Origin: Octopus vulgaris
Taxonomy: Eukaryota
Direction of reading: 5' to 3'
Assembly (NCBI GenBank): GCA_951406725.2
Contig: OX597819.1
Location: 28,892,001-28,956,000, forward strand
DNA: 64,000 nt
In this document: positions 1 to 64,000 of the stretch, piece by piece
Layout: each line of letters begins with the position of its first letter
Numbering within the stretch: position 1 is the stretch's first letter
The notes under the pieces: generated by a model
Databases searched by the model: none
What the model saw: the letters and a program-made list of their open reading frames with translations, nothing else
Told to the model about the DNA's origin: nothing
Translations under genes and position numbers: made by a program

Positions 1-185
1 CCCTCGTTTAAGAAACAGATTGGGTTTATTTACATCTGTGAAGAAAAAAAGATACCTTCCCCCCACCCCTAACCCTAGCCCTAAGAGAGATTGAAATGCA
101 ATAGATCGATTCTAGGGTCATAATTATGGGTGAGAATTTCATATGATACCGCTAGAAAAAACTGCCATTTAAACCAAAAAGACCC
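1..185. mobile_element. Right part of a GGATC-TIR MITE (same family as 12085-12506), cut by the window edge
   Basis: Near-identical to 12321-12506, including ccctaaccctagccctaa. Ends in aaaccaaaaagaccc, the reverse complement of the GGATCTTTTCGGTTT terminal repeat. Confidence 0.8.
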
Positions 186-1095
186 GATAAATCAGTTGTA
201 GTGTGCAAGGGAGAAAACTGTGCCGGTTTGGACCTGTGATACATATGGATAATAACAGGTGTATAAAGAAATGCAGATTAATTAAAATGGGTGGAACTTG
301 CAAAAGAGGGAGACTCAGGAAGACATAACATGTAGCAAAAGCTTATATCAAGATGTTAAGCATCATAAAGGAATTGAAAAAAGACCAAGTAGATTGGTAT
401 TTTGCTGTGCTCGGTAAGACGTAACCATCATCAAAGTAAAGTTTGAAAACATTGGGATTATGCCAATACCCTGCTCTTGCATTCTACTTGTCCCCACCAA
501 GCTTTTCCCATTTCTCATCTTAATAATGCCCATCCCTCCATCTATTTTCTAACATTGGCACTATTCAGCTGCTGTAATCATATGACAGCAGGATCTACAA
601 ATATCTGTTCCCCTTTTTACTACTAGTTACCTCCCCATCTCCCTGGAACCAGTTCCTTAAATTTCTGTTCCTTACTCTCAATATCATCCATTCACATTTA
701 TTTCCCACTGCTCACCCCTTTCTCTGCCTCCACATATCTCTCCCTTTCCACTGATCTACATCGTAAGACTGCCATATCTCATCTATCTCATCTCTCAGTC
801 ACTCTCATACTTGCTTTTACTCTTGTCACCCCCTCATATCTGAAGTTAATTCCCCCCTCTCCTTTGTCTACTACTCATTATAGCCATCACTACATCCTTC
901 TAACCTTTATCTTAGTCCCTGTACTTCTTTCTCTCTCCCTATTTTCTGATCTGCTGACTGGCTTTCCTTATTTCTTGATCTATCTACAGGCTTATTATAC
1001 TGCTACTCTCCACCCCTTTCCAGTACTACCATTTATCACCTCCTCCTTCCTTAGCTATTTTTTAATCATTTCCCACACAATGATATTTACCATTG

Positions 1096-1438
1096 GGAGG
1101 CACAATGGCCCAGTGGTTAGGGCAGCAGACTCGCGGTCGGAGGATCGCGGTTTCGATTCCCAGACTGGGCATTGTGACTGTTTATTGAGCGAAAACACCT
1201 AAAGCTCCACGAGGCTCCGGCAGGGGATGGTGGTGAACCCTGCTGTACTCTTTCATCACAACTTTCTCTCGCTCTTTCTTCCTGTTTCTCTTGTACCTGT
1301 ATTTCAAAGGGCCAGCCTTGTCACACTCTGTGTCACGCTGAATCTCCTCGAGAACTACATGTTAATATCACAAGCAAGCTGTTCCGTTGATCGTATCAGC
1401 TGGGACCCTCATCGTCGCAACTGACGGAGTGCTCCTAC
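1096..1438 (+). mobile_element. tRNA-derived SINE, family C (GGAGGCGCAATGGCCCAGTGG head)
   Basis: A-box tggcccagtgg and B-box ggtttcgattcc. 12-bp TSD tatttaccattg at 1084-1095 and 1439-1450. Paralog at 18581. Confidence 0.9.
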
Positions 1439-1819
1439 TATTTACCATTGACCTCACCAACCTTATATCATTCAGATTAACATCTCCAGTCCCTAATCAT
1501 CTTTCCTCTCACACTGCTAAGAACTGATCCACTCCCACCTCCCCAATGTCGGTTTGTATACTCTCTCACATTCACCTTGTACCTTGAAAGTATGCTCTGA
1601 CACCTCATTGCCAGCACCTCTGTCTTCTTTCCAGCTACTACAACCCACTCCTATATTTAGCTGTATATCTCCTCTATAGCATGACACCTGTACCTATTCA
1701 TCAACCATACTTTAGTCTCTCAACATCTGGCATAAAGTCATTATCTCCCCTACTGCAACCCCATTCAGTTGAGGGGACTTCTGCTTCTCTTCCCCTTCTC
1801 CTCCTCCTTCTTTGTATTG

Positions 1820-2030
1820 CAAGTTACTTGGTGGCCTCACTTATATTGATGTCATAGAAGAGGTACCTAGTACATTCTGTAATGTGGTTAGCATTAGGAA
1901 GGGCATCCAGCTTCAGAAATCATGCCAAAATAGTCACTGAGGCTTCATGAAGACCGTGACTCATTGGACCATGTCAAGCTATCCAACTCATGCCAGCATG
2001 GATGACAGACATTAAATGATGATGATGATA
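1820..2030 (+). mobile_element. RTE-type LINE 3' tail fragment
   Basis: ttaggaagggcatccagc ... catgccagcatgg ... ttaaatgatgatgat, the tail shared by many copies in the window. Confidence 0.75.
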
Positions 2031-2699
2031 ATATATATGGGTTTACATGAGCAAAGCATACTCAATACAGGTGAGAATAGGCATTTATATTACTTGATAT
2101 AGCCCATGTATAGATTAACATTGCATTATTAATAGTTTTATGCCTGAATTAAAAAAACTAGGCAAGCTTTCTTGCTTCAATGGAGGTGGAATGTTATTGA
2201 TCTTATATTGTTTAGCAGCTCCATTGTACATTTTCTTACAACTCTCAAACTGCTAGATATTGGCATTGATGCCTGTCATGCGCATTATGTTTGAGCTCTT
2301 ATAAGGGGCACAATATATTTAAAACCTGGCAGTGATGGGTTGTTTCTCTGTATTGATAATAGTCTGGCTATTTGAAAAAAGAGAAAAATTAGCAAAAAGT
2401 TTAGAGAGGACCAAATAGGACCAGTAAATAGGCATTGAAAAATTTCTGAGGTTTTTGTGGTTTGAGAAAATAGAGAGAAGGGTTGTGAAAAGAAATAATG
2501 GGCACTGGCAAGCAGGAAAGTATTGTGGAGAAAATAATATAGAAGACAAATGAATAAAAGGATGCAATCAAAAATTGTAAACAAAATATGTTTTTGATGA
2601 TCTAGTCCTAGTGTATATTTCCATACTTTTAGCAAATAGTTACTGAAGTGGCAGCATTTCATAAGGAATTCTGATTGTATTTAGATAATGCACAAAATA

Positions 2700-3420
2700 A
2701 TTGATATTATTCAATATGAGTCTCTTTTCAACTGAACATAAATTGCATCCTTTTGTATCATTGATATAATCTACTCTGCTCCAAGATTTTCCAGTTGATG
2801 TCAAAATCAGTATCCTGCATTTTTAAAAATCAATGATACTCAGTAATTTTGTTGTGTCCCTAATCATTCTGTATCTAAAGGGTGATGTGTGGGTGAAGTA
2901 ACGATGCTTACACTTACCTTCAACCATGTCAATGCAGTGTTTATACTTTGTGGTAGGGTTCTGTTTTGTAGAATTGGATGCTCCATCATATATTGTCATC
3001 TTAGCATTGCATGACTAATTGAGTGACCATGCATTGGTGCTTCTGCATTTGAACTTAACTTCTGTTTATTTAGTTAACTTTTGTTATAATATTTTAATAA
3101 TGAGTTAACTCATATTAGGCAGTTTTTCTTGAGCAGTTTTCTATAATGATGGTTAATGGAAAAATGTTTGATAACATTTGACATAGAATTTCTGGAAAAA
3201 AAATGTATGGCTAAGATAGATGATTTTGCAGGGTCTGTTCTCAGTGTTGGTGGACTGTGATTTTAAGGTGTAAGTAATACCATGCATAAATCTGCTTGCA
3301 GCTAAAGTAATATTGTTGAAGACTTATTTGTTAGTTGAGAAGTTGGAGTTTATGATAATGTTACTGGTAGCAAGAACTGATATTGATGTATGGTATTAAT
3401 GTATGATAAGTTTATGCTAC
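2700..3420 (-). pseudogene. Decayed Penelope-like element ORF (GIY-YIG endonuclease, probably with adjoining RT C-terminus)
   Basis: Minus-strand translation of ~2945-2715 gives CIDMVEGKCKHRYFTHTSPFRY...TTKL, DTDFDINWKILEQ and KGCNLCSVEKRLI. This matches the PLE GIY-YIG pattern (YIG.TE..FK.Ry..H..sF / I.WkIl / CnLC..EK). Stops and frameshifts present. Confidence 0.75.
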
Positions 3421-4524
3421 TCCTAAAATGAAATCTCCCCCACTATGTACCACATTCCTCAACAATATAGCTGAGGAAAAATACATCAAAGCAGTATTCT
3501 GCATACTGAATATAACTTTGGTAGGATCTGACATATATAATACAGTACATGTAAAACCTTTGATCAACTGATATCATTAAGCAGTTATTAGAAAAAATTC
3601 ACTTTAGTGTGCTTAAAATCCAATAACAACACTCATAATTAGTGTTACTGCATTCCTCCCTTTCTACATATATTGAATACTATTTCCAACTGAGCAGAAA
3701 GTGTATGTTCATGTGTACATGCACACACTTACACACACATACACGCATGCATACCAATATATACACACATATCTATGACTGTTTTCTCTTTGATTTCTGT
3801 ATGATGCAGTATGTGTGACATTGCTACACTCTTGTCTTTTTCAGCTGATTATGTCTGTATATATCTTACACTACCTTGCACCACTACTTTTAAATGGAAA
3901 GTTATTTTCCACAAAGAATTACCTTTCCTCTGAAACATCTCTCAATTACAAACTATACTCTAGAGATTCCAGAATCATTTTTACTTCTCTTTTCATGAAA
4001 TATCTTGCAAGTTAATAATTTCTGAAGGGAGGAAAAAAAAAAAAAAGAACTTTCTAGCATTGAAAGTGAAAGCTTTGTGTCAAGTTGTGGTTGGCTTGAG
4101 CATTTCAACAGTCCTTCAAAATAGCATAACATATAGATAACAAGTCGAGTTTGTACGTTCCAACAAAGAAGCTGTGGCTGCTTTTCTAGCTTTGCTGAAA
4201 AATATTATTGATGGAGGAGGATACACAATGCAGCATAATTTTAATGTTGGTAAGACAAACTTATTTTGGAAACAAATGCCAAAACCAGTTTACCTTTCTA
4301 AAGAAGAAAAAAATTGCACTAAATTTCAGAGCTGCCAAAGATTCTACGACTGTCCTACTTGGTGGTAGCATTTTAGGAAAACTAAAACTCAATCTGCTGA
4401 CTGTTTATCATACAAAGGTACCAGAAGCTATGGAAAGCTACTGTAAATCTTGTCCTCCTGTTATAGAGTGATAAAATAAAGGGGGCGTTTGTGTTTCTGC
4501 TCTGCTGCCAAATAATATATGTAC

Positions 4525-4877
4525 TCTTTACTCTTTTTTTTACTCTTTTATTTGTTTCAATCAGTTGACTGTGGCCATGCTGGAGCACCACCTTTAGTCG
4601 AGCAAATCAACCCCGGGACTTATTCATTGTAAGCCCAGTACTTATTCTATCAGTCTCTTTTGCCAAACCGCTAAGTGACGGGGACGTAAACACACAAGCA
4701 TCGGTTGTCAAGCAATGCTAGGGGGACAAACACAGACACACAAACACACACACACATACATATATATATATACATATATATGACAGGCTTCTTTCAGTTT
4801 CCATCTACCAAATCCACTCACTAGGCATTGGTCGGCCCGGGGCTATAGCAGAAGACAATTGTCCAAGATGCCACTGG
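4525..4877 (-). mobile_element. tRNA-derived SINE family A, 5'-truncated
   Basis: Reverse complement of the family A body (gactgtggccatgctggagcacc ... ccaaatccactcac). Confidence 0.85.
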
Positions 4878-5226
4878 TTAAGAACCTTAAAAAATAAATT
4901 CTTAATTCATGTGAACAGTACTCCATGTTTTCCATTATTACTGAATGAATTGGTATATGATGTTCAGGTAGCTTTTCTACTTCCAAATACTGGCTGGGCC
5001 AAAAGTTACGCACCAAAACAGTTGATGTTTTATATTACATTATTATTTTTTTCATAAATTTGTTTTGCAAGATTCCTGATGTGAAATCGTGTGTTGAAAC
5101 AGATATTGCTATATTTCAGGATGGCCATTCTTTTTGCTTTCTTTTTCTTTTTGACAAATAAACACATGCATTATATATTCGTTCTTCACTTGTTTATTAT
5201 TGTTCTTATTTTATCTTATGTCCATT

Positions 5227-5269
5227 GTCTGGAACTCTTTTGTCACACATCTGTGACCTCTTCAGTGAC
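5227..5269 (-). ncRNA. Degenerate hammerhead ribozyme within a PLE-like repeat (~5055-5320)
   Basis: Reverse complement reads gtca CTGAAGA g gtcaca-gatg-tgtgac AAAA gagttc cagac: perfect 6-bp stem II, with GAAA changed to AAAA. Confidence 0.55.
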
Positions 5270-5358
5270 TTCCATCCCATGTATCTCCTGTTCTGATTAG
5301 TTCATTTTTTTCTTTCTGTGATGTGTATCCTTATCATCATTAAAATTATGTGCAATAT

Positions 5359-5530
5359 AGGTGCAGGAGTGACTATGTGGTAAGTAGCTTGCTTACCAAC
5401 CACATAGTTCCGGGTTCAGTCCTACTGCATGGCACCTTGGGCAAGTGTCTTCTTCTATAGCCTCGGGCTGACCAAAGCCTTGTGAGTGGACTTAGTAGAT
5501 GGAAACTGAAAGAAGCCTGTCGTGTATATG

Positions 5531-5618
<88 letters not shown>

Positions 5619-5786
5619 TGTGTGTCTGTGTGTCTCCTCAACATCACTTGACAACCGATGCTGGTGTGTTTATGTTCCCGTAACTTAGCGGTTCGGCAAA
5701 AGAGACCGATAGAATAAGTACTAGGCTTACAAAGGCAGTGCTCCAGCACGGCCGCAGTCAAATAACTGAAACAAGTAAAAGAGTAA
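5359..5786 (+). mobile_element. SINE family A (GGTGCAGGAGTGGCTGTGTGGTAAG head, internal (TA)(TG)n, GTAAAAGA tail)
   Basis: tRNA-like A/B boxes (tgtggtaag / gggttcagtcc), central microsatellite and conserved 3' body. Confidence 0.9.
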
Positions 5787-6579
5787 TACACATACTGAGT
5801 TTAAATCATGGTGTGTGACTTTTGGCCCACCCCGTATTACCAATGTTATGCAGCTAATGAGCAAGGGGTTATTTACAGCATTCAAAGCTCACTTTTTTAT
5901 AGCGTACTTTTAAATAACTGATTAGTTCTTAGATAGTGAAACAAAACTAGCTGTAAAGAAATTTTGGCATAGTTACCATATTGTGATTGAAATTGAAAAT
6001 TTGACAGAGGCATAGGGAGAGGTAAAAGACAACCAACGATAATGAATCGGAGTAAAATCTGTCCTAATTGCTATGTAGGCTTTGTAGGTTTTGAGGAATC
6101 AACACAAAATTCCAGTCAAGAACATCATGTTAAACTGGCATGCTGGGTTGGAATGAACAAAATATATGAAAATATAGTGGAATTACATGGTGGAGAAATA
6201 TCTAATGATAGAGACATCAGGGGGATGGAACAGCACCATACTGAAGATCACCACAAATTTCAAAAGCTGAAAATTTGTCTGAGGTTATTTGGTTTTCATA
6301 TAAAAATAAGGCCATTTTTGTCAGAAGATTAAAAAAAAAAAAATTTTTATGAGAGAAAATTTCAAAAAGCAAACATTAATAATGAAGGTATACAGCTACT
6401 ACAAGGAATAAATAAAAAAAGCAGAGGAAAAAACAATGAAATCAGACATTGGATGAAGAATGCTTGGCTGAAATCTTGAAGTCATAGTTAACTATTCCTT
6501 TGTTAAAATTATATGTGCATGTGTGTACACACACACACACACACATGCATGCACATGCATACATACATATGTACATACC

Positions 6580-6845
6580 CCGTGCCGGTGACACGTAAAA
6601 GCACCATCCGTTCGTGGCCGTCTGCCAGCTCTGTCTGGCACCTGTGCGGGTGGCACGTAAAAAGCACCCACTACACTCACGGAGTGGTTGGCGTTAGGAA
6701 GGGCATCAAGCCGTAGAAACACTGCCAGATCTGACTGGGCCTGATGAAGCCTTCCAGCTTCACAGACCCCAGTTGAACCGTCCAACCCATGCTAGCATGG
6801 AAAACGGATGCCAAATGATGATGATGATGATGATGATGATGATAT
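6580..6845 (+). mobile_element. RTE LINE 3' UTR/tail copy
   Basis: gtgccggtgacacgtaaaagcacc units followed by ccaacccatgctagcatggaaaacgg and (GAT)n. Confidence 0.8.
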
Positions 6846-7308
6846 CTACATACATATACATATATATACATACATAATACACACACACATACACGTATGT
6901 GTGTGTCTTTTTGTGTGTATGGATTGTCTTTCATTTGCTAATTTCTCATCTATTGTCACAGGTCCATAAATGATTGCAGTGCCAAGGAAACTGACATAAA
7001 AGTGTAATTTGTTCTGTAAAATGGGAAGAAATCCAAAGATAAAGTATTTTTTACATCTTGCAGCTTTGCATTTCCTTCTCAATCACCATCCTACTGTCCA
7101 ATGATAGTGGGGTTTCTGCTCTTTTTAGGGCTTCAGGATTTCACTATAACCCTGGCAGGGTGGCTAACAGGTGCCCTGCCTTGTCAAAAATTACCATGTG
7201 ATTTTATCCAGGATTGCTTATTAAAGATTTGCAGCTAATCTGTTTATCTACAGGCCAATTCCCCTATCTGCAAACTGGGGACTGATGGATGAAAGTTATC
7301 ATCATTAA

Positions 7309-7527
7309 CCCTTTAGCGTTCAGGTTAATTTGTCCAAAGTAATCCTTATTTATTTAGATTTAAAAAAATTTATCTAATATTATTTTGTACCTTCAAGATA
7401 GGAAAGATGTAATTGCTATTTTTAGAGTGACATTGCATGGTAGGTGTGAGATGCATGTTCTGGCCAGTTTGAGCATAAAATGTGTAGAATATTTGGGCCG
7501 GATACAGCCAGTTTAAACACTAAAGGG
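7309..7527. mobile_element. piggyBac-type MITE
   Basis: TTAA|CCCTTTAG ... CTAAAGGG|TTAA. Paralog at 37149-37368. Confidence 0.85.
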
Positions 7528-7559
7528 TTAAAGAAGGAACAAGCAGTGACCACAAAACT

Positions 7560-9310
7560 GTCACATCAAAATTTTGTCTTAACCTTAGAGCTAAAATAAA
7601 ACCACATAATTCTCTAGGCCCACATGTGACTGGTCAGTTTTAACCAGCAACAGAGAAATCTGCAATCAATATACCATAGCAGTAAGAAATAGATTTGAGC
7701 TATGACAAAATGAAGATAAAGAAAACTTCTCCAACACCGCATACAATAATTTTGTAATGTTTTATACAGAAGTTGCAAAAGAGATCATGCCCATAAAACC
7801 AAGAATTAATAAACAGCTACCCTGGAAAAACACCTCAGAGAAGTAGTTCAAGCTAAAATTATACATCCAAATGAAGCCAATTTCAAAAGGTTAGCAAAAG
7901 AACTTGTGGACCTATACCAATTTCAACAACAAAGCTACATCCAAAGTAAAATAAATCAAATTAAACATGCTGCAGCAAACAGACATCACTATCCAAGAAG
8001 ACTGTAAATGAAATAAGTGGATGCAAAAGTTCCAGAAAGTTAAAAATTAGAGCTAAAAATCCACAGGAATGCTTAGAAAAGTGGATGAATCGTTTTCAAA
8101 ATTTGATTGTGAATATACTTTCAGTGTCTGATACAGATCAACATCAATTATTGACCATGTCTTTGATATAACTGGTGCTTTCGTCATTGATGAATTGAAA
8201 GAAACTGTTAAAAGCATCAAAAACTGAAACGATGCAGGACTGGATAACATTCCACCTGAAGTCTGGAAAAAAGGAGAATTCAATGGTATTCTGTTAAGTT
8301 GCTGCAATACAGACTACAAATGTGGCAACATTGGCAAATGGACAGAAGGCAGCATAGTCCCATTTCCAAAGGGAAGTGATTTGAATCTCACAAAGAACAA
8401 CAGAGACATCACTTTTACAGCCATCACCACAGAAATTTATATTTCACTTCTCAACAGCATACAAAATGAAATTGAAAAAGATTTGAGAAGAAATTAAAAT
8501 GACTTTAGAAAAAAGTAGACCAACTATAGGACAAATACTTCCTGTCTGTCATCTAGTGAAAGGAGTAAAACCCAGAAATTTTGAAGAGGTATTACTGCTT
8601 GCCAAATCCTCAAAGGCTTTTGGTTCCATCCACTGTGGTAAAATGGAAAAAAATACTACTGGCCTATGGTATCCCTCAAGAAAGAACAGCAGCAATAATG
8701 ATGCTCTATAACAACATCAAATCAATGGTAAGTTTTCCAGGTAGAGATGCAAGTTTCTTTGACATCAAAGCCAGAGTACTCTCAGGGAATACACTGGCAC
8801 CCTTTTCTCTTTGTGATCACACTGGATTATGTCCTCGAATCATCGCTCGACAATCTAAACAGTCTCAGTTTCATACATATGAAAAGAAGATTGATCGAAC
8901 ATTCTGCTCAAAATTGTAACTGATGTAGACTATGGGGATGATTTAGCTTTGCAATTATTTCAGAGTCTAGAATTAGCTGCACATGATGTTGGACTACTTG
9001 TTTCTCCTAGTAAGAACCAACTGCCAACATCAGTAGAGACCCCCACCAATTAAGTTGATGATTTCAAGTACTTCAGTTCTGAGATAGTTTCGACTGAAAA
9101 GGATGTAAAATCTAAGACAGCCAAAACAGAGGAGGCCTTAAACAAACTAGATATTTTGTCTGGAAATCAACCCTGTCAGACAACCGTAAGAGGAATTTTT
9201 CCATGCAATGGCAGAGTCAGTCTTTTTATATGGAACAATAGCCTGGACACTTACCAAAAATCTAGAATGCAAGTTAGATGGAACTGACACCACGAGCATG
9301 TATTTTGGGT
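7560..9310 (+). pseudogene. Decayed RTE-clade LINE ORF2 (reverse transcriptase)
   Basis: AGLDNIPPEVWK, IVPFPKGSDL, GNTLAP, DVDYGDDLAL, DDFKYFSS and FLYGTIAWTLTKNLECKLDG motifs with many stops and frameshifts. Confidence 0.85.
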
Positions 9311-9775
9311 GTGCTAGGTGTGCATTGCACACCCATCGAATATGGCAAATTCATTATAAATATTAACCTTACTCATTAATGTAATCACAAATCTTAATGT
9401 GAAACTTTTGTTATACGACTGCTTGAAATTTGGTGACATTGGGTGCTCAAAAATTTTGAGCATTCTATTACATAATGCACAGCTGTGCTGGCTGGCCAAA
9501 GGAATAGGTGCCACAGAGAATGAAGAGAATGAAGCATGAGAAGATTAGGAGAAGGATTAGAAGGAAAATGAACTAGTGGAGAATGAGGGAGTGTTGCTTT
9601 TTCGTGTGTGGTTTGTGGGAGGAGGTGGTTGAGTTGTGTGGGCCTGGTCAGCCTTCAGAGAACTCACAGGAATCAGCCTGTGATAAATTGTGACTTGGCT
9701 ATTGTTCACAACAGAACATGTGCAACGTGTGGAAAGGAGTGCCTCTCAGTTGAAAAAGCATGTCAAAAGAGTTCA

Positions 9776-9780
9776 TATAT

Positions 9781-9865
<85 letters not shown>

Positions 9866-9945
9866 CTTACATACATACATACATATATATATATACTTAC
9901 ATACATACATACATATATATATATACTTACATACATACATATATT
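9776..9945. repeat. Compound microsatellite (TA)n(CA)n plus a short higher-order unit
   Basis: Three copies of tatatacttacatacatacatac embedded in (TA)n. Confidence 0.85.
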
Positions 9946-10310
9946 CTATCTTGTAATTGTTTCAGTCATTAGACTGTGGCCATACTGGGTCACTGCCTTG
10001 AAGAATCAACTCATTACTTATTTTTTAAAGCTTTCTATCGATGTCTTTTACTGAACTGCTAGGTTACAGGGACGTAAACACACCAATATGCTCTGTCAAG
10101 CAGTGAGGTGGGGACAAATACAGACACAAACACACACACATATGTTTATATATAGTATGGGCTTCCTTCGGTTTCTGTCTACCAAATCCACTCAACATGG
10201 CTTTGGTCAACCTGACGCTATAGTAGAAAACACTTGCCCAAGGTGCCATACAGTGGGACTGAACCAGGAACCGTGTACTTGAAAAGGAAGCTTCTTACCA
10301 CACAGTCATG
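9945..10310 (-). mobile_element. SINE family A, diverged
   Basis: Reverse-complement family A body and head. Confidence 0.8.
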
Positions 10311-10719
10311 CATATATACACATCATCATCACTGTTTCAGCATCAAATTTTTCATGCTTGCATTGGTGGGATGGAATTTGCTGAAACAAATCTTCTATGG
10401 TCAGATGACCTTTCTGTTTCCAAGTAAACTAATATCTCTCCAGAGCCAGATGTTTCCATGGAAGGTTGCAAATGGCATCCATTTACAACAGTCACAAGAT
10501 GTCACAACAAAGACACACACACACACATTCGCACAGTAGTTTTTATTTCAGTTTCTGTCTACCAAAATCCACCTGCAAGACTTTGGTCAACCTGGGGTTA
10601 TAGTAGAAGATATTTGTCTTAGGTGTCAGTCAGAGGGTCTGAATCCAAAACTAATGGTTGGGAAGCAAATTCTTAACCACAAAGCCGTGCCTATACCTAT
10701 ATGTATAACTCTGCAGTGT

Positions 10720-10721
10720 TA

Positions 10722-10784
<63 letters not shown>

Positions 10785-10899
10785 ATATATATATATCTGT
10801 GTGTGTATGTGTGTGTGCTTGTGTGAGCATGTGTGCATGTAACTGTGTGTGTGTGTATGTATATGAGTGTGTGTGTATGTATGTATATATGTATATGTG

Positions 10900-10930
<31 letters not shown>

Positions 10931-11075
10931 ATATATCTGTGTGTGTGTGTGCCTGTGTGATCATGTGTGCATGTAACTGTGTGTGTGTGTATGTATATGA
11001 GTGTGTGTGTATGTATGTATATATATATATATGTGTGTGTGTATATATCTATATATAGATGCATGTGTGTGCATA

Positions 11076-11123
<48 letters not shown>

Positions 11124-11440
11124 TATAACACTACAGAGGGATGTAAATACCAGGAAAAGAAAGGAACTGCACGACCTGAAATCGATTGATGGTTGAAGCC
11201 TTTATATTTCAGTGATGTTGCTCATACCCAATGAGAAATATAGCTTATCGAAACTCTCCTTCTTCATCCCATAAAATCAATGGAATCTATAATCCATTGA
11301 TGAACAACTCTTGTTATTAAAAGTCACGTATTTGAATCTATTTAGTACCCTTGAACATGTTGTAGATAAATAGTCATTCTTTCAATTGTATGATTGTGTG
11401 TGTGCATGCATATATGTATATATGCATATGTGTGTGTGTA

Positions 11441-11518
<78 letters not shown>

Positions 11519-11684
11519 TGTATGTGCATATTTATATATATGCATATGTATTCATATACATGCGTATGTATGAATATATGTATGTATGTGTGTGTGTGTA
11601 TATATATATATGTATATGTGTGTATGCATATATATATATGCATATATATATGTATGTATATGTTTCTATGCATATATATATGTA

Positions 11685-11747
<63 letters not shown>

Positions 11748-11850
11748 GTATATGCAAATGTATGTAGGAATGTATGTCAATGGTCATGTGCATGGTGAAC
11801 AGTGTATATGTATATTGTTATATCTATATATATATGCATACCCATGAAAG
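10720..11850. repeat. Compound (TA)n/(TG)n microsatellite block
   Basis: Direct inspection; contains an internal duplicated unit (gtgcatgtaactgtgtg...) and a unique insert at ~11120-11385. Confidence 0.9.
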
Positions 11851-12084
11851 CATATGCTTGTTGGAATCTATGCATTTTTCACTCATACATACCTAAATAG
11901 GATAAAATATTTAGGGAGAAATAAAGAAATATAGTTTCTCAGTATGTTTGACAATATGAGGTGCGTTCAAAAAGTATTTGACTTTATATTTTCCCACCAA
12001 AATTAATGCTGCATGTGCCAAACCCTTTGGGTGAGAGGTGATGCCACCCTTCCTGCACCAGTGGGCTGAGTCATTTTACAGCTG

Positions 12085-12506
12085 GGATCTTTTCTGTTTG
12101 GATGGCAGTTTTTAACATAATTTCTAGGTAACTAAAAGATTTTAAACTTCGTATACTGGTAGAATGTGTTTATAAAACATCTTTTTCTCTTGGCTTTATT
12201 AAGAAAATTCTATAGTTTGTAAGATATTTGTTGTTTTTTTTCTTCAATTTCTGCAATTTCAACCAATCAATGACGTCTGTTGAGGTAAAAAAAAAACCTT
12301 TCTGTGCCGTATGAATATGTCCCTCGTTTAAGAAAGAGATTGGGTTTATTTACATTTGTGAAGAAAAAAAGATACCCTTCCCCCCACCCCTAACCCTAGC
12401 CCTAAGAGAGATTGAAATGCAATAGATCGATTCTAGGGTCATAATTATGGGTGACAATTTCATATGACACCGCTAGAAAAAACTGTTGTTCAAACCGAAA
12501 AGATCC
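12085..12506. mobile_element. Complete 422-bp MITE with 8-bp TSD (Merlin- or hAT-like)
   Basis: TIR GGATCTTTTC(T/G)GTTTG ... CAAACCGAAAAGATCC. Exact TSD TACAGCTG at 12077-12084 and 12507-12514. Confidence 0.9.
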
Positions 12507-13102
12507 TACAGCTGTTATGTATAGTGAACAGATGTGTAGTGTGCACTCATTGGTTTATCGTGTTCATGCAAGATAACTGAACACATCAAGCAGAGCCTTA
12601 AACCCACGTCCCATCATCATTGATGATTGTCTTCATAAAGTCTGGGTTGTAATTTACACAGTCCAACATATCTTGCAGTTTCCATGTGGTTGTTACTTCT
12701 GCTGCTCAACCAGCACCTTGGGAATAAATTTCGCTGACATTCTTCACATGCACATATCCTCAGTTAAAATGGAATGCACTGATCCTGTGCTTATTCACAC
12801 TTTGTGAACAATTTCCTGGATTATTACTCAATGGTCTTCCACAACTGTTTGCTGAACCTCATCAACTGGCTCCTTCTTTTGGCTTGTGGATGGTCTGCCT
12901 GAACAAGTCTTGCCCTCCACTGAAGTGCAGCTATGTTTGAAGTAGTTGTATGACTCCTTGATCTGAGTTTTGCCCTTGGCATCATTGCCAAAAGCCTGCT
13001 GAATTGTTTGAGCTTGAGTATCACCAAGCTTTTAGCAAAACTTGATGCAATGTCTCAGTTCAGTACACTTGGTGAATACAAAATCCGACGACCATGCACT
13101 AT

Positions 13103-13506
13103 AGGCGTAGGAGTGGCTGTGTGGTAAGTAGCTTGCTTACCAACCACATGGTTTCGGGTTCATTACCACTACATGGCACATTGGGCAAGTGTCTTCTACT
13201 ATAGCCTTGGGCCGACCAAAGCCTTGTGAGTGGATTTGGTAGATGGAAACTGAAAGAAGCCTGTCATATATATGTATGTATATATGTATGTGTGTGTATA
13301 TGTTTGTGCATCTGTGTTTGTCCCCCTAACATCGCTTGACAACCAATGGTGGCGTGTTTACGTCCCCATAACTTAGCGGTTTGGCAAAAGAGATTGATAG
13401 AATAAGTACTAGGCTTCCAAAGAATAAGGTCCTGGGATCAATTTGCTCAACTAAAGGTGGTGCTCCAGCATGGCCACAGTCAAATGACTTAAACAAGTAA
13501 AAGAGA
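13103..13506 (+). mobile_element. SINE family A, full length
   Basis: ggcgtaggagtggctgtgtggtaag head through gtaaaagag tail. Confidence 0.9.
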
Positions 13507-13829
13507 TATATATCTATACTCTGGGCATAACAACTGAGAACTGACATGGCCTACTGGCATGAAAATTTTCACACATGTGCAGGAAAAATAGTATTACCTC
13601 CCACCGAAAGGATTTTTTGCATGTGGCATTAGTTTTGGCAGGAAAAAGTAGTTAGGTACTTTTTGAACACACCTCATTTGTAAGAAACAGGGTTTAACAC
13701 TCTGTGTATAGGGTTCTTTTTAGTTTACATAGGTGTCATTACTTTGCTCCAAATTAAACACGATTGTAGAGGCCTATGATAAAAGTTGTTTCAACCATAG
13801 CCAATGTGACTTTTTATTATCATTTTTAT

Positions 13830-14253
13830 TGACTGGCATCCGTGCTAGCGGGGTGCAAAGAGCACCATACGAGTGTGATCGTCGACAGGTACTTATGCTT
13901 GTGCTAGTAGGGTGCCAAGAACACCATCCGAGCCTGATCGTTGCTTCCATACCCATGGCACGTAAAAGGGCACCATTCAAGTGTGATCATTACCAACGTT
14001 GCTTCACTGGCACCTGTGCCGGTGGCACGTGTAAAAAGATTCGAGCGAGGTCATTGCCAGTACTGCTTGACTGGCCCCTGTGCCGGTGGCATGTAAAAAG
14101 CACCCACTACACTCTCGAAGTGGTTGGCGTTAGGAAGGGCATCCAGCTGTAGAAACTCTGCCAGATCAAGACTGGAGCCTGGTGCAGCCATCTGGTTTGC
14201 CAGCCCTCAGTCAAAACCGTCCAACCCATGCTAGCATGGAAAACGGACGTTAA

Positions 14254-14286
<33 letters not shown>
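13830..14286 (+). mobile_element. RTE LINE 3' UTR/tail copy
   Basis: Repeated gtgccggtggcacgtaaaaagcacc units, catgctagcatg stem and (GAT)n tail. Confidence 0.8.
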
Positions 14287-14288
<2 letters not shown>

Positions 14289-14658
14289 GCACAATATTAA
14301 AGAGTCATAATATCTCATGTGAACTTACTTTTAAAACATAATAAGATTTGGTTGCTATTTCATAAAGGTACCACTACAACATAGATTACAACACTGGCTC
14401 TTTTCTATACAATTGTTTATGTTTATATACATACAGTGGTATACATAGATATATACATACATATCAATGTATACATATACATATGCATATATAAGGTTGT
14501 GCGATGACCAGATTACAACACTGGCTCTTTTCTATACAGATGTTTATGTTTAGTCCCAGGTCAACTCAGTCCTATGTGCATATACATACATTGCTACTCA
14601 TACATATGTACATGCATATCTCTATAGACACACACATAAGCATATATTGGGTGTGCAA

Positions 14659-14860
14659 AGGCACATGGCTTAGTGGTTAGGATGTTGTACTCATGATCAC
14701 AAGATCATGGTTTCAATTCCCAGACTGATGGCACAATGTGTTCTTCAACAAAACACTTCATTTCACACACGCTCCAGTCAACTCAGTTGTAAGTGAATAA
14801 TCCTTTGATGGACTGGAATTCTGTTCAGTGGGTAATGTTGGCCTGCCTGCTAAGCCAGTA
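14659..14860 (+). mobile_element. SINE family C-related, diverged
   Basis: ggcacatggcttagtggttagg...ggtttcaattcc head. Confidence 0.65.
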
Positions 14861-14899
<39 letters not shown>

Positions 14900-14904
<5 letters not shown>

Positions 14905-15269
14905 GAATAAGGGTAGGGTAGAAATTGATATTAATCAATTAAAACCAGTGGCCTAGCATATTAAAGAAATCCGAAGATTAAAATATTTTTACATACAAAA
15001 TTTAAAGGACTGACCACTAAAAGTGGACGGTCAATATGCTAGATATAGACGTCAAAATCGCTATTTTCCACGAAGAATGTGTTCTCAAATAAAAACTCAG
15101 CACAAAACCAAAGTGTAAAAAATAAACAAGACAAATGAAAATATATGAAATAATAACGATTACCTTTGTACCGATCAGTTTATTTGAGAACACATTCTTC
15201 GTGGAAAATAGCGATTTTGATGTCTATATCTAGCATATTGACCGTCCACTTTTAGTGGTCAGTCCTTTA

Positions 15270-15275
<6 letters not shown>
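14900..15275 (-). mobile_element. Short PLE-like insertion in (TA)n with a 97-bp inverted duplication
   Basis: 14997-15093 and 15179-15275 are inverted copies with about one mismatch. (TA)n on both sides. Confidence 0.7.
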
Positions 15276-15312
<37 letters not shown>

Positions 15313-15599
15313 CAATTTATATAAGTTATTTTTATTTTTGCAATTTACTTAATCTTTGACACTTTATGTTATTTTAATGTTAATATTTCTATTATATGTA
15401 ATTTTCTGGCTGGTGTAATTTAATTGTTCATTTTGAATTGATAAATGGTGTTTATTTTCTAATTTTTTATATATTTATTATATTGTGTGAAATTTGATTT
15501 AGTACTTCTAAATTGAATTTTTTTTCCTTGTAAGTTTTGGATTTTATTCCCTCAAATATTAATAATTTTATACATATATATATATATATATATATACTT

Positions 15600-16020
15600 A
15601 CATACATACATGCATACATACATACATGATGGTTGTCTACTCCTTATGCAGAGTTTGACCACCTCCTGTATCTACACCTTAGAACCAGCATGACATCTGA
15701 TGTGACTTTTTAAACCAGACAATGTTTTGAAAAGGCACCCACATAGATTGCACCTCCAATTTGGACCACCAAGAGCTGCAGATAAGTTCTGATCTTTGTG
15801 GATCTTAAAATGTCTTTTGAGACCTCCATTAGATTTGCAAACCTTCTGGCATACACTGCATTGAAAAGTGTGCACAGACATATAGGCAGAATAGTTGATG
15901 GAGGTTCGTTTTCCATGGGTTCGCAAATGAGATTTGAGCTCAGCGAAAGAAAGGCATGGTCTGTCACAAACTGTGCACACAAAAAAGGTCATTGTGATTC
16001 ACCTTCTCGATCATAACATT
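15600..16020 (-). mobile_element. 3' end of a LINE (probably RTE) encoding three C2H2 zinc fingers, with a (TATG)n tail
   Basis: ORF 15672-15992 encodes CTVC..H.RTH, CSVC..H.KIH and CNLC..H.RCH without TGEKP linkers. The stop is followed after ~40 nt by ccatcatg(tatg)n. Confidence 0.65.
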
Positions 16021-17639
16021 CTTCCTTAAATCTCTCTTGAGTCTTGCATGCATTATACATATAATGAAAGGTAATCCAGACATTCTGGAATCAGTCAGTC
16101 TATGACTTTTCTTGGCTTTGGCATGACTTGATAAACTTTCTCCATACTGGTTGGTTTTTCACTTGGGTTTGCTATTTACTATGATCAAATCTTTTCCACT
16201 TCATATTCCATTTTTGCAGTATCTTTGAATCTCAGTCCAGGTCTTCCATGGTTTCTTTTCCTCTTGTATAATTGAGAGTAAAGAAGTTGTCAGTGCAACC
16301 TGTTGCATAGTCAGGTCGTTGGTGTCTAAACTGGAAACTCTATCAAGCTTGCTTGGTGAAGAGGGTGATTTTGGACACCTTTCAGGATTCCAGACATAAT
16401 TATCACACAACATGAAATCTGATTGTTTCTAAGAAAGTTGGGTGTGGTTAGAGGGAGCTATAGATGTCATTTCTTGCAGCTTGGTAGATGACACAGATAG
16501 TAGTTCCTTCCTGGTTCCAATGTATTGTCTGTTGTTAGATATATTTTGAGTTATCTCCCTCTTCAGGTCAGTTCAAAAATGGTTTGATACTAGTAATCAT
16601 GTAGTTATTACGTAAACCAGTACTTCTTGTTTCATGATTGGGCCATTACCTTCATCCTGGTGTGTGTAGGATGGTTGAACAACCCGATAAGGTAAAACAG
16701 TACCTGTATGTTGTTAGATATTGTGTGTTGTTGCGTTGTCTATAGTCAGATATGTTTACAACTTTCAGTCTTACCTGACCTGCTAGAAATAGCAGTGAAA
16801 TTGTCCTCATATCCTACTTCATTGTTTTCAAAAAGAGAAATACATGCTGGTTAATAGTTAGATGATTATGCCATTTAACCCCAGAAAGACACCACCAGTT
16901 GGCTTATTTAGTGTGCTTCTTGCACTTGATATTTATTGCAAGTAGGAGATAACTCCTGCCACCCTAGCTCCAAGACCACCAGATCATGTGTTTTCATCCA
17001 TATTGGATCTCTGGTGATGGGTACTCATTCAGCGTATATAGGGTACCATGTGTGTACAAATTGATGTATGGACTGTTACTATTAAGTTTAAAGCTCCATA
17101 TAGATTATAATCATTAGCCTACTTTTAGTATAGGAGTTAAGGTACTACTATACTTAGTAGTATTATTAGTTATGATATACAGAGCATATGTAGGAAAATT
17201 TATGAGAAAAACAAGTTTATATCATTTGTTCCTACATGCATTTCACCATCGTGGTTGCTTAAAATTCTGGATTGGATGTTCCCAGTGTGTAAGGACAAAT
17301 TATATAAGCTTGTGCTTATTGTAATTTATCCTAGATTTGCTCTCGTTGTCATCATCCTCATAACTAGCATATCATAATAAGTGGTAATAGAGGAAGCTGA
17401 CTGGAACACTAAACTCAACATAGTAGTCATACATCTGTTTGTAGAGAATTAGTTCTATGCAATATAATGCAATAACATATCATCCAATGAGATCCATTGT
17501 GGTTAAGCCTTCAATTGCATTTGGAATGTCCAATACAGAATTTTAAACAAATCACAATGGTAACATGTATGTAGAAACAAATCGTATAAACTTATAAACT
17601 AGTGTTTAATGTAATTTCTCATATATATATATATATATA

Positions 17640-18035
17640 TCTTTATATATAAAAGTCAAGTTGTGTGTCTGTCTCCTACGATTTAGATTCCTAACTACTC
17701 CCACATTTTACGGTGCAGTTTAACCAAAACCGGATATCTTATAGTCGTGATTCATATCGAGCCCTTCTGGGTATTAGCACGCGTCTACAATGAGTCTACG
17801 ATTTAAAAAACATTTACCATCATTTTTTTCCATTTTAATGCATTTATTTCGCTATTAAATAAGGGAAGTAACTCTCTAAAAATGTCTACGATGAGTCAAC
17901 GATTTAAAAAAAATTTACCATAATTTTTTTTCCATTTTTAATGCATTTTTTTGCTATTTTTTGGCTATAACTCTCTAAAAATGCTTATATGGTTATTTCC
18001 CTTACAAACCCGAGCAACGCCGGGCGATACTGCTA

Positions 18036-18036
<1 letters not shown>
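17640..18036 (+). mobile_element. Non-autonomous Helitron
   Basis: 5' TC, subterminal hairpin cccg-agcaacgc-cggg, 3' CTAG, inserted between A and T in (TA)n with no TSD. Internal ~100-bp duplication. Confidence 0.85.
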
Positions 18037-18080
<44 letters not shown>

Positions 18081-18580
18081 TCATCATCATCATCATTTAA
18101 TGTCTGTTTTTGATACAATTTTGATGAGCCGGAGAGCTACACCAGGCTCCAGTCTGACTTGGCATGGTTTCTATGGCTGGATACCCTTCCTAATGCCAAC
18201 CACTTCATTGAGTGTTCAGGGTGCTTTTATATCTCATGAGTGCTTTTTACATGGCACTGGCACACAACTCTTGCAGGCCAATCCTCTTCACCAATGCGAG
18301 CAGCCTTAACACTTCTGCTGTGGAGTATAGGCCATACTCATATTCATACACACGAGGGTCTTTTTCTTTGTCTGTCTAACAAATTCATTCTCAGTGCTTT
18401 TAGTTGACTCAGATTTATAGTAGACGACATTTGTCTGGGGTACCAGACAGGAGCCAGGGGTAAAAGACCATGCATTTGGGAAGCAAACTTCTTAACTACA
18501 GAACCATAACTGCAGCTAACTTCACTTAACTATATATGTATGTCTGTATGCATGTATCTATATGTATGTCCAACTTATGT

Positions 18581-18963
18581 GGAGGCGCAATGGCCCAGTG
18601 GTTAGGGCAGCGGACTCGCGGTCATAGGATCGCGGTTTCGATTCCCAGACCGGGTGTTGTGAGTGTTTATTGAGCGAAAACACCTAAAAGCTCCACGAGG
18701 CTCCGGCAGGGGATGGTGGTGATCCCTGCTGTACTCTTTCACCACAACTTTCTCTCACTCTTACTTCCTGTTTCTGTTGTACTTGTATTTCAAAGGGCCG
18801 GCCTTGTCACTCTCTGTGTCACGCTGAATATCCCCGAGAACTACATTAAGGGTACACGTGTCTGTGGAGTGCTCAGTCACTTACACGTTAATTTCACGAG
18901 CAGGCTGTTCCATTGATTCGGATCAACCGGAGCCCTCATCATCGTAACCGACGGAGTGCTTCC
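18581..18963 (+). mobile_element. SINE family C, full length and young
   Basis: tRNA-like head. 15-bp TSD atgtccaacttatgt at 18566-18580 and 18964-18978. Confidence 0.92.
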
Positions 18964-19010
18964 ATGTCCAACTTATGTTTTTCTTATATTTTTATTCAAG
19001 TTCTTCTTAA

Positions 19011-19231
19011 CCCTTTTGTTACCAACCCGGCTGAAACCGGCTCTGGCTCTGTAGTACAAATGTCTAGTTTACATAAGTTTTGAATTAAAATCTTCCACCA
19101 AACCTTAGTCACAATTTATGTTCCTAACACAAGCTTAATGATAACTAAGTTATTTTACTAAATTCTTTGTTATATTTAAAATAATTGGGAGAAACACAGA
19201 GCATCTCAAAATAAATACAGTAACGAAAGGC
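19011..19231. mobile_element. piggyBac-type MITE (second family)
   Basis: TTAA|CCCTTTTGTTAC ... GTAACGAAAGGC|TTAA. Confidence 0.8.
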
Positions 19232-19434
19232 TTAAGAAAGTTCCCTGCAGTTTTAAACATGTGGTTGAGTTTGTGTGCTGTTTGAGCTGTCAATGCATAC
19301 ACCCAATTGTGTGCATCTATTCACCTAAAGAATTTCAGATGGAGAATCATTGGAATGTCTTACAAATCTTCACTCTGATGCTAATGGATTGATTTTGGAG
19401 AATCCACATCAGTTTGCTCTCTCATTCTTTCAAT

Positions 19435-19669
19435 ATGTATGTATGTATGTATGTACGTATGTATGTATGTATGTATGTATGTATGTATGTATGTATGTAT
19501 GTATGAATGTCTGTATGTATGTATGTATGTATGTATGCATGCATGCATGCGTATGTATGAATATACATATGTATGTATACATGTATGTGTATATATATAT
19601 ATATATGTATGTATATATGTAGGTATATATATGTATGTGTATATATGTATACACATACATACATATATG

Positions 19670-19725
<56 letters not shown>
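19435..19725. repeat. (TATG)n/(TA)n microsatellite
   Basis: Direct inspection. Confidence 0.9.
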
Positions 19726-19727
<2 letters not shown>

Positions 19728-20003
19728 TGCTTGAGTGGCTGCAATAGCTTGTTTACTAATCACATGGTTCCGGGTTCAGTCCCACTGCGTGGCACCTTCC
19801 GCAAGTGTATTCTACTATAATCTCGGGCTGACCAAAGCCTAAAGAGTGGATTTGGTAGATGGAAACTGAAAGAAGCCTGTCATATATATATATGTGTGTG
19901 TGTGTGTGTGTATGTTTGTGTGTCTTTGATTGCCCCCCCCAACATCGCTTGACAACCGATGCTGGTGCATTTATGTCCCTGTAACTTAGCGGTTTGACAA
20001 AGA
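19726..20003 (+). mobile_element. SINE family A, 3'-truncated at the foldback element
   Basis: Head and body up to gtaacttagcggtttgacaaaga. Confidence 0.85.
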
Positions 20004-20004
20004 C

Positions 20005-21100
20005 GTTTGATTCAGACTCCTTGGTACTCTGAGTTTCAAGCGTGTGGCTTGTCTGAATGAGAATTTGATTGAAGAGAATCAATGTTTATTATTGGACGTT
20101 AGTCTGCAATAGGTTGAGAAAGGTCACATGTTATAGCAGTTTGATGCCAGTATTTCAACAACAACAATTAGTCAGAAAATACCACACGGTAAACAGGAAA
20201 TCAACTGCATGGTTAACAGGAAATTGACCGCATGGTGGACAAGAAATTGGTTGTATGGTTGGGGGAAAGTAGGAAGGGGCTGTAGATGTGGGGGTATATA
20301 TGCATATATAAAAGGCGGCGAGCTGGCAGAAACGTTAGCACGCCGGGTGAAATGCTGAGCAGTATTTCGTCTGCCGCTACGTTCTGAGTTCAAATTCCGC
20401 TGAGGTCGACTTTGCCTTTCATCCTTTCGGGGTCGATTAGATAAGTACCAGTTACGCACTGGGGTCGATATAATCAACTTAATCGTTTGTCTGTCCTCGT
20501 TTGTCCTCTCTGTGTTTAGCCCCTTGTGGGTAGTAAAGAAATAGGTATATATGCATATATGTACATGTATATGCCCATGTATCTGTGTGTATACACCCAT
20601 ACTTATATGAATGAGTATGTGTGCTTAGATGTAAATTCACACATCCATGCATGCAGGCACACACACACACAGATACAGACACACACACACACACACACAC
20701 ACACAGATACAGAAACAGACACACAAAAGCACACATATATACACACAGACAGACACAAAAACATAAAGGCACACATGCACACACGGGTGCACATATATAC
20801 ATACACACACACATGCTCTTCCCCCTCCAACCACACAACTGATTTCTTGTCCACTACATGGTTGATTTCCTGTTCACCATGCAGTCGATTTCCTGTTTAC
20901 CATGTGGCATTTATCTACTAATTTTTGTCACTGAAATACTGACATCAAACCGCTATACCACATGACCTTTCTCAACCAATTGCAGGCTAACATCCAGTAA
21001 TAAATATTGACTCTCTTTAATGGAACTCTCATTCAGATCTCAGTCACCAAAGACTAGCCACACGCTTGAAACTCAGCAGACCAAGGCGTCCGAATCAAAC
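20005..21100. mobile_element. Foldback/long-TIR element with ~270-bp arms
   Basis: 20005-20268 is an imperfect inverted copy of 20818-21100. Each arm carries three ~23-bp subrepeats (aacaggaaatcaactgcatggt-like). Confidence 0.75.
20313..20545 (+). mobile_element. SINE family B (GGCGGCGAGCTGGCAGAA head; Nin/Deu-like core taagtaccagtt...ggggtcgat)
   Basis: B-box gagttcaaattcc. Paralogs at 38438, 45264, 45544, 28810 (partial) and 60360 (-). Confidence 0.85.
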
Positions 21101-21170
21101 TATTTTTGATCTATACATGTAAATCCCAATAAATGTGTTGAGTGCCCTTTTTTCATTTGTCTACTCCCTC

Positions 21171-21218
<48 letters not shown>

Positions 21219-21219
21219 C

Positions 21220-21259
<40 letters not shown>

Positions 21260-21992
21260 AAGACAGAAGACTGGAAAATTTGGTATATGCCTATGTTTAT
21301 TTTGATATATTTTTTCCAGTCTTCTGTTTTAATATTTAATTACTCTGTAAACTGAATTCACCCAATATTTCAATCACTATGTATATCACATTTAGAAAAA
21401 AGATCTATGTATGTACATTAGACTAATACAAACATACAGATTTGCTTTGTGAGAACACTGCTTAGATTATAACCCCTTATATTCTCTCTATATGTATATA
21501 TATATATATGTATGTACATATAGATGTGTGTGTGCATATATATATATATATGTGTGTACATACACTCACACACACATATTATATATACACACATACACAC
21601 ACATATATATTATATATGTATATAATACAAATAAGAAAATGGAGAAACAAATTTAGTTTGTTCATCACCTTTCGGATATTATAATGTTGGATTATTTATT
21701 CATTTAACAAAATGAGAACATCAATAGCATACAAATATATCCTATAATTCAATACATATAAGATATAAGATAAGAATACAAATTAAAAAATTCATTATAT
21801 AAATTAATGAAATCATTATAATCACTTCTTACAGCTGTTTCAGCCTATGGCTAAAAGTAGATAATTTTACTTTCATTGCCTATAGTTGTCAACATACTGA
21901 AGTTGTAGGCATATTGGATAAATGCTATCCCATAGAGGGTTACACACATAACCCCTATCTTACTTTGTTATATATGTATATATATATGCGTG

Positions 21993-22052
<60 letters not shown>

Positions 22053-22074
22053 CACACACATACATGTAGATGTG

Positions 22075-22155
<81 letters not shown>

Positions 22156-22170
22156 TTATTATATAGAAGG

Positions 22171-22221
22171 AGCTTCTACAGGACTAGTACTGTTTCATTC
22201 AAGAGAAATCTTCAGGAAGCT
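22171..22221 (-). ncRNA. Type I hammerhead ribozyme (inverted copy of 25499-25549)
   Basis: Exact reverse complement of the 25499-25549 motif. Confidence 0.85.
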
Positions 22222-22563
22222 ATTTAACAAGAATTGTATTAGCATTTATACATTTAGGCAGGTTTAAAGGAGTGGTGGTGGGGGACTTTTGGGGGTAGGC
22301 ATAGCGCAAAATATCATACTTGGGGGAGTGGTCAAGGAGTCAGTGGTAATTTAGATGAAAGAATAGATAAATAAAAAAATAAAAAAATAAAAAAATAAAA
22401 AAATAAAAATATTAAAAAAAATAAAAAAATAAAAAATATATATAAAAAATATATATATAAAAATATATATATAAAAAAAGGGGGGATAGAGTTATAGGTA
22501 AATAAGGAGATTCTCACTTATACCTATACACACATGTATACGTATCTACACACACATATATAT

Positions 22564-22618
<55 letters not shown>

Positions 22619-23054
22619 CACACATACATACATATCTACATACACACATACATACACCCGCCCACATATACAAATTTATACACATGCACATGCCTATACC
22701 TGTCTACACATACACACACGTATATATGCATACACTCACTCCCATGCATGCACGCATACACACATGTATATATATATATACATATACCCACGACCACACA
22801 TACATATATACACAGAAAAATATATATTCATACGCACATACACTCATGCACACACAACACACCTAGTTCCCTATATACACATATTTACACCTATATATAC
22901 ATACACCCACATACACATATGTACATATATATATATATATATATATACATATACACGCATACATATATATACATGTGTGCACATACATACATATACACAT
23001 ATACATACACGTACACATACACATGTGTACCTATACATACCTACACATACACAC

Positions 23055-23099
<45 letters not shown>

Positions 23100-23425
23100 C
23101 CAATACAGGCCCATTCCCTAATTTTAATTTTATTATCTTCATTTATTACTTTTGTTATCTTTGATCGCTAGAGCTAAGGATCCTGGCTATGGCAGCATGT
23201 CCATTTGTCTGTCTACTAGAAGGCAAGTACTCATTCCCGCACGCACACTCATTAGCACGTACATTCACCCATTCGTACACTCATACACATACACGTACGC
23301 ACGCGTTATATTCATACATACAAGCATCTACCTACGTTCACGTATATACACATACGTACTCGTACCTACAGATTCGTGTCTACACTTTAGGAGGCTAGTC
23401 TATACATATACACCAATAAATATAC

Positions 23426-23458
<33 letters not shown>

Positions 23459-23517
23459 TACACACACACACATATACTCCTACATACAGATACATACCTA
23501 TATATATATATATATAT

Positions 23518-23564
<47 letters not shown>

Positions 23565-24046
23565 TGCGTGTGTGTATGTATGCATATATGTATGTATGCA
23601 TGTATATGTGTATGTATATATATGTGTGTAAGTGTGTGCATATATGTATATGTAAGTATGTGTGTGCGTATGAGTATGTATGTATGCTTGCACACGTGTA
23701 TATATATGTGTGTGTGTGTATATATATGGATGCGCGTGCGTGTGTGCACGTGTATGGGTACGCATGTATATGTGTATGTGCGTGTATGTGTATACGTGTA
23801 TGTATGTATGTGTGTGCGTATATTTGTATATGTATGTGTGAGTGTGTATATATATATATATATATATAGATGGGTGTGTGTATGCGTATAAATGCATGTA
23901 AGTATGGATGTATGGATGTATGTATGTATGTATACGTATGTATGTGTGTATGTGTGTATGTATATATATATGTGTGTATATATGTTTGTGTATGTATATA
24001 TATGTGTATGTATGTGTGTGTATATATATGTGTGTATGTGTATGTA

Positions 24047-24089
<43 letters not shown>

Positions 24090-24163
24090 GTATATATGTA
24101 TATATATATATATATATATAGGTATGTATCTGTATGTAGGAGTATATGTGTGTGTGTGTATGT

Positions 24164-24195
<32 letters not shown>

Positions 24196-24515
24196 TTATT
24201 GGTGTATATGTATAGACTAGCCTCCTAAAGTGTAGACACGAATCTGTAGGTACGAGTACGTATGTGTATATACGTGAACGTAGGTAGATGCTTGTATGTA
24301 TGAATATAACGCGTGCGTACGTGTATGTGTATGAGTGTACGAATGGGTGAATGTACGTGCTAATGAGTGTGCGTGCGGGAATGAGTACTTGCCTTCTAGT
24401 AGACAGACAAATGGACATGCTGCCATAGCCAGGATCCTTAGCTCTAGCGATCAAAGATAACAAAAGTAATAAATGAAGATAATAAAATTAAAATTAGGGA
24501 ATGGGCCTGTATTGG

Positions 24516-24562
<47 letters not shown>

Positions 24563-24663
24563 GTGTGTATGTGTAGGTATGTATAGGTACACATGTGTAT
24601 GTGTATGTGTATGTATATGTGTATATGTATGTATGTGCACACATGTATATATATGTATGCGTG

Positions 24664-24694
<31 letters not shown>

Positions 24695-25000
24695 GTACAT
24701 ATGTGTATGTGGGTGTATGTATATATAGGTGTAAATATGTGTATATAGGGAACTAGGTGTGTTGTGTGTGCATGAGTGTATGTGCGTATGAATATATATT
24801 TTTCTGTGTATATATGTATGTGTGGTCGTGGGTATATGTATATATATATATACATGTGTGTATGCGTGCATGCATGGGAGTGAGTGTATGCATATATACG
24901 TGTGTGTATGTGTAGACAGGTATAGGCATGTGCATGTGTATAAATTTGTATATGTGGGCGGGTGTATGTATGTGTGTATGTAGATATGTATGTATGTGTG

Positions 25001-25055
<55 letters not shown>

Positions 25056-25498
25056 ATTTATTATATAGAAGGAGCTTCTACAGGACTTACTCTGCTATGT
25101 ATTGAGTACCTTACTTACTGTGGTTAACCCCGAATCAACCCGGGACCTACATATATATATGTGTATATATATGTGTGTGTAGATACGTATACATGTGTGT
25201 ATAGGTATAAGTGAGAATCTCCTTATTTACCTATAACTCTATCCCCCCTTTTTTTTATATATATATTTTTATATATATATTTTTTATATATATTTTTAAT
25301 TTTTTTATTTTTTTATTTTTTTATTTTTTTATTTTTTTATTTTTTTATTTATCTATTCTTTCATCTAAATTACCACTGACTCCTTGACCACTCCCCCAAG
25401 TATGATATTTTGCGCTATGCCTACCCCCAAAAAGTCCCCCACCACCACTCCTTTAAACCTGCCTAAATGTATAAATGCTAATACAATTCTTGTTAAAT

Positions 25499-25549
25499 AG
25501 CTTCCTGAAGATTTCTCTTGAATGAAACAGTACTAGTCCTGTAGAAGCT
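25499..25549 (+). ncRNA. Type I hammerhead ribozyme with complete core
   Basis: agcttc CUGAAGA u-uuc-ucuu-gaa-u GAA-Acag-uacuaguc-cugU A gaagcu. Stem I 6 bp, stem II 3 bp with a U.U closing pair, stem III 4 bp with palindromic ACUAGU in the loop. GUA cleavage predicted after 25543. Confidence 0.85.
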
Positions 25550-25663
25550 CCTTCTATATAATAAATTAATTTTACTCTGCTATGTATTGAGTACCTTACT
25601 TACTGTGGTTAACCCCGAATCAACCCGGGACCTACATATATATATATATATATATATATAATG

Positions 25664-25731
25664 TTATACTTGGAGATGGTCATATTTTGCCAATTAAGCA
25701 CATGCACTATGTATTTGGTCTTCACTTCAAC

Positions 25732-25765
<34 letters not shown>

Positions 25766-26110
25766 TTAGTTTCTTTGTCAAAGCTATTTCATTGCAAATC
25801 CTCTTCAGGAACTCTTCATTTCACATGCCTGTCAAGCACAAACACATTTTCAGATAGGGGTACACACCACAGAAAGACAAAATGAAATAGTCAGAGCAAG
25901 GGGAGACATGTGGGGAAAAAGAATCACTGAAGAGGCTACAGGATGTGTGATGAAAGAGCTTTGAGAAAAGAAACTACAAAAATAATAATAAACCTGAAAC
26001 AAAGACCAAATACAAAGTGCATGTATTTCATTAGCAAAATACAACAATCACCAAGTATAATTAATATCTGTTTGAACACGATTTCATACCAAGAATCTTT
26101 CAAAACAAAT
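25664..26110. mobile_element. Older head-to-head inverted pair of PLE-like repeats with degenerate HHR cores
   Basis: 25664-25850 is a diverged inverted copy of 25880-26060. CTGAAGA...GAAA cores at ~25777-25810 (-) and 25924-25964 (+). Homologous to 5055-5320. Confidence 0.6.
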
Positions 26111-26989
26111 ACATAAACACACACACACACACACACACATGTATGCACATACAAATACACACACACACACACACACATGCACATGCACACACATTTGGTA
26201 GAATACTTTCATTTATGAAATTGTTGAAAATGGACTTGGTGCAAGTTGAGTTGATAACTATTTTGAATACTATGCAATAGTCTGGTTTGTCTTCAGTTCT
26301 TCTCCAGTTTTTTTATAGACATGGATTTCTTTAAGAGAATTAAAGTATTGCAGAATTCTTTGTATAGCTGTATATAACACAACAGCTTTACACACTTTAT
26401 TTATAAGGACAGTAGATTTTAGTTTTAGTTTACTTTTTATTTAGCTAATTATTTATTGATTTTCATCCTTATTTTCTTCTGTCATTATTAATTTCAGTAT
26501 TTTCTTTTTTTTTTTTTTTTAATTCTGTCCTCTTTTCTCATCATAGTCATTTTTTCATCCTTCTTCAAAAAACTGGCATGCAGTTTTATCCAAATGGGAT
26601 TCTACATATTTTTGAAACTTTAAGTTTTTTTTCAATTATTTGATATATAGAATGCCTGTTCTGTTCCATTTTCACATTTGCCTGAAGGCTAGAAAGTTAA
26701 AACTAGTAAGTTGTAAATTTTGAAGTCTGATCTTAAAAAAACCCCCAAAAAAACAAAATACCAAAAACATGCACGCAGGTATACAAGTATGTTTTTTGTT
26801 ATTTTGAAACTCAAATTTTATGATTTGCAACATCTAGTTTCAGCCGAGTTACCCACTCTGCATAATAGAATTTGTGGTTGACTGAAAATTTCTAAGTTCA
26901 CTTCTTTGCCCCTTGTGAGAATAAAGTTTCATTAACACTAATGTAACAACTTGTCTAACTTGTATCAAAATGAAGAAATGAATCTAAAA

Positions 26990-27819
26990 TGTTGAATACC
27001 CAAAATTAACAGGAAACATTCTCTGTGGGACAAGCCCATTGTATATCAGGCTTTCACCATTAGAAGCCAGTCTGCTGACTGACATTATCCATTGAGGTTA
27101 TACTGCCACATGGTGCATCTTTGCTTCTCCCTTGTTCATCATGCTTCATGAAATTCTGTTTTCTGCTTGGAGAAACAGCAGCTGAAACAGCTGTCATGCT
27201 TCAAGCAGCTTTGAAGGCCACTGCTATGAGCAAACACAAGTTTACAAGTGGTTTTCATGCTTTAGGAATAGACACTTGTTGCTTGAGGACCAACCTTGTT
27301 CAGGATGACCATCAACCTCCCTAATGAATAAAAACATCATGAAAATCCATGAACTGATTTTGGAGGACTGTCACTGAACTACTGACAAACTTGTTGATAT
27401 GATTGGTGTGTCCTGGAGATCCTGCCAACGAGTTTTAAGTGAGGAATTGCAAATGAAAAGAGTTACAGCAAAATTTATGCTTCACTTACTCATGGAAGAT
27501 CAAAAGCAATCATGAGTGAATGCGTGTCATGAACTGAAAGAATAGCTGGAAGTTGATCTGGACTGTTTTTTGAAAGTCCTCACTGGTGTCAAAAGCTTGT
27601 GCTACAGAATTTGCAGATGTGGAAGAGGGGAAGAAAAAATGACAGCGGCATTAAAAGGCATCACTTCACAAGAGTTCCAGCACTGCATTGAATAGTGGAA
27701 AACATGTCTGGGGCAATGCATTGCTTCAAATGGAGAATACTTTGAAAGCGATAAAAGTGTAAAACTAAGCTAAGAAAATAATATTGCAAAATACCAATTT
27801 CTTTTGGGTACCTCTTGTA
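26990..27819 (+). mobile_element. Internally deleted mariner element
   Basis: MKFCFLLGETAAETAVMLQAA N-terminus, KRVTAKFM and VLTGVKS motifs. Right TIR ttttgggtacctcttg|ta. Confidence 0.75.
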
Positions 27820-28983
27820 TGTATATTTACACAAGTGAGGGCACATGGCTTAGTGATTGCAAGATTGTGATCTTGATTCCCAGATCAGGCAGTGCTTCAT
27901 GTTTTTGAGCAAAGTACCTTGTTTCACATTGCTCTGTGATTACATTGACATCTAATGAGTGGCACATCATGCATCTGTGCAGGCTATTCAGTAAGAAATT
28001 GTGGAACCCTCATCTACAACAGGAGAGTCCATCATATATATATATATAAATATATAAATATATATGCAAGTAGATGAACAAACGAAAGAAAGTAGTGCTC
28101 AACACATTTAGTCGGAGTTGTGTTTATTCACCTTTAGAATGCTTAGGCTCATCATAGCACTGTATGAGTTTTCTCCTCTGTAGCTGTAGGTGCATTGTGT
28201 TGCATTTAGAGGGGAGAAAACTCATATGACAACATGATGCATCTACAGCATGCTGAAGGTTAAATAACAGGTTGATTCAGCTCTACATCATGTAAAGTTT
28301 TGTAGGCACAGAATGCATCTACATTCAATGAACGAAATCAAGGTGTAAAGAATATAAAAGAAATTTTAAAATAGCTTCTAGGTGTAAATATTTGGGCCAC
28401 CATCGGTCACTCCAGGTCATTTCAAAGTGAAATGAAAATACAAAATACTAAAAAATACAAATGCAGAAAAAAGTGTTAGAGTATGTTGGCTGAAATAAGT
28501 GGTGATAAGAAAGGCTGAAGGGTACTAAAGGAAGAATGATTGATGTGTGTTAAAGCGTTAAGTCAATTGGTTTGTTCAGATTGACCTATTTATCTATAGT
28601 TATTTATCATATTTGGTGAATAGCCATGTTGTTGGTTACAGACTTCCAACAGGCCTTTCACTGATTCACTGCCTTTCTGATGATGAGAGCAATATGGGAA
28701 TGTTTATTATTTGGTGCGGAACACATATGACAAGACACTTCCTTCATAAAACGATGACTTTTTAGTTTTCTCAATGTGTTGTATTTCATGCTAATATACT
28801 CATCTCTCTGGGGTCGACTTTGCCTTTCATCCTTTCGGTGTCGATAACTTAAGTACCAGTTGCATACTGGGGTCGAGATAATTGACTGCGCCCAACTCCA
28901 CCAAAATTTCAGGCCTTGTGCTTAGAGTAGAAAAGAATATATTCATCTCACTCCCTCTCATATAAACATATATGTATGTGTAT

Positions 28984-29372
28984 ACTCTTTTACTCTTTTA
29001 CTTGTTTCAGTCATTTGACTGCGGCCATGCTGGAGCACCGCCTTTAGTCGAGCAAATCGACGCCGGGACTTATTCTTTGTAAGCCCAGTACTTATTCTAT
29101 CGGTCTCTTTTGCTGAACTGCTAAGTGACGGGGACATAACCACACCAGCATCGGTTGTCAAGCAATGCTAGGGGGACAAACACATACACACACATATATA
29201 CATATACATATATACGACAGGCTTCTTTCAGTTCCCGTCTACCAAATCCACTCACAAGGCTTTGGTCGGCCCAAGGCTATAGCAGAAGACACTTGCCCAA
29301 GATGTCACGCAGTGGGACTGAACCCGGAACCATGTGGTTGGTTAGCAAGCTACTTACCACACAGCCACTCCT
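28984..29372 (-). mobile_element. SINE family A, full length and young
   Basis: Near-identical to 46120-46533 and 58788-59193. Confidence 0.92.
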
Positions 29373-29869
29373 GTGTATGTACAAGATTTTGCATAAAGCA
29401 TGGTCTGATATTGATAAATGCTTTTAGTTTTTTAAAAGTAGAAACAATGTGAGTTATGAGTAACAATACAAGTTGAAGTTTTATACTTTTAGTTTGTATT
29501 TCATATTTTGGTGATAGGACCTCTTCTTCAGGAAATTGTCTGAGATTTTGTGTTGTGAGCTGACTTCTCTGTTCTGTAGTGTGTATACATTCATCTCACA
29601 AAAAACATATCTTTAAAGATTTCCTGAGGAACAGACCTGAACCCTCAAAATATTGAAATACTAAGTAAAAGTAAAAACAATTGACTTGTATTGCTTCTTA
29701 TAAATTTGGTTTAAAAGAATATATCTATAATCTCTCTCCCTCTCTCTCTCTCTCTCTACATATATATATATAACAAAAAATACGTAGAGAAAAAATTATA
29801 TCTATTATAGATCTCACCTTATAAAACTGACAATTGCTTCTGTTGCATTAACATATATATATATAATAA

Positions 29870-30185
29870 AATATTAGGGAATAAATCCAAACTTACAGGA
29901 AAAAATCAGATTTAGGATTAAATCCAATTTTATAATATAAATATATTATATTATATTATATTAAATTAGAGATAAAACCACTATTAGGCAAATCAAACAA
30001 TGAAAAACATAAGCCAATACATAAAATTAATTAATTTATATTATTTTAAATATATATCAAAAGTATTAAAAGTTTAATAAAAGATAAAGAGTAAAACACT
30101 ACGATCGTTTCATGGCTGTACAATTCGTAATAATTCGAGTTATGGTTACAGTCAATCTTCAGGTTAATTGAAATATCTAAAATAT
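29870..30185 (-). mobile_element. AT-rich PLE-like terminal repeat in (TA)n carrying an HHR
   Basis: HHR at 30097-30166. The 3' end (agggaataaatccaaacttacagg) is homologous to the reverse complement of 15510-15560. Confidence 0.6.
30097..30166 (-). ncRNA. Hammerhead ribozyme with long stem II
   Basis: Reverse complement reads aac CUGAAGA uugacugua...uacagccau GAA ACGAUCGU A gug. Palindromic stem III and GUA site; local stem I is weak. Confidence 0.65.
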
Positions 30186-30198
30186 AATCATATACATT

Positions 30199-30251
<53 letters not shown>

Positions 30252-30318
30252 TTAATAAGGGTGAGAGAATTAGATACTAATTTAATATAGAGTGAGCCAC
30301 ATAGTGACCACTCTCTTA

Positions 30319-30349
<31 letters not shown>

Positions 30350-30351
30350 GT

Positions 30352-30888
30352 GCCACTCCAAAACAGTTGAAGGAATCCGGGGTAGAGGCAGACCCAGGAA
30401 GACATGGGATGAGGTGGTCAAGCATGACCTTCAAACGTTGGACCTCACAGAGGCAATGATGAAAGACTGGGATCCCTGGAGATATGCTGTGACTGCGAAG
30501 ACCCAACAAATATCGTGAGTTCATGACTGTTTCCTGCACCAGCTTCATATAGCAGCCCCAGCCCATCCAAAATACCTTTGATCGCAGAACGGCCTGCTGT
30601 GCTTACCTTGGATTGTAGGGTGACCTGCTGTGCTTGAGGAGCCTTATTGAGTTAAGTACATCAACATGAAAATAAAAATCAAATGGAAATTGTAGTCGTG
30701 ATACCTGTGCCAGTAGCACATAAAAACCACCCACTACACTCACGGAATGGCTGGCGTTAGGAAGGGCATCCAGCTGTAGAAACACTGCCAGATCAGACTG
30801 GAGCCTGGTGCAGCCTCCTGGCTTCCCAGACCCCGGTTGAACCGTCCAACCCATGCTAGCATGGAAAACGGACGTTAAACGATGATGA
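30352..30888 (+). mobile_element. RTE LINE ORF2 C-terminus and 3' tail (two joined pieces)
   Basis: GRGRPRKTWDEVVKHDL motif; a second piece starts at 30604 and ends in (GAT)n. Confidence 0.8.
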
Positions 30889-32704
30889 TATATATATATA
30901 TATAATATTAACAATATATAAACATATATGCATACATACACATATATATGTATATACCTGCTTATATGGGCACAGGACATCACGAAACGTAAACAGCTAG
31001 AATTAGTGCAGCCTCTAACTTGCCAACTCCTGTAAACTATCCAACCCATGCCACCATGGAAAATATTAAGTCAAGATGATGATGATGATATATGAAAGGT
31101 TTCCACATTGTTTGAGCCAACTACATTCCAGTCACAAGGTGCTGACCAACCCAAGACTAAAGTAAAAGACACTTGCTCAAGGTGCTGTGCAAAAGAATTG
31201 AACCTATAAGCTGATGGTGGTAAAGCAAAGGTCTTAATTGCACAGCCATGCCTACACTTCACATTTATGCATTTTGACAGAGTTCACTGAAACACAGAAT
31301 GACTAAAAATGATGGCAATCATGTACTAAGACTATTAAAATTATTCTAATGCTTATCATTTACTAAGTGATCTTTTGTTAATTAATTCACCAAAAACAGC
31401 AATACTAATTACCTTATTCTAACAGCAAACTGTCCAAGAAAAATGTTCACATGAATGACTGAACCAATTTCCAATGCGTATTTTGTGAGTATGTGTAGTT
31501 TTTCCTTTTACATTTTGTTTGCTTGTTTCTGTTTATCAAGTTTTTTATTTTATTATTTTTTTATTGACAACAAGCTTAATGCTTTACTGATGGTGGTTGG
31601 CGATGCTGTGTGGGTTTGGGCAGTTAGTAACTGACATTAGTTGGAAATGGAAATGGTAGTTAGTTGTGTGGGTTGGTGAATGTTGGTGATGGTGTTAGGG
31701 GAGAGAATGTTATTGGTTAGGAAATGTTACTGATTGGCAATTACAGTGAGTTTCTAGCAATAGTTGGTTGGAAATTGTAGACGGACAACAATTGAAGATG
31801 CTGCCAAAGATGATGCTTTTAGAGATAATTGGTGGTGACGATAGTAATTATGTTAGGGATAGCGAGGGAGGTGGGATATATATATAAAAAAAAAAAGATA
31901 TGAATTTTCATATTTCTGCTCAGAAGTGGATGAACCACAGCAATTTCAAATGTATGTATTATTAGGGCAGTGTCCGTTGTTAATTCCGGGGATTAATATG
32001 TGCTGCAAAGCATATGGATTATTCATCAAAGCAGTTAAATTTTATGTAGTAATTAATATTCCGTCATAAAAATCCATTTTAACCTCTCTTTATGGTTCTG
32101 ATAATTAAGTGCAACAATGAAAGATTTTCCAGGTTGACCGGTCAAAGGAAGATTTCTCTCTGCAGGAAACAAGACTTGATAGAATGTATTTATGGTTCGT
32201 ATAGAATACTCAATGGACAACATGTGGGAAACATGCATTTATATATTTGCAATAATTAGGAATTTTTAAATTAACTCCTGATTTCAAACCTGCAGTTTGT
32301 TGTTGTTGTTATTGATATTGTTGATGTTGTTGTTGTCGCGAGGTTCCAAGGTCAGATAACTATCACTCATCAAGCCAAGTGAAATTGTAGTCGTGGCCAA
32401 TGCCAGTGTCACATAACTGGCATCTGTGTCTGTGGCATATGAAAAGCACCCACGCCAATGGCACATAAAAGCACTGGTGTCAGTGACACATGAAAGCACC
32501 CATGCTTGTGGCATGTAAAAAGCACCCCTTACTCTCTCTAAAATGGCTGGCATTAGGAAGGGCATTCAGCCATAAAGACAATGCCAAATCAGACTGGAAT
32601 TTAGAACAGCTAATTAGCTTACCAGTTCTAGTCAGGCTGCCTAACCCATGCCAGCATGGAAAATGGACACTAAATGATGATGATGATGATGATGATGGTG
32701 TCTT

Positions 32705-33140
32705 TAACTTTTACTTAAGCTCCTTGCAGCCTATGGAGTGTAGGGCATTGGCAACTTTCTTCCTCTGTCCTCAGCTCTAGGCTATCTTTTCTGCGTCTCT
32801 CCAGTTGGATCCCTGCCCATCGTAGGTTCTTTTTGGATCTTGCAGCATCATGTCATATGTTTCCCTGAGAGAATCTCCCTCCCCGCAACCTTTCCTAGGC
32901 CCAGTCGGTTTTGAATTGAAATTGATGCTTCTGTAACTTTGTTTTTTTTTTAAATTTTTTTCCAGGGGTGTTCATTGTACACAAACCCATTTTTACCTCT
33001 GGGAAGAGGTGGCCCATATTAATCTGGCCCCTAATCTTTGACCTGTGCAGCATGGGAGGCCCTACCAAGAGCTTGCATTCTGCTGGTATTGTTCTCAGAG
33101 CCATTGAGGTACACAAGCCATCATACCACAACAAGAACTG
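32705..33140 (-). mobile_element. Bipartite (5'UTR plus 3' end) non-autonomous RTE derivative
   Basis: The minus strand has an RTE-type 5'UTR motif (ggcttgtgtacctcaatg...ggtagggcctcccatgc...caggtc...ccagattaa) joined to an ORF2-end-like WRDAEKIA...ALHSIGC. Confidence 0.5.
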
Positions 33141-33219
33141 GACCTTGTGGTGGATAATACCTCTAGGACCATCATTATCCAATGTGATCATATTTAAGAA
33201 GGTAGGATTTAGTAGTGAA

Positions 33220-33525
33220 GCTGCATGGCTTATTAGAGTATTTGGCTCCCGATTGCGAGCCCATAATTCAATTCCCAGTGGTGCATTGTATCCTTGAGCA
33301 AGACACTTTATTTCACATTGCTCCAGTCCACTCAGCTGGCAAAAATAAGCAGTACCTGTAATTCGATTGTCACATTTGCTGTCATGCTGAATATCCCTAA
33401 AAACTATGTTAAGGATATGAGTATCTGCGAAGTGTTCAGCCACTTGCATGCTAATTTCATGAGCAGGCTGTTCTGTTGATTGGATCAACTGGAACCCTCA
33501 TTGTCATAACCAAAGGAGTGCCAGG
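33220..33525 (+). mobile_element. SINE family C-related, diverged
   Basis: 3' body ttcatgagcaggctgttctgttgattggatcaactggaaccctc, as in 18581-18963. Confidence 0.7.
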
Positions 33526-34331
33526 ATTTGATTTAAGGCATATTTGGCTGTTATTTTTAGCAACGTGACTAACCAAGCCTCATTCCTTGAGGTTAGTATG
33601 CAAGGTCAGACAACTCCATTGTTTTGATTTCCTCAATATATTTAGAATATATTTCACCCATTCTTGGCGAACAAAGTAGAAATAAAAATGACATCCAAAT
33701 AATTACTCTGACATTTTAAAAATATTCTTTACATGTTTTACTCAGAGGAGAAAGGGCTATGTCCCTAATTTATTTCAAGGCTTCTTTGACTGATGAAAAG
33801 AATAGAAGAATTTTTCTCAGATTGGTAACCTGACTTGAGTATACTCCACAAAGTCATTCCACTCCTAAGGACCAGGTGGAGGTGTTAGACAGGGTGATGA
33901 AATAAGCCTACTTCTAAAATGTGTCTAAATATGCAAGAGTCATTTAACTTATTCTGGCATGTAAAGCAAGGTAAAAAATTGTGTTATGTGTTTTATGCAT
34001 GTGCATTTAATCCTTTTATTGGCATGTTTTTTTTTTAAACTACACTGCCTTTATTTCTAATCACTTGGAAAATAATGCAAAATTTGGTAAACTTTGTCTG
34101 CATTAACCTGGTTTTATCTCTATCTTCTTTTGTACTTGTTTCAGTCTTTAAACTATGGCCATGGTGTGGTACTACCTTGAAGGGTTTAGTTAAACAAATT
34201 GACCCTAGTAATTATTCTATTGGTTTCTGTTTTGGGAGTATAAACAAACCGACTCTAGTTATCAAGTGGTGGTGGGAGACAAACACAAATGCACACATTC
34301 ATAGATACAAACATACATTAGATATACACAT

Positions 34332-35015
34332 AGGTGCAGGCATAGCTGTACAGTAAGAAGTTTGCTTCCCAACCACATGGTTCCAGGTTCAGTCCCATTG
34401 CATGGCACTTTGGGCAAGTGTCTTCTACTATTGCTTGAGGTTGACCAAAGCCTTGTGAGTGAATTTAGTAGATAAAAACTAAAAGAAGCCCATCGTTTCC
34501 ATATACAACATGGACTAACATTTTCTTAAGAAAATACGAAATTACAATAATTTCAATGCCATCATTAGTGAAAGTGAAACCGGTTGACAAACACAATACA
34601 AAATATATTAAAAATATATTAAAAAATACATTAAAACTATGTAAAGTGTGTGCATTTTCCTTCTTTTATTTTATATATATTTTTTGCATTACAACTCAGC
34701 ACGTGGGTATAATTGAAATTCCTCCTATTGTGTAACTATATGTATATATGTGTGTGTGTGTATGTATGTATGCATATGCACATATTTATGTGTGTATGTC
34801 TTTGTGTCTGTGTTTGTCCCCCATTCCTTCTTGAAAACTGGTGTTGGTGTGTTTATATACCTGTAACTTAGCAGTTTGGCAAAAGAGACCAATAGAATAA
34901 GTACTAGGTTTTAAAAAAAATAAGTCCTGAGCTCAATTTGTTTGACTAAAAGCCTCCCTTCAAGGCACTGCCCCAGCATGGCCGCAATCAAATGACTGAA
35001 ATAAGTAAAAGAAAT
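34332..35015 (+). mobile_element. SINE family A with a ~240-bp insertion in its central microsatellite
   Basis: Head 34332-34496, foreign sequence ~34500-34740, 3' body to 35015. Confidence 0.8.
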
Positions 35016-35022
35016 AAATGAA

Positions 35023-35056
<34 letters not shown>

Positions 35057-35241
35057 CGTCATCATTTAATGTCCATTTCCCATGCTAGTATGGGTTGGAT
35101 GGTTTGACCAGACCTGGTAAAGCTGGGGTCACACCAGGCTCCATTGTCCTGGTATGGTTTCTATGGCTGGATGCCCTTCCCAGTGTGTACTGGGTGCTTT
35201 TAACATGATACACGCACAAACACACACACACACACGCATGC

Positions 35242-35272
<31 letters not shown>

Positions 35273-35549
35273 ATGGGCTTCTTTCAGTTTCTGTCAACAA
35301 AATCTTCACTCTCAAGGCTTTTGTTGGTCTAGGGCTATAGTAGAAGATACTTGCCCAAGGTACCACATAATGGGACTAAATCCAGAAGCAGCACTGAGTC
35401 ATAAATTAACATGAACTTTTAATGGAAAGTTTTAAATTAAATTGCTTTAAATCAGGAAGTTTGTAACAGAGAACCATGGGTAATCTTAGGTGGGTTGGTT
35501 TCAAAAGGGTTAAATGATCTTTATTGGGTTCCATCACTATGTGTAGTTT

Positions 35550-37050
35550 CATAGTAAAGCTTTGGACACTTTTAATGGAAGGCCTGTACATACAAATTAC
35601 ATGGTTATCCTCATCACCATATATTGATGCTAACTTGCAATTGCATTGTGTTTGATGACAGACACACATGCATAAATCCTGTTTGTATCCTAAGTTATTA
35701 TTGTTGTGGCATTACTGTCCACCATCAGGTCACATCAAAGGAATATATTTGTTGTTTACATTCTGATGCAAATCTAAACAGAAAAAAATTCTCAAATCCA
35801 GTTTTGCTTTCCTATGACATTTTTACCTTCCTTAATTCATCCACTAGCTTAAAGTCTTGTATCAACTTCATCCTCCTCTTCTTTATCTTTGAAGCAATTG
35901 ATATTATACTGCTATGGGTAGTGTATTTGAACACAAAAACATATGAGTTGGTAGTTCAATACTATTCATAGTCACAAGGTAATTCCACTTTAAGCAAGAC
36001 CTACTTAGGGTCTTTTTGTTTGATTTCTCTCATTTCTTTGTTCTTCCTTAATTCACATCTTAGATTATTTCAGTGGCATTTCTTACTTAATCTGATCATC
36101 CAATGTTATGAATTCCCAACTGACCATTGTTCATCTGATGCTTCACCTTCTCTGACCTCCTATCTTTAATTGCCTGTCTTAGTTAACTTTTTATAATTGA
36201 TTCTAAAGATTCTAAACATCATATATTTCAAAGGTGGACAAAGTTGATTAATTCCCTCCAGTACTTGACTGGTATTTTATTTTATCAGACCTCAAGTAAT
36301 AAGATAAAACTGATCTTTGTTCTATTATCCAGAGTTGATTAAAATAAGGCAAAATTGGCCAAACTAAAGTCAAAACTTAGAGCCATAGCTAAAATACCAC
36401 AAGATGCTCGATTTGGCCCACTGATGATTCTGGCATACCCAACAGTTAAGAACAAATCTTCTGTCATTTTAATTACTCTTCCACCAGTATCATTTTGATT
36501 TGTCTGCTTCCATTTCTTATGACCAACACTATTTTACATCTCCCATATATCCAATGTAAAACACATCAGCAAGCCTTTTACTCTGATTCTATTGTATTAT
36601 TTTTAGCTTTATTTTCCTGTTTAATCTTTGAACCTAAATATATTTTTAATCTATATTAGAAAGCACAGCCTTTACCAGGGTATTTGATATTGTGATATTA
36701 ACTGACTCTCCCTCTGATTATAACAAAAGTGATTTGATTATTCACTTCATCAAACAAGAATTTGATTGTCTAATTTTCTGAAATTTGTTTCATTGGTAGT
36801 AAATGTATGTGGAATATAAACCAAAGTTTAATTTCTCCATAATAGATCTTACTCTATCTTCAAAACAATGTGTTTATTAATGGAACCATTATTAAATCAT
36901 TTCTTTATTTACCCTTACTCTAAATATGTTAACTTAACATGCCACAGTGTATTCGCTATAATGACATTATTATGTTTCCACAACTAATACCCGCAATAAA
37001 GGTAAATGTCTCCTAAACCCCAAATGAGTTCCCTAAGGAAGACTACATAG
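35550..37050 (-). pseudogene. Possible very old non-LTR retrotransposon RT remnant
   Basis: Only weak motif matches: IIRGESV (QGDSLS-like) and IGYMGDVK (LYMDDLK-like). Confidence 0.3.
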
Positions 37051-37148
37051 TACTTTTGGTTTCAGTGTTTGTTTTTGTTTTCCATATGTTTATTATTTAT
37101 TGACCTGTGCAAGCCCTCTGAGATGGGAATAATTATTTTTCCATTTAA

Positions 37149-37368
37149 CCCTTTAGTGTTCAGATTACTCTGTTAAATGTAATACTTTTTCATTCAAATT
37201 GTTTTTAATTAATCATGCATTATCTTATAGCTTTGAGGTTTCAATGACGTGATTATTCATTTTTAGAATGTCAATGTCGGTTAGGTGTGAAAGGCCTGAT
37301 CTGGTCAGTTTAAACATAAAATAGGTAGAAAACTTCAGCCGGATATGGCCAGTTTAAATACTAAAGGG
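37149..37368. mobile_element. piggyBac-type MITE (paralog of 7309-7527)
   Basis: TTAA|CCCTTTAG ... CTAAAGGG|cTAA. Confidence 0.8.
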
Positions 37369-38437
37369 CTAAACAGTGTCAAGTTTGCTATCTATAAGTA
37401 GAACATGGATAGAGTGGAGGGAACACCAGAAGCCAATGTTCTTGGTAGAAAGAATTGGGTATAGTGGTTAGATTGGGATTAATGACATGGAGATGACATG
37501 AGACCAGCCAGCACCATGGAACAAGGGTGGCTATAGTAGTAGTTGTAGAAAAAAACAGAGTAAAAAGTCTACATGTCTATGGTCCAGAGTATGGTATTAA
37601 GTGAATGAGAAATGATATTTCTTAGACAAACGTTCGATCTATATTGCAGGTATTGCAGGTAACTTTTCCAAATGATTTGATATCTCTTCTCAGCAGCTAA
37701 GTGGAGTGAGGCAGATAGCAATAAGTATTACTATCCTAATACACAATAGGTTCTCCACAGTGAATTAGATTGCAAAAAGCAATGAGCTGATGGCTCCATA
37801 TCATATTTACTTTTCTGATTTATCAGTCCTTGCTACACATGTGATTTTTATGCATTCCAATACAAAGATTAAAAAACTATTTCATATTCTCCAAAATAAG
37901 CTGTTGGGGTGGAGGAGGAAGACAAAAGAAAATCAAATATATTTTTATATTTTTGTTTTGTGTTCATTATCAAAACAAAATAAGTCGAGATTTACTTTTG
38001 TGATAAATTATTAATTATGAAAACAATCAAGTACATAAAAAAGAAAATAAATTACTTTCTGTTTATTAGTATAAAACATTTCTTAGTTATATTCAGTACT
38101 GTATCAATAATGCACTCAGTGCACCATGAAGTAATATATCTACAATCTACCAATTACACTACTCTTTGGTATTCTATCTAAAACAGTTGTGAAGATATGG
38201 TTTGTTACATTATTTGTGTAAACAGTTACAAAGAAATATATTTTGTTTAATATGTCGTGGATTTAAGTGCACAACAGTTCGAAAATATGTTGAAAACAGA
38301 GTATTATGATTTACCGATGTTATCTAGATATGCTGTGTTTAGCATTGATGTGGTCAAGACTTTAAAAAGTTATAGCCATGTACAAGCATGCAAAATACAT
38401 GCGACAACATTAGATAGATAGATAGATAGATACAAAA

Positions 38438-38668
38438 GGCGGTGAGCTGGCAGAAACGTTAGCACATCGGGCGAAATGCTTAGCGGTATTTCGTCTGCCG
38501 TTACGTTGTGAGTTCAAATTCCGCCAAGGTCGACTTTACCTTTCATCCTTTCGGGGTCGATAAATTAAGTACCAGTTACGCACTGGGGTCGATTTAATCG
38601 ACTTAATACCTATGTCTGTCCTTGTTTGTCCCTTCTATGTTTAGCCCCTTGTGGGTAATAAAGAAATG
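38438..38668 (+). mobile_element. SINE family B inserted in (GATA)n
   Basis: Full head and core, flanked by (GATA)n and (GA)n. Confidence 0.88.
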
Positions 38669-38761
<93 letters not shown>

Positions 38762-38859
38762 AATACAGTGGGCAGATGTTGGCGGATATAGCTACACACT
38801 AATGATAGAACAAAAACTCTAACTATAACATTACTTTAACAATCAGAGATAAATTATGT

Positions 38860-40094
38860 TAGTCATTACATCTTTGTAGCTTTTGAATTCCCTTTGTAAT
38901 TCTGCAGCTCTTACATGGTGGTATTATACATCTAATTAAGTTGCAGTGAGGATTAGCATGATTTAGTAATGTCAGCAGTGTGGGAGGAGCTGGAGAAATT
39001 GATGATTTTGACCTGTTAGAAGCATTATTATAAGAAAGCATATGATCAAACAACAGTTCTACAGGAGATAGAGAAGCGGCTGCTGTTGACCCATTATGAT
39101 CAGCTGATGTGTTAAAGGAAAAGTATTTTGAAGCTAACAGCTTTTTCATTTCATGTTTAATTCAGGTTGTGCTTATGTGGAAATCTCATTATATTGTTCT
39201 TGTAATGAACCATTTGTCCAATGTTGTAGAAAGAGTTTACTGCTACTGTTAACTGTCTGCTTAGTAATTTCTCCACTGGAGATAACTTGCATGCACCAGA
39301 TGCACTACTATAGTTAAAAACACCCTTTAGCAAATACTCATCAAACTTTCCAGTTGACAGACTGTAAAAAATTACTGCAAATTCGATTCTGTTTGTACAG
39401 CACTCTCTCTGCTGCACCATTAGAATTTGGAGTGTACAATTCTTTATTCTTGTGCAACAAATTCAATTTAAGCAGTGATTTAATTGCATGAATTCTGGTT
39501 TATTGTTCTAATACCATTGATACACGAATGTCAAATCTAAAGAAAATGGTAAACAGATATTTCTTTACATTTCCAAGCTCCTACTAGAACATAAAAAAAA
39601 AGCTGCAACCTCAGTAGAGGCTGAATCACTTATTATCAATGCATTTCCCAACACTTTGTATATATATACCCAGTCCAAATATAATGTTGCCACAGGTTAT
39701 AATTAAGTCATTTAATAGTATAAGGGATACTTTTGAATCTAACTGCAACATACAACCTACACAGTCTGGCATACATTTTTGTATCTCTATCGAAATTTGG
39801 CCACCAAACATGAGTGCTTACTTTCTTCAGTGTTTATTGTACATTCATGTATGTATCATGAATTGCATAAAGAATTTTTGCCGGATAAGGGGCACTTGTT
39901 ATGCCATTACAAATAAGGTTGTTCTCTATGGTCTGTTTACAAAAATGTCAAACAAATTATCATTCTAAAAGAGTTGGTTTAAACTAACCTTTCTCATCAA
40001 TATAATTCTTTAAGCAAACATCAATAGTACAAATGTTAAGATGATACATTTATACTGTTAACAGTCTAAACATCAGCAAGAATTAGTTCATCAT
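38860..40094 (-). pseudogene. Fossil Ty3/Gypsy pol, integrase part
   Basis: ILYAIHDTY...TLKKVSTHVWWPNFDRD...CVGC (H2C2 zinc finger), YTPNSNGAAER-AVQT (rve) and FNYSS...LSPVEKLLSRQL. Confidence 0.8.
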
Positions 40095-40096
40095 TA

Positions 40097-41221
40097 TGAG
40101 GTTGAGCTGAAAAAGTTCATAGGCTGACAATGAAGGAGTGATGCTAGAGCTGTGAACTCTTGCATGCATTAATTTCAACTCTTCTTATTAATAACTGCAT
40201 TGTTTCTTTCCAAGTAAACTGATGCCTGACTGTTCAAAGAAGACTTCAAAAGTAATTAGTATCAACTCCTCTTGAAAATGGACAAAATTTGGCATTTTGG
40301 TGTTATCAAGTACCTTCAGAAAAAGGGATTAAGCTCCCAACAACTTTGATGCTGGTGTTGTTGCAACATTAGAGGGTGATGATCCAGCTTTAACAACAAT
40401 GCAAAAGTGGGCAGCTGAATTTAGGAGAGGAAAGGAGAGTTTTGAAAATGACCCAAAGGTCTGGACATCCTGCAGCTGCCATCAGCAAGGAAAACATTGA
40501 TCATGTTCATTACATGCTGAAGGATGACAGGCAACTGACTACAAATCATCTAGCCAATGCTATTAGCATATTCTGTGAGAGAGTTGAGAATATTCTGCAC
40601 AATGAAGTTGGCATGATGAAGGTAGGTTTGAGGCAAATCCAGCAGGTTTCCTCAAATATTTCCTAACCAAGGATGAGTGTTAGGGCCATCACTTTGAACC
40701 AGAGACAAAGAGACAATCCTTGCAGTGGAAACACCCCTCTTCACCCACTCCAAAGAAGGCCAAGGTTATTTCATTTTCAGGGAAGATGAAGGCCTCAGTT
40801 TTTTGGGATGCAGAAGGCATTGTGCTTATTACTCTCTTTGAAAGGGTCAAATCATCAATGGAGAGTATTATGCCAACTTATTGAAGCAGTTATGAAAGAC
40901 TGTCAAGACCAAATGACCAGGAAAACTGACAAAAGGGGTCTTGTTTCATCAGGACAATACTCCAGTGCATAAGTCTGGTTGATCACCCTGCCTATTCTCC
41001 TGATTTGGTCCCCATCTGATTATAATCTGTTCCCCAACATAAAACAACACTTGGCTTGGTACCAGTATTGCAGTGATGATTATGTCATATCTGCTGTTGA
41101 TGACTTTTTTGACCAACAGGATGAAAGCTTCTTCATTAATTGGGTATAAGCCCTGGAATAACAATGATAACATTCCATGAGAGTATCTTGGTCAGCCTAT
41201 GAACTTTTCAGCCGACCCTCA
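40097..41221 (+). mobile_element. Near full-length decayed mariner element
   Basis: TIRs tgagg..g.ctgaaaagttcataggctgac at both ends with TA TSD. QKWAAEFRRG, HHFEPETKRQSLQWK, MASVFWD-like, HQDNTPVH and PAYSPDL motifs. Confidence 0.9.
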
Positions 41222-41223
41222 TA

Positions 41224-42200
41224 TCTGTCAGAATGGTATACATTTTTAAAGGACACAATATCAGTCATAACAAACACCAAATTTATAACTTCTGCTTCTA
41301 GATCATTTTTAACTGTGAAAATTTTTCATAAAGAATAATGAACAATGCTTTTTTGTTAAAAACTTTCAACTGGTCTGAGATAAGTCTTTCTATGAATATC
41401 ATTAATTTTTTTCAACAGCATGTTAAATCTTCAAATGTACAATCTTGAATTCTCATAGGATATTGCACAGCTTTCAGTTCGAGGATAACATTGATGCCTC
41501 ATAATATAAAGAATTTTGGCTGAACCATTTCAGCCTTAGCACTGACTATCTATAAGCAGTTTTGAGCCAAACTGTATCAGCCATGTCTATATTTTCAAGG
41601 TTAAAGAGTTTACCAGAGTCCATTTCAGTGTTGTTAGTTGTTTACGAAAGTTGTAAATCTTTGCCACTAATTTTTGTGCTAATGATATTTATGTTAAGTC
41701 CACAACAAGTCCAAAACTATGGATATTTGTTATAAATGAGTATTGTTGTTAACCAACATTATTGTCAGGGCACACAATGGAACTATATTTAACATCATAC
41801 TGATTCTCACTTTAAATAGTTCTCGCCATGTGCAAGCATGGAACATGCATGCAACATCATAAACAATAATATCATAAACCTGTTGGATGATTACAATATG
41901 TAGACCTAAACTAGTTACATTTACATATTAACAAATAGAATATTCAAAATATAACCAATTTCCTTCATTAACTTAAGATTTAATAATTATTGAAAATCTT
42001 TCCTGAATCAAAAGATCACAGCTGATAATTCATGTTCTATAAGATGGCTATTTGATGAGAAATCATACGAATAAATATTACATTTTTGCTTTGTCAATAT
42101 CTATACTATAACAAATACTATAAAATGTACCACTTTTATAGCTCTTACAGATAACAACGTGGAGCTGAAATTTTTCAAGCTTCTTAGATGTTTAAAATGG
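41224..42200 (-). pseudogene. Fossil Ty3/Gypsy pol, RT and RNase H part
   Basis: Motifs in the expected order: NFSSTLLSV/KSGTF..IC, VYDIIVY...H (YxDDIIV), NIHSFGLV (SFLGL), FIL.EAS...LKAV (DAS..GAV), KKALFII and KIFTVKND. Contiguous with the integrase across the mariner. Confidence 0.6.
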
Positions 42201-43189
42201 GTATTGGAAGTGGATAAGATGACACTTGAACTGAAGTTGAAAGCAGATCCTAAGAATAAATAGGTTTCTCTAGTGGATTTAATTCAGTTATATTTCAGAT
42301 TAATGTTTCTGACTGTGGATTTTTAAACACAACTGCTGTAGGATATTTAGAGGTGATGCTTAGAAATGCTCAAATACAGCATAGATATATCTTTTGTATA
42401 TTCAATAAGATTTTTATACATGTTATACCAGTGTCTGACAGAATCTTCTCTTTGCACTTACCTATTTTAAATCATACACAACCTAATGTATTTCCATTCT
42501 TTAATAGTGTTTCCTGAATCTATTCATTTATCCCCACTTTCTTTCTCTCATTCCTTTCTGCCTCTCACATAGTTCAAAAGATGCTACAAAGGGTTAAGAT
42601 GTTTCATGTGTAAAGTTAATCAGTTTTTGACATATTAAAAAAGAAATGTTTAAATTATCCCAAAGGTAGAATTCAAAAGATTATTCAAATTTAAATGGAA
42701 AAAAAGTTCATTTGTAAAAGGGGGAAAAAATGTTCACAAGTAAGAGAAAAAACACACTTTTTCATTCATTTGTTCATGTTAACAATTAGTCAAGTAGCTC
42801 TGTAACTTCACATATTTATGCAAATCATTGAATCAGTTGACCTAAATGTGCTGAATTTGTTCAACTTGTCACAATATATATATATTTTTTTTTGACTGGT
42901 TAGAAAAGCAAAAAATTTTTTCCTCGAATTTATTCTTGGCTTGAAAATACTTTAGCTTCATCTTAACAAGACTCCAAAAATTTCAAGATGCATCTGATGA
43001 TGCTGTTAGCAGACTTGAACTAATGATCAGATCTTAGAAAACATCAATGAAAATGACAAAATATCTTCCGATTGTTGTCATAATCAGAGTGAGTAAAAGA
43101 TTTTCAATAGTCAAAGGATAATGGATAAAATGATTTCCAGCAAAACAAAAAGAGCTTCTTTTAATCAACACTAAAAGATATTACTAAGA

Positions 43190-44420
43190 GAGAAATAATT
43201 CTTACCAAGGCCGAAATTTTGCTATACTTGACATTTGTCATCTTGGAGAAAGCCTTCCATGAGGTCCCTTTCCCTTTGATCAGGTGGTCGCTGTGCAAAT
43301 TAGAAGTAGATGAATGGCTTGTGGAAGCCATTCAAGCCATGTGCACTGTGTTGTCAGTTAAGTGAGAGCAACAAGTACAGCAATAGATTTAGTGTGCACA
43401 GGTAGCTCACCAGGGCTCGGTTATCAGTCCCTACCCTATTTGATGACAGTCCTCCAAGCCATAACAGTGGAATTTAAGACTGGTTACCCATGGGAACTTC
43501 TCTATGTTGATGACTTTGTTTTTATAGCTGAAACTGCAGTAGAATTTAAAAAGAAATTTTAAGTGTGGAAGCAAAACTTGGAATAAAAGGGCCTTGAAGT
43601 TAACCTAAGAAAAACCAAAGTTTCACTAAGCAAGAAAACAGATAGTAAACTATGGGTCTGTTTGGTGTGTAGGATATGTATAGGTTGAAATTCCCTACAA
43701 TGCACTCAGTGCAAGCTATGAACACTCAAGAAGTGCAGTGGAATCATAGGAAGATAAACAGAGGAAGTATACTTGTGGCAGATACATAGGAATAATAAAC
43801 ACAAAGAATAAACAGGAAATATATTTTCTTGCATGCACTGGAAGATCCTTAGAGGTAATAGGTAGTTTCTGTTTGTTATCAGGGAAACTTACTTAGCAGT
43901 AGCAGTGGATGTTTTGAAAATATAGTTGCTAGAATAAGAACAGGATTGGTAAAGGTCAGAAAGTTATTATCTCTGTTGGTAATAGAAGCTTCTCTCTCAA
44001 AGAGAAAAACAGAAAGTATGATGTTAGTGTATGAACACAAATGCTACATGGTTGTGAAACTTGAACTATAAATGCAGGAGATATGAAAAGACTAGAAAGA
44101 AATTCAGCTGGTATGCTTCGCTGGATGTGCAAATGTGTTCAGAGAAAAATTGGGCATAAGATCCATCAGATGAGGTGAGCAAGAGAGAAGACTGTGCTGG
44201 AATGGTTATGTGATGCAAATTGATAATGACAGCTGCATAAAGAAGTGTTGCTTGTTTAACATCGATGAAACTTGTGTAAGAGTGAGATCCAGTAAAATGT
44301 GGCATGAAAAAGTGAAGACCAGCCTAATGATGTTAAACCTCACAGAGACCATAAAGAACTCAGATGATTGGCAGTATGCTGTACTTGTAAAGACCCATCC
44401 CTCTCAGCAAAACGAGGTCC
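43190..44420 (+). pseudogene. Decayed RTE LINE ORF2 fragment
   Basis: LEKAFHEVP and EFKTGYPWELLYVDDFVFIAE motifs, a Cys-rich insert and MLHGCET. Confidence 0.8.
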
Positions 44421-44502
44421 TGGCAAACATTCTCTTGAAATTGATCTAGTAACATCTGTCTCACAATCACTCTTCTAATTGTGGCACTATTCACTTAGAG
44501 TG

Positions 44503-44760
44503 AAAGCACGTGGCTTAGTGGTTAGGAGTGCTGGACTCATGATTGTAAGATTGTGGTTTCAATTCCTGAACTAGGCCACATGTTGTGTTCTTGAGCAAAA
44601 CACTTCATTTCATGTTGCTCCAGTCCACTCAGCTGGCAAAAATTAGTAATCCTATGATGGACCGTTACCCCATCCAGGAAGGGAATATATATGCCATAAA
44701 ACCAGGAAATCGGAACTCATGAATCAATATGACTTGAGAAGATAACTTTACCTTTACTTT
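44503..44760 (+). mobile_element. SINE family C-related, diverged
   Basis: cgtggcttagtggttagg head, ttgctccagtccactcagctggcaaa core and (ACCTTT)n-like tail. Confidence 0.7.
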
Positions 44761-45234
44761 ACTACGTATCAAGGTGTTGTAAATGATACTTTTTTTCTAC
44801 CTACACTTCACATTGTCCTCCTATTACTGTCACTTATCTCCTCCAGAGACTGAGAACTGAACCCTGGTGAACTCAAACTTGTATGTTAAATGCATTGCTA
44901 TACTCATTGCTAACTCTCATCTTAATGACAGCGCACTGTGCATTGCTTGTCTGGCTTTCATAAACCATTTTTCTACCCCTAGCTTCTTCAGGAATCATAA
45001 TATTACCAAATTAGAGACCTTGTGAAACGCTTTCCCTGGGTTGATAATGCCAAGTGTGTGCATGTGTGTGTGTGTATAATTGTGTATGCCATCATACTTG
45101 GCATTATGTGTGGTAAGATGTTTGCTTCCTGACAATGAGATTACGGGATCAGTCCTACTGTGTGACACCTTGGGAAAATGTCTTCTACTGTAGTCTTGAG
45201 CTGAGTAAAGCCTTCTGAATAGATTTTTGTAGAC

Positions 45235-45823
45235 AGAAACTGAAAAAAGAGTGAAAAAAACTGAAGGCAGCGAGCTGGTTAAGGCAGTGAGCTGGCAGAA
45301 TTGTTAGCACACTGGGCGAAATGTGTAGCTGTATTTCGTCTGCCATTACGTTCTGAGTTCAAATTCCACCGAGACCGACTTTGGCTTTCATCTTTTCAGG
45401 GTCGATAAATTAAGTACCAGCTACGCATTGGGGTCGATGTAATCGACTTAATCCGTTTGTCTGTCCTTGTTTGTCCCCTCTATGTTTAGCCCCTTCAGGC
45501 CAGTAAAGAAATAAGAAACTGAAAAAAGAGTGAAAAAAAACTGAAGGCGGTGAGTTGGTTAAGGCAGTGAGCTGGCAGAACCATTAGCACGCCGGGCGAA
45601 ATGTGTAGCTGTATTTTGTCTGCCGTTACGTTCTGAGTTCAAATTCCACCGAGGTCGACTTTGGCTTTCATCTTTTCAGGGTCGATAAATTAAGTACCAG
45701 TTATGCATTGGGATTGATGTAATCGACTTAATCTGTTTGTCTGTCCTTGTTTGTCTGTCCTTGTTTGTCCCCTCTATGTTTAGCCCCTTCAGGCCAGTAA
45801 AGAAATAAGAAACTGAAAAAAGA
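45235..45823 (+). repeat. Tandem duplication of a family B SINE inside a family A SINE
   Basis: Units 45235-45513 and 45514-45807, bounded by three copies of agaaactgaaaaaaga. Confidence 0.85.
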
Positions 45824-45842
45824 CAGTCACATATATATATAT

Positions 45843-47249
45843 ATTGTAGAACCTCGCAATACAAGCATTCCATTGTATGAGTAATTTGCTGTATGAGCTG
45901 AGACTCATGTAAATCTTTGTCTTGGAGTACCAGGAAAAATCTGCAGTACAAGTGAGTTTCATACAAGCGACCGCTAATTATCACTGAGCGGTCGAACAAT
46001 GATGATGATGATGATGTCACTGAGCTCATGCATGCTCTCACAAGTATGGTCTCCACTCACTCAGTTCACCTGTTTATCTTGCTGTGGGCAGTATCACTGT
46101 TGTGTTTTTCCCAGTGTTTTTACTCTCTTTTACTCTTTCACTTGTTTCAGTCATTTGACTGCGGCCATGCTGGAGCACCGCCTTTAGTTGAGCAACTCGA
46201 CCCCAGGACTTATTCTTTTGTAAGCCCAGTACTTATTCTATCGGTCTCTTTTGCCAAACCACTAAGTGATGGGGACGTAAACACACCAGCATCAGTTGTC
46301 AAGCAATGCTCGGGGGACAAACACAGACACACAAACATATACACACACATACATATATATATATATACATATATACGACAGGCTTCTTTCAGTTTCCGTC
46401 TACCAAATCCACTCACAAGGCATTGGTCGGCCCGGGGCTCTAGCAGAAGACACTTGCCCAAGATGCCACGCAGAGGGACTGAACCCAGAACCATGTGGTT
46501 GGTTAGCAAGCTACTTACCACACAGCCACTCCTGTTTAGTTTTGTGCATTTTTTGCTATCATTTTATAATAATTAGTTGTGTTAGCCATGGGTCCTAAGA
46601 AAGTTAGTGCAAAAGATGGTGCTGAGAAGAAGAAATGTTATCTCTATGAGTGACATTAAGGCAGTGTTGGTGAAGTGGCTGTATGTTTCTGAATTTGTAG
46701 AATATCATCCTGAAAATGTATCTAGAGGTCATGCAGCTGCTTTATTTAATGACTCTGCTCTGGTGCATTTTCGTAACGTTTTGAAAGGCAAGAAAAAACA
46801 GACTTTTTCTTGATATGTTTCTAATGAAACGATCTGCAAGTGTAGAAAGTGAAGAAAGTGTGTCCAAAAAGCCTAAATTTAGCCAAGTGAGGGAGAAAAC
46901 ATCAGAAATTGTTCTTCCCAAAGTCTTAATAGAAGGAGAATCTCCTTCCAAACAGAAGTTCTCCTCCTCCTCCCGACTCCATCGTCTTCCTCGTGCACAA
47001 ATTGTCCCATCTTCAAGGTGATTCAGTTTTCTCTTTTTTTATAATTGTCATTTTACTTGTGACTACATCTTTTCTGCTTTAAAACCAATAAAAATTTATT
47101 TTTGAGTGGGTTAGGGGAGCTGGAACAGATTAATTATATTTTAGTTAATTTCAATGGGTAAGATTGATTTGTAAAATGAGTAAATTGTAAGATGAGCTAG
47201 GTGGTGGAATGACTTAAACAATTAAACTTGTACTGTGTGGTAGCACTGT
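45843..47249 (+). mobile_element. Internally deleted Tigger-like element with nested SINE
   Basis: MGPKKVSAKDGAEKKK N-terminus fused to a C-terminal FNDSALVHFRNVLKGKKKQT. Degenerate TIRs gtagaacctcgcaatacaag and cttgtactgtgtggtagcactg. Confidence 0.7.
46120..46533 (-). mobile_element. SINE family A, full length and young
   Basis: Near-identical to 28984-29372. Confidence 0.92.
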
Positions 47250-47260
47250 GTGTGTATATA

Positions 47261-47314
<54 letters not shown>

Positions 47315-47315
47315 A

Positions 47316-47355
<40 letters not shown>

Positions 47356-47361
<6 letters not shown>

Positions 47362-49580
47362 ATGCACGACAGAGTGTAAGCACCCTGAGAGAAATGCTAG
47401 GCATAAGAAGCATCAGATGCGGTGTGCAAGAGCGACGCTTGCGATGGTATGGTCATGTACTGCGGATGGATGAGGAGAGATGTGTGAAGAAGTGCCACTC
47501 CCGAACAGTTGAAGGAATCAGGGGGAGAGGTAGACCCAGGAAGACATGGGATGAGGTAGTCAGAGCGTTGGGCCTCACTGAGGCAATGGCGAAGGACCGA
47601 GATCTCTGGAGATGTGCTGTGACTACTAAGACCCGGGATGCTTCCGGCACCAGTTCTGCATACTCCCTGCCCATCCAAAGTACCTTGGATCCCGGAACAT
47701 CTCACTGTGCTTGAGGAGACCTGTTGAGTCAAGTGCATATACATGAACATCGAACCAAATATCAATGGAAACAGTAGCTGTGATACCTGTGCTGGTGACG
47801 CATAAAAGGCACCATCCGAACGTGGCCGTTGCCAGTGCAGCCTCGACTGTTTTCTGTGCCGGTGCCACACAAAAAGCACCATCCGAACGTGGACCGATGC
47901 CAACCCCACCTCGAATGGCTTCTGTGCCAGTGGCACATAAAAAGCACCATCCGAACGTGGCCGATGCCAGCACCGCCTCGACTGGCTTCTGTGCCGGTGG
48001 CACATAAAAAGCACCAACCGATCGTAGGATCCCGGAACATCTCGCTGTGCTTGAGGAGACCTGTTGAATCAAGTGCATATACATGAACATCGAACCAAAT
48101 ATCAATGGAAACAGTAGCTGTGATACCTGTGCTGGTGACGCATAAAAAGCACCATCCGAACGTGGCCGTTGCCAGTGCAGCCTCGACTGGCTTCTGTGCC
48201 GGTGGCACACAAAAAGCACCATCTGAACGTGGACCGATGCCAACCCCGCCTCGAATGGCTTCTGTGCCAGTGGCACATAAAAAGGACCATCCGAACGTGG
48301 CTGATGCCAGCATCGCCCCGACTGGCTTCTGTGCCGGTGGCACATAAAAAGCACCATCCGAATGTGGCCGATGCCAGCACCGCCTCGACTGGCTTCTGTG
48401 CCGGTGGCACATAAAAAGCACCAACCGATTGTAGGATCCCGGAACATCTCGCTGTGCTTGAGGAGACCTGTTGAGTCAAGTGCATATACATGAACATCGA
48501 ACCAAATATCAATGGAAACAGTAGTTGTGATACCTGTGCCGGTGACACATAAAAAGCACCATCCAAACGTGGCCGTTGCCAGTGAACATCGAACCAAATA
48601 TCAATGGAAACAGTAGTTGTGATACCTGTGCCGGTGACACATAAAAAGCACCATCCGAACGTGGCTGTTGCCAGTGCAGCCTCCACTGGCTTCTGTGCCG
48701 GTGGCACATAAAAAGCACCATCCGAACGTGACCAATGCCAACCCCGCCTCGAATGGCTTCTGTGCCGGTGGCACATGAACATCGAACCAAATATCAATGG
48801 AAACAGTAGTTGTGATACCTGTGCCGGTGACACATGAAAAGCACCGTCCGAACGTGGCCATTGCCAGTGCAGCCTCCACTGGCTTCTGTGCCGGTGGCAC
48901 ATAAAAAGCACCATCCGAACGTGACCGATGCCAACCCCGCCTCGAATGGTTTCTGTGCCAGTGGCACATAAAAAACACCATCCGAGCTTGGCCGACGCCA
49001 GCACCGCCCCGACTGGCTTCTGTGCCGGTGGCACATAAAAAGCACCAACCGATCGTGGGATCCCGGAACATCTCGCTGTGCTTGAGGAGACCTGTTGAGT
49101 CAAGTGCATATACATGAACATCGAACCAAATATCAATGGAAACAGTAGTTGTGATACCTGTGCCGGTGACACATAAAAAGCACCATCCAAACGTGGCCGT
49201 TGCCAGTGAACATCGAACCAAATATCAATGGAAACAGTAGTTGTGATACCTGTGCCGGTGACACATAAAAAGCACCATCCGAACGTGGCTGTTGCCAGTG
49301 CAGCCTCCACTGGCTTCTGTGCCGGTGGCACATAAAAAGCACCAACCGATCGTGGCCGATGCCAGACCCCGCTCTGGCATGGCTTCTGTGCAGGTGGCAC
49401 ATGAAACAGCACCCTCTACACTTGCGGAGTGGTTGGCGGATAGGAAGGGCATCCAGCTGTAGAAACACCGCCAGATCAGACTGGCCATTGCCTGGGGCAG
49501 CCCCTGGCTCCCCAGACCCCGGTCGAACCCTCCAACCCGTGCTAGCGCGGAAAACGGACGTTAAACGATGATGATGATGA

Positions 49581-49585
<5 letters not shown>
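47356..49585 (+). mobile_element. 5'-truncated RTE LINE with a tandemly expanded 3' UTR
   Basis: [22 protein letters not shown]...GRGRPRKTWDEVV ORF2 end, then the array, then ggaaaacggacgttaaac(GAT)n. Confidence 0.88.
47687..49380 (+). repeat. Higher-order tandem array of ~60-bp GC-rich units
   Basis: Unit gtgccggtggcacataaaaagcaccatccgaacgtggccgatgcca...ggcttct. Higher-order starts (ggatcccggaacatctc) at 47687, 48027, 48434 and 49058. Confidence 0.9.
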
Positions 49586-49651
<66 letters not shown>

Positions 49652-49657
<6 letters not shown>

Positions 49658-50070
49658 GGATTGTAGGGTGACCTGCTGTGCTTGAGGTGACCTATTGAGT
49701 CAAGTACATCAACTTCAAAATAAAAATCAAAAGGAAATTGTAGTTGTGATACCCATGCCAGTGGCATGTAAAAAGCACCATCCAAACATGGCCGATGCCA
49801 GCACCGCTTTGACTGGCTTCTGTGCTGGTGGCATGTAAAAAGTACCAACCGATCGTGGCCATTGCCAGCCTCCCCTGGCATCTGTGCTAGTGACATGTAA
49901 AAAGCACCCACTACACTCACAGAGTGGCTGACATTAAGAAGGGCATCCAGCTGTAGAAACACTGCCAAATCAGACTGGAGCCTGGTGCAGCCTCCTGGCT
50001 CCCCAGACCCTGGGCAAACCATCCAACCCATGCTAACATGGAAAACGGGCGTTAAATGATGATGATGATG
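49652..50070 (+). mobile_element. RTE 3' UTR/tail copy
   Basis: Starts taccttggattgtagggtgacc, the same start as at 30604, and ends in (GAT)n. Confidence 0.82.
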
Positions 50071-50409
50071 TGATATGTATATATAGGTATGTATGTATGT
50101 GAGTGTTTGTATATTTGTGTCTCCTTGTCTTCACATTGCGTGATAATTGTAAAATGATAGTCACTGCCATACAAGCAATGTGTCATTCATTCCCAATATT
50201 CTGTAAGAACATGTTTAGTCATGGGGAAACCATTACCTTGTTTGGAAACAGATGAAGGTTTGCAACAGGAAAGGCATCCAGTTGTAGAAAATCTGCTTCA
50301 AACTTTATCTGACCCATGCAAACTTGGAAAAGCGGACATAAAAATGATGATGATGATGATATATGTAGAAGCCATTATGCTTGGTATTGTGACCAATAAA
50401 AGAAATCAT

Positions 50410-50472
<63 letters not shown>

Positions 50473-51091
50473 CAACTTTATTGATTTTTGCCAAAGTTCA
50501 GAGGCCTGTTTCATCATCTATCTGGGATTCAATTCATCTTTATTTTTCCAACACATTAATCTTATTAAATCTAAAGAAGCAAGTTCCCAATGCTTTAAGG
50601 CTTCAATATAGAATTATACCATTCTCTACTCTATAGAATTACATACTGTACCACAAAACTAAAACAAAAACAAAAGAAAAAATCCTCAAACACTGCCTGT
50701 AGTTAGTTGATGGTAGCTGAAATAGAAGTGGGGAATAAAGTTAAATAGTTTGATATGACCTGTGTGAGTCAAAATCAATGATACAACATAAGATAACTGG
50801 AATCAATGACAAGTTCTTAAAAAGAAGCAATTGATACCAATTAAGGATTATAGTATTGCTGTAGAGACAGTTGTAATTGTTGCTATTGACACATTCAGTT
50901 TTATTTTCAATGATTATCAGACCATCCAAGCCAAAATATCAAACATTGAATATAGTATTTCAAATACTTGCTCACAAGCAATATTTTAGAAATATTTAAT
51001 TTTCTGCAATATGTTCAGAGCTTTAAACTAAGTGTTTTATTACATACTCTTTCAATTTCTTGTTTTTCTTTTATGCACATATGAAAGACAA

Positions 51092-51133
51092 CTCTGGACA
51101 TGTTTTAATCTCTTTATGACCTCATCAGTAGAG
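51092..51133 (-). ncRNA. Degenerate hammerhead ribozyme
   Basis: Reverse complement reads ctcta CUGAUGA gguc-auaaaga-gauu AAA ACAUGU C cagag: palindromic stem III, GUC site, G12 changed to A. Confidence 0.55.
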
Positions 51134-51559
51134 CATAGACTTCAATATATTAAATAGTGATGTGAGAAACACTAAGTAAATGCACAAGACTGGATATTGG
51201 TTGGTATGGAAAATTATAACTATGTTGAGGAAAAAAAAGTTGATTACCTTTTCATCAATGCTTTATAAAACATATTTGTGTTGCATCATATCAGAGTCAA
51301 GCAACATTCTAATCTCAAATAAGTTTGTGGCACTGAAGAAATTTAACTTTTGGAATACAGTCTTGGTATAAAAATGTTCATTAGAGCTTGTAAAGTGTAG
51401 TATTTGTTGAGATTTTATAAATTCAGCCATGATGCTATTATATATGTGTCCTTGATATATGCTGTGATTGTGTTTTGGTAGTGCTGAATGATCTTCCCAG
51501 TGAATTGAAGGTTTTGGTCATATTTCAATAGATGTTAGCTAGATCTCTCTGTGACACGT

Positions 51560-52750
51560 GAATGAAACTTATAACATCTGAAATTATACATTCAAATTAT
51601 TTATTAATTATCATAATGTGAATATTTAATATTTAGTAGACATGTCCCTTGCATTTTTCAATGCAAGGATTCTATTAAGCACGTTAATGGTCAGATGATG
51701 AATATTCTCTTGAGGAATTTCTTGCCAAGTTTCATGCAGTAATCTCAAAAGATCTGGCTTTGAAGATGCTTTCTTGTTCTTTTTATGAAGTGTCCTATCC
51801 ATTACGCTCCAGAGGTGTTCAATATAGGTTCATATCTGGTGACTGGCTTGGTCATGGAAGCTTTTTAAGGCCATTCCCATCCAACAAATCTTGGGTCATT
51901 TTAGCTGTGTGACAAGGAGCCTCATTTTTCATAAAGAGTCTTCTTTAATCATTTCACCACTGGAGATCAGAAGGAGTCCTTTCTGCAATATGGACATATA
52001 TTTATGTGAGTTTATATTTCCCTCACACTCCACCAGCTCTAACTGACCATTGCTCCAAATTGCTCCCTAAACCATCACAGAATAGCTGCCGTGTTTCATT
52101 GTTGGCTGCAATCTTTTTACATCAAATTCTTGATCACAGAGTCTCCAGACTAACACTTAATGACTGTCAAAACATACAGTAAACCTGAACTTAGTGGAGA
52201 ATATGACAGTGTTCCAAAATGCTAGTGGCCTCTCCACCATCTCACTGGCCCAATCTTTTCTCCACTTGCTATTGGCTGGTCAAAGAAGCGGCTTCCTTCT
52301 TGCTGCTCTGACATAGTAACCAAGTTTGTGGAGATACCTGACAACTGTTCTCGGACTGACATTGACATGTTCTGCTATGTTAGAGGCATTTTAATGAGGA
52401 TTAGCCTCCATACGTCTCCTAACAAAGAGAAGGATCCTGTCAGTGAACCTTGGTCAAGCTAGGTAACGTGATGTGGACTTATTCCCCTCTCTGGTGAATT
52501 GCACACTCACTCTATTAAGTGTAGAAAGCAGGATCCCAAAATTTCCCTTGATTTTATGCTATGTCCACCTTCAGATTGACCCACAAATTCAGACAGTTCC
52601 AAGGCTTCTTTTGTATATGGTATGATTTAAAAGTCACATATAGAAACGGAAATATAAAGATGTCTATCAATAAAAAAATGTAAAGCTTTACAAATTAGAA
52701 TAAACATACAACGATGTGTTATAGGGTGTCTATTTACTTCTGTCATGTCT
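51560..52750 (-). mobile_element. Decayed Tc1-like transposon
   Basis: P*PSQSPDMN-PIEHLWS-like, PTMKHGSYSVMV and APCHTAK motifs and AARRKPLL on the minus strand. Confidence 0.8.
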
Positions 52751-52849
52751 GTTTACTATAATGGAATGAGCAAACAACATACTTCTCACTGGAGAATCAT
52801 GGTCTGTGTGTGTGTTTGTGTGTGTGGATGTACACACACACACACACAG

Positions 52850-53270
52850 AGGACTCCCTGTAACAAGCTTCAAAATATCTAGTAACCTGGACTTTCAAAA
52901 TCAAGGCAGGCTTGCCTTTTTCTGGGTATGTGTAAAGAGTATTATTTCCCATGGAGCTGAAACATGAACTATGGAGAAGGAGCTCCAAAATCAGTTTGAT
53001 GGTATTTGCACCAATCTTCTCACAAATATTCAAAACATCTCATGGCATGAGTGTAAGACCAAAGAAGAAATTTATGGACACGTTCCACCCATCTCTGTAT
53101 AATTTCTCAATGTAGGGTAGGATTTTCTGGCCACTGCTTTTGTGCTGGCAACAGGCCACATCGGATATCGTATTTTGGAGATTTTTGCACTATAATAGAA
53201 TTCCACCCAACTTCAAAGATGTTATTGGCAGAAGCACACAGCATAAAGTTGAGGATTTGCTAAAGCTAAG
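52850..53270 (+). pseudogene. RTE LINE ORF2 C-terminal remnant
   Basis: SHGAET*TMEKELQNQFDGICTNLL...NISWHECKTKEEIYG...FSGHCF. Confidence 0.7.
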
Positions 53271-53544
53271 GGTGGGGGGGGGGGACACAGAGATTCCTGG
53301 CACAACATTGAGAAATGCATCTTGATTTTGGCTGCTTGGAAAAAGAATATACACATAGGTATGCATGTTAATAATTAAAAAGGTAACACTTGACACTAGA
53401 AAAGAAAAGAAGAAATTCTGTAATAGAATTTAAGTAATAATAGCAGGGAACCAGTGATTATATGATGTTGACAATGGACATATTTTGTCAACAATTGTTT
53501 GACAAGGAATATGAAATGATTACTTGCTAATATGATTTGTGAGT

Positions 53545-54590
53545 GTGTGTACCGGGTGTAAGCTATGGATGCATAAGAGATGCAGCAATATCAAAAGAAG
53601 GTTAACTGGGAAGACAGTTTTTGTGTGTGGAAGATGCACAGGTGCAGTAAACACTGATTCTATTACATGCCAGGGAAACAAAAAATAGAAATAGTTGATA
53701 GTTTCTGTTACCTAGGTGACCAAGTCAGTGATGGGGGTGAATGCTCTGAGAGCATAGGCTGGGCAAAGTTCAGAGAGCTCCTATCTCTGCTGATAACAAA
53801 GGGCTTCTTGCTCAGAGTGAATGGTAGACTGTATGATGCCTGTGTGCAAACAACCATGCTATACAGTAGTGAAACATGGGCTGTGACTGCTGAGTTGATG
53901 CATAGGCTTGAAAGAAATGAAGCTAGTATGCTTCTCTGGATGTGTAATGTCAGTGTACAAACACAGCAGGGTGTAAGTGCCCTGAGAGAAAAGTTGGACA
54001 TAAGAAGCATCAGATGTGGTGTGCAGGAGAGACGACTGCACTAGTGTGGTTATGTGATGTGTATGGATGAGGACAGTTGTGTGAAGAAGTGTCACACCCT
54101 AACAGTGGAGAGAACTCATGGAAGAGGTAGAGCCAGGAAGACATGGGATGAGGTGGTGAAGCATGACCTTCGAACGTTGGGCATCACAGAGACAATTGCA
54201 AGATATTCTGTGCTTGAGAAGACCCAGCAAGGCAAGTAAGATCATAGTCATGGCTGATACCAGTGTTGCATAACTGGCCCATTTAAAAACACCCTTCAAT
54301 CATTGAGCAATATGGTGTGATTGTGAAGATCTGTTGAACCGAGTGAAATCGTAGTTGTGGCAAATTAAAGCACCGTTCAAGCTGCTGGTGGCAAGTAAAA
54401 AGTCCCCCGCTACACTTTTGGAGTGGTTGACATTAGGAGGGGCATCCAGCTGTAGAAACCTTACCAAATAAGATTGGAGCCTGGTGCAGCCTCCCAGCTT
54501 GCCAGTTCTCAGTCAAACTGTTCAACCCATGCCAGCATGGAAAGCGGACATTGAACTATGACGACAATGATGATGATGATGATGATGATA
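53545..54590 (+). mobile_element. 5'-truncated RTE LINE (ORF2 end, 3' UTR and tail)
   Basis: VDSFCYLGD, MLYSSETW and GRARKTWDEVVKHDL motifs; (GAT)n tail. Confidence 0.85.
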
Positions 54591-54640
54591 CATATATATC
54601 TTGTAGACTTGCTAGAGAGGCCATAGGCGAACAGGTCTTA

Positions 54641-54698
54641 GGGTCTGAAGAATGCTGTAAAGCTAAACACTTTATGGCTATGAAACCCAGGGTAACCT
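54641..54698 (+). ncRNA. Type I hammerhead ribozyme with complete core
   Basis: gggu CUGAAGA augcuguaaag-cuaaaca-cuuuauggcuau GAA Accc-a-gggU A accu. Stems I, II and III all form; GUA cleavage predicted after 54694. Confidence 0.75.
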
Positions 54699-54743
54699 CA
54701 TAGACTGGCTACATCTACCTTTGTCTATCTATCTATCTATCTC

Positions 54744-54839
<96 letters not shown>

Positions 54840-54878
54840 TATATTTATATACATATACATATATATTTATATACATAT

Positions 54879-54918
<40 letters not shown>

Positions 54919-55277
54919 GCCATCTTTCTTCTCCTAGCTTGTGTTTTTTTCTCTCTGTTGTAGCTAGAACAAGTAAGACGTGCTCTTGTCTGTCTCCTGT
55001 CCAATCTTGATTTATGTGTTTGCCACCACAACCTCGTTTAGGCTTAGCAGCCCTTCCTGTTTGTTTACACTGTCCTGTTTATGTTACCAATTTTGACCCA
55101 CCACAAAGTCCCAAATTTTATTTAATTTGCTTTGCGGAAGCAACTGTTTTATCGAAAGCGTATATTGTTATTAAATGCTTGAAATACAAGAGTAGAAAAA
55201 CCGCCAGCAAGAGTAGAAAAACCGCCAGTACTATATATATATATATATATATATATTATTTATATTACTATATATAT

Positions 55278-55700
55278 AATCATCATTTAACATCTGTTTT
55301 CCATGCTGGCATGGGTTGGCTGGTTTGGCAGGAGCTAGCCAGGTTCCAGGTCTGTTTTGCTATGGTTTCTACAGCTGGATGCCCTTTCCTAATGTCAACA
55401 ACTTTACAGAATGTACTGGGTGCTTTTCTGCCGCACCAGCACAAGTGCAGTTACATGACATTGGTACAGGCGATTTTTACACAGCACCAGCACCCACGAA
55501 CGTACAAGATTAAGAATACTCAACTGGGAAGGGATGCAGTGGACATACCTTAATGCAAGGACAACCTTGATTTTACTTAGCTTAACATGTCTTCTCAAGC
55601 ACAGCAAACCACCAGGAATCTCAGCCCCTGTTATTCCTTCTGTGAGGCCCAACGTGTGAAGATCCTTTCTCACCACTTTGTTCCACATCTTCCTGGTCTA
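55278..55700 (-). mobile_element. RTE 3' end fragment
   Basis: Reverse-complement tail and WNKVVRKDLHTLGLTE. Confidence 0.7.
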
Positions 55701-57423
55701 TCTTCTTTTACATGTTTCAGTCATTGGATTGCAGCCATACTGGAGCACCACCTTGAAGGATTCAGTTGAACATGTCTATCCCAGTACTTGTATTGTAAAT
55801 TTGGTACTTACTCTATCGGTTTCTTTTGACCAACAGCTCAGTTAGGGGATAAAAGCATGCCAATACCAGTTGTCAAGCCGTGGGGTAGGGGACAAACACA
55901 CAAATACACACATATAGGACAGGCATTCACACGGTTTCATTCTACCAAATTCCCTCACAGGACATTGGTTTGCTTGGGGCTATAACCGAAGATGTTTACC
56001 GAAAGTGCCATGCAGTGGAAATGGGCTCAAAACCACATGGTTGTAAAGCAAGCTTCTTAACCACACACACACACACACACAAGCTTTATAGAATACTTAA
56101 GATACACTAGTGTGCTACTAGGTAAGCTATTAGAACTCTAATGGAATAGACATTCACCTTCCATTTGTTTATTAGGAATGGATGACAAGTGAATTGAACT
56201 TTGAGGTCAAGTAACTTCCTAGCCATGAAATTTAAGCAGCACATTTGTACATCGTAAGAACTTTGCAAAGATCCCGTCTAACTTTGCCAGAGGTATTGAG
56301 TTCTCTCTACTTGTTCAATGTTCACATATTAACAGATTATATGTGTGTGTGTGTGTTTATATGTGTATATGTATGTGTGCATGTGTATTTGTATTTGTAT
56401 CTGTTATGTATATATTATACATTATATATATATATATATAAATGGCGGTGCCCCAGCATGGCCACAGCTCGTGAGCTGAAACTAGAATCAATCAATCATA
56501 TATATACACAAACACACACACATGTATTTTATATATATTTGCATATATATATATATGTGTGTATGTATATTATGTATATATGTATTTATGAATTTTTATG
56601 TGTATTTTTGAAAATACAATATAATATATATTCAGTTAAAGTCATCTATGGAAAGTACTTCACTTTTCATGTGAAGGCAAAATAGCTGAGTGACCAATTA
56701 CATAACTTACTGGACCACTAACCATCTTAAATCTACTATGGAAATTTTGTTGTGTATTTGGACACCACTCTCAGTTCTGTGTGTCAGTATAGAATATGTT
56801 CCAGATCATCTGAACACATTGTTTGCAGTAGACTTATGCCATGTCCTGAAGAAGATTTATATTGTTCTGCTTAACACCGTGAAATGTAACTTCTTATAGG
56901 CTCTGTTAGGCTTCAATGACATTTACCATTTTTTTTATTTATTTATATTCCTGACATATAAATATAACCAAAGTGCTGTATGTGAGTATGCATATATGAG
57001 TATGCACGTGTACATACATGCATATACTCACCCACCATCACCGTACATACATGTCTCCAAGAATAAAAATACTCGTAAACCAAAAAATCCAAGGTATCTT
57101 AAGTTCCATCAGTTATAGTTAGTTATTGATTTCTAGCGAATCCAAAATGTCAACCATTCAGTAGAAATACTAAATGCAATTCTCCAGAGTAAAATAGGTG
57201 GATATATCTAAATGCTATTGACGTAATATTTACAACTATTTTATTACCGCTTATATCATGATTTTGAAATTATTTAATTCTCTTCAAATCTTTCAATGAA
57301 TTATACACTAAAATATCATTTCTTTTAGTAAGAAATTCACTTTTTTGTTATTTTTACCTCAATTTCAATGATTTGTGATGATGATGTAAGAATTTGCTGA
57401 GTTCAAATTTTATTTACTCTTGG

Positions 57424-57808
57424 TTTCTTTTTACTCCCTTTTACTTGTTTCAGTCATTTGACTGCGGCCATGCTGGAGCACCGCCTTTAGTTGAGCAAAT
57501 CGACCCCAGGACTTATTCTTTGGAAGCCTAGTACTTATTCTATCGGTCTCTTTTGCCGAAATGTTAAGTTATGGAGATGTAAACACACCACCATCAGTTG
57601 TCAAGCGATGCTGGGGGGACAAACACAGACACACAAACATATATATACACATATACATATACACAACGGGCTTCTTTCAGTTTCTGTCTACCAAATCCAC
57701 TCACAAGGCTTTGGTCGACCTGAGGCTATAGTAGAAGACACTTGCCCAAGGTGCCATGCAGTAGGAATGAACCCGGTTGATGAGCAAGCTACTTACCACA
57801 CAGCCACT
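57424..57808 (-). mobile_element. SINE family A
   Basis: Reverse-complement full body with a small head deletion. Confidence 0.88.
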
Positions 57809-58112
57809 GAAAAGTATTTTTTAAAAATATCATAGTAACAACAGTTATGATTTATCAAAGATATGATATGCCGTGTTTGAGAAGACCTGTCGAACCAAGT
57901 GAAATCACAGCCATGGCTGATGCCATTGTTGTGTAACTGACACCTGTGCTGGTGGCACATAAAAAGCACCATTCGAATGTTGGGCCTCATGGAAGCAATG
58001 ACAGGTGACTGAGATCTTTGGCAATATACTGTGCTTGAGAAGATCTGTCAAGCCAAGTGAGATCATAGTCATGGCTGATGCTGGTGCTGGGTAACTGGCA
58101 CCCATGCCAGTG

Positions 58113-58480
58113 TGGAGGCACATGACCTAATGGTTAGAGCAGTGGACTCACAGTCAAGGGATTGCTGGTTCGAATCTCAGACCGGGCGATGTGTGTGTTT
58201 ATGAGCAAAAAACCTAAGCCTCCGGCAGAAGGTAATGGCGAACTTCTGCTTACTCTTTCGCCGCAACTTTCTCTCACTCTTTCCTCCTGCATCTTACAGC
58301 TCACCTGCGACAGACTGGCGTCCCATCCAGGTGGGGTACCTATATGCCAAGGAAACTGGGGAACCTATACGCCAAGGAAACCAGGGAACCTATACGCCAA
58401 GGAAACCAGGGAACCTATACACCAAGGAAACCGGGAAACCAGCCCTAATGAGCTGGGCATGGCTTGAGAAGGAACAAACA
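58113..58480 (+). mobile_element. SINE family C variant with a 25-bp tandem repeat, nested in an RTE tail (57860-58675)
   Basis: tRNA-like head; about four copies of ggaacctatacgccaaggaaacc at 58333-58432. acccatgccagtg occurs on both sides. Confidence 0.8.
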
Positions 58481-58787
58481 AAACCCATGCCAGTGCCACA
58501 TAAAAAGCATCCACTACACTCTTTGAATGGTTAGCATTGGGAAGGGCATCCAGTAGTAGAAGCCATGTGAAATCAAATTGGAACCTGGTGCAGCTCTCCA
58601 GCTTACCAGTTTTCAGTCAAATTGTCCAACCCATGCCAGCATGGAAAATGGATGTTAAATGATGATGATGGTGGTGATTTATCAAATATTCTGTTTTAAT
58701 TTTAGAATTAAGCACATCTGAAACCTTACGATTCAAGTATTGTATGTTACATACTTTATTCTTTTATTATTTCCTGCCACAAAACAG

Positions 58788-59193
58788 TTACTCTTTTACT
58801 CTTTTACTTGTTTCAGTCATTTGACTGTGGCCATGCTGGAGCACCGCCTTTAGTTGAGCAAATCAACCCCGAGACTTATTCTTTGTAAGCCCAGTACTTA
58901 TTCTATCGGTCTCTTTTTGCCGAACCGCTAAGTGATGGGGACGTAAACACACCAGCATTGGTTGTCAAGCAATGCTAGGAGGACAAACACAGACACACAA
59001 ACACACACACATACATATATATATACATATATACGACAGGCTTCTTTCAGTTTCCATCTATCAAATCCACTCACAAGGCATTGGTTGGCCCGGGGCTATA
59101 GCAGAAGACACTCGCCCAAGATGCCACGCAGTGGGACTGAACCCAGAACCATGTGGTTGGTTAGCAAGCTACTTACCACACAGCCACTCCTGC
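58788..59193 (-). mobile_element. SINE family A, full length and young
   Basis: Near-identical to the 28984 and 46120 copies. Confidence 0.92.
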
Positions 59194-59689
59194 TCATATT
59201 TTTGTACCCCAAATGGTAAATCCAAGAACCATTTATTGTCATATGATTAAAGCTAAAATTGCAGATTTTATCCAACATTCAACTTTATTAATTTTTAAAA
59301 ATGTTTGTATTGATGTAGATATGGCTGTATGGTTAAGACAGTCAATATGCAACCCAGTAGGATGCAGGTTAAAATTCTGTGCCATTTCACAATATTTTGA
59401 ATGATTGTCTCCTGCTACAGCCTTGGGCTGATCAGTCTCTTCTGAGTGGAATTGCTGGACAGAAATTGAGCTGAAGCTTGTTTGTGTGTGTGTGTGTGTG
59501 TGTGCGTGTTTTTTTTTGTGTGTGTGTGTGTACCACATGGTTCTGAGTTCTGTCCCACTACGTGGCACCTTGGGCAAGTATCTTCTACAACAGCCTCCGA
59601 CCAGCCAAAGCCTTGTGAGTGGTTTTGTGAGTGGTTTTAGTGTGTGTGTGTGTGTGATGACTGACTAACTGTTGATGTTCCAGTATAGT

Positions 59690-59935
59690 GGAGGCATGTG
59701 ACTTAGTGGTTAGGGTGTTGGACACATGATTGAAAGATTGTGGTTTTGATTCCTGAACCGGGTGATACATTTTGTTCTTGAGCAAAATACTTCATTTCAC
59801 GTTGCTCCAGTCCACTCAGCTGGCAAAAATGAGTGATTCTGTGATGGACTGGCATCCTGTCCAGGTTGGGAATATATACAGCATAGAAACTAGGAAAACG
59901 GCTCTTACGGGTCAGTATGACTTGAGAAGGTATTC
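59690..59935 (+). mobile_element. SINE family C-related, diverged
   Basis: ggaggcatgtgacttagtggttaggg head; core as at 44503. Confidence 0.7.
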
Positions 59936-60077
59936 CAGTAAACAATGTCAGCCAATATGAGGAGTTGCTGTTATAGTTTTATGCTTTGGCAATGAAACTG
60001 TCAGCTATTGGTTGGTCTTGAAACTTTGTACTCTGTGTCATCATTTTCACTTTATGGAAGTATTGAGTCAGCTTTCA

Positions 60078-60144
<67 letters not shown>

Positions 60145-60452
60145 TATTGGTTGATAACACTGATACACACATAGACAGACAGACAGACAGACAGACACAC
60201 ACACACACACACACACATACACACACACTTACAATGACATCAGCACAGTTTCTATCAACCAAACTTGATTCTTGGGACATTGGTCGATCTGATGCTACTT
60301 GGCCAAAGTACTGGGTAATAAATCTGAATACAATATTGTTTTGTACTCTAGGTACAGTCGATTAGATCAACCCCAGACCCCCGAAAGGATGAAAGGCAAA
60401 GTCAACCTTAGCAGAATTTGAACTCAGAACATAATTTTAATTTTTTACATAT

Positions 60453-61271
60453 AGGTGCAGGTGTGGCTGTGTGGTGAGAAGCTTCCTTCGGAGCCACATG
60501 GTTCTGGGTTCAGTCCCACTGTGTGGCACCTTGGGCAAGTGACTTCTACTATAACCTCAGACCAACCAAAGCCTTGTGAGTGGATTTGGTAGACAAAAAC
60601 TGGAAGAAGCCTGTTGTATAGATATATGTGTGCGTGTGTCTGTTTTTGACCCCCCCCCCACCATTGCTTGACAATCTATCCTGGTGTGTTTATGTCCTCG
60701 TAAGTTAGTGGTTCGGCAAAAGAGACCAATAGAATAAGCACTAGGCTTGCAAAAGAATAAGTCTTAGGGTCAATTTCTTCAACTAACACCCTTTAAGGTG
60801 GTGCTCCAGCATGGCCACAGTCAAAATGACTGAAACAAATAAAAGAATATCTATTAAATTTATAGGCATGGCTATGTGATAAGAAGCTTGCTTCCCAGCC
60901 ACGTGATTCCAGGTTCAGTCTCACTGTGTGACACTTTGGGCATGAGTCTTCTACCATACAGTAGAAAACTATAACTTCAGGTCGACCAAAGTCTTGTGAG
61001 TGGATTTGATAGACAGAAACTGAAGGAAGCTTGTTGTATATATATATATACAACATTCAAAATGTGACCATGTGTGTACTGTTGGCGATTTTTTTCTCCT
61101 CCGTCTTCCCTTCTTTGGATCTTTCCTTTTCCTATGTTTCTGACGAAGAGCTCCACTCGAAACGTTAAACCCTCCTTCTTTCCTTCTTTCCTGAGCGTCC
61201 AATAATACTATACTAGTTCCACGTCCTCGTGTTGTTGTGTTTTTTCTTTGTGTTCTCATGTTTGGATTAAC

Positions 61272-61312
<41 letters not shown>

Positions 61313-61552
61313 GTGTTTGTCCCCTACTACCACTTGAAAGTGGTGTTGGTGTGTTTATGTCAGTGTTGATGTGTTTATAGTGTGTTTAGCGATTCAGCAA
61401 AATGGAAACAGATAGAATAGGGAACCGATAGAATAAGTACCAGACTTAACAAAAATTGAGTACTGGGGGGCAATTTGTTCAACTAAAACCCTGCAAGGCA
61501 GTGCCCCAGCATGGCCACAGTCTAATGACTGCAGCAAATAAAAGATAAAAGA
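60453..61552 (+). mobile_element. Two tandem family A SINEs, the second interrupted by a PLE-like repeat
   Basis: Copies 60453-60846 and 60864-61552; insert 61052-61272. Confidence 0.8.
61136..61170 (+). ncRNA. Minimal PLE-type hammerhead ribozyme
   Basis: guuu CUGACGA a gag-cucca-cuc GAA ACGU U aaac. The stem III palindrome ACGU has no loop, so it is the dimer-dependent type. Confidence 0.7.
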
Positions 61553-62785
61553 TACTTATTTAAACATATGGCATGACACTAAATAACTAGCATTGTTGAT
61601 CTCTTCCCTACCATATTTACACCCCTTAACATGAATACTTTTTCTTAAACTAAAATTTTACTGAAATAATTTATTTATTTTAGCTATTTCTTAACCAGGT
61701 AACTACTTTTTAAAAGTCGATATCTTGTTTTGGATTATTATATATATTTTTTATTCCTATCCCTCAAGTTTTACGGCTTTGTTAGATCCACTCCTGACCT
61801 AATCAATTCTCTTTTTATCTCAAGAGGTTTGATCAAAACTGAAAATCAATATTGTGTTTGTTCTTGCCTTTAAAGTTATTTTCTTATTTTACATATTGCT
61901 ATTTCTTCCTTGGTTCTTTGGCTTCAAAATATGTGTACGTATGTTTGGGTATATGAGCATGTCTATATGTGTGTGCTTATGAGTGTAAACATATGTGTGT
62001 ATGTGTGTATAGGTGTATGAATGTGAACATGTGTGTGTGTGTGTCTATGAAAATAAATGTAAGCATGTGCATATAAGTAGGTGCATGTGTATGAGCATGT
62101 GTTGTGTGTGTGCAGATACTATCTGGTGTATCTGTGCTGATATCATTTGGTGTGTGTGTGTGTGTGCTTTACTTGTATTGATCATTAAACACAAATGCTT
62201 CACTTATCTTAAACACCATTAACAAATTGTCTGACACTAATTTGTATCAAATAAGAAATGGACAATTTTATATTAAATGAAATTGAAATCCGAAACATTT
62301 CCTTTAAGCAAAGTCATGTAGTCTTGAAGAAATTGGTGCTTTTGTCTGATATGAGTCATTTAGTGTTCTTATTGGTTATGAACCAGAGAATGAAGGCAAA
62401 AGACAGAAGCGGATTGATTCAGTGGGCCAGAAATGTAACTACCAGAGAGACTGAGAGAGCATAAGAAATAAGACGGTATGTTCTTGCATTATAATAAAGA
62501 TGAATATTATTTATAACTAATATTATTCATTAAAAGCTTAATGAAACTAATATATCTATAAAAGCAAGTGACATATTCTGAAAGTTCCAATTTGTCTTTG
62601 ATAGAGTTCTTTTCTTGATTCCCATTAACATTTTCAAAATCCTCATGTATCATCACTTAGATTAGTTGCCTCGTTACACAAATCAACATTTTGTTTGGTG
62701 CTGTAGGTTAGTGAATTTTGAAGACGGTGCATAATGATATTTATGACCTGTTTCATGATGAACACCATCTGTCAAGTGAAACTAA

Positions 62786-63135
62786 CCCTCCTCCTCTTCC
62801 TGCTCCTCCTCTTGTTCCTCCTCTTCCTGTTCCTCCTGTTCCTGCTCCTCCCCTCCTCTCCTCCTCCTCTTCATCTTCATCTTCCTCCTCTCCTCTCCTC
62901 TTCCTCCTCTCCTCTTCCTCCTCCTCTTCTTCCTCTCCTCTTCCTCATCTCCTCTTCCTCCTCTCCTCTCCCTCCTCCTCTTCTTCCTCTCCTCTCCCTC
63001 CTCCTCTTCTTCCTCTCCTCTTCTTCCTCTCCTCTCCCTCCTCTCATCTTCCTCCTCTCATCTTCTTCCTCCTCCACTTCCTCCTCTCATCTTCCTCCTC
63101 TCCTCTTCCCCCTCCTCTCCTCCTCCTCCCCCTCC
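62786..63135. repeat. Polypyrimidine (CCT/CTT)n low-complexity tract
   Basis: Direct inspection; the overlapping ORFs are compositional artefacts. Confidence 0.9.
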
Positions 63136-63149
63136 CACCACCACTACCA

Positions 63150-63380
63150 TATCATTTAACATCTGTTTTCCATGCTGACATGGGTTGGAAAGGTTGATAG
63201 GAACTGGTAAGGCCAGGGGCTACATCAGGTTCCATAATCTGTTTTGACTTGGTTTCTATGGCTGGATGCCCTTCTTAACATCAACCAATTTACAGAGTGA
63301 ACAGGGTGCTTTTCAACATGGCACCACCATCAGTGCTTTTTGCATGGCATCAGCACCCACACACCAATGTTTTTACATGA
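63150..63380 (-). mobile_element. RTE 3' tail copy
   Basis: catttaacatctgttttccatgctgacatgggttgg...ggctggatgcccttc. Confidence 0.75.
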
Positions 63381-63649
63381 CACCTTAGTTTTAGGATATC
63401 AATTCTTGTTGTAGTGGGCTGGTCTTCTTGTGCGCAACAATCATATCTGTATTTTATTTGGTCCAATGAAGAGTGTCCATATCTATAGACTTTGCAAAGT
63501 TCTTCCAGGCATTAGACTCTGACATCATTGACACTCAGCTTGATCCTTTTATTAGTTTAATGATAAATACAGCCAAGGATTTGCAGGTCTGAGAGGCAGT
63601 ACTAGGTGAACTTTCTAGTTGTCATATTATTTAATCTCACCTTGTATCT

Positions 63650-63880
63650 TTCTCTTGTTTCAGTCATTGAACTGCAGCCATGCTTGGGTGCTGACTTGAA
63701 GGCTTTAGTTGAACAAGTCAACCATAGTACTTACTTTTTTTAAAGCCTGGTACCTATTTTATCAGTTATTGGAAGTCCCCATAACTGAACTGCCAAGTTA
63801 AGGGGATGTAAACACACCAAGATTGGTTGTCAAGTAGTGGTGAGGACAAATACGATACAATACAAAGACACAGACATAGT
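63650..63880 (-). mobile_element. SINE family A 3' half, diverged
   Basis: cttgtttcagtcattgaactgcagccatgc...gtaaacacacca. Confidence 0.7.
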
Positions 63881-63889
63881 TTTATATAT

Positions 63890-63905
63890 ATAAATAAATA
63901 AATAA

Positions 63906-63958
<53 letters not shown>

Positions 63959-64000
63959 CAGTAATAATAATAGTAATGATAATAATAATAAGAAGAAGAA
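63890..64000. repeat. (AAAT)n/(AAT)n microsatellite
   Basis: Direct inspection. Confidence 0.9.

Follow-up and report, generated by a model that had tools for sequence, protein, structure and literature searches.

A 3.5-kb foldback in a chromosomal contig of Octopus vulgaris is, judged from its sequence, a single insertion consisting of two 5'-truncated copies of a Penelope-like element (PLE) joined head to head within a (TA)n tract. Based on this locus and its relatives across the 2.8-Gb genome, we propose that it probably formed by a staggered cut, with both target strands priming cDNAs on one capped, uncleaved RNA. The locus alone is an ordinary dead copy, since head-to-head copies sharing one tail are the published PLE layout. 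The inverted 5'-truncated copies and the one-sided tail are described in PMC8557442, which names their origin as an open question and records, for Penelope-13_HM, an inverted copy truncated at its 5' end together with hammerheads on both strands; PLE hammerheads on opposite strands, 100-700 bp apart, have also been reported (PMC4209133). Recently active Penelope families are known from an octopus genome, in a paper whose main text does not contain the word hammerhead (PMC13282606). The young, high-copy family described here is a natural data set that makes this mechanistic question directly testable.

Structure of the foldback at 22150-25639

The window is the whole 64,000-nucleotide stretch analysed, and coordinates count from its first base. 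Global alignment of 22140-23600 with the reverse complement of 24060-25660 gave 1,391 matching columns and delimited the reverse-complement arms as 22151-23540 and 24070-25566. The features of the locus are as follows (+1 is the first base of the hammerhead; unit positions refer to the 5.4-kb parent element described below).

22086-22151, unstranded: left (TA)n target tract
22150-23540, minus strand: left arm, 5'-truncated and untailed 3' UTR plus hammerhead, ending in AATAAAT (unit ~4078-5459)
22171-22221, minus strand: type I hammerhead motif, left copy
22244-22250, minus strand: TATA-like box (TATAAAT) 29 nt upstream of hammerhead +1, putative outward-pointing promoter
23530-23561, unstranded: head-to-head junction in a self-complementary (TA)n tract
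23541-25639, plus strand: right arm, 5'-truncated and tailed, including the 0.5-kb centre (unit ~3538-5528)
25042-25057 (left copy) and 25151-25166 (right copy), plus strand: 16-nt target duplication of a nested insertion; the left arm keeps the empty site
25058-25150, unstranded: nested same-family insertion, with a 29-nt inverted untailed arm (25058-25086) and a 64-nt tail arm (25087-25150)
25470-25476, plus strand: TATA-like box 29 nt upstream of hammerhead +1
25499-25549, plus strand: type I hammerhead motif; 25499 is the putative capped start (+1), with predicted cleavage after A25543
25560-25566, plus strand: AATAAAT, the point at which untailed arms end; putative RT start site 1 (+68)
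25567-25639, plus strand: 73-nt tail, which belongs to the 5' UTR where copies are full-length, ending CTACATAT; putative RT start site 2 (+141)
25636-25660, unstranded: right (TA)n target tract

These results agree with a preliminary description of the locus as a 3.5-kb foldback with reverse-complement arms of ~1.4 kb and the same 51-nt hammerhead at 22171 (-) and 25499 (+), which is exact in both arms. That description had attributed the arm differences to microsatellite lengths, one insert of ~100 bp and one substitution. The insert (109 nt, 25058-25166) and the length differences are present (TA-run gaps of 2, 2 and 4 nt, two 1-nt homopolymer gaps and a 10-nt gap within an A-rich tract), but there are two internal substitutions, at 22431 and at 23011, the latter a CpG transition. 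With 2 differences in ~1,390 aligned bases, the earlier view is retained that a PLE-type element inserted very recently in (TA)n and that its hammerhead looks intact. The one-sided tail is likewise correct (73 nt, right arm only), but AATAAA, which had been assigned to the right arm, is found in both. Composition 'largely of microsatellite' holds in a loose sense, as strict repeat makes up 27% of the foldback and purine/pyrimidine-alternating sequence 60%. The 0.5-kb centre is element sequence in plus orientation, not an unrelated loop. By its layout, the 109-nt insert is a second mini-insertion from the same family, nested in the right arm and accompanied by a target duplication of 16 nt. The window copy has no ORF or protein-coding match by tblastn, and a scan by eye of the window's ORFs recognised no host exon. 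A through-transcript of the locus would be expected to fold into a 1.4-kb duplex, which the preliminary description regarded as a possible ADAR or Dicer substrate; the putative promoters lie at the outer ends and point outward, so transcription of such a hairpin would need host read-through.

Several neighbouring features were observed in the window. The right flank (25662-26060) is an older dispersed repeat with inverted ends that matches many loci at 70-80% identity; it may be a MITE adjoining the (TA)n tract. A composite tandem array with 67-, 92-, 193- and 340-nt periods, and SINE-like repeats duplicated in tandem over 280 nt, occupy 47687-49413 and 45235-45823, and dispersed SINE-like families occur in both orientations, with long-range inverted pairs (4518-4951, 5351-5577, 13095-13505, 28968-29385, 46109-46546, 57411-57834 and 58915-59204).

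The parent element and its hammerhead

Exact tailed ends of the family number at least 2,206 genome-wide, and longer copies run upstream into an ORF encoding reverse transcriptase (RT) and a GIY-YIG endonuclease (EN). A 5,387-nt unit (L109) comprises the hammerhead at +1, the tail, an ATG at +183 opening a 713-aa ORF, and a 3.06-kb 3' UTR that holds most of the unit's 16 (TA)≥6 tracts. The microsatellite stretch of the window copy aligns collinearly with the 3' UTR found in full-length copies that bear the ORF, and because both window arms map to unit positions without the ORF, the microsatellite 'cargo' is the element's own 3' UTR. The locus had initially been described as a non-autonomous PLE-type insertion with (TA/TG)n-like cargo, a description that is not supported: the copy is a truncation, short of the ORF, of an ORF-bearing family, and the supposed cargo is the normal 3' UTR. 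The unique blocks singled out earlier, when checked for copy number, proved high-copy and 99-100% identical among the best 40 candidates scored.

When 8,000 candidates were scored against the L109 protein (P0001), at least 1,085 proved to be relatives at E≤1e-20, and its LDIEDYY, SMGAND, YRDDGL and LVY..YIG motifs align to homologues. The following characters place the family in the Hydra clade of EN+ PLEs (Craig et al. 2021, PMC8557442; Hydra-1_Obim, Penelope-13_HM). A single ORF with RT and GIY-YIG, as in EN+ PLEs, is found in L109 and is absent from the window copy, and the GIY-YIG domain lies at the C-terminus, as in the Hydra clade. Among the RW(K/R) and DKG-to-DKT marks of the clade, P0001 carries RWR (RWK in most homologues) and SDKTK; the CxCX5C linker, CxxC and CxH are represented by CNCHDKTTC, CDLC and CMH. 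No internal CCHH was seen in the protein alignment, again as in the clade. A canonical hammerhead and (TA)n targets are also shared, the ends entering (TA)n in nearly all sampled copies. Hydra-clade elements are 'generally <3 kb', a descriptive and not a diagnostic trait, whereas the octopus unit reaches 5,387 nt because of its 3.06-kb microsatellite 3' UTR. Its tail is 73 nt instead of 30-40 nt (PMC8557442), its hammerhead sequence differs from that of Hydra-1_Obim, and it is abundant in mini-foldbacks of roughly 250 bp. The architecture was already known; what is new is a variant of the Hydra clade whose microsatellite 3' UTR is unusually long and whose tail is also long. Motifs rule out the Neptune clade (CX2-5CxxC linker plus CCHH), and the features of the Naiad clade (N-terminal endonuclease) were not found. 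In Pfam, P0001 matched neither RT nor GIY-YIG, with a GIY-YIG match in 1 of 12 aligned members, and a PDB sequence search with a 118-protein profile returned nothing meaningful.

Of 164 ORF copies listed, the first 100 were compared at a C-run ahead of the endonuclease; it is one base short in 76 and in frame in 18 (hand count), and a large part of the family may therefore depend on mobilisation in trans; where the run is interrupted, 6 of 7 copies are in frame (hand count). The short run could represent a real frameshifted lineage, homopolymer error or ribosomal slippage. As separate observations, the run (L049:1205-1225) resembles a -1 slippery site, and its length differs between the two arms of one foldback on C8. 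Head-to-tail full-length tandems of ~5.2 kb occur at four loci (L095, L105, L107 and L108), corresponding to the partial-tandem/pseudo-LTR arrangement of EN+ PLEs; they could be either source loci or products of rolling-circle copying. Upstream of the main ATG are two very short ORFs (window 25522-25536 and 25581-25589). Other PLEs have a retained 5' UTR intron, and this family may have one too. An RT fragment of another PLE-like kind (L044:8023-9000, minus strand) adjoins one foldback of the family.

Exact copies of the hammerhead number 1,402 genome-wide, compared with none for a reversed-pattern control, a number far above chance. Rfam gave no hammerhead match at the gathering score and the folding z-score is -0.17; the call therefore rests on the intact core (CUGAAGA-U ... 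U-GAAA, GUA), on stems I-III and on agreement with the published Hydra-clade table, several entries of which share CUGAAGAU...UGAA (PMC8557442). The GUA site is read through by at least 6 nt in 2,143 of the 2,206 tailed ends (97%), a figure that is silent on in vitro activity; the templates used appear to have been uncut at the hammerhead site, or religated. Linked variants upstream, at +34 and at +101 distinguish two lineages of the family (L181-L220 versus L111-L170), only one of which keeps the palindromic ACTAGT context of loop III.

Foldbacks, RNA 5' ends and target sites across the family

The foldback is the norm for the family and does not set this locus apart. The first 100 exact hammerheads on C1 formed 32 outward-facing pairs and a single inward pair within 12 kb. 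One end of the outward pairs lay at the tail (+136 to +141) and the other near AATAAAT (~+68) in 31 of 32, the remaining pair being undecided, and no pair had two tails. Both ends of two-armed insertions almost always enter (TA)n; one-armed insertions are also common. Best-hit lists supplied 21 (the window copy among them) and position-ordered lists 31 of the 52 long foldbacks compared. A single tail was present in 51 (50 scored; L134 has one tail with a variant base), L109 being the tail-less exception. This is the one tail per insertion known from PLEs, but with 73 nt in place of the 30-40 nt in print. The tailed arm was longer in 23, the untailed arm in 12 (by >300 nt), and in 15 the arms were within 300 nt of each other; truncation points differ from copy to copy.

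The two arms of an insertion are closely related. Across 40 foldbacks (window included; blocks with >6 differences dropped) they differed at 55 of 22,679 sites, with a fivefold enrichment at CpG (11/1,100 versus 44/21,579 elsewhere). At block B3 both arms had the same haplotype in 28 of 31 distinct long pairs, counting L098 and L115 as one locus; in two of the three exceptions the block is truncated and projects poorly. The +34 variant was shared by the arms of 38 of 40 mini-foldbacks; the two discordant cases suggest that two templates are used at times. Sequence upstream of +1 is present in each of the 15 ORF-bearing copies that have a 5' hammerhead, so that long copies need multimeric, circular or strand-transferred templates. 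Among 150 arms compared for haplotype switches at the cleavage site or at +1, which might distinguish circular from strand-transfer templates, only a few (L206, L212, L139 and L144) look recombinant.

Mini-foldbacks of roughly 250 bp are represented by 781 junctions genome-wide. Taking tailed ends in their order along C1, up to the 65th, both arms started at +1 or later in 28 cases and both extended upstream in 18, with one mixed case; 17 ends had no detectable partner, and one, mispaired with a neighbouring insertion, was dropped. Arms of one insertion thus fall in the same template class (Fisher p=4e-12, 47 two-armed cases). Short arms began exactly at +1 in 36 of 61 and never between -1 and -8 (0/61), and TATAAAT lies 29 nt upstream of +1. 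By hand count, 26 of the first 50 mini junctions have a G before +1, 15 overlap at AGCT and 9 are truncated, and none carries the genomic T before +1; in at least 4 of the 50, an extra G is present on both arms around filler. Untemplated G at retrotransposon 5' ends has been ascribed to cap copying (PMC3287187), and we infer that hammerhead base +1 is the capped RNA start. Cap copying is one of several possible origins of this G: microhomology with the partner arm could supply it in at least 13 of the 26 junctions, and a 1-nt stem I fold-back is another possible source.

Targets were scanned in 103 two-ended structures, most of which sit in pure (TA)n and are unreadable. Among targets with G/C interruptions, four have 16-18-nt duplications, including that of the nested insertion in the window (29 nt of inverted untailed end plus 64 nt of tail), and four lack a clean duplication (L055, L128, L134 and L213). 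Microhomology to the RNA may account for up to ~4-6 nt in every duplication.

Proposed mechanism and its alternatives

In the proposed mechanism, the simplest account of these patterns, Pol II would start at hammerhead base +1 below the TATA box and produce a capped RNA, on which the hammerhead would stay uncut or be religated. The RT/GIY-YIG protein would cut both (TA)n strands ~12-18 nt apart, one 3' end priming at +68 and the other at +141, and this difference would leave the tail in one arm only. Each cDNA would extend to its drop-off, or to the cap if priming takes place on the 5' copy of these sites; the latter would yield the mini-foldbacks of roughly 250 bp. The cDNA ends would then anneal via short self-complementary sequence, (TA)n at this locus and AGCT in the minis, followed by fill-in. 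In its favour are the single tail per insertion, the fact that either arm may be the longer one, the 16-18-nt duplications, the sharp edge at +1, the template class and haplotype shared between arms, and the read-through of the GUA site. Against it stand the 17 of 65 tailed ends with no detectable partner, the four interrupted targets lacking a clean duplication, the tail-less L109 and the two discordant minis, and the model leaves the template type of long copies unspecified. It fits in vitro data on the anole PLE, whose protein cleaves and extends both strands from two RT start sites bounding the tail, uses uncleaved RNA and is predicted to form a dimer (PMC11167929).

An alternative origin would be single priming, in which a cDNA begun at the tail end folds back and is copied, with endonuclease resolution trimming one tail. 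The arms of an insertion nearly always share a haplotype and many junctions are palindromic, as this predicts, and endonuclease resolution has been put forward in print to explain the tail (PMC8557442). However, a tailed arm should then never be the shorter one, and the 12 of 52 foldbacks with an untailed arm longer by >300 nt are therefore not what simple one-cDNA fold-back predicts; the extra G on both sides of filler and the two minis with arms of different haplotype also speak against it, and we consider it unlikely. Still less probable is self-priming of an antisense transcript into a head-to-head hairpin that then integrates, as proposed for rotifer Penelope elements. This would account for head-to-head polarity and palindromic junctions (PMC3846280), and symmetric trimming could uncouple the tail from arm length, but it leaves unexplained the sharp sense +1 edge with an added G below a sense TATA box, as well as the two fixed 3' ends with AT target microhomology and target duplication.

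We give very little credence to the reading as a distinct non-autonomous element that carries microsatellite cargo and acts as a hairpin RNA with a terminal ribozyme. The window copy encodes no protein (tblastn negative), and mobilisation in trans may be common given the prevalent one-base-short C-run, but the collinearity with the 3' UTR of coding copies, the variable truncation points and the outward direction of the putative promoters contradict it, and its separate-element version is already largely refuted. An assembly or fold-back read artefact is conceivable in that the locus is known from the assembly and microsatellite-rich palindromes are hard to assemble. It is nevertheless highly improbable: the tail and the nested insertion with its own target duplication sit on one arm only, the flanks are unrelated (the right flank with a single 100% match), element-defined ends recur across chromosomes, and within-pair differences are CpG-enriched, as expected for genomic mutation.

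Twin priming at this locus may reflect a general rule, and we regard it as about an even chance that PLEs integrate by obligate twin priming, one RT-endonuclease complex making a staggered cut and launching a pair of cDNAs, each from its own start site on a shared capped RNA, so that inverted repeats and one-sided tail would arise in a single event. Under this proposal the minis, at least 781 in number, would be paired strong-stop cDNAs recording the capped start at +1, and the family, carrying its own (TA)n targets in its 3-kb 3' UTR, would seed the microsatellites it inserts into. If true, this would explain the long-puzzling PLE layout. It makes predictions at base level (start at +1, RT starts at +68 and +141, a stagger of ~12-18 nt and an uncleaved template), and the family has an intact ORF suited to testing them in vitro. 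Our search of openly accessible papers found no earlier twin-priming account of PLEs. The family seems to have recently supplied this genome with kilobase foldbacks and microsatellite DNA.

The model has a counterpart in L1 twin priming, reportedly described by Ostertag and Kazazian in 2001, in which both cut target strands are said to prime cDNA on the RNA and the cDNAs to join by microhomology, producing an inversion with target duplication. Priming from both strands, microhomology joining and target duplication are common to our proposal. In L1 the second primer reportedly lands far upstream, giving two pieces without overlap, whereas the start sites of the octopus family are 73 nt apart, so that the arms overlap almost fully and form a foldback. 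The Poseidon element PAc of the green anole (Frangieh et al. 2024, PMC11167929) resembles the octopus family in its two internal RT start sites bounding the tail, extension of both target strands, AT-rich targets and independence from hammerhead cleavage. It belongs to a different clade, with start sites 111-118 nt into the ORF and not in the 5' UTR, and the available text of that paper draws no link between both-strand priming and head-to-head insertions. Non-LTR retrozymes (bioRxiv 10.64898/2026.07.22.740005) are also short type I hammerhead repeats derived from PLE ends, but form head-to-tail tandems or monomers, in contrast to the head-to-head minis found here; the window locus is not a retrozyme, its arms being head to head and collinear with a coding element.
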